Shown: positions 1-34,971, counted from the stretch's first letter. The stretch is 34,971 nucleotides of DNA from Promethearchaeota archaeon (GCA_016840165.1 JAEOSU010000085.1:1-34971); one strand, 5' to 3'. Numbers and translations: made by a program. The notes: generated from the letters alone by a model not told the origin.

Positions 1-49
1 AATATAATGATCTCTAAATCATAAAATTTATTTTTTATCAAAAATATTA

Positions 50-77
50 ATTTTCAATACAAAACTCAATTGAAAAT
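50..77. promoter_or_regulatory. Inverted repeat upstream of the thermosome gene, possible operator
   Basis: ATTTTCAAT(50-58)-N10-ATTGAAAAT(69-77), ending 17 nt before the ATG. Confidence 0.35.
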
Positions 78-94
78 CATTAAGTGAATAAACA

Positions 95-1681
95 ATGTCA
101 GTCCCTATATTGATATTAAAAGAAGGAACGGAAGAAACAAAAGAAAAAGAAGCTCGAATGCAAAATATAAATGCAATCATGGCGATTACAGAAACTGTGA
201 GGTCAACATTAGGACCAAAAGGTATGAATAAAATGCTGGTTGACTCTTTAGGAGACATCACGATTACCAATGATGGTGCCGAAATTCTTAAAAATCTTGA
301 TATTGAGAATGTAGCGGCTAATATGATGGTTAATATCGCAAAAGCTATTGATGATGAAATTGGTGATGGTACCACCAGTGCCGTTATTTTTTCAGCTGCC
401 TTATTATCGAATGCTCTAGAATTAATTGAACAAGATATCCATCCTAAACCTATAACTCATGGATACAAACTAGCAAATGATAAAGCATTGGCAATTCTTA
501 AAGACATCGCAGAGCAGATTTCAGAAGAAGATGATGAGGTTCTAAAAAATATAGCAAAAACCGCTATGAATTCGAAAGATGTTGTAGGAATGAAAGATTT
601 TTTTGCTGATTTGGCATTAAAAGCGATTAAAAATATTTCTGATAAAGATGGAAAAACCTTTACCAAAGTTGGGAATGTTAAAATTGTCAAAGCTCCTGGT
701 AAGTCATTACACGATTCTGAATTAATTAATGGCGTCTATGTTCAAAAGGAGAAAGTTAGCAGTTCTATGCCTGATAAAATAAAAGACGCCAAAATAGCAG
801 TAATAAGGAAAAAACTAGATGTCGTAAAAACAGAATTCGATGCTCAGATTAGAATACAAAGTCCTGCAGATATTCAGAAATTTTTAGATCAAGAAGATAA
901 AATGCTCTTAGATAGTCTAAAAATTTTTAAAGACCTGGGAGTAAATATGGTGGTTAATAGCCAAGATATTTCGGACAAATTTGGAGCTTATTTAGCACGG
1001 GAAGGAATCGCAGCAATTAAAAATCTCGGTGACGAAGATATTAAATCAGTTATAAAAGCAGTTGGAGCCAATAGAGTAGATGACATAAAAAATCTTAGTC
1101 AACAAGATCTAGGACATGCTCAATTGGTTAAATTTGAAAAATTAGATAAAGATGAATATACTCAGTTTCTGGGCTGTAAGAATCCAAAATCAGTTACAAT
1201 TGTATTAAAGGGAGGTTTAGACAAGATACTTAGTACAGCAGAAATTACTCTACATGATGTTCTTTCGGTAATCTCCAAAGCTATGGATACCAAATCAGTT
1301 GTTGCTGGAGGAGGTGCAGTCTATCTTGAACTTGCAAAGAGATTAAAAGAATATTCGAATCAAATTAGCGGAAAAGAACAACTAGCGGTATCTGCTTTTG
1401 CTGTAGCTCTTGAGGAGATTCCTAAAACATTAATTAACAATGCGGGATTAGATGAAATTGAAAAGATAACCGAACTACGAGCAGCACATAAATCTGATGC
1501 GGATAAGTGGATTGGTATTGACACAATTAATACTTCCATAGGTAATAATTATACTAAAGGAATTGTGGAACCCGCAGCATTAATCAATCACGTAATTAAA
1601 TCAGGAACAGAACTAGCCAACCTTATTTTGAGAGTCGACAGAATAATAAGTGCAAAATCATCTAAACCGGGAATAGATTAA
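95..1681 (+). CDS. ths: Group II chaperonin (thermosome/CCT-like) subunit
   Basis: 528 aa; STLGPKGMNKM, ITNDGAEIL, GDGTTS ATP-binding motif, LHD catalytic Asp, VVAGGG, GIVEP. Confidence 0.96.
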   Translation: MSVPILILKEGTEETKEKEARMQNINAIMAITETVRSTLGPKGMNKMLVDSLGDITITNDGAEILKNLDIENVAANMMVNIAKAIDDEIGDGTTSAVIFSAALLSNALELIEQDIHPKPITHGYKLANDKALAILKDIAEQISEEDDEVLKNIAKTAMNSKDVVGMKDFFADLALKAIKNISDKDGKTFTKVGNVKIVKAPGKSLHDSELINGVYVQKEKVSSSMPDKIKDAKIAVIRKKLDVVKTEFDAQIRIQSPADIQKFLDQEDKMLLDSLKIFKDLGVNMVVNSQDISDKFGAYLAREGIAAIKNLGDEDIKSVIKAVGANRVDDIKNLSQQDLGHAQLVKFEKLDKDEYTQFLGCKNPKSVTIVLKGGLDKILSTAEITLHDVLSVISKAMDTKSVVAGGGAVYLELAKRLKEYSNQISGKEQLAVSAFAVALEEIPKTLINNAGLDEIEKITELRAAHKSDADKWIGIDTINTSIGNNYTKGIVEPAALINHVIKSGTELANLILRVDRIISAKSSKPGID

Positions 1682-1740
1682 TTATTTCTTTTTTATTTTT
1701 CTCTTTTTATACTTTTTTTGATTTTTAGGCTTTATTTTAA
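1682..1740 (+). terminator. Oligo-T archaeal terminator region
   Basis: Several T5-T6 runs directly after the thermosome stop codon. Confidence 0.5.
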
Positions 1741-1873
1741 AAAGAATTTGGCTGAATTAAATCAAAATGGTAAAATGGGTAAGGCGTACCACATAAGTGT
1801 AAAAACCTTTTTAATTATCCTTCTTTGTTTCTCATATCTTATTGAAGAAATTGCTTAGAATTATTGAATTACC

Positions 1874-3781
1874 ATGGGTATACCAAATAAGTTTAAAATT
1901 TATCTGCAAAAAGGCTTAATAACTAAATTAGATCTTGAAAAGCTTATCGAATTGGACAATAATTATGTAATGACTATTATTAGCAATTTTATTGACTTAT
2001 GCAAGCCTAATAAAATAACAGTTATTTCAGATTCAAAAGAAGATATTGACTATGTAAGGCAAAAAACAATTCAGGTTGGAGAGGAATCTAAACTAAATTT
2101 AGAAGGTCACACAATACATTATGATGGATTTGAAACGATGTCAGATCATGATCAGGCTAGAGATAAAGAACACACTCAGGTACTCTTACCTATCGAAGAC
2201 AAAAATACTTATCCATGGATTAATACAATGAATAGAAAAGAGGGATTAGATGAAATCCTAGAAATTATGGATGGCTGTATGAAGGGACATGAATGTTTAG
2301 TAAGATTTTTTTGTTTAGGCCCTAAACGTTCCAAGTTTTCAATACTCGCTCTCCAATTAACAGATTCTTTTTATGTTGCTCATTCTGAAGATCTACTCTA
2401 CCGAGAAGGTTATGAAGAATTTAAAACCTTGAATGGATCTAACAATTTTTTCTACTTCATCCATTCTACAGGACCACTTAAAGATAATATTCCCGTGACT
2501 AAGGATTTGACAAAACGACGGATTTATATTGATTTAGAAGAGGGAAGAGTTCTGTCATGTTATAATACCTATGCGGGAAATTCACTAGGTTTAAAAAAAT
2601 TAGCATTAAGATTGGGAATTTTTAAAGCGAATAATGAGGATTGGCTAACAGAACACTATTTTATTATGGGACTTCATCCAAAAGAGAAAAATAGAACTAC
2701 CTATGCTGCAGGTGCATTTCCAAGTGCATGTGGAAAAACCTCCACTGCTATGCTTCCTGGACAAACTATTGTTGGAGATGATATTGCATATCTTAGGATA
2801 TGGGATGACAAATTTTGTCATGGTGTTAACATTGAGCGTGGGATTTTTGGCATTATAAAGGATGTTAATATAAAGGATGATCCGGAGATTTTTAAAGCCC
2901 TCACATCTCCAAGAGAGGTGATTTTCTCAAATGTCCTAGTCAATGATGAAGTTCCATATTGGCTAGGTGATGGGAGAGAGCATCCAGATGATGGTTTTAA
3001 CTTTTCTGGTAAATGGCATGAGGGTATAAGAGATAAGAATGGAATTGAAATTCCTTTAGCACATCCAAATGCTCGTTATACTATGAAAATTAATGAATTA
3101 TCCAATGCAGATAAGATGTTAAATGATCCAAATGGAGTTGCGATTAACATTATTTTCTATGGGGGAAGAGACTCAGATACTATGCCTCCTATTTTAGAGA
3201 GTATTGATTGGAAAGAAGGAGTCTTTTCTGGCGCCTCAATCGAATCAGAAACGACCTCAGCCACAATCGGCAAAGAGGGTGTGAGAAAAATGCAACCAAT
3301 GGCTAATTTAGATTTTTTAGTCGTTCCATTAGGAACATATTTAAAGAATCATGAAAAATTTGGAGCATCATTGATATCTCCTCCGAAAGTATTTGCTACT
3401 AACTATTTTCTTAAGAATAAAGAAGGAAAATATCATAATGGAATTCTTGATAAACTAGTTTGGGTAATGTGGGCAGAATTACGTGTTCATGACGACGTTG
3501 ATGCTATTAAAACACCTATTGGTTATATTCCAATATACTCAGATCTTAAAGAACTTTTTAAAATATACCTTAATAAACACTACTCTGAAGCTGATTATTT
3601 AGAACAATTTTCAATACGGACTGAAAATTTAGTCCAGAAACTAAATCGAGTGGAAAATATGTATAAGGAAGAGAGATGGATCCCTCCGTTTTTCTGGGAT
3701 ATTTTAAACAAGCAAAGAAATGAACTTTTAACCTTACAAAAGCATCACAATAAGATTAACATTTTACCAACTGATTTTTAA
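1874..3781 (+). CDS. pckG: GTP-dependent phosphoenolpyruvate carboxykinase
   Basis: 635 aa; QLTDS.YV, YAGNSLGLKK, WLTEH, GAFPSACGKT kinase-1a motif, VGDDIA, HPNARY, FYGGRD. Confidence 0.96.
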   Translation: MGIPNKFKIYLQKGLITKLDLEKLIELDNNYVMTIISNFIDLCKPNKITVISDSKEDIDYVRQKTIQVGEESKLNLEGHTIHYDGFETMSDHDQARDKEHTQVLLPIEDKNTYPWINTMNRKEGLDEILEIMDGCMKGHECLVRFFCLGPKRSKFSILALQLTDSFYVAHSEDLLYREGYEEFKTLNGSNNFFYFIHSTGPLKDNIPVTKDLTKRRIYIDLEEGRVLSCYNTYAGNSLGLKKLALRLGIFKANNEDWLTEHYFIMGLHPKEKNRTTYAAGAFPSACGKTSTAMLPGQTIVGDDIAYLRIWDDKFCHGVNIERGIFGIIKDVNIKDDPEIFKALTSPREVIFSNVLVNDEVPYWLGDGREHPDDGFNFSGKWHEGIRDKNGIEIPLAHPNARYTMKINELSNADKMLNDPNGVAINIIFYGGRDSDTMPPILESIDWKEGVFSGASIESETTSATIGKEGVRKMQPMANLDFLVVPLGTYLKNHEKFGASLISPPKVFATNYFLKNKEGKYHNGILDKLVWVMWAELRVHDDVDAIKTPIGYIPIYSDLKELFKIYLNKHYSEADYLEQFSIRTENLVQKLNRVENMYKEERWIPPFFWDILNKQRNELLTLQKHHNKINILPTDF

Positions 3782-3792
3782 TAACGAAGCTC

Positions 3793-4473
3793 CTATATTA
3801 ATAGTTTCATTCCTTCTTTTACTTTATAACTTTTTTTGAGGCGATCTATTTCAATAAATCTTTTAATTTCAAGATTATTGAGAAAATCTCTCATTTCAAT
3901 TGGATCTTTATTGAGCTTTTCCGATAACCCCTCGATATCATCTTCATAAGCCTTTAATACCTCAATCAAGGAAGAATAATTATCATAAATTTGATTAACA
4001 ATATACTTTAATGCCTCTTCTAAATTATCCCCTGTTCTCGTGCTACATGGGAAAATAACCGAATCTTCTGCGAGATAATTTTGAGATCGAACCACTTCTG
4101 GGTGTCGAGCACCACCAATATCCTGTTTATTTGCTAAATATACGATAGGTGTTTCAGGTGGAACCGCCTTTCTTAATGCATTCAGTATGATAATTGCATC
4201 TTCATCTTTTTCTGGGTTCGCAGCATCAAAGATAAACACAATCCCATCGGTCCCTCTTACTACTACATCACGCATGACATTAAATCTAAGAAGCCCTGGG
4301 GTTCCAAAAAGAAAAATATCAAATCCATTGAGTTTGACACTACCCAAATCCATCCCAACAGTATAGTATCGATTGTCTCGAGCCTTGGCTTCGACATTTA
4401 AAGCTTTATCATCAAAATATTTTATAAAACTTGATTTCCCACACTGCAATGGACCAGATACTACAATCTTCAT
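3793..4473 (-). CDS. Small GTPase (MglA/CvnD/Arf-like) with C-terminal winged-helix-like extension
   Basis: G1 GPLQCGKS, G2 TVGMDLG, G3 GTPGL, G4 NKQD, G5 CST; about 60-aa C-terminal helix-helix-hairpin pattern. Confidence 0.9.
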   Translation of the reverse strand: MKIVVSGPLQCGKSSFIKYFDDKALNVEAKARDNRYYTVGMDLGSVKLNGFDIFLFGTPGLLRFNVMRDVVVRGTDGIVFIFDAANPEKDEDAIIILNALRKAVPPETPIVYLANKQDIGGARHPEVVRSQNYLAEDSVIFPCSTRTGDNLEEALKYIVNQIYDNYSSLIEVLKAYEDDIEGLSEKLNKDPIEMRDFLNNLEIKRFIEIDRLKKSYKVKEGMKLLI

Positions 4474-4822
4474 ATTTCGTCGTGAAAGTAATTACTTAAG
4501 GCGATTATTATGTTTTTATTAACTTTAGCGGTTTTTATAATGCTTTAATATTTAGATAATATTATTCTAAAATAATAATAATAGTCAAGATTTTTAAATT
4601 TCATAATTCATCTCTCTTTTCGTGTTATAAAAAAGATTTTTTTGTGAGATCATACTTTATCATTTTTTTGTCATGAAAAAATTAAGAGAAGAGCCTCTTA
4701 ATGAACAAATATGACTTTTTCAATCAAAAAAATTATAAATATCGATAAGAAACAATAGTATCTTTATTGAATTATGATAATAATCTTTGAATATTCGATA
4801 TTAAATGACTGAAAAAAGACTT

Positions 4823-4855
4823 TTGCGATAATCTTTATATAGTACCTTATCACAA
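4823..4855 (+). promoter_or_regulatory. Putative hdr-met operon promoter: TATA box flanked by an inverted repeat
   Basis: TTGCGATAA(4823-4831)-TCTTTATATAGTACC-TTATCACAA(4847-4855). Confidence 0.45.
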
Positions 4856-4979
4856 TTAGGTAATAATAAGTTTTTAAGTTTTTTAAATTAACAATTATTT
4901 TCAAAAAGGACTATATATTTTAAAAAAACAACGAAATATATTAAAAAAACCAAATGAAATAATTAAAAACGGATTAAAA

Positions 4980-7900
4980 ATGGCAAATAGTAATATAATG
5001 GTAATTGGTGGGGGAATTTCAGGTATAGAAGCATCGTTAACGTTAGCAGAGCAAGGATATCATGTGATACTCGTGGAAAAAACCTCATCGGTAGGAGGGA
5101 GAATGGCGCAACTTGATAAGACATTTCCAACATTAGATTGTAGCATTTGCATTTTAGCGCCAAAAATGGTTGAATCCTCAAGGCATCCGAATATTGAACT
5201 TCTTGCTTACTCTGAAGTGGAAAGTGTGGATGGTTCTGCTGGAGATTTCAATGTCAAGGTGAAAAAGAAAGCTAAATACGTAAATTGGGACGCTTGTACG
5301 GGATGTGGGTCATGTTCAGAGAAATGCCCCATGAAAAAAATACCCTCTGAATTTGAAGAGGGAATGGGAAATAGGACTGCGATCTATATTCCGTTTCCAC
5401 AAGCTGTACCACGAAAAGCAGTAATTGACCCTGAAAAATGCCTTTACTTGACCAAAGGTGCCTGTCAATTATGTGAAAAAGAATGTGAGGCAGAAGCGAT
5501 TAATTGGGATGATAAAGATGAAATTGTTGAATACAATGTAGCTTCTATAATTGTAGCTACTGGATTCGATCAATTAGATCCTTCTGTTCTAGACAGATAT
5601 CACTACGGAGAATATCCAAATGTCATCACGGCAATGCAATACGAAAGACTATTGAGTGCTTCTGGTCCTACAGAAGGAGAGTTATTACGCCCTTCTGATA
5701 AAAAGCATGCTCACAATATTGCATTCGTAAGTTGCGTTGGTTCGAGAAATGAGGACTTATGTGCATATTGTTCGAAATTTTGCTGTATGTATCAAACTAA
5801 AGAGGGAGTAGTAACACGTGAACATGCACCGGATACTAATGTTACCATATTTTTTAATGACATTCGGGTTATCGGAAAGAATCAAGAAGAGTTTATTGAA
5901 CGGGCAAAAAATGAATATAATTTGATTTATTATCGTGGTATACCAGGAGATATAAGAGAAAACCCAGAAAATCATAATCTTTACGTCAAACATGCTAATT
6001 TGGATACAGGAGATGTGGAAACAAGTGAATTCGATTTAGTCGTACTTGCAAATGCTGTGATCCCTAGAAAGGATGCAGGAGCTCTCGCTAAAATCATAGG
6101 AATTGAACAAAATGAATTCGGTTTCTTCAAAACTGAAGCATCAACTGAAGATTTACAATCTACTCGTGAAGGTATATATGTAACTGGTTCATGTCAATCG
6201 CCTGATGATATAGCAAACTCTGTTGCAAAAGCAGGTGGAGCTGCAGGTCTAGCAGCCAACCATGCCGTACCATTAACTCCTGAAGAGATGGAGATCGAGC
6301 TACCTCCATTGAAGGAAATTAAAATTACCGACGAACCTAGAATAGGAGTATTTATATGTCGATGTGGAATCAACATTGCAGGCTATATGGAGATTCCTGA
6401 ATTAGTAGAATATGCTAAAACATTACCTAATGTTGTTTATTCGATGGAAAATAAATATAGCTGTTCCCAATTAACTCAAGATATTATAAAAGAAAAAATA
6501 GAAGAGTTAAACTTGAATAGAGTAGTCGTTGCAGCTTGTACTCCCCGAACTCATGAACCTTTATTTCAAAGAACAATTCGAGAAGCAGGATTAAATGAAT
6601 ATTTATTTAATTTTGTGAGTATTCGCGAGTTAGATTCTTGGGTTCACATGCATGATAAACCTAAAGCAACAGACAAGGCTAAGGATTTAATTAGAATGGG
6701 TGTTGCTCGTGTCGCTGCTCAAAAACCAGAGTTTAAAATTAAGGGCGATGTCGTACCTGAAGCTTTAGTGGTTGGCGGAGGTGTATCAGGAATAAGTGCT
6801 GCCATGGAGATAGCTAGTAAAGGATTTAAGGTACATGTCGTTGAAAAGGAAGCTAGACTTGGTGGACAACTCAACTTAATATATAAAATTAATTTTGACC
6901 GAATCGACTCAAAACAATATCTTGAAAACATGCTTAAGGAATATAATGAAATGAAGAACATTACAACATATTTAGATTCGGAAGTTGCCGATATTAAGGG
7001 ATCGATTGGAGACTTCGATGTTAAAGTGATAAATCATAAAGACCAAAAAACCATCCCTCTCAATGTAGGAGTAATCATTACTACTACTGGAGCATATGAA
7101 TACAAACCAGAAGGATGGTATCATTATGGTGAAAATGAGAATGTAATGACCCAACTTGAGTTATCCGACAAATTAAGAAATAATGAACTAAAAGATGGAG
7201 AAACCTTGGTCTTTATCCATTGCGTGGGTTCACGACAACCGGAAGGTGGAAATGGAGTCACTTATTGTTCATTAATTTGTTGTTCAGAATCTATCCGACA
7301 TGCCTTATACGTAAAGGAGAATTATCCGAAATCTAATATCTATGTCCTCTATAGAGATATTAGAGTAGGTACTGATGAAGAACCTTATTACTGGAAAGCA
7401 AGAGAAAACGTTAATTATATACGATTCAATGAATATCCTGAAGTAGAGGTAAAAAATAGTAAACTTATTGTGGATGTGAAAGATATATTAACTCAGGTTG
7501 ATCTTTCTATAGAAGCTGATAAAGTTGTTTTATCTACACCTCTCATTCCATACGATACAAAAAAATTAGGGGAACAAATAAAATGTGCACGAGATCAGAA
7601 TGGCTTCTTTTTAGAAGCACATGTAAAATTGAGACCAGTAGATTTTGCAACAGATGGGATATTTTTAGCTGGAACCTGTCATGGTCCTAAAGGGATAGCC
7701 GACTCAATCTCACAAGCACGAGCTGCTGCCGCACATGCGTTAATTCCATTAATCTCATGTGAAGTTGAAAATGAACCACTTGTTTCTGTTGTTGATCCCG
7801 CTTTATGTATTGCATGTCAAAAATGTGAAGAAGTGTGCAATTTTGGAGCAATTGGTGTTAATTTTGATAATGAAATACTAGTCTCTAAATCAAATCCACT

Positions 7901-8474
7901 TTTATGCAAAGGTTGTGGTGATTGTTCAGCAGCATGTCCAGCTGGGGCAATAACAATGAGTCATTTTGCAGATAATCAAATTTACCCAATGATTGAAGAA
8001 GCAGTTAAAGGGGAATTCATCGATGAGCGGCCACGTATTGTTGCTTTTTTATGTAACTGGTGTAGTTATGCTGGAGCCGATACTTGTGGAGTCAGTAGAT
8101 TTCAATATCCTACTAATATTCGACCAATTAGAGTCATGTGTACTGGAAGAATTCCGAAAAGCTTTATATTACAAGCATTTCTGGAAGGTGCCGATGGAGT
8201 TCTTATTGGAGGTTGTCATATAGGCGACTGTCACTACTTGGAAGGTAATTATGACATGCTTCGAAGATATAATGAAGTTCATGAGCTATTAGCAAAAGTA
8301 GGCATTAATCCTGATAGATTTCGATTAGAATGGGTTTCTGCGAGTGAAGGAAAAAGATTTTCCCAAGTTGTCACAGAATTCGTTGAAACTGTGAAAAAAT
8401 TAGGGCCAATGCCCAAAACTGGTGATAAAATCGAACCAAAAAAAGAAAAAGTTAAGGAGGTAGCAAAAGCATGA
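4980..8474 (+). CDS. hdrA: Large heterodisulfide reductase subunit A with two FAD modules and a C-terminal MvhD fusion
   Basis: 1164 aa; GGGISG, MAQLDKTFPTLDCSIC, inserted ferredoxin, CVGSR..CSKFCC; internal RIGVFICRCG..ACTPRTHE; second GGGVSG module; 2x[4Fe-4S] ferredoxin; MvhD motifs AFLCNWCSYAGAD, RVMCTGR, GCHIGDCHY. Confidence 0.95.
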   Translation: MANSNIMVIGGGISGIEASLTLAEQGYHVILVEKTSSVGGRMAQLDKTFPTLDCSICILAPKMVESSRHPNIELLAYSEVESVDGSAGDFNVKVKKKAKYVNWDACTGCGSCSEKCPMKKIPSEFEEGMGNRTAIYIPFPQAVPRKAVIDPEKCLYLTKGACQLCEKECEAEAINWDDKDEIVEYNVASIIVATGFDQLDPSVLDRYHYGEYPNVITAMQYERLLSASGPTEGELLRPSDKKHAHNIAFVSCVGSRNEDLCAYCSKFCCMYQTKEGVVTREHAPDTNVTIFFNDIRVIGKNQEEFIERAKNEYNLIYYRGIPGDIRENPENHNLYVKHANLDTGDVETSEFDLVVLANAVIPRKDAGALAKIIGIEQNEFGFFKTEASTEDLQSTREGIYVTGSCQSPDDIANSVAKAGGAAGLAANHAVPLTPEEMEIELPPLKEIKITDEPRIGVFICRCGINIAGYMEIPELVEYAKTLPNVVYSMENKYSCSQLTQDIIKEKIEELNLNRVVVAACTPRTHEPLFQRTIREAGLNEYLFNFVSIRELDSWVHMHDKPKATDKAKDLIRMGVARVAAQKPEFKIKGDVVPEALVVGGGVSGISAAMEIASKGFKVHVVEKEARLGGQLNLIYKINFDRIDSKQYLENMLKEYNEMKNITTYLDSEVADIKGSIGDFDVKVINHKDQKTIPLNVGVIITTTGAYEYKPEGWYHYGENENVMTQLELSDKLRNNELKDGETLVFIHCVGSRQPEGGNGVTYCSLICCSESIRHALYVKENYPKSNIYVLYRDIRVGTDEEPYYWKARENVNYIRFNEYPEVEVKNSKLIVDVKDILTQVDLSIEADKVVLSTPLIPYDTKKLGEQIKCARDQNGFFLEAHVKLRPVDFATDGIFLAGTCHGPKGIADSISQARAAAAHALIPLISCEVENEPLVSVVDPALCIACQKCEEVCNFGAIGVNFDNEILVSKSNPLLCKGCGDCSAACPAGAITMSHFADNQIYPMIEEAVKGEFIDERPRIVAFLCNWCSYAGADTCGVSRFQYPTNIRPIRVMCTGRIPKSFILQAFLEGADGVLIGGCHIGDCHYLEGNYDMLRRYNEVHELLAKVGINPDRFRLEWVSASEGKRFSQVVTEFVETVKKLGPMPKTGDKIEPKKEKVKEVAKA

Positions 8475-9004
8475 CCCAAATGTTAAAAAAGAAAGCAAGT
8501 GAGTTGGATCACGATTTTCGCTATGAAATTAGCGAAAAAGTAGGAGCAAAATCACTCCTAAAATGTATTCAATGTGGAGTATGCAGCTCAGGATGCACAG
8601 TGACCGAATATGTGGATTTACAGCCTCATCGGGTGGTCGCTTCGTGTCTATTAGGTTTAAAAGAAGAAGTACTCACTAGTAACGCAATTTGGACCTGTTC
8701 TCTCTGTCATCGCTGCACTGAACGATGCCCTAAGAATGTTGATTATTCATTTATATTGGCTCTACTTCGAAATATGGCGGTAAAGGAAGGAAAGATTCCA
8801 AAAGAATATTCCACAACTGTAGTGACATTATATCATAATGGTTTTGTTGTACCTTATACTGGTGGGCTGAAAGACAATATTGACAGAAGGAGAAATCGGA
8901 TGGGACTTCCCCAAATAGTTCCACCAAAATTGGAAGAGATACAATTTATAATTGAAGAAACGGGACTTGGAGGTCTCGCGAAAGAAGAGGAGGATGAAAA
9001 ATAA
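8471..9004 (+). CDS. hdrC: Heterodisulfide reductase subunit C
   Basis: CIQCGVCSSGC and IWTCSLCHRCTERCP; ATGA overlap with the hdrA stop. Confidence 0.93.
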   Translation: MTQMLKKKASELDHDFRYEISEKVGAKSLLKCIQCGVCSSGCTVTEYVDLQPHRVVASCLLGLKEEVLTSNAIWTCSLCHRCTERCPKNVDYSFILALLRNMAVKEGKIPKEYSTTVVTLYHNGFVVPYTGGLKDNIDRRRNRMGLPQIVPPKLEEIQFIIEETGLGGLAKEEEDEK

Positions 9005-9885
9005 TGGAATATGCATTATTCTTAGGTTGTACTATACCAATGAAACTTCCTTTCCTAGAAAAAGCATTTAGAGATGTAGCAAATATTTTAGATGTAAAAT
9101 TAAAAGAAATGGAAGGGGTTGGATGTTGTCCCGAACCTGTCGCTATGCAATCACTTAATATTGACACATGGGTCGCTCTGGGTGCGAGAAATTTAGCAAT
9201 TGCTGAACAAATGGGTTTAGATATTATGACCATCTGTTCTGGATGCTATGAAACATTAAAAACTGTAAGTGTTCTCTTAGAGGAGGATGAGGAATATCTC
9301 AAAAAAATTAATGGTATTCTTTCAAAAATTAATTATAAATATACTGGTAAAACGAAAGTATACCATTTTGTGGAGTTATTTAGCCAACCTAAGTGGTTAG
9401 ACAAAATTAAGAAACTCGTTGTTAGACCTTTAGATGATCTAAATCTTGCGGTTCATTATGGCTGCCATCTTATTCGACCCAGTAAAATTATGCAATTTGA
9501 TCACCCCGAAAAACCAGAAAAAATCGATATCATATTAGAAGCATTAAGTGCGAAAACTGTTGAATATGCAACAAAATTAGAATGTTGTGGCTATTGCGCT
9601 CGATTGCAAGAGGAAATTGGAGAAAATCTTGTCGAAGAAAAAATGACAGAACTATGTGAACTTGAAGAGGGAGTGGATGCATTAATCGCTGTATGCCCGG
9701 CATGTACCACGCAATATGATAGAAAAGAAAGAATTGTTGCAAGAAAGACGGGTAAAGAACTCGATATTCCTGTATTATACTTAGCAGAAATTATGGCGAT
9801 AGCTCTAGGCGTCGAATTGGAAGACCTAAGTCTCAAAAATAGAAGTGTTAAACCAAATAAGTTAATTGACAAATTAACCACCTAA
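9004..9885 (+). CDS. hdrB: Heterodisulfide reductase subunit B
   Basis: Two CCG domains: FLGC..GCCP..CSGC and HYGCH..ECCG..CPAC; TAATG overlap with hdrC. Confidence 0.94.
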   Translation: MEYALFLGCTIPMKLPFLEKAFRDVANILDVKLKEMEGVGCCPEPVAMQSLNIDTWVALGARNLAIAEQMGLDIMTICSGCYETLKTVSVLLEEDEEYLKKINGILSKINYKYTGKTKVYHFVELFSQPKWLDKIKKLVVRPLDDLNLAVHYGCHLIRPSKIMQFDHPEKPEKIDIILEALSAKTVEYATKLECCGYCARLQEEIGENLVEEKMTELCELEEGVDALIAVCPACTTQYDRKERIVARKTGKELDIPVLYLAEIMAIALGVELEDLSLKNRSVKPNKLIDKLTT

Positions 9886-9961
9886 TTAGTGTATTTTTTT
9901 ACAAACACAATTGAGTAAAATAAAAAATATAAAAAAATATGAAAATAAGAAGTAATCGAAA

Positions 9962-10666
9962 ATGATAATTACCCAACTAAAAGATATTGACGAAATTTAC
10001 GAAATGATAAAACCATACGATAAGATTCTTATCGCTGGTTGTGATGGATGCTGTCAACCACCCCGTTCACTCAATGAAGCAAAGACTCTTGGCCAACTAC
10101 TAGAATTAAAAGCAAGAACTGAGTCAAAGGTTTTAAAGTGGAAAGCAATAACAGTTCTTCGGCAATGTGATGACAGAATTGCTGCCACTACAGTTAAACC
10201 ACACGCAGAAAACTATGATGCGATCCTTTCCTTAGCATGCGGTCTTGGAGTTGTTATGCTCAATAAGGTTATTGAAGATAAATTAACCTTTCCTTCTCAA
10301 GACAGTCACTTTGGAGGAGTACAAAACAACGGAGAAAATTATTTCATTGAATACTGTGAAGAATGCGGTGATTGTGTCATAGGGGAGACTGGAGGTGTCT
10401 GTCCGAGAGCTGGTTGTGCGAAACATTTAAGTAATGGTCCTTGTGGAGGAATGGTTGATGGAATGTGTGAAGTCGGTGGTTATACCATCCCGTGTGCGTG
10501 GGTACGTATTTATGAGCGTTTAAAAAAGTTTAATAGGTTAGATCTATTTAAGAAATATCGCCCACCACGAGATTATCGAACCTCGACGAGTCCTGGTTAT
10601 ATTCCCATTTATAAAGAATATGGGAATGAGGACGAAGAAGAACAAAAAGAGGAGGCGAAAACATAG
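9962..10666 (+). CDS. metV: Methylenetetrahydrofolate reductase Fe-S/Zn subunit MetV (copy 1)
   Basis: GCDGCC, RQCD, SLACGLGV, CEECGDC..GGVCP..CAKHLSNGPCGG..CEV..CAW; directly abuts metF. Confidence 0.9.
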   Translation: MIITQLKDIDEIYEMIKPYDKILIAGCDGCCQPPRSLNEAKTLGQLLELKARTESKVLKWKAITVLRQCDDRIAATTVKPHAENYDAILSLACGLGVVMLNKVIEDKLTFPSQDSHFGGVQNNGENYFIEYCEECGDCVIGETGGVCPRAGCAKHLSNGPCGGMVDGMCEVGGYTIPCAWVRIYERLKKFNRLDLFKKYRPPRDYRTSTSPGYIPIYKEYGNEDEEEQKEEAKT

Positions 10667-11617
10667 ATGGGAAAACGTCCAGCATACAGTCAATTATGTA
10701 AAGCGATTGAAGAAGGGCATTTCGTCTTTACTGGCGAGCTTGAACCAAAAAAAATCTTGGATCTAAGTGAGATCTTTCACTCTGCAGAAGAGATGAAGAA
10801 AACTGGTAAAATAGTAGCTGCTAATGTCACTGATGGTCCTCAAGGCGATGCATATATGTCTTCGCTCGTTCCAAGTTATTTAATACAAGAAAAAGTTGGA
10901 ATCGAAGCAGTCTGGCAGGTAACTGTTCGTGATAGAAATCGTGTGGCGCTCTTCGGAGATGTGGTTGCAGGATCGGTTTTGGGATTAAAAAATATCTTAA
11001 CTCTAACTGGTGATCATACTGCTCTAGGGGATCACAAAAAAGGTCGTGCGGTATATGATATTGACAGCACTCAATTTTGTGAAATGCTTTCAATAATGAT
11101 TGATGAAGGAACGGATTATGAGGGCAATGAAATAGAGGGAGGTAAGATAGAGATGAATTTTGGATGTGTCGCAAATCCCAATAGTAATCCACGAGAACCT
11201 GAAATCCTTAAAGTCGGTCGAAAGGTAGAACAAGGTGTTGATTTTATTCAGACCCAGACCGCCTTTGATATAGATGAGGCAAAAGCTTTCTTGAAGGAAT
11301 TGGAACAGTTCAATGTCCCTGTCTTACTGGGAGTTTTTCCGTTGAAGAGCTATGGGATAGCATGGTATTTCGATAAATTTATACCTGGTGTAAGTGTCCC
11401 AAAAGACCTACTAAAATCATTAAAAAAGGCAGAGAAAGATAATAAAGGAAATAAGCCTGGCAAATATGCAGCTCTCGATAAGATTAATATCGAATTCTTT
11501 AATCCCTTTATCGAGGAGATCAAGAAAACTACAAAAGCAGCGGGCATCCATTGTATGGCCGTAGAATATGAAAGGTTATTCGATCCTCTGCTTAAAAAAT
11601 ATCCTAAATATGTATAG
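10667..11617 (+). CDS. metF: Methylenetetrahydrofolate reductase MetF (copy 1)
   Basis: TGELEP, NVTD, QVTVRDRNR, LTGDH, ANP, DFIQTQ, GIHCM. Confidence 0.93.
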   Translation: MGKRPAYSQLCKAIEEGHFVFTGELEPKKILDLSEIFHSAEEMKKTGKIVAANVTDGPQGDAYMSSLVPSYLIQEKVGIEAVWQVTVRDRNRVALFGDVVAGSVLGLKNILTLTGDHTALGDHKKGRAVYDIDSTQFCEMLSIMIDEGTDYEGNEIEGGKIEMNFGCVANPNSNPREPEILKVGRKVEQGVDFIQTQTAFDIDEAKAFLKELEQFNVPVLLGVFPLKSYGIAWYFDKFIPGVSVPKDLLKSLKKAEKDNKGNKPGKYAALDKINIEFFNPFIEEIKKTTKAAGIHCMAVEYERLFDPLLKKYPKYV

Positions 11618-11719
11618 GAGGTAAACGGAATTCTTAAATAATAAATTTTTATTAATAAAATATTTTTTTTTACCCATTTTGTAGAATTTAAATAATTAAG
11701 GATTGAGAATGTGATGACC

Positions 11720-12196
11720 ATGAAAAATTTAGATGATAAAGACAAACGGATTTTAGAAATGCTCATCGAAGATTCAAGACGACCATATAAAGAAATCTCT
11801 GATATACTTGCAAAAGAGGGAATTCCCTTATCAGAATCGACAGTAAGGAAACGAGTATTAAAGTTACAAGAAGATGGAGTAATAGAAAAATTCACGATTA
11901 AAGTCTGTAGAGAAGATGAGCGATGCATCATAGCATTTTTAACCATCATTCCGAAAACAGAATCAGAAATCAAAGAACTATTAAGAGAAACACAAATTTT
12001 ACCCCAATGTGAAGAAGTATATTTTCTTGCGGGACAATGCGGCGTTCTTGTGAAAGTAAATGTCCCAGAAATTAATGAACTTGATGCTCTAGTAGAAAGT
12101 TTTCGGGCGAGGAGTGACATAAAAAACGTGGAGAGAGTTTGTGTGGTTTTAAAACCAATCAAAACAATTTCACGAAACGAGCGGATACCTCTCTAA
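11720..12196 (+). CDS. Lrp/AsnC family transcriptional regulator
   Basis: LDDKDKRILEML..DSRRPY..LSESTVRKRVLKL..GVIEKF plus RAM domain; ATG 11720 preferred over GTG 11711, which looks like part of the RBS. Confidence 0.92.
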   Translation: MKNLDDKDKRILEMLIEDSRRPYKEISDILAKEGIPLSESTVRKRVLKLQEDGVIEKFTIKVCREDERCIIAFLTIIPKTESEIKELLRETQILPQCEEVYFLAGQCGVLVKVNVPEINELDALVESFRARSDIKNVERVCVVLKPIKTISRNERIPL

Positions 12197-12297
12197 AAAA
12201 GAGGTATATTATAATCCAAAAGTTCATTTGTTCCACTACTTTTAAATCATTTAATATTAATCGCCTGAATTGACTATAATCATAATTCTAAATTCTT

Positions 12298-13080
12298 ATG
12301 ATATATTCCGATGATGATTGGAAAGGCGTTAAACCTTTACATCCACCGAGTTATGATAAGTCTAAATACAATATAGTATTTGACCAGCATTCGCATACAC
12401 ATTATAGTGATGGTAAATTAACTATTAAGCAGAATGTGGAATGGCATATTGCAATGGGATTTAATGCGTTGGCAATAACCGATCATAACAATATGAAACA
12501 TTTAGAACGAATAGATAAAGTTAGAGCCTATTATCGTGATATAAATATTATCATTCTAAGCGGAATTGAATGGAGCACAAATCGGATTCATTTAAACTTT
12601 TTAGGTATTCCACATTGGAACGATAAAATTAAATATAAACCAACTGACGACCAGATTATTGCTGCAATTTCTAAGGCCCACGATCTTGGCGGGATTGTTG
12701 TTTGTAATCATATACCTTGGAGCATCAACGAATTTCATATGAAGACACACCCAACGCGTGAGACCCTATTAGAATGGGGTATTGATTATTTTGAGATTGT
12801 AAACGATGATTGTAAGCCAGAAAACGTGTATGATCAAGAGTCCTATAATTTCTGCTCTCAGCATAAAGATATGGTAGGTATGTTAACTGGTACAGACATG
12901 CACATACCGGATGGTTTGATGAGTGGTGGAGTACACGGTTGGACATTAATGAATCTTAAGGAATTCTCTGAGGAAGCACTAATGGAGGAATTAAAGAACA
13001 AAAACACTAAAATACTTTATTCAAAAAATCCTTATCTGTATCCTGGAATCCATTTAAAAAATTTTAAAGAGGAACATTAA
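12298..13080 (+). CDS. PHP domain metal-dependent phosphoesterase
   Basis: DQHSHTHYSDG, AITDHN, SGIEW, H, NH, GTDMH. Confidence 0.9.
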   Translation: MIYSDDDWKGVKPLHPPSYDKSKYNIVFDQHSHTHYSDGKLTIKQNVEWHIAMGFNALAITDHNNMKHLERIDKVRAYYRDINIIILSGIEWSTNRIHLNFLGIPHWNDKIKYKPTDDQIIAAISKAHDLGGIVVCNHIPWSINEFHMKTHPTRETLLEWGIDYFEIVNDDCKPENVYDQESYNFCSQHKDMVGMLTGTDMHIPDGLMSGGVHGWTLMNLKEFSEEALMEELKNKNTKILYSKNPYLYPGIHLKNFKEEH

Positions 13081-13092
13081 AACGAATTTCAC

Positions 13093-14127
13093 TTAATCTA
13101 AGCTCAAATACCGAACTTTTCCATCATCTTCTAACTTCTTAACTTTACCTAAATCTTCAAGATATAAAAGATGTCCTAAAACTTCACTTAAAGCCATATA
13201 TGAGTTAATTTCATCTAAATCAGTACCGAAATGTTTTTGAGATATTTCAAAGGGACTTAATGGATTTTGCTTTATCAAATCCAATATTTCCCTCAGTCTA
13301 TTTTTATGATGCTCTTTGATTTCTAAAATCCTTTCGTGTGGATTGAATATTATTTCTTGATGCGCAGGAAATATGATTTGTGGATTCAACGCATCAATTT
13401 TGTCTAAAGAACTTAAATAATATTTTAAAATGTTATTAAAATCAAAATCGCGATATTTATCATGTAAAAATTCATTAACAATAAAATTTCCGATATGGGG
13501 CGTAATACGACTGAGAATATGATCTCCTGAAAATAAAAACTTACTTTTTTTATCGAAAATACAAATATGGCCAAAGCTGTGCCCTGGAGTCCATATTACT
13601 TGCAAATTTTCAAGAATAATGTCCCCATCGTTAACGATAATATCCGGTTTCTGATATACTAAAAATTGTGGCCAATAAGTGAAAAATTGTACTACTTTCT
13701 TCCCTTGTTCCTTTGAAATACCGTATTTTAATATCTGCTCCGCAATCTCTGCAGCTTTTTGTTTCAAATCGACCAAATTAGCTTTATTAGTCTCCCATTT
13801 TAATAATTCATAGGATATATCATGCATAATAATTTTCAAGTTTGGATTTTGTTCTTTTAATATATTTGCTAATCCAATATGATCGATGTGAATATGAGAA
13901 ATGAAACAATAATCGATATCATTTATATCGATTTTTAATTCCCTGAGTGATTCAAAAAACCTTTTTCGCCAGTTTCCCATATTTAAACCCGAATCAATTA
14001 AAACTAATTTATCTCCAACCTTAAATAGATAAACACAAACATACTTTACCGCAAAAGGGACATCTATCTTAATCTGATATACTCCCTCAATTTCATTAAT
14101 CTCGGATTTAAATTTATGCAATCTCAA
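13093..14127 (-). CDS. Metallo-beta-lactamase-fold hydrolase with C-terminal winged helix
   Basis: LIDSG, SHIHIDH, TPGHSFGH, FSGDH, PAH. Confidence 0.92.
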   Translation of the reverse strand: MRLHKFKSEINEIEGVYQIKIDVPFAVKYVCVYLFKVGDKLVLIDSGLNMGNWRKRFFESLRELKIDINDIDYCFISHIHIDHIGLANILKEQNPNLKIIMHDISYELLKWETNKANLVDLKQKAAEIAEQILKYGISKEQGKKVVQFFTYWPQFLVYQKPDIIVNDGDIILENLQVIWTPGHSFGHICIFDKKSKFLFSGDHILSRITPHIGNFIVNEFLHDKYRDFDFNNILKYYLSSLDKIDALNPQIIFPAHQEIIFNPHERILEIKEHHKNRLREILDLIKQNPLSPFEISQKHFGTDLDEINSYMALSEVLGHLLYLEDLGKVKKLEDDGKVRYLSLD

Positions 14128-14231
14128 GCCTTAGTTGTATCTTTTCCAATAAAATAAGAAATTAATTAAAGAATTTTTAGTTTTTTAAATTGAAAACATA
14201 ATAAATTTAGAATAAATAAAAAATAATAATT

Positions 14232-14948
14232 TCATTCTTTTTCCTTCAAACCGAAATATAATAACCAGAAACTCAATAAATACCCAATTCTAACAATCAC
14301 AACATAAATATCTGGGGCAGTTAAACCTTCTATTAGGCCAAAAATACAAAAGCAAAACGCTCCAATTGATATTAGAAATAATTTCTTTCTCAGAAAGCCT
14401 GTAGCTTTTACACTTTTTATAAGAAATCCAAGGCCTAAAATCATCGTGACACTTAACAAGAAGATTGCCATCAATATTCCTGCCAATGAAAATGTATTTA
14501 CGTTATAATCAATTAGAGCATCTCCAGAAATCGTGGGGGGATTAAAATCAAACGCCCTAAACGGATCTAAAAATATGACTACATCAAAGATTATTCCTAA
14601 AACTACAAAAATCGAAAGTAGATACCATTTTTTTTTTAAACTTAATAGTCGAGTTCCAATATAAATAGAAGTTATTATAGCAGGTGCTAGCCAAATATAA
14701 CTTAATAAAGCGACAACTCCATATGTATTTTCAATATTATTTTCTGTAATCAGAACAATTAAAAAATCTAAAAATACACCCAAATACATTAATCCTGCAA
14801 AAATAGTTGCTAATCCTAAATATGTGATAATATTCGCTTCAGATTTTTTTGATTTATATATGAAAAAGGAACCAAAAATCAGACCAAATAATACTACTCC
14901 AGTCGCTGTCAATCCATCTATCCAACCTAAAACAGAGAGCATTAACAT
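14232..14948 (-). CDS. Stand-alone 7-TM membrane protein of unknown function
   Basis: Seven hydrophobic segments with basic cytoplasmic loops; ATG 14948 preferred over GTG 14957. Confidence 0.8.
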   Translation of the reverse strand: MLMLSVLGWIDGLTATGVVLFGLIFGSFFIYKSKKSEANIITYLGLATIFAGLMYLGVFLDFLIVLITENNIENTYGVVALLSYIWLAPAIITSIYIGTRLLSLKKKWYLLSIFVVLGIIFDVVIFLDPFRAFDFNPPTISGDALIDYNVNTFSLAGILMAIFLLSVTMILGLGFLIKSVKATGFLRKKLFLISIGAFCFCIFGLIEGLTAPDIYVVIVRIGYLLSFWLLYFGLKEKE

Positions 14949-15093
14949 ATTATCCACATCTTCTAAATATATCTCTAAAATTAAATTTCTAAATATTTTA
15001 AAAAATATATAAAAGCAGCTTTATTTATATATTCACTTTTAGAAATAGCTAAATTCGATATTTTGATGGAATTAATTAATCTAAACTAGATTG

Positions 15094-15360
15094 TTAATCT
15101 TTCTCAGCATCAAAAAATAGTGATTTTTTCATATCAAATTCTAAATCTCTGAGCTTTCTCTGAATCTCTTTTGAGTCATAATCCTTTTTCAGTAAATCAA
15201 TTATGACTTCTTTTAAATTTTCTAAATTGTCAATAGCACATTGATAAAAAATATTGTCTCTATCAATGCTCATATTTAAAATTTCAAATAATCCGTTAAG
15301 CGATTCGTTAATTTTCTTGTAATACTTCCATGCTTGTTCTAAATCTGAATCTTTTTCCAT
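15094..15360 (-). CDS. Small helical hypothetical protein
   Basis: 88-aa charged amphipathic ORF with ATG start, co-oriented with neighbours. Confidence 0.75.
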   Translation of the reverse strand: MEKDSDLEQAWKYYKKINESLNGLFEILNMSIDRDNIFYQCAIDNLENLKEVIIDLLKKDYDSKEIQRKLRDLEFDMKKSLFFDAEKD

Positions 15361-15405
15361 AGTTGTCAGATATAAATAAAATAAGAGAGTAAAAAAATTT
15401 TACTT

Positions 15406-15762
15406 TTATAACAATTGCTTTATTCTTTTTGAAAGTTCTTTTGCATCGGGTTCAGAAGACTCTAAAAGCTTAAACACCTCTCCAGGATTGACCTTCAATC
15501 CGCCATGAAGAAGTTTCTCTAAACCAATTCGAGTATTTAATCTTTCGTTCTTCTGTAAATGAAAAATTACCATTCCAAGTTGGTTCTTTAAAGCACCACC
15601 TTCTGCTTCTAAACAAATCCTTAAGAGAGCAGGACATAATTCTTCAATTGTATCCATACTGATTTCACTAGCTAATGAATATAATTCCGCTAATTTTTCA
15701 TCAGAAATTGTTTCCATTTTTTGTTTAATTTCTAACATTTCTATACTCATGTTTTTTCTCAT
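15406..15762 (-). CDS. Small helical hypothetical protein
   Basis: 118-aa ORF; GGATGA RBS-like motif suggests the second Met (MSIEM) is the true start. Confidence 0.75.
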   Translation of the reverse strand: MRKNMSIEMLEIKQKMETISDEKLAELYSLASEISMDTIEELCPALLRICLEAEGGALKNQLGMVIFHLQKNERLNTRIGLEKLLHGGLKVNPGEVFKLLESSEPDAKELSKRIKQLL

Positions 15763-15819
15763 CCTTTTTTATGTTTTTATTACTAATTTAATTAGAGATA
15801 AATTCATATATAAATGTAT

Positions 15820-16113
15820 CGGGATAAAATCCGTTCCCAGATCAACGCTTTGGGTTAAAATATAGGAAAACTTGCGTTTTTGGAGACAGAAATAAATGAA
15901 TTAATCGACAGTTTTCGTCATCCCACTAAAATGGGAGGAAAACCGATTTTTAATAATAATAATTGAATGAAAGTCGAAAAATAATTGTGATTTTTTTAAC
16001 AAATTATGATTTTTCGATTCCTTTTTTTGACTGATTCGGTACTTTCTCAATAAAAAATTATCTTTTTCCCTAATAGATAAGAGGAAATAAGTACCCAAAA
16101 AGTGATCAAAAAA
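15820..16113. ncRNA. Candidate structured non-coding RNA (serial hairpins), strand uncertain
   Basis: Three consecutive imperfect stem-loops at 15903-15948, 15974-16017 and 16023-16113 within a 592-bp intergenic region. Confidence 0.35.
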
Positions 16114-16354
16114 CAAAAAAAATCATTGAATAATTTATTAAATCCTTAATTCTATTAAAAAAAATTCAAATATTGGATAAAATTATCATTTAAATGTCAT
16201 AAATTTAAATTATATATTATAATATGATAAAAAAATAGGAATTAATATTAAATATCGCTCTTTTTATCAAAAAATCTTTTAACTATACATTTTCTCAATT
16301 TCAATAAAAATATAAACATCTACTTATATTATTCTATTTAAAATAATTACATAG

Positions 16355-17860
16355 GTGTTAGTTATAAAAGAACGAGAAATCGAAAAAGAACTCTCACGTG
16401 TGATAAAAAAGGAGCGATTCCAAGGAAAGTTAACTAAATATATGACAAGCTGGGGGAAACTTCTTCTCTATATCTTACCAATAGTATTAGTAATAATGGC
16501 AATACTTACACTTTTAAACATCGCAATCCTAGACATTACTCTAAAAATTATTTTCATTGTTATACTACTGATCTATGGTATAAATTCCATCATTCTAATC
16601 TCTGGTGCATTATCTACAAATAAATCTTTAAAGTTACGGCTTAATTTTGAACGGACACGCGGTCGACCAATCGATAGTCTTGATGGGTTTGATCTTCTCT
16701 TTAGTAGCGTAAAACGCGTGACCAGTCTATTGAAAATTATTGGACTGATTTGTCTTGTTGCATTGGCATTATTTTCTGTTATGATATTTGTTCCTGGGTT
16801 TCTTGATATTGGTTATGCCGCGATCGGATTTGCCTTAGTTGGTTTTGGCTTGGCGCTCCTGATCCGTAGTTTAAATCTCAATATCCATGATGTCAATGGA
16901 CTTCAAGATTTTTATAAGCCTACGACTCATCAGATATTCTTGGATAACTTTTTCAGTGAGATCTTCTCAAATCATTTAGATCCCGTTACCTTTCTCAAAT
17001 GGGATGAATATCTTGCTGGAATAAACAAAATTTTAACTCTATCATTCATCGAACATGTCAAAGAAAAAGAAGAAGATGAATTACCTATAACCTTTGCAAT
17101 TGAATCAATTTTATTCCTTTATTATTTAAAATTCCAAGGCGTATTATCTGATGAACAATTTACCCAAGAATTAAAAGAAATAATCGATGTGGATTCTTTT
17201 GATTTTGATATAAATAGAGGTTTACGAATTGAAGGAGCATGGTATTTTTCGACAAAGGACGTATATAAATTATTTGATTATATAAAAGCTTACAACCCTG
17301 GATTCTTTAGCATCATAGACCGACTTCAACTCGAGCTTGCGGACAATATAGAACGCCTTTCTAATGATCCTATATATATGGATTCCAGCGCACAAGAATA
17401 TACATACGTTAACAGTGAACTTAATGTCATTATTTTTCTCTATAATAATGCTCCTGAAAGTAAGAAATACAAAATAAAAGTTGTTGCTCCCGGGTTTGAT
17501 CCAAGTGAGATGATACTAGATATTGAAGTTGAGGGAAGGGGTACATTTAATATTCCAGATAAACCTATTCCTCTTATTTCTTCGGGGGAAGTCGATATTG
17601 CAGGTGTCCTCTCAACAATGTTAGAAAACGGAGATACTACCTGGTTAACACTTGAACCAAGAGAAGTTGGCGAGCAAACACTTCAAGTGTTTCTTATGGC
17701 AGAAGATGGTACAATTATCGAAGGAAAGACAAAATCTGTAAAAGTTACTAAAAACATTAAAGATTATCTAAAGAAATTAACTTCTTTAGGCTCTCTAGTC
17801 GGCGGACTTGCCGTTCCGATTGCAAGAATGCTACCCTATCTCCTAAATATGGGAGTATAA
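16355..17860 (+). CDS. Membrane protein of unknown function: 4 N-terminal TM helices, helical domain, beta-rich C-terminal domain and hydrophobic tail
   Basis: 501-aa ORF; hydropathy read by eye; start uncertain (GTG 16355 or ATA 16364). Confidence 0.8.
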   Translation: MLVIKEREIEKELSRVIKKERFQGKLTKYMTSWGKLLLYILPIVLVIMAILTLLNIAILDITLKIIFIVILLIYGINSIILISGALSTNKSLKLRLNFERTRGRPIDSLDGFDLLFSSVKRVTSLLKIIGLICLVALALFSVMIFVPGFLDIGYAAIGFALVGFGLALLIRSLNLNIHDVNGLQDFYKPTTHQIFLDNFFSEIFSNHLDPVTFLKWDEYLAGINKILTLSFIEHVKEKEEDELPITFAIESILFLYYLKFQGVLSDEQFTQELKEIIDVDSFDFDINRGLRIEGAWYFSTKDVYKLFDYIKAYNPGFFSIIDRLQLELADNIERLSNDPIYMDSSAQEYTYVNSELNVIIFLYNNAPESKKYKIKVVAPGFDPSEMILDIEVEGRGTFNIPDKPIPLISSGEVDIAGVLSTMLENGDTTWLTLEPREVGEQTLQVFLMAEDGTIIEGKTKSVKVTKNIKDYLKKLTSLGSLVGGLAVPIARMLPYLLNMGV

Positions 17861-18046
17861 ACATCCTTTTTCTTTTTATTTAATTTATTTGATATTTACA
17901 CCAAATTGATTATTAAATTAGTTAAATTGATGAGCAAAATTATCATTAAAACTATCAAAAATAATAATTAAATTTTAATGCATTTCTTAATTTTCTTCAA
18001 TTAGATTATTTACTATTAAATAAATTATTTGAGATGATATCATAAA

Positions 18047-18718
18047 ATGGTAGTAATTACTACAAAAAAGCCCGACGAGGAAGTCTTTGAAGCTTTAGAA
18101 AATTATAAAATAAAAAAGCTCACGCTTGTATCTTGCGCAACATGTGCTGCTTTATGCCAAACAGGTGGAACAGAAGGAGCTAAAGAATGGAAAGACAAAC
18201 TAGAAGAAAAAGGATATGAGATAGAGGCTGTGGTGGTATCTGAAGATGTTTGTGATAATAGAGTTATGAAAAAAGATTTGCGAAAAGTTGATGAAGAAGT
18301 TAAATCATCAGATGCGATCCTGACACTTAGCTGTGGACTCGGAGTTCAATCCATAGTCGAAGTACTCGCAAATAAATACCCCGAAAAACCCGTTCTTGTT
18401 ACTAATAATACAGAATTTATCGGAATGACAGAGAGGATTGGTAGGTTTTACAAACGATGTCAAGCTTGTGGAGATTGTCTTCTAAATTATACAGGGGGGA
18501 TATGTCCCATTGCTACATGTGCTAAAGGTTTAATGAATGGACCATGTGGGGGAATGGTGGATGGAAAATGCGAAGTGGGCAACTATGAAAGAGATTGTGG
18601 TTGGATTTTGATTTTTAATCGATTAAAGGCTATAGGTAGGCTTGATTTGTTTACTAAATTGCGGGAAGCCCGTGATTGGTCCGAAAGTGGCCATCAACAG
18701 GAGGTAATTTTTAGATAA
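18047..18718 (+). CDS. metV: MetV (copy 2)
   Basis: SCATCAALCQTGG, LSCGLGVQ, CQACGDC..GGICP..CAKGLMNGPCGG..CEV..CGW. Confidence 0.92.
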   Translation: MVVITTKKPDEEVFEALENYKIKKLTLVSCATCAALCQTGGTEGAKEWKDKLEEKGYEIEAVVVSEDVCDNRVMKKDLRKVDEEVKSSDAILTLSCGLGVQSIVEVLANKYPEKPVLVTNNTEFIGMTERIGRFYKRCQACGDCLLNYTGGICPIATCAKGLMNGPCGGMVDGKCEVGNYERDCGWILIFNRLKAIGRLDLFTKLREARDWSESGHQQEVIFR

Positions 18719-18730
18719 GAGGTGAAAAAA

Positions 18731-19669
18731 ATGGAAAGTAATCATGCTTATTCTAAATTAGGAGAGGCCCTAGCAAAGGGCGATTTTATCTTAACGGGCG
18801 AACTAGAACCTGAAAAAACCTGCGATCTTTCTCATCTTGTCCAAGAAGCAAAAGAAATGGCACCCTATGTGATAGCTGCCAACGTAACTGACAGTCCTCT
18901 TGGAATTGTGACCATTAATAGTTTAGCAGCTTCTTATATTGTACAAAGAGACGCTGGTTTAGAAGCAATTTGGCAAATGACCGTCAGAGATGTTAACAAA
19001 TTGGGCATTGCGGGAATGTTGATGGGAGCTCAAGCACTTGGAATTCATAATATCCTTTCTCTAACAGGAGATCACCCAAATATGGGAGATATGCCTGAGA
19101 GTAAACCAGTCTTTGACCTAGACTCAGCTACCTTAGTAAAACTTGCTCGAGAAATGGTAGATACAGGTAAAATTAATGGTCATGAAATTGAAGCTCCACC
19201 AAAGCTTCACATCGGCGTTGCTGCTAATCCAAACGCAGAACCTATGGAAGCTGAAGCTTTGAAGATAGGACGTAAAGCAGAAGCTGGTGCTGAATTCATC
19301 CAAACCCAAGTTGTATACGATTTAGATAGAACCATTGAATTCTTATCAGCAATTAAAAAGTATAATGTGCCAATACTGTTAGGAATATTCCCAATGAAAA
19401 GCTACGGTATTGCTAAAGGTTTTGATACGTTTGTGCCTGGTGTAAGCGTACCGAAAGATATTTTGGCGAAATGGAAAGGAATCAAAACTGATCTTAAGAA
19501 TGATAAAAAACTGCAAAAAGAAGCTTATGATCAAGCCAATTATGAATTCTTCAAACCCTTCATTACTGAACTCAGAAAAAAGAAACTTCTCGATGGGATC
19601 CATTGTATGGCCGTTCATTACCCTAGAATCTTCCCAAAATTAGAGGAAGTAATTAAAAGTACAAATTAA
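18731..19669 (+). CDS. metF: MetF (copy 2)
   Basis: TGELEP, NVTDSP, QMTVRD, LTGDH, EFIQTQ, GIHCM; GAGGTGA RBS 5 nt before ATG 18731. Confidence 0.93.
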   Translation: MESNHAYSKLGEALAKGDFILTGELEPEKTCDLSHLVQEAKEMAPYVIAANVTDSPLGIVTINSLAASYIVQRDAGLEAIWQMTVRDVNKLGIAGMLMGAQALGIHNILSLTGDHPNMGDMPESKPVFDLDSATLVKLAREMVDTGKINGHEIEAPPKLHIGVAANPNAEPMEAEALKIGRKAEAGAEFIQTQVVYDLDRTIEFLSAIKKYNVPILLGIFPMKSYGIAKGFDTFVPGVSVPKDILAKWKGIKTDLKNDKKLQKEAYDQANYEFFKPFITELRKKKLLDGIHCMAVHYPRIFPKLEEVIKSTN

Positions 19670-19681
19670 TTTTTTTTTTTT
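19670..19681 (+). terminator. Oligo-T terminator after metF copy 2
   Basis: T12 run directly after the stop codon. Confidence 0.55.
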
Positions 19682-19793
19682 AAATCTATATTAGAAGGAC
19701 TAATTATAAATTAGGTACTTCTTTCTTGTTTCTTTATTCAAGTTTTATTTCATTAATAAAAACTTTATATTCAATGGAAATCGAAATGAATCT

Positions 19794-21326
19794 ATGGAAT
19801 CATACGATTTAGTTGTAATTGGCTCTGGTGTCGGTCTTAATGTGCTTAATTATGGGTTACAAATGGGGCTTAATTGTGCTTTAGTGGAAGACACCAAACT
19901 TGGTGGGACATGTTTAACACGAGGATGTATTCCATCAAAGGTATTGGTCCATCCTGCAGATTTGATTAGGGAAGCAGAACATGCTCCAAAAGTAGGAGTG
20001 AAATTTGAGGTTTTAAATATTAACTGGGAACTGATTGCGAAACGGATGTGGTCCCAGATAGATGAAAGCAAAGAAATGGAAAAGGGATTGTCAGAAGTTT
20101 CCAATCTAAAGTTCTATAATGGAGTGGGTGAATTTGTTAGTGAGTATGAGATGAAAGTAACTTCTGTAAAAACCGGAGAGGAACTCGGCCACTTCAGAGG
20201 TGAACGTTTTGTTTTAGCTTCAGGGGCTCGTTCTTTTATTCCCCCAATCGACGGACTCGAAGAGACTGGATATATAACGAATGAAACCTTCTTTGGGGAT
20301 AAATTTCCAGAAAAACCGTGGGAAAGTTTAATCATAATTGGTGGGGGAGTGATCGCTGCCGAATTTGCTCATATCTTTTCTGCTTTAGGAACTGAAGTGA
20401 CCATTGTGGAGATGCTTCCTCGCTTGGTAATGACCGAAGAACCAGAAATAAGCAAATTTTTGGAAACCAATTTTAAGAAACATTTGAAGGTTCTTGTAAA
20501 CCATAAAGCGATTCGAGCACAATCAAAAAAGAAAATGAAGATAGTGACGCTTCAAAACGTAAATACTCAAGATGAGATTGAAATTAAGGCAGAAGAAATA
20601 CTTGTCGCAACTGGTAGACGTTCCAATACGGATTTACTAAAAGTCGAAAAAACAGGTGTAGAAACTGATGAGAGGGGATGGATCAAGACAAATAAATTTT
20701 TAGAAACAACAAAAGAAAAGATTTGGTGCATCGGAGATGCTAATGGGCTTTATCAATTCCGACACAAGGCGAATTATGAATCTGAATTATGCGTTAATAA
20801 TATGTTTGGTCCCCCAGAAGGCAAGAAACAAGCTGATTATTCTTCAGTACCATGGGCTATATTTTCTTATCCCCAGATTGGCCACGTTGGAATGACTGAA
20901 AAAGAAGCAATTGAAAATGGTCATGAGATCTATGTGGCGACTAAGCATTACTCCTCCGTTGCCAAAGGATTTGCGATGGGATATGAAAAAGGTGATGGCG
21001 ATGATGGATTCGTGAAATTAGTGATTGATAAGTCCTATAGGATCTTAGGAGCTCATGTAATTGGTCCTCATGCGGCAGTATTAGTACAACCATTTGTCTA
21101 TTTGATGAATGCGGGATTTACTTGCGAATTACCTAATATGGGAGAGGAACCAGAGCTTCCAAAATTGGCTCGAGCATGCCCCGAAAGTGGTTCATTTATG
21201 CCAATCTATAAATCAATGGTAATTCATCCTTCTTTAAATGAAGTTACCGGTTGGGCAATTGGTTCGCTCCGACCGGTGAATATAAAAATGGAACACCATC
21301 ATCATCACCATAATCATGAAGAATGA
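19794..21326 (+). CDS. Class I pyridine nucleotide-disulfide oxidoreductase (dihydrolipoamide dehydrogenase/mycothione reductase-like) with His-rich tail
   Basis: VIGSG, GGTCLTRGCIPSK redox disulfide, GGGVIAAE, ATGR, IGD, HPSLNE His-Glu pair; ends EHHHHHHNHEE. Confidence 0.92.
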   Translation: MESYDLVVIGSGVGLNVLNYGLQMGLNCALVEDTKLGGTCLTRGCIPSKVLVHPADLIREAEHAPKVGVKFEVLNINWELIAKRMWSQIDESKEMEKGLSEVSNLKFYNGVGEFVSEYEMKVTSVKTGEELGHFRGERFVLASGARSFIPPIDGLEETGYITNETFFGDKFPEKPWESLIIIGGGVIAAEFAHIFSALGTEVTIVEMLPRLVMTEEPEISKFLETNFKKHLKVLVNHKAIRAQSKKKMKIVTLQNVNTQDEIEIKAEEILVATGRRSNTDLLKVEKTGVETDERGWIKTNKFLETTKEKIWCIGDANGLYQFRHKANYESELCVNNMFGPPEGKKQADYSSVPWAIFSYPQIGHVGMTEKEAIENGHEIYVATKHYSSVAKGFAMGYEKGDGDDGFVKLVIDKSYRILGAHVIGPHAAVLVQPFVYLMNAGFTCELPNMGEEPELPKLARACPESGSFMPIYKSMVIHPSLNEVTGWAIGSLRPVNIKMEHHHHHHNHEE

Positions 21327-21402
21327 ATTTTCATTCTTTTCTAATTCTTCTTTTATTTAAACCATCACATTTTTAGATTACATTTCCTAATATTAAGAGT
21401 AG

Positions 21403-23313
21403 ATGGCTGTAAAAAATAATAAAACTTTCTCTGATAAGACAATTGGACAAATTTTCACTCCAAGTTATATTGCGGAATTTATGGTAAAAAATGTGATACG
21501 TGTTCTAAAAGATATTTCTAATACTTATAATGAGCCATTGAAATTAGATGAACTTAAAGTTTTAGAACCCGCTTCAGGGGAAGGAATATTTTTAAAAATT
21601 TTGTTAGAAAACAACTTTCAGGACATCACCGCATATGAAATTGATGAATCTCTCAGAATGTATTTGGAATTAACATATCCAGAAGTCAATTTTAAATTTC
21701 TAGATTTCTTATCATCCAACTCTAAGGAGGGTTATGATATTATTATTGGAAATCCTCCTTATCTTGGACAGAACTATAACTCCTCTATCTTTCAAGAACT
21801 AGTACAAAAATATGATATTTGTAAGAAATATTTTGTTGGTAATATGGACTTATTTTATTATTTTATCCACTTAGGAATCGAAAAATTGAAACCAGGAGGG
21901 CTTCTTTCTTTCATTACGACAAACTATTGGATAACTAAGTCGAGAAAAACGGGAATAAAGTATCTTAAACCTCACATCTCAAAGGAATGCTTTTTGATAG
22001 AATACATTGATCTATCAAAAATCTCTGTTTTCAAAGATGCGAAAGGTCAACATAATTGTATTTTTACGCTTCAAAAAAAGTCCGAACATGAAAAACAAAA
22101 TAATGTGGATAAAAAAATTGAAGTAATTCAAATTAGACCTAGAAATATACAAGGTAATGAAAATTTAGATGAAAAAATCTTCACACACATATTAAATAGA
22201 GAAAGTTCCTCAAATCTATTAAGATACAGATCAGCGATGACAAATAAAGATTTATCTAAAGATAACGGTTGGAATTTAAAGTATCCGCTTGAGGTAAAGG
22301 TTGTTGTAGATAAGATTGAGAAATATTGTAGGTTTGATGGGAAGTCAACATATTTAACCGATTTTTTTGTCATTCGAAATGGATTAATACTGATAAAAGA
22401 TGAAGTTTTCATACTAAGAGAGAATGAGGACCTAAAAATTATTGATACGGAAATGTTTATCAAGATTAACGAAACATTCGTAAAACTAACCGATGAAGAG
22501 AAAACAAAATTAAAAAAAATATTTAAGAGTAAAGTGATAAAGCCTTTCTCTTATGACAAGAGTGATTTTTTAGGTTTTTTAATCTATTTTGATAAGAATG
22601 AATTTATAAATCAAAACTTAACTACACGAAATGAACTATTAGAACGGCATTATCCTAATTTAACAGCATATTTAAATCAATACAAAAGAGAGCTTGTAAA
22701 TATACTTAGGAATGCCAAAGAAAATGTTAAAGATATTTATTTTCCACGAAGAGGGAGCTTGATTACTCAGTATGACATTGAAAATAAAAGAAAACTAATT
22801 GCTCTCGAACCATACTATGATAAGGGCTCTAAAATATTTTTTAGTTACATTACTAATTCAAATGCGTTTGGATATACGAGAGATTCATATTATGCTACCT
22901 CTGATACTTATTTCTTATGGTTAAGGGAGGGGATGGACGATATTGATTACTTATTTATACTTGCTTATCTTAATTCAAAGATTGTAAAATTTTTGTTTAA
23001 AGCAAAAAACATAACGATTAAGAGAAGTAAGACTAAATTGGAAGAGGAGATACCAATTCCCAACATTCTGTTATTTCAATCTCCATATCAATTAGAATTA
23101 ATAGATTTAATTCGATATTGTACTTCAAATTTGACTCAAAATATAATGTCCATGGATGAAACCAAATTAGATAAGTTAAAGGAACTAAATCCTAATACTT
23201 ATTCTCAAATACGAAATGTAAGAAACTTCAAAAGAATAATAGATATATGCCTTCTTAATTTATTTAATTTGGATGAGGAGGATATAGATCTTTTGATGGA
23301 GAAATATTATTAG
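21403..23313 (+). CDS. N6-adenine DNA methyltransferase, gamma class (M.TaqI/Eco57I-like), orphan
   Basis: GQIFTP, LEPASGEG (motif I), IIGNPPY (motif IV), DLFYYF, LKPGG, C-terminal LAYLNSK in a TRD-like region. Confidence 0.9.
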   Translation: MAVKNNKTFSDKTIGQIFTPSYIAEFMVKNVIRVLKDISNTYNEPLKLDELKVLEPASGEGIFLKILLENNFQDITAYEIDESLRMYLELTYPEVNFKFLDFLSSNSKEGYDIIIGNPPYLGQNYNSSIFQELVQKYDICKKYFVGNMDLFYYFIHLGIEKLKPGGLLSFITTNYWITKSRKTGIKYLKPHISKECFLIEYIDLSKISVFKDAKGQHNCIFTLQKKSEHEKQNNVDKKIEVIQIRPRNIQGNENLDEKIFTHILNRESSSNLLRYRSAMTNKDLSKDNGWNLKYPLEVKVVVDKIEKYCRFDGKSTYLTDFFVIRNGLILIKDEVFILRENEDLKIIDTEMFIKINETFVKLTDEEKTKLKKIFKSKVIKPFSYDKSDFLGFLIYFDKNEFINQNLTTRNELLERHYPNLTAYLNQYKRELVNILRNAKENVKDIYFPRRGSLITQYDIENKRKLIALEPYYDKGSKIFFSYITNSNAFGYTRDSYYATSDTYFLWLREGMDDIDYLFILAYLNSKIVKFLFKAKNITIKRSKTKLEEEIPIPNILLFQSPYQLELIDLIRYCTSNLTQNIMSMDETKLDKLKELNPNTYSQIRNVRNFKRIIDICLLNLFNLDEEDIDLLMEKYY

Positions 23314-23329
23314 ACGAGCTATTATATAT

Positions 23330-24388
23330 TTAACCGAAAGAAATTCCCCCTGATTTTGCTAATAAACTTATATCCTCCCATAAATAACTTGTATCGATCA
23401 TTGTAGGAGAATTGCAACTATAACACTTCTCACATTCTTTAGTGAATTTAGCAAATTCAGGAAGTTTTAAAACTTCCATAACAGATATCTGGCGTAAATT
23501 AGCGATAGGTTTATCAAGTTGAAGACAATTTTCAATGTCTCCATTATAGTTGACAAACATGAAGATTTTTTTTGTCTGACATACATAATGCTTTTTCCCG
23601 CCTATAAAGTGGTTTAAATACATTTCTGAATTTAATATTTTCGAACCACTCTTTTTAGCACCCAATATTATCTCAAATGCTTTACTGATATCGCTATCAC
23701 TCGCAGAAAGTGTACCTTTCTCATCTACATCACCATATGAATAATGACGAACAGTATTAATTACATTAAAAGCCACAGGAATTCCCATTTCATCTGATAA
23801 CGTTATCATTTCCTCAACACGGTTTATATTATGCTTACTAATAGAGAAGCTAAACTGAAGTGAAATTTTAGGATAATTAGCTTTAATAAAAGTAATAGAA
23901 TTCATGATTTTTTCGTATAATCCCGACAACCCTCTAATCTTATCATGTTCTTCAGCCTTAGGGGAGTCTAGAGATATCAGAATAAAATCTATATCATCTC
24001 CAAATTCTTTTATTTTCTCCGGAAGAAACCATCCATTCGTTACGATCCCTACAATTGCTAACTTTGACTCTTTTTTAATGAATTTAATAATTTCAGTAAT
24101 ATCTTTTCTAATGAGAGGTTCTCCACCCCATAAAATAGTTACTATAAATCCTGCTTCCTTTGCTTCCGAATAAATACGCTTAATTTCCTGAAGAGAAAGT
24201 TCGTCTTTTACCGTATTATCTTTCCAAAGACAAGTTTCGCAATAACAATTACATTTCAAAGTTGTTAAAAAGTGAAAAATAAATGGTCTTCCATTATTTT
24301 CCTTAGCCAACTTCGCAGCTAGCGCTATTTCGGCGATTTGCTTTTTCTTCTTTCTTTTTATTTGTTTATTAATTAACTCTTGTTCCAT
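23330..24388 (-). CDS. Radical SAM protein with C-terminal SPASM/twitch-like domain
   Basis: CNCYCETC (CX3CX2C), GGEP, TNG, ISLD; C-terminal C..G.IENC..CEKCYSC. Confidence 0.92.
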   Translation of the reverse strand: MEQELINKQIKRKKKKQIAEIALAAKLAKENNGRPFIFHFLTTLKCNCYCETCLWKDNTVKDELSLQEIKRIYSEAKEAGFIVTILWGGEPLIRKDITEIIKFIKKESKLAIVGIVTNGWFLPEKIKEFGDDIDFILISLDSPKAEEHDKIRGLSGLYEKIMNSITFIKANYPKISLQFSFSISKHNINRVEEMITLSDEMGIPVAFNVINTVRHYSYGDVDEKGTLSASDSDISKAFEIILGAKKSGSKILNSEMYLNHFIGGKKHYVCQTKKIFMFVNYNGDIENCLQLDKPIANLRQISVMEVLKLPEFAKFTKECEKCYSCNSPTMIDTSYLWEDISLLAKSGGISFG

Positions 24389-24455
24389 ACATATATCTGT
24401 TATAAAGGATTATTTATGATTAACGAAATAACAGTTTTAGGTCGATAAATTTTTC

Positions 24456-25520
24456 ATGAATGAATTTCCCCAATTTGACGATGTTGGCAGCTTTCCTCTG
24501 GCAGATAATATCGATAAAGAAACTTTTGACCGTTTCTATTGGATCGCCTACAAGGCTTTTGTAAATAAAAATGACATCTTTCAAAATAAAGGAATTCAGA
24601 TTCATTTTATCCAGCCGATGTTAGATTCTTTCAAATATAAACTTAGCGCTGGAGTAGAAATTATTAACTACCCCCAACATATGGACATGTATAAACAATT
24701 CTTAAAACCTATAGCTGATTTTGAGAAGGAACCTAATATTATAGATCCTGAAAAAGCCTATGTCCCAGAAATGTTTGTTATTGAACAATTTGCAAGAGAT
24801 TTCTTTGAAAAAACGGGTCAAACACTTCAAGTAAAATTATGTGTAACCGGTCCCATTGAATTATACGTACGAAAACATCAGTTTACTATCTATTATGATC
24901 TTGCTCTTAACCTAGCAAAATCCGTAAATACATTTCTTAAAAATTCAATCATCAATTCTAAATATCTAAGTACTTCAATCCTGTCTATTGATGAGCCCTC
25001 ATTAGGATATATGGATCTCATGAATACTAGCAATGCAGATTTGATTAAGATTTTTGATGCTTCATTGGAAGGTATAAAAAGAAAAGACACCACCATTCAA
25101 ATCCATATTCATACATTAAATCGAGCCGATATACCTCTAAACTCTAAGTTTATCGACGTTTTGACTTGTGAGTATGCGGCAGATAACAGCAATAAAATTC
25201 CGAAAAAGACTCTAGAGTCCTATGATAAATTTATTCGTGTTGGAATCACCCGGACAAACATTGATAATATAATTGCTGAGATATTAGATAAAGGAGAGTC
25301 ATGGGAGAATCTCCAGACCTTCGATGGAATGCTAAGTTTAATTGACTCTAAATCAACAATAAGGAAAAACCTTCTTACGGCATTGGAGATGTATGGTGAA
25401 AGATTGAAATTCATTGGTCCAGATTGTGGTTTGGGAGGTTGGCTCCATCCGCAGATTGCTTATGAATTATTGCTTCGTACTCGAAAAGTGATTTCTGAAG
25501 TTAGAAAAATAAGTCATTGA
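24456..25520 (+). CDS. Single-barrel (core) MetE-like methionine synthase family protein
   Basis: DVGSFP, VTGP, SIDEPSL, IHIH, CEY, GPDCGL; 354 aa, no N-terminal folate-binding barrel. Confidence 0.8.
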   Translation: MNEFPQFDDVGSFPLADNIDKETFDRFYWIAYKAFVNKNDIFQNKGIQIHFIQPMLDSFKYKLSAGVEIINYPQHMDMYKQFLKPIADFEKEPNIIDPEKAYVPEMFVIEQFARDFFEKTGQTLQVKLCVTGPIELYVRKHQFTIYYDLALNLAKSVNTFLKNSIINSKYLSTSILSIDEPSLGYMDLMNTSNADLIKIFDASLEGIKRKDTTIQIHIHTLNRADIPLNSKFIDVLTCEYAADNSNKIPKKTLESYDKFIRVGITRTNIDNIIAEILDKGESWENLQTFDGMLSLIDSKSTIRKNLLTALEMYGERLKFIGPDCGLGGWLHPQIAYELLLRTRKVISEVRKISH

Positions 25521-25559
25521 ACCTTATATCTCTGTAAACCACTTTTTTAGATATTCAAA

Positions 25560-26162
25560 TTAAGGATAAACTTCTCTAATTTTTTTAACATCGTTGTTTT
25601 CTCTTAAATCGAAATATGCATTAATGAGATGTAAAAATTCTATTGTATTGTTTTTAAGGGTTAGGTTGTGAGACTCTCTTATTTTAACTTTTTTAAAAAT
25701 GTTATAATCAATTATTATATTTTCACATTTGAAAATAATGAGAATTGGGATATTCATCCCTTCTATAAGTAAAAAATCTTCAATATCTCTCATCCTGATC
25801 AGCCCAATATTATACTCTCGTTTAACAATATAATAAGGCTCCATATAAGTTCCTTTTCCCTCAATAATTCCATCATCCAACAGACTTTGAAGACTCTTAG
25901 CGTCGATAAACATAACACCATGGGCGAAATATGTAACATCGTTTCGTTTTATATAAGAAGTATACATTTGAACGGTGCCCCAAATTAAAAACGGTAAACC
26001 TCCGACTAAGTAACGAGATAAGTAATCAAAAAAAGAAGGATTCATATTAACATCTAAATTTGATGGTTCAATTAAAAGAAATATTAAACCTACCACTGGA
26101 ATGCTTGAACCAACAATTACCATCAATAATCCAGAATAAAACCATCCTTTCCATCTTTCCAA
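25560..26162 (-). CDS. Membrane protein: 2 TM helices plus a short right-handed beta-helix-like domain
   Basis: Two hydrophobic helices, GKGTYMEPYYI cap motif, I-x-x-C/S-x-N-I/L-x-I/L-x-x-N repeats; GGTGA RBS favours TTG 26162. Confidence 0.7.
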   Translation of the reverse strand: MERWKGWFYSGLLMVIVGSSIPVVGLIFLLIEPSNLDVNMNPSFFDYLSRYLVGGLPFLIWGTVQMYTSYIKRNDVTYFAHGVMFIDAKSLQSLLDDGIIEGKGTYMEPYYIVKREYNIGLIRMRDIEDFLLIEGMNIPILIIFKCENIIIDYNIFKKVKIRESHNLTLKNNTIEFLHLINAYFDLRENNDVKKIREVYP

Positions 26163-26293
26163 AAATTTCACCCTTCTATAGTTTTATTAAATTTTTTATA
26201 ATAAAATTTTTTGCTTTTATGGGGTAACTAGTAAATAAAATGCCTTTCATTAAAATTAGCTTTCAAAACTATTTCCAACAAAACTCAGGTAAA

Positions 26294-27544
26294 CTAATAA
26301 AAATTATTTTTTTTTTTAAACGCAATATCTTTCAGTTTTTGAATTTCTGAATTTTCTAGCTCATTTTCATCTAAATATAATCTCTCTAATGTAATTAAAT
26401 TTTCAAGCCCCTCTATCCTTTTTATCCTATTCTCGCTAAGATCTAAAACTTTTAGCTTTTTCAATGTCTCTAAACCACTAATCTCTGTAATCTCATTTCC
26501 AGCTAAATAAAGCGACTTAAGTTCTGTTAGATTCTCCAAGCCTTCGATTTTATTTATTTTATTAAATTCTAAATAAAGTTCCTCCAAATTCTCCAGAGTC
26601 TCTAAATTCTTTATCTCCTTTATTTGATTCGATCCTAAATCGAGATAATTCAATTTCTCTAATCCTTCTAAGCCGGATATTTCCGATAATTTGCCACCCA
26701 TCAAACCTAACGTTTCTAAATCTTTTAGGTTGTTAATAGATTTAATCTCCTTTAATTTACTTTGAGTAAAGCTTAATGCTTTCAAATCAGAAAATCTTTC
26801 AATCCCCTCAATGTCCTTAAAGAAAGTGTATTTGATAAATAACCGTTCTAATTTTGAAAAATTGAAAACTCCCTCAATCTCGCACAATCTCTCCACTCCA
26901 ACAGGACTATGTCTCATCTGTAACTCGACCACATACCCCTCCTTGAATTCCACCCCTAAATCGGATGCTTGATCATGATAAAAGCTGCTAATGAAAATTA
27001 CTGTCTCAAAGTTTATCATGATTTCCATCAAATGTTTGGCTGAAAATTCCTTTCTTTCCTTGAATTCAAAAAGAGCATTGTACTCCTCCGCCAAACCCTT
27101 GAAAAATGATTTATGCAAATGGCGGACCTTCTGTATATGTCCCAATACGACATTATCCAGCTCCTCTACCAAAAATTTACGTAAAAATTCTGGTCTATGG
27201 CGAAGAAGTACGCGTAACACCCCTGCTAACTGATAAGGTGTGGTATAATGATCTAAAACCCATCGAATCGAATCTATCCCCTTCTCAAAAAAATGCTTGA
27301 TAATGATTTCCGCGGAAATCACACCGATCTCGTAATTCGAATCGGAAACCATAAGCTCCTCAAAAATCTTATAGAATTCCTCGTCCACAATCTCTAATTG
27401 GTCTATTATTTTAATAGAGTCTAACCTCTCCGCCTCCTCATTACTATTTCTTACATATGAAATCAAAAGGTCAAGCGCCGCACCTTTAGTTATCTTACCC
27501 TGATTTAATTTTTTTGAAATCTCGTAAGGACTTGGTTTCGGCAT
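26294..27544 (-). CDS. Leucine-rich repeat protein (SDS22-like 22-aa repeats) with helical N-terminal domain
   Basis: Repeats such as LEGLEKLNYLDLGSNQIKEIKN, LETLENLEELYLEFNKINKIEG and LENLTELKSLYLAGNEITEISG. Confidence 0.93.
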   Translation of the reverse strand: MPKPSPYEISKKLNQGKITKGAALDLLISYVRNSNEEAERLDSIKIIDQLEIVDEEFYKIFEELMVSDSNYEIGVISAEIIIKHFFEKGIDSIRWVLDHYTTPYQLAGVLRVLLRHRPEFLRKFLVEELDNVVLGHIQKVRHLHKSFFKGLAEEYNALFEFKERKEFSAKHLMEIMINFETVIFISSFYHDQASDLGVEFKEGYVVELQMRHSPVGVERLCEIEGVFNFSKLERLFIKYTFFKDIEGIERFSDLKALSFTQSKLKEIKSINNLKDLETLGLMGGKLSEISGLEGLEKLNYLDLGSNQIKEIKNLETLENLEELYLEFNKINKIEGLENLTELKSLYLAGNEITEISGLETLKKLKVLDLSENRIKRIEGLENLITLERLYLDENELENSEIQKLKDIAFKKKNNFY

Positions 27545-27696
27545 TACAGTAATATTATAGAAATAAACCTATTTAAAGCTAACCTCTTCTATGGAATATT
27601 GATTTTTTTACAATACTTAGAGTTTTTTAAAATATGTATTCATAAACGACAACTTTAGGAATCGATATTGAAGTTATAATATAAAAACAATACATT

Positions 27697-27743
27697 TTTA
27701 TATTTTCATTTGCATATTTTTATTGACAATTAATGATTGACAA
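27697..27743 (+). promoter_or_regulatory. Putative hsp20 operon promoter with direct-repeat operator
   Basis: TTTATAT at 27697-27703; ATTGACAA at 27722-27729 and 27736-27743. Confidence 0.45.
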
Positions 27744-27772
27744 AAATTATTAAATAGTTTTAAGGTGAGAAA

Positions 27773-28381
27773 ATGACCGATGAGTATGATGATTTTATTG
27801 AGAAGATAAAAAAAATGTTAAATATTGATTCTGATCAGTTTGATATTGATTTATTTTTTATGCCAGAATCGGACATGAAATTGCCATTTAATCAAGATAA
27901 TGATAATATAAAAGGGTTTAAGGTATCTTATCACTTTAACGAAGGAATGGATAAACCAGAAATTCGATTTGAAGGAAATATCGATCGAAAAAAGTTGGGT
28001 GAATATTTAAAAAACGTAGATTTTTCTAAAAATCCCCAATTTAAGAAGTTAGTGAAGGAGAGGCAGTCCAATGTTATTGATGCGAAAGAATTATATTTAG
28101 AGCCATGTACAGAAGAAAATGAGGTATGCATAATCGAACCCTTTTCAGAAATGAATGTTAATAACGATTCTATAGAAATTATAATAGAAATGCCAGGAAT
28201 TGAGAAGGGCCATATATTAATTTCATCTCTAGAGAGTGGAAATAAAGTGAAAATAACAGCAGAAAATGAGTCACGAAAATTCTCAAAGACATTTGATTTA
28301 CCGTATAAAATTAAGATAGGGGATTATGGCATGGATGTGAATAATGGTATAACAACAATAATATTAAAAAAATCCGAATAG
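27773..28381 (+). CDS. hsp20: Archaeal small heat shock protein (Hsp20/alpha-crystallin domain)
   Basis: GFKVSY..KPEIRFEGNI N-region, EPF..IIIEMPGIEK, NNGITTIILKK; AGGTGA RBS. Confidence 0.88.
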   Translation: MTDEYDDFIEKIKKMLNIDSDQFDIDLFFMPESDMKLPFNQDNDNIKGFKVSYHFNEGMDKPEIRFEGNIDRKKLGEYLKNVDFSKNPQFKKLVKERQSNVIDAKELYLEPCTEENEVCIIEPFSEMNVNNDSIEIIIEMPGIEKGHILISSLESGNKVKITAENESRKFSKTFDLPYKIKIGDYGMDVNNGITTIILKKSE

Positions 28382-28440
28382 CTAATTTATTAAATAACCT
28401 TAAAAATATTAATATTAGAACTTAACGGTGGAAAATAAGA

Positions 28441-30762
28441 GTGAGTAAATTTACTGGTAGCTATGGAGGTCCGGAAAAAAGGCTTCGAGTGAAAGATGCG
28501 TTTAAGGAGGACGCAGGAAAAGGCAGAGTAAGAATTGATCCGAGTATTGTCTCTGAATTAGGTCTTCGAAATGGAGATGTTATTGAGATTACGCATCCTG
28601 GAACGAATATGAAAACAGCAGGGTTACTATATCCTGGTCGACAAGAGGATAAAGATTCAGGTATAATTCGGTTAGAACCGTCTCTAAGACGTAATTTAGG
28701 AGCTGCTTTGGATGATATTGTATCGATTAGAAAAATAGTTGCTGAATTAGCTCAGAAAATTACATTTGCCGGGTTAAGACAAGTTGTTTTAGCAAAAGAT
28801 GCTCAACAATTGTCAACAACCTTAGAGAATAGAGTAGTTACGAAAAATGACATTATTAGCTTTTACAATTGGAGTGGTCGTGTAGATTTGATCGTAGTAG
28901 ACTTTTATCCCAAAGTAGATGCTGTTCAGATCCATGTCGATACCGAGATCATAATGAGCGAGAAAAGTCATAAAGAACTTATTGAGATTGAAAAATCAAG
29001 GGTATCATATGAAGATATAGGTGGTTTAGAAGAGGAGATTCAGAAAATCCGAGAAATGATCGAACTTCCTATTCGTCATCCAGAGCTATTTAAAAGAATA
29101 GGGATTGATCCACCAAAAGGAGTTTTGCTTCATGGCCCTCCTGGAACTGGTAAAACTCTGCTCGCAAGAGCAGTAGCTTATGAGACTGATGCTCATTTTA
29201 TAACAATCAGTGGCCCAGAAATTATGAGTAAATTCTATGGGCAAAGTGAAGAAAATTTAAGAAAAATCTTTGATGAAGCTAAAGAAAAGTCACCCTCAAT
29301 AATTTTTATTGATGAATTAGACTCAATTGCCCCTAAAAGGGGTGAAGTGACGGGAGAAGTAGAGCGTCGAGTTGTTGCTCAGTTACTTTCTCTTATGGAT
29401 GGTCTTGAAGGAAGAGGAGAAATAATTGTGATCGGTGCGACAAATCGAGTTAATGATATAGACCCAGCATTGAGGAGACCCGGTCGTTTCGACCGTGAAA
29501 TTGAAATTGGAGTACCTGATACCGATGGACGCCATGAAATTCTACAAATCCACACTCGGGGTATGCCATTAAATAAGCAGGTTGATCTTCGATTAATTGC
29601 AGAAAGAACTCATGGCTTTGTTGGTGCTGATGTAGAAGCACTTGCAAAAGAAGCTGCAATGCTATCAATCCGAGAAATCTTACCTAAAATTGATTTAGAT
29701 AAACCAATACCCATGGAAATTTTAGATCAAATTCAAATTAAGATGGAAAATTTTCTTGATGCCCTTACAAGTATAGAACCTTCTGCACTAAGAGAGGTAT
29801 TGATTCAGCAACCTACTGAGACTTGGGAAGATGTTGGTGGTTTAGAAGATGCCATACTACAACTTAAAGAAGTTATTGAATGGCCATTAAAATATCCTGA
29901 ATTATATTCTCATTTAAAATCAAAACCCCCTAATGGAATTTTATTGTTTGGACCACCAGGTACGGGAAAAACCTTACTTGCAAAAGCATTGGCGCACGAA
30001 AGTGAAATTAATTTCATTTCGGTCAAGGGTCCAGAATTCCTATCTAAATGGGTGGGTGAAAGTGAAAAAGCTGTCCGTGAAACTTTTCGTAAAGCTAGAT
30101 CTGCCTCACCTTGTATTATATTCTTTGATGAAATTGATGCGATTGCAGGAGAGAGAGGTAGATTTGCCAGTTCACAAGTCACAGAACAAGTTGTTTCCCA
30201 ATTACTTACTGAGATGGATGGATTAGAAGGATTAAAAGATGTAATATTACTTGCTGCTACTAATCGACCTGAGCTTCTAGATGCTGCATTATTGAGATCA
30301 GGTCGATTTGGAAGGCATATCGAGATTCCAATGCCTGATATAAATGCAAGAAGAGAAATTTTCAAAATTCATCTCAAGAGCAAACCCCTTGCGGATGATG
30401 TGTCTATTGAAAGATTAGCTGAGATCTTAGATGGTTATACAGGAGCAGATATCCAAGCGATTAGTGAAGAAGCAACATTATTAACAATACGTAAAAATAT
30501 TCCTGTTGTTAATGAAAAGCTAAAAGATTTAACTGAAACACAAGCTCAACTAGAACATTTGAAATCTGATCAAGGGTCTAATTTTGATGAAATAAAAAAA
30601 TTAGAATCTGAGATTAAAGAATATAAAGAAAAAATGGTTGAAAAAGTATTCATATCAAATGAAGAATTTGAACAAGCAATTGAAAAAATCTTAAAAGATG
30701 CTGATCTAGCAAAAAGAGCACATGATCGAACATTAAAAGCGGCTGAAGAGATGTTTAGATAA
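28441..30762 (+). CDS. cdc48: Cdc48/VCP (VAT) AAA+ ATPase
   Basis: Double-psi N domain; two AAA modules (GPPGTGKT twice, [28 protein letters not shown]); C-terminal MFR. Confidence 0.97.
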
Positions 30763-30779
30763 TTTATTAAAACAAGTAA

Positions 30780-31610
30780 GTGATGAAAAATATGACATTA
30801 GAAAAAGAAGATAATAATATTCAATATATTGATCTAGATTCATTTTTAGAACTATTAGGAAACTCTACACGAAGATTAATCATATCGAAATTGGCTAAAG
30901 TTCCTCATTCTGCCCCTGAATTGGCTCAAGACCTGGGAATCTCAAGACAAGCGGTCCATAATCAATTAGATAAAATGACGAATGATTATAAAATTATTGA
31001 ATTAATTGATTCTGATGATACTAGAGGAGGAAAATATCGCATAAAAGGGAATGTTTCAATTAAAGTTGATATGTCTCCTAACTATTTCAACATAAAATAT
31101 TCTTCTTCAATAATTGAAAAAAAAGATTCATTGATTTTAAAAGATTTAAAATGCGCTAATGATTATTCGAAAATTAAATCTCTGAATAATAAGGTCAAAT
31201 TTTTAGGTGATGAGATTGTTAAGATTGAACAGAAACTTTCGGATATAGATGATAATCGCCAAGAGTTGATTCACCAAAAGAAATTGCTTCTTTTCGAAAT
31301 AAAAAAGCTTATGAAGGAGCAATATCGAAAGAAATTTGAAGATCTGTTAAAGGACAGAGATCTTAAAGAAAAGAGTATTATGCAAACAATAAATCAAGCT
31401 GAGGAAGTATTATTCACGATGTTTTTTAATCCCAATCGGTATTTCAACCGATTCAATGTAGATAATTTACTTGATGAATTATTTTTTCCAGGAATGGACA
31501 TACGTGAAAAAAGCGGTCGCTCGGGACCAATCAGAGATCTTCTTGAAGATATGTCACGGTTAATGGGATTCTTGCGTGAAGATGATGACGATTGGTTTTT
31601 CGATTTTTAA
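30780..31610 (+). CDS. ArsR-like wHTH regulator with coiled coil (Phr/HSR1-like heat-shock regulator candidate)
   Basis: LLGNSTRRLII..ELAQDLGISRQAVHNQL, followed by a heptad region; lies 17 nt after cdc48; start may be ATG 30792. Confidence 0.85.
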   Translation: MMKNMTLEKEDNNIQYIDLDSFLELLGNSTRRLIISKLAKVPHSAPELAQDLGISRQAVHNQLDKMTNDYKIIELIDSDDTRGGKYRIKGNVSIKVDMSPNYFNIKYSSSIIEKKDSLILKDLKCANDYSKIKSLNNKVKFLGDEIVKIEQKLSDIDDNRQELIHQKKLLLFEIKKLMKEQYRKKFEDLLKDRDLKEKSIMQTINQAEEVLFTMFFNPNRYFNRFNVDNLLDELFFPGMDIREKSGRSGPIRDLLEDMSRLMGFLREDDDDWFFDF

Positions 31611-31656
31611 TTTTTTTCATTTCTTATTTCTAATTATACAAGAGTAGAGAGAAAGA

Positions 31657-32157
31657 ATGAATTTAAATGATTTAAAGAAAATAATGCCCGAAATTTTTGA
31701 AAAAGTCAAAAGAGATGTTAGGAAAATATATAAACGACATCGAGCTGGCTTGAGTTTGGGATTAGTCGAAATGGGAATGTACCAACAAGGATTTATTGGA
31801 GGAATGCACTTTCATCCTGGTACTGAGATTGTGATGAATAAAACTCCTTTAAAGCTTATTTTGGAAACTCAACCTCCCGAAATTATTTGGGCATATACAT
31901 ATCATATTTTGCTGCATGAATATGTCCATTCGTTAGGCATTATTAATGAACGGCAATGTAGAGAAATAACATTGAAGATCACTAAAGAGAGCTTTGGAGA
32001 AATTGATCATCCTGCCATTATTTTAGCGAAAAAAGGTATAGGTGCTTATCTTCCCGACCTCAAAATGGTATATATCCCCCCCGAGCAAAAACCTGATGGA
32101 ATGATTATTGAATATGTGTATGGCTTTGATAGTGAAAGTCAAACCTATTTTTCTTAA
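31657..32157 (+). CDS. Small soluble zincin-like metallopeptidase (HEXXH)
   Basis: HILLHEYVHSLG; 166 aa; no TM segment or signal peptide. Confidence 0.75.
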   Translation: MNLNDLKKIMPEIFEKVKRDVRKIYKRHRAGLSLGLVEMGMYQQGFIGGMHFHPGTEIVMNKTPLKLILETQPPEIIWAYTYHILLHEYVHSLGIINERQCREITLKITKESFGEIDHPAIILAKKGIGAYLPDLKMVYIPPEQKPDGMIIEYVYGFDSESQTYFS

Positions 32158-32196
32158 TTATCTAAATATTTTTTGATCTTTATAGTTTTAAATTCC

Positions 32197-32535
32197 TTAT
32201 TTGCTTTTTTCTAATGACTCATTGATTCTTTTCAATTCTTGCTCTAATTCCGATTTCCTTTTTCTTTTATATTCTTCTCTTTGATTAATTGTTTCCTTAT
32301 CCAGATTAGTTAATGCATGCCTTTCTCCTTTTAGTTCTCCCATAATTGCTCGATACCCATTGCTTTTAATTTTAAGAATTTGGTATCTCTCTTTCTGTAT
32401 TTCCCTCATCTTTTCCCATATTGAACTTCTAATAAAATCAGAGCGAGATTGATAATGATTTTTTATAAATTCATTGAGTTCATCAAATTCATTTTGCGTT
32501 AACCAAAATGTAATTTGTTTTTCTTTTTTCTCCAT
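32197..32535 (-). CDS. Ribbon-helix-helix (CopG/Arc/MetJ) protein with C-terminal coiled coil
   Basis: KQITFWLT..FDELNEF..SRSDFIRSSI; charged helical C-terminus. Confidence 0.85.
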   Translation of the reverse strand: MEKKEKQITFWLTQNEFDELNEFIKNHYQSRSDFIRSSIWEKMREIQKERYQILKIKSNGYRAIMGELKGERHALTNLDKETINQREEYKRKRKSELEQELKRINESLEKSK

Positions 32536-32539
32536 AATC

Positions 32540-32594
32540 TTTATACATGCCTTATATTATTTCTATATAGAACCTATATAAAATCTATATCAAA
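32540..32594. repeat. Degenerate 11-bp tandem repeats upstream of the RHH gene
   Basis: TCTATATAGAA/CCTATATAAAA/TCTATATCAAA at 32562, 32573 and 32584; weaker in-phase copies at 32551 and 32540. Confidence 0.5.
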
Positions 32595-32781
32595 TTTAAT
32601 ATTTAAACATTTCTCTCTAAAATCTAAATAAAAATTCATCAAAATATAACGATTAATCTTATTTTAAATTAAACCATATTTTAATTAGATAATTAGCGAA
32701 AATGGAAAAGGTCTGATAAAAATTAGCTCTGAATCAAGAAAAAAGCAAACACAGGAACATGAAGACTCTATAGAAAAAAGT

Positions 32782-33795
32782 TTGGAAATTGCGCCAGATC
32801 AATTGATACTTAATTGGAATTATAAAGATGTGAAGAAAAAACTCACTTATGATATTAAAAAATGTATTGGGTGCAGTTTATGTAAACTTGTATGCCCTGT
32901 GGACGCCATTGAACTCGGACCGATTCCCGAAATCGCACAGAATATTATCAACGAATCGAACCCTAAGTTACTAATCGATTACGACAAATGTTGTTATTGC
33001 ATGTTATGTGCTATTGTCTGCCCGAATGACGCATTTCATGAAAATATCGAGCCAGAGGGACAAATAAATCTCGATGAGTATCCTTCTATTGGAATATTTT
33101 ATAAAATTGATATGAAAAATTGCATAGAAGATGAAAACAATGAAATCTGCCAATTATGCTTAAGTGTTCGGGAACGTAACAATGTAAAAGATTATTATAA
33201 AATCGCAAAGGAATGTCCTACCAAATGTTTTACAATTGACTCACCTATCAAAGGAGAAGTCATCATAAAAAAAAATATGCTCCATAAGTGTGATCCACAA
33301 GGTTGTAAAGCTTGTGTGAATATTTGCCCTGTAGAGTCATTTTTCATACCAGAAAGCGCAGAAGATGTCTTGAAGTATGGTAAAATTGCCTGTAACGAGG
33401 ATGAATGTTTTTATTGTGGAGCATGTGTGAATTCTTGTCCAGATGAGCTTATTATAGTAAAAAGAGAAAATATAACCATTAACGATCCGAAAGTTAAAGG
33501 AAATCATCCATGGATTCAAGCCTGGATTAATAACATCAAGAGAATCTTGATTGACACTCTTATTGAAAAGAAAGGAAAAGAACAATTAATAATTCCACTT
33601 ATCGAAGAAAAAATTGAAAAAGCAAAGAAAGTCGTTGAAGAAGAAATTCCACGGTTAAGTAAGGCAGAACAAAAGCAATTTAAAGAATTGAACTCTAAAA
33701 TCCAAGAGTTTTTGCACTCCTCGAAGATTCGCTACTGGATTAAAGATAAAAAAACCGATAAGATCGTAAAAGAGTTAAGAAGAAAATTAAAATAA
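32782..33795 (+). CDS. Polyferredoxin (FwdF-like 4Fe-4S protein)
   Basis: CIGCSLCKLVCP, CCYCMLCAIVCP, CDPQGCKACVNICP, CFYCGACVNSCP plus an additional Cys cluster; frame open upstream to 32689. Confidence 0.9.
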   Translation: MEIAPDQLILNWNYKDVKKKLTYDIKKCIGCSLCKLVCPVDAIELGPIPEIAQNIINESNPKLLIDYDKCCYCMLCAIVCPNDAFHENIEPEGQINLDEYPSIGIFYKIDMKNCIEDENNEICQLCLSVRERNNVKDYYKIAKECPTKCFTIDSPIKGEVIIKKNMLHKCDPQGCKACVNICPVESFFIPESAEDVLKYGKIACNEDECFYCGACVNSCPDELIIVKRENITINDPKVKGNHPWIQAWINNIKRILIDTLIEKKGKEQLIIPLIEEKIEKAKKVVEEEIPRLSKAEQKQFKELNSKIQEFLHSSKIRYWIKDKKTDKIVKELRRKLK

Positions 33796-33802
33796 AGTAT
33801 CC

Positions 33803-34582
33803 TCAAAAATCTCTTACCATTTCCTTACTCTTTATGAAATATCTTGATAAAAAGATTGAAATGATACTTGGAATAAACATCAAGGGAAATGAGATAGCTA
33901 TAAACACAATGTTCATAGAGATAGCGGGATTTATTATAAAAAAGATGTATACTATTGGAATTATCAACCAAAATAGGGCTAACATCCACTTGGTATCTAT
34001 TTTAATAAATCCTCTAAATAAATAGTTAAAATTATTTGATATTAGATAATACAAAAGAAAAAACGAGATAAACCCAGGTATGAGAAACATAGTATTTGGT
34101 ATTCCCGAAAAATTTGAAATTTGATGAATATCACCAAAATTTATTAAACCTCCGACTAAAAGATAACCAACAGAATTCATAAACGCCCAGAATCCATACC
34201 AAAACAACAAATTAAAGGGAATTAGTAACGCATATGAGTTTCTCTTCTTTTTACTTCCGATTAACATGATAATTCCTTGAGATAAAAAAGCTGCGGTTAA
34301 ACAAGTTATTATTCCTCCACTATACATCAAAATTCTTGGCAAAGGTTCTACACTGCCAAAAAAGCTCACATAGGCATAACCAAATTCTAAAGGCCATATC
34401 CATGAAACATAATAACCATGAACAATTCCACCTACTAAAGCACCTATACAACAATGACCAAGATACTCATGGGTAAATTCTGAGAGAAATTTCATAAGGA
34501 ATGAAATTACCGTAAAACTAATTAAAAAAAACATCAATTTAAACCAATTAATTTTACTTATTTTGAACTTGATATTTCTCAC
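33803..34582 (-). CDS. Polytopic membrane protein, M50-like intramembrane zinc metalloprotease
   Basis: THEYLGH in the first hydrophobic region, SGG motif, downstream GD; 6-7 TM segments. Confidence 0.7.
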   Translation of the reverse strand: MRNIKFKISKINWFKLMFFLISFTVISFLMKFLSEFTHEYLGHCCIGALVGGIVHGYYVSWIWPLEFGYAYVSFFGSVEPLPRILMYSGGIITCLTAAFLSQGIIMLIGSKKKRNSYALLIPFNLLFWYGFWAFMNSVGYLLVGGLINFGDIHQISNFSGIPNTMFLIPGFISFFLLYYLISNNFNYLFRGFIKIDTKWMLALFWLIIPIVYIFFIINPAISMNIVFIAISFPLMFIPSIISIFLSRYFIKSKEMVRDF

Positions 34583-34831
34583 CGCATTTCATATATACAA
34601 AAATGTGAAATCTAACCCATATTATTTTTTGTAAACTTAAAAATTTTAATACAGACTTAATGGAATATTCGATTTTCGATTTGTTTTTATAGTTCTTGTT
34701 AGAATTAATCATAATTACTTAATTGTTAATAATTGTACTTTTAGATGAAAATGCTAGTAAAAATTAAAATAAAACAAAAAAAGAAATCCGCAAGAAATTC
34801 AATAGAACTGTGGATACAGAGGAAAAAGGAA

Positions 34832-34971
34832 TTAGATGATGATATAGTTCAGCTTTTTCAGTTTTTCCAAAATCAACTCACATACAAAAACATAAGACTT
34901 ATCCATCCCTATTATAAAATAACTTCGAAAAATCCGGCAATGATCCTTTCCCTGATTTCTAGCATACAGGA
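34832..34971 (-). CDS. Possible 3' end of a gene running in from beyond the window
   Basis: Open frame LYARNQGKDHCRIFRSYFIIGMDKSYVFVCELILEKLKKLNYIII* (TAA at 34832-34834), followed on the minus strand by a hairpin and T-run. Confidence 0.4.
   Translation of the reverse strand, partial: LYARNQGKDHCRIFRSYFIIGMDKSYVFVCELILEKLKKLNYIII

Follow-up and report, generated by a model that had tools for sequence, protein, structure and literature searches.

The five genes at positions 4980-11617 of the window (the whole stretch of DNA analysed, 34,971 nucleotides) probably encode an archaeal Hdr-type ("type IV"-like) methylene-tetrahydropterin reductase replacing the missing Mer in a Lokiarchaeal H4MPT-type Wood-Ljungdahl methyl branch, with bifurcation or confurcation as its proposed mode of action. 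The acetogen Hdr-type reductase would in that case have an archaeal counterpart that fills in for the Mer missing from the carbon-fixation pathway. The ORF reading of the window gave five intact genes on the + strand, in the order tandem hdrA-mvhD, hdrC, hdrB, metV and metF (Table 1), and the identities given to them in the initial annotation agree with both Pfam and NCBIfam. Its description of the junctions was likewise accurate: read directly from the sequence, hdrA and hdrC overlap by ATGA (8471-8474), hdrC and hdrB by TAATG (9002-9006), and the TAG stop of metV abuts the ATG of metF (10664-10669), with 76 nt (9886-9961) between hdrB and metV. As it had also noted, the window gene annotation contains neither mvhAG nor mcr. 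The Asgard-like origin proposed there can be narrowed to a Lokiarchaeia-type host, whose relatives are by title Promethearchaeota/Promethearchaeia MAGs; Ras-type GTPase and LRR genes are also found in the window.

Table 1 Features of the hdr-metVF cluster and its flanks, numbered from the first letter of the window
Feature	Coordinates	Strand	Remarks
A+T-rich intergenic region, 506 bp	4474..4979	.	presumed hdrA promoter region; between hdrA and divergent Ras-like GTPase gene
tandem hdrA fused to mvhD, 1164 aa	4980..8474	+	HdrA-type flavoprotein + FlpD/MvhD
HdrA module 1, aa 1-440	4980..6299	+	aligns to 5ODC HdrA 146-512
HdrA N-terminal-type (MvhD-like) Fe-S domain, aa 451-590	6330..6749	+	aligns to 5ODC HdrA 2-168
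HdrA module 2 core, aa 595-930	6762..7769	+	second FAD Rossmann motif; Pfam Pyr_redox_2 596-919
C-terminal 2x[4Fe-4S] ferredoxin domain, aa 937-993	7788..7958	+	Pfam Fer4_9/Fer4_21; aligns to 5ODC 512-648
fused MvhD domain, [2Fe-2S] type, aa 1017-1148	8028..8423	+	Pfam FlpD E 1e-52
hdrC, 177 aa, two CX2CX2CX3C motifs	8471..9004	+	two 4Fe-4S motifs (Pfam); TIGR03290 E 1e-28
hdrB, 293 aa, two CCG domains	9004..9885	+	TIGR03288 E 4e-82
hdrB-metV gap	9886..9961	+	small hairpin 9889-9908 around T7 run 9894-9900, then A/T-rich TATA-like stretch
metV, 234 aa, Fe-S/Zn subunit	9962..10666	+	Pfam DUF5981 E 1e-29
metF (MetF1 paralog), 316 aa	10667..11617	+	Pfam MTHFR E 6e-26, PF02219
Lrp/AsnC-family regulator	11711..12196	+	Pfam; directly 3' of metF1

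The first gene had been described as an hdrA-mvhD fusion, which it is, but the protein is a tandem two-flavin HdrA rather than a simple one. It scores 1172 bits against the NCBIfam HdrA2 model (cut-off 1100), and three of its stretches match the methanogen HdrA (PDB 5ODC). Module 1, which has no N-terminal domain, carries an FAD Rossmann motif, a DCSIC motif (with C57 as the equivalent of Cys197), an inserted 2x[4Fe-4S] ferredoxin domain and a CX..CC cluster; its cysteines are all invariant (40/40 and 9/9 orthologs), and the bifurcation signature E222/K274 is present in 49/49. Module 2 shares 28% identity with module 1, has neither DCSIC nor an inserted ferredoxin domain, and in the gene arrangement of the window (variant A) carries S729/R773 in place of the E/K signature. 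Between the two modules sits the MvhD-like Fe-S domain, with C460, C462, C495 and C520 invariant, as are the eight cysteines of the C-terminal ferredoxin domain and those of the fused MvhD domain, which matches PDB MvhD chains with E-values of 1e-47 to 1e-52. No GltD-type NAD(P)H module was detected in HdrA by Pfam, so that NADH is an unlikely donor. The remaining proteins are equally well conserved: HdrC has eight invariant cysteines (43/43 orthologs), HdrB has both CCG motifs complete (non-cubane [4Fe-4S] sites) with ten motif cysteines invariant in 46/46, and MetV has 13 invariant cysteines among 56 orthologs. Judged from its sequence, MetF1 is a flavin-dependent methylene-tetrahydropterin reductase. 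Its GELEP, TGDH and TQT motifs place the catalytic-acid Glu, the Asp and the Gln, respectively, at the positions known from Thermus and E. coli, and 56/56 orthologs keep all three residues.

The arrangement is far beyond chance, since it is kept in about 60 orthologous loci. Hdr genes lie directly upstream in every MetV1/MetF1-type locus with enough flanking sequence (about 60 MAG loci), of which about 50 are of variant A (HdrA-MvhD, HdrC, HdrB, metVF). The HdrB ortholog, told from its paralogs by their identity of at most 43%, is single-copy in 57 of the 81 family genomes; where coordinates are listed for both, it is always one gene away from metF1. In at least 11 other family genomes, two HdrA-MvhD sets are followed by metV without HdrBC (variant B), and HdrA has the E/K signature in both TrxR modules. 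The surroundings are also stable, with the divergent Ras gene upstream kept in most variant-A loci and the Lrp/AsnC gene following metF1 in 20/20 loci and then in every further locus reaching far enough; the interval separating it from metF contains a T5 and a T9 run. The linkage, for which a synteny survey across Asgard genomes had been suggested, is conserved in the host's own family but does not extend to all Asgard archaea. Families f1 and, with another gene order (metV-metF-tandem hdrA-mvhD-hdrC-hdrB, also found on contig P0002), f20 show tight linkage, and f10, f14 and f21 loose linkage, while no Hdr gene occurs within 10 kb of metVF in f9 and seven other families. In most other Asgard families metVF has no adjacent Hdr, and MetVF is thus evidently able to use other partners; in another lineage, a polyferredoxin-MvhD gene lies directly 5' of metVF, beside Ftr.

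An operon had been proposed, but the hdrB-metV gap leaves a single transcription unit uncertain. Of 47 distinct orthologous flanks, 41 have a run of five or more T within 30 nt of the hdrB stop, where the base rate of oligo-T in comparable gaps of the genome is 149/446 (33%), and a TATA-like box precedes metV; because of these elements, the hdr and metVF halves may be transcribed separately. The variant B gap before metV (29-39 nt) holds a Shine-Dalgarno sequence only. No junction-bridging RNA contigs were found for any junction of the cluster, and one hdr-mvhD-metVF transcription unit has been reported for Moorella. The conserved elements in the gap would suit two independent neighbours, HdrA-MvhD/HdrCB serving another donor and MetVF acting as a stand-alone, type II-like, ferredoxin-dependent enzyme, with the synteny reflecting co-regulation, for example by the downstream Lrp. 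The metVF pairs found alone in f9 and other families point the same way, as do the approximately 12 MvhD and 18 CCG proteins encoded genome-wide, which suggest promiscuous use of Hdr modules. We nevertheless regard this explanation as rather improbable, given that the MetF1 clade occurs only beside Hdr genes, that the coupling recurs in three gene orders, including variant B with its short gap, and that the MvhD-metV adjacency recurs in unrelated contexts. Pulldowns in Sporomusa ovata, which like Moorella has an Hdr-type MTHFR, also link MetVF to HdrA, HdrB and MvhD (PMC9430772, PMC8760232, PMC5861303), although MetVF of S. ovata purifies without Hdr (PMC9430772, PMC8760232).

Structure prediction for the MvhD domain with MetV weakly suggests a physical contact of this kind (ipSAE 0.37, best control 0.00). 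Among solved complexes 58 of 80 attain that mark, and among mismatched pairs 2 of 110; of those passing it, scores of at most 0.60 belong to only 7 of the 80 solved complexes and to both mismatches. At least 97% of the contacts agree between runs, with a partner pLDDT of at least 86, and since no solved homolog structure was found for MetV, the prediction is not a matter of recall.

The likeness to the acetogen systems, as initially proposed, is borne out by the gene set. By its sequence features (adjacent metVF, clustered hdrA/B/C and mvhD, a multi-module HdrA and intact residues) the cluster is assigned to the Hdr-type MetVF enzymes. Compared with the S. ovata type IV MetFV-HdrCBA-MvhD as described by Kremp et al. 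2022 (PMC9430772), a comparison based on that description and not on sequence alignment, the same six modules (MetF, MetV, HdrA, HdrB, HdrC, MvhD) are present, with hdr genes upstream of metVF and an HdrA of two TrxR-like flavin modules, of which only the first has the E/K signature, with an MvhD-like N-terminal domain and a C-terminal ferredoxin domain in the second half; an NAD(P)H-binding domain is lacking in both. The Lokiarchaeal module 1 however keeps the inserted, Fd-binding ferredoxin domain, which is absent in S. ovata (PMC9430772), MvhD is fused to HdrA here, the order is A-C-B compared with C-B-A-D, and the host is an archaeon with an H4MPT-type pathway. MetFV-HdrABC-MvhD of Moorella thermoacetica, proposed to be an electron-bifurcating methylene reductase (Mock et al. 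2014), is alike in gene set and in having an HdrA in which several flavin modules are fused and have lost complementary domains (PMC8760232, PMC5861303, PMC9430772, PMC9012536). Its HdrA (1487 aa) differs in having a GltD-type NAD(P)H module and oxidising NADH, and in carrying E/K in both TrxR modules, which matches variant B and not the variant A of the window. Moorella reduces methylene-THF (E0' about -200 mV), whereas the Lokiarchaeal substrate is likely methylene-H4MPT.

In the mechanism we propose, MetF, with its flavin and intact Glu/Asp/Gln, would interconvert methylene and methyl C1 units, and MetV, with its 13 conserved cysteines, would wire it to the Hdr module, most likely via the MvhD domain fused to HdrA. 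The tandem protein would be a pseudo-dimer in one chain, holding two flavins, with module 1 providing the putative bifurcating flavin (E222/K274) and a ferredoxin-binding inserted domain. A thiol/disulfide site would be supplied by HdrC together with HdrB, whose two CCG sites are intact. Bifurcation or confurcation at the module-1 FAD would then link methylene/methyl-pterin, ferredoxin and some disulfide/dithiol, in the reductive direction in CO2 fixation and in the oxidative direction in methyl oxidation. CoM-S-S-CoB is an unlikely substrate, as no McrA is encoded in the genome, and we know of no thiol/disulfide substrate for organisms without Mcr. It is also conceivable, if unlikely, that the proteins are coupled without bifurcation. 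Hdr/MvhD would then be an electron wire or docking scaffold whose flavin is not energetically coupled, and would feed MetVF from a donor such as ferredoxin, F420H2 or, through a hydrogenase whose genes lie elsewhere, H2. NiFe hydrogenase genes are present elsewhere in the genome, including an Mvh-type hydrogenase-HdrA locus. The E/K signature of module 1 throughout the 49 orthologs, together with the inserted domain, which binds Fd in the bifurcating methanogen enzyme (PMC9430772), argues against a mere wire, which would moreover have no need of two fully conserved CCG sites in HdrB. Such a wire would on the other hand agree with the absence of E/K from the variant-A module 2, with the membrane-associated linear or confurcating chain proposed for S. 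ovata (PMC9430772), and with the direct use of reduced ferredoxin by type II MetVF enzymes (PMC8760232); bifurcation has been shown for no Hdr-type MTHFR (PMC9430772, PMC8760232).

The genome (99.7% complete) encodes two copies of Ftr as well as Mch, Mtd, CofG (F420 synthesis) and CdhC (CODH/ACS), and has no match to the Mer model TIGR03555 and no Fhs. Its only two MetF genes are both in the window, in two metVF pairs. MetF is hence the sole candidate for the Mer step, which upholds the suggested role in the C1 methyl branch, and with Mcr also absent its substrate is probably methylene-H4MPT and not THF, the carrier assumed in the initial annotation. For the ANME-1-type MetF, with which Asgard homologs group, a role as Mer replacement has been put forward (PMC9012536). 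Synthesis of methyl-THF for methionine, unrelated to the Wood-Ljungdahl methyl branch, would fit the MetF family membership, the one FolD-like gene of the genome and the anabolic, H4F-specific MetFV of Methanosarcinaceae (PMC9012536). It is nevertheless a very remote prospect: besides the missing Fhs, and the missing Mer in an H4MPT branch that is otherwise represented, the window shows no folate-enzyme cluster around either metVF pair, MetF is of the ANME-1/Asgard and not the Methanosarcina type (following PMC9012536), and a small anabolic flux would hardly warrant two metVF pairs and an HdrA of 1164 aa. Mer, the F420-dependent methylene-H4MPT reductase, probably catalyses the same step as MetF1, and Mer, Mfr and MTHFR have a common catalytic Glu/Asp/Gln arrangement (PMC11094777). 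Mer belongs however to a separate luciferase-like family, has no prosthetic flavin and uses F420H2 directly; MetF1 (PF02219) would be a functional analog only. The genome lacks Mer even though it encodes F420 synthesis and Mtd.

Structural parallels are offered by the methanogen MvhADG-HdrABC and FdhAB-MvhD-HdrABC complexes (PDB 5ODC, 7BKB, 8RVU), matched by the HdrA parts with E-values of 1e-157 to 1e-206 and by MvhD at about 1e-50; the HdrB CCG and HdrC motifs are also intact. All methanogen-type HdrA domains (N-terminal, TrxR, inserted-Fd and C-terminal Fd) are found here, spread over two fused modules, so that one polypeptide stands where methanogens have an HdrA dimer, each accessory domain being kept only once. 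In methanogens the electron-input module docks via MvhD, and MetVF sits in the position of their hydrogenase or Fdh, neither of which is encoded in the cluster. An archaeal MetF of the type proposed as a Mer replacement, clustered with HdrA and MvhD, is also known from Ca. Syntrophoarchaeum (MetFV-HdrA-MvhD; Chadwick et al. 2022, PMC9012536). Variant B, with its several HdrA/MvhD genes and no HdrBC, resembles that arrangement, whereas the variant of the window includes HdrC and HdrB and the Lokiarchaeia host has neither Mcr nor Acr.

In a tentative alternative, to which we give a minor likelihood, MetVF would take the place of MvhAG/FdhAB and feed electrons into a genuine HdrABC bifurcase, and would not be the terminal acceptor as in acetogens. 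The methyl/methylene-H4MPT couple lies at about -390 mV, near those of H2 and F420H2, so that electrons from the oxidation of methyl-H4MPT could be split by bifurcation between ferredoxin, at the inserted Fd domain, and some disulfide at HdrB, with confurcation as the reverse. If so, the complex would work by itself with its three partners and could do without an NAD(P)H module, and the variants with and without HdrBC would represent alternative high-potential outlets.

The five open reading frames lie at the positions assigned to them by the initial annotation, all on the + strand, and the identities it had given them are supported by both Pfam and NCBIfam. All four junctions it had described are seen when the sequence is read directly: hdrA and hdrC overlap in ATGA (8471-8474), hdrC and hdrB in TAATG (9002-9006), hdrB and metV are separated by 76 nt (9886-9961), and the TAG of metV abuts the ATG of metF. 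The cluster is preceded by an A+T-rich region of 506 bp and followed by T5 and T9 runs. The Asgard-like nature of the host is borne out as well, the close relatives (MAGs from sediments and marshes) being titled Promethearchaeota or Promethearchaeia, the current NCBI names for Asgard and Lokiarchaeia. The best-supported reading of the five genes is an archaeal Hdr-type MetVF reductase which replaces Mer, the F420-dependent methylene-H4MPT reductase.

Coordinates of the cluster, of neighbouring features in the window and of related loci elsewhere
Feature	Position	Strand	Description
tandem hdrA-mvhD	4980-8474	+	1164 aa; HdrA-type flavoprotein with C-terminal MvhD/FlpD domain (Pfam, NCBIfam)
hdrC	8471-9004	+	177 aa; two 4Fe-4S motifs (Pfam, NCBIfam)
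hdrB	9004-9885	+	293 aa; two CCG domains (Pfam, NCBIfam)
metV	9962-10666	+	234 aa; DUF5981 (Pfam, NCBIfam)
metF	10667-11617	+	316 aa; MTHFR (Pfam, NCBIfam)
PEPCK and Ras-family GTPase genes	1874-4473		GTP-dependent PEPCK; divergent small GTPase
gap hairpin	9889-9908		in the hdrB-metV gap
gap T7 run	9894-9900		in the hdrB-metV gap
lrp	11711-12196		Lrp/AsnC regulator
metV2	18047-18718		second metVF pair
metF2	18722-19669		second metVF pair
Lpd-like gene	19794-21326		510 aa; pyridine-nucleotide disulfide oxidoreductase
variant B cluster	L032:63-8939		example from a sister genome
long mvhD	L032:3052-3807		about 255 aa
polyferredoxin-MvhD locus	L129:520-6114		metagenome contig, another lineage
hydrogenase-MetF locus	L130:2-2316		metagenome contig, same MetF as L129
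MvhD gene with in-frame TGA	G000 C9:36114-36482		window's own genome
MvhD gene with in-frame TGA	G000 C29:63261-63629		window's own genome
MvhD gene with in-frame TGA	G000 C79:12258-12626		window's own genome
MvhD gene with in-frame TGA	G000 C105:9193-9558		window's own genome

The genome (3.6 Mb, contamination 6.3%) contains only two MetF genes, both inside the window, and no Mer, formyl-THF synthetase or McrA was found in it at a completeness of 99.7%. It carries two copies of Ftr, Mch, an F420-dependent Mtd adjoining Ftr, CofG/H and CODH/ACS, together with a single FolD-like gene; NiFe hydrogenases are also present, one of them directly 3' of another HdrA-MvhD gene. The H4MPT methyl branch is complete except for Mer. 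Since a MetF is the sole candidate for the missing step, the substrate is likely methylene-H4MPT and not methylene-THF, which is in agreement with the proposal made for the ANME-1-type MetF (PMC9012536). The THF substrate of the initial annotation is thus disfavoured by the pathway context, which bears in the same way on the rival reading of MetVF as an anabolic THF enzyme.

At 1164 aa, HdrA is a pseudo-dimer fused into one chain. Its first module (aa 6-430) aligns to residues 146-512 of the Methanothermococcus thermolithotrophicus HdrA (PDB 5ODC) and contains the FAD Rossmann motif, a DCSIC motif (its second Cys equivalent to Cys197), an inserted 2x[4Fe-4S] ferredoxin domain and the CX..CC cluster, while lacking the N-terminal domain. 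The N-terminal Fe-S domain is found further on (aa 451-617, aligning to 5ODC 2-168) and is followed by a diverged, TrxR-like second module, 28% identical to the first, in which a Rossmann motif and a CX..CC cluster recur but DCSIC and the inserted ferredoxin domain do not. The C-terminal ferredoxin domain (aa 871-1007, 5ODC 512-648) and the MvhD portion (aa 1017-1148) complete the protein. Each accessory domain of the HdrA dimer has thus been retained only once, the same "complementary loss" as that described for Moorella HdrA and ANME HdrA3/4 (Chadwick et al., PMC9012536). The cofactor-motif cysteines do not vary across 49 tandem orthologs. The E356/K409 pair which marks bifurcating HdrA flavins (PMC9430772) corresponds to E222/K274 in module 1, present in 49/49 orthologs, and to S729/R773 in module 2 of the window-type protein. 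In the remaining subunits, all ten CCG cysteines of HdrB are kept in 46/46 orthologs, eight cysteines of HdrC in 43/43 and thirteen of MetV in 56, and the catalytic-acid Glu (GELEP), pterin-binding Asp (TGDH) and Gln (TQT) of MetF, as defined in PMC11094777, in 56/56.

Among characterised systems, judging from published descriptions, the Hdr-type (type IV) MTHFR found in Sporomusa ovata and in Moorella thermoacetica comes closest (PMC9430772, PMC8760232, PMC5861303). In S. ovata, HdrA follows the same two-module plan, with E/K in the first module only, but the inserted ferredoxin domain is missing and MvhD is a separate protein, whereas the HdrA of the window has the former and is fused to the latter. 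Moorella has an added GltD NADH module; a Pfam domain search found no such GltD/NAD(P)H module in the HdrA of the cluster. Among archaea, MetFV-HdrA-MvhD clusters have been published for Ca. Syntrophoarchaeum, and Asgard MetF has been grouped with the ANME-1-type MetF (PMC9012536); in the open literature, no paper was found on the Lokiarchaeial operon or its two variants.

The cluster encodes no donor module (hydrogenase, Fdh, FrhB or GltD) and keeps three redox sites: the flavin of MetF, the inserted domain that binds ferredoxin, beside the signature-bearing flavin, and the CCG site of HdrB. On these two grounds we infer that three couples, methylene/methyl-pterin, ferredoxin and a disulfide, would be linked by flavin-based bifurcation or confurcation. 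The flavin signature and the ferredoxin-binding domain are also the features to be weighed against a rival reading, according to which Hdr would act as a non-bifurcating wire. MetV would dock on MvhD, by analogy to the solved Hdr complexes, where MvhG or FdhB is its counterpart; searches by sequence or profile gave no match for MetV itself among solved structures. Structure prediction hints at such docking, with a weak ipSAE of 0.37 against 0.00 for the best control, in a range (up to 0.60) occupied by only 7 of 80 solved complexes and by both mismatched pairs that passed. Of those 80, 58 reached the mark itself, as did 2 of 110 mismatched pairs. At least 97% of contacts recur between runs, and the pLDDT of the partner is at least 86.

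MetF was found in 188 of 301 sampled genomes of the phylum. Orthologs of the MetF of the cluster (MetF1, at least 67% identity) are confined in this sample to the window's own family, f1, apart from one match on a 2.6-kb contig from another family. The proteins of the window were mapped onto 100 fetched neighbourhoods, and all MetV1/MetF1 loci with enough flank have Hdr genes directly 5' and an Lrp/AsnC gene 3'. This constant adjacency has to be set against the rival reading of Hdr and MetVF as independent neighbouring enzymes. Two arrangements occur. Variant A is the form seen in the window, with lrp after metF. In variant B, a split HdrA set, consisting of hdrA-M1 (431 aa), hdrA-Nt+M2 (555 aa) and a long MvhD of about 255 aa with a C-terminal extension, precedes a fused tandem hdrA-mvhD, whose two modules both carry E/K, and then metV, metF and lrp, without hdrBC. 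The genes of the split set are genuinely separate and spaced by -4 to 21 nt; a HdrA interrupted by selenocysteine was ruled out, the stops being TAA or TAG between separate genes. Variant B loci (L030-L032, L034-L036, L046, L047) are found in sister genomes of the same genera. The variant-A HdrB is single-copy in 57/81 f1 genomes and is placed one gene away from metF1 in every case where the coordinates of both are listed. It is absent from all of the at least 11 of 81 genomes carrying the variant-B marker, the long MvhD counted at 69% identity or more (its paralogs being about 50% identical in most genomes). The long MvhD family, whose extension is winged-helix-like, is represented by one to four paralogs in most f1 genomes, some inside frames of about 1270 aa that look like further tandem HdrA fusions; it has no match in the window's own genome at E 1e-60. 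The Lrp/AsnC gene follows metF1 in all orthologous loci examined, of both variants, and is a candidate dedicated regulator. The PEPCK and Ras-family GTPase genes are kept 5' of variant A across several genera.

Across Asgard genomes more widely, the linkage holds in part. It is found in another order (metV-metF-tandem hdrA-mvhD-hdrC-hdrB) in family f20 and on a cofilin-bearing Asgard metagenome contig, Hdr genes lie only loosely near metVF and on the opposite strand in f10, f14 and f21, and none were found within 10 kb of metVF in f9, the largest family sampled, or in f2, f4, f11, f12, f15, f18 and f23. In another lineage, a metagenome contig (L129) carries a 394-aa polyferredoxin-MvhD fusion directly 5' of metV-metF; Ftr and another, divergent metVF pair lie alongside. 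A further contig (L130) has a NiFe-hydrogenase small-subunit gene after the same MetF.

Family f1 offers a clean test case for two questions: how the methylene/methyl-H4MPT step is carried out, and with which electron carriers, in archaea lacking Mer (ANME-1, Bathyarchaeia, many Asgard), and what the partner and mechanism of Hdr-type MetVF reductases are. It combines an H4MPT branch complete but for Mer, a MetF paralog found only beside Hdr genes, a HdrA with the ferredoxin-binding domain and without the NAD(P)H module, and two natural, mutually exclusive versions in sister genomes (HdrBC, or a second HdrA-MvhD set). The answer bears on models of the energy yield of acetogenesis and syntrophy in Asgard archaea, and through them on how the metabolism of the eukaryotes' archaeal ancestor is pictured.

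The cluster may be divided at the gap between hdrB and metV. This gap measures 46-126 nt in variant A, and a T-run of at least five lies no more than 30 nt from the hdrB stop in 41/47 distinct orthologous flanks (related orthologs, not an independent sample), compared with 149/446 same-strand gaps in the window's genome. The run is often within a short hairpin whose stems vary compensatorily among orthologs (GTGT/ACAC, GAATTG/CAATTC, AAGG/CCTT, TGAG/CTCA); in the window, hairpin and T7 run are followed by a TATA-like AATTTAAR box. In variant B, the gap 5' of metV (29-39 nt) holds a Shine-Dalgarno sequence only. Oligo-T is an archaeal termination signal, so transcription of the hdr genes may be partly separate from that of metVF; the conserved element could be a leaky terminator, or serve in RNA processing or stability. 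In a rhizosphere metatranscriptome, five contigs are near-identical to hdrA (0-3 differences, window 5820-7257) and one matches metF at about 87% identity; the contigs are 150-170 nt long and none bridges a gene junction, and DNA carry-over is possible. A very close relative is thus present outside marine sediment, in the rhizosphere, and may be expressing the genes there.

The two metVF pairs of the window are 47% (MetF) and 38% (MetV) identical. In a quick IQ-TREE analysis (SH-aLRT, midpoint root), used for clade membership only, MetF1 belongs to a long-stemmed, f1-only clade (SH-aLRT 100), and MetF2 to a separate one, grouping with f2 and f20. These identities and the separate clades rule out a recent duplication and make the pairs old paralogs. 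A MetF2-type copy is present in most f1 genomes, often on the same contig as MetF1, and a single search of public genome contigs with MetV1 matched Lokiarchaeial relatives only. The metV2-metF2-Lpd-like trio is kept in several relatives and parallels the arrangement in Clostridium ljungdahlii, where metVF adjoins lpdA and an Lpd-linked donor has been put forward as a hypothesis (PMC8760232). Finally, the genome has 12 genes with an MvhD domain, four of them with two in-frame TGA codons, which suggests, from sequence, selenocysteine-containing VhuD-like proteins.
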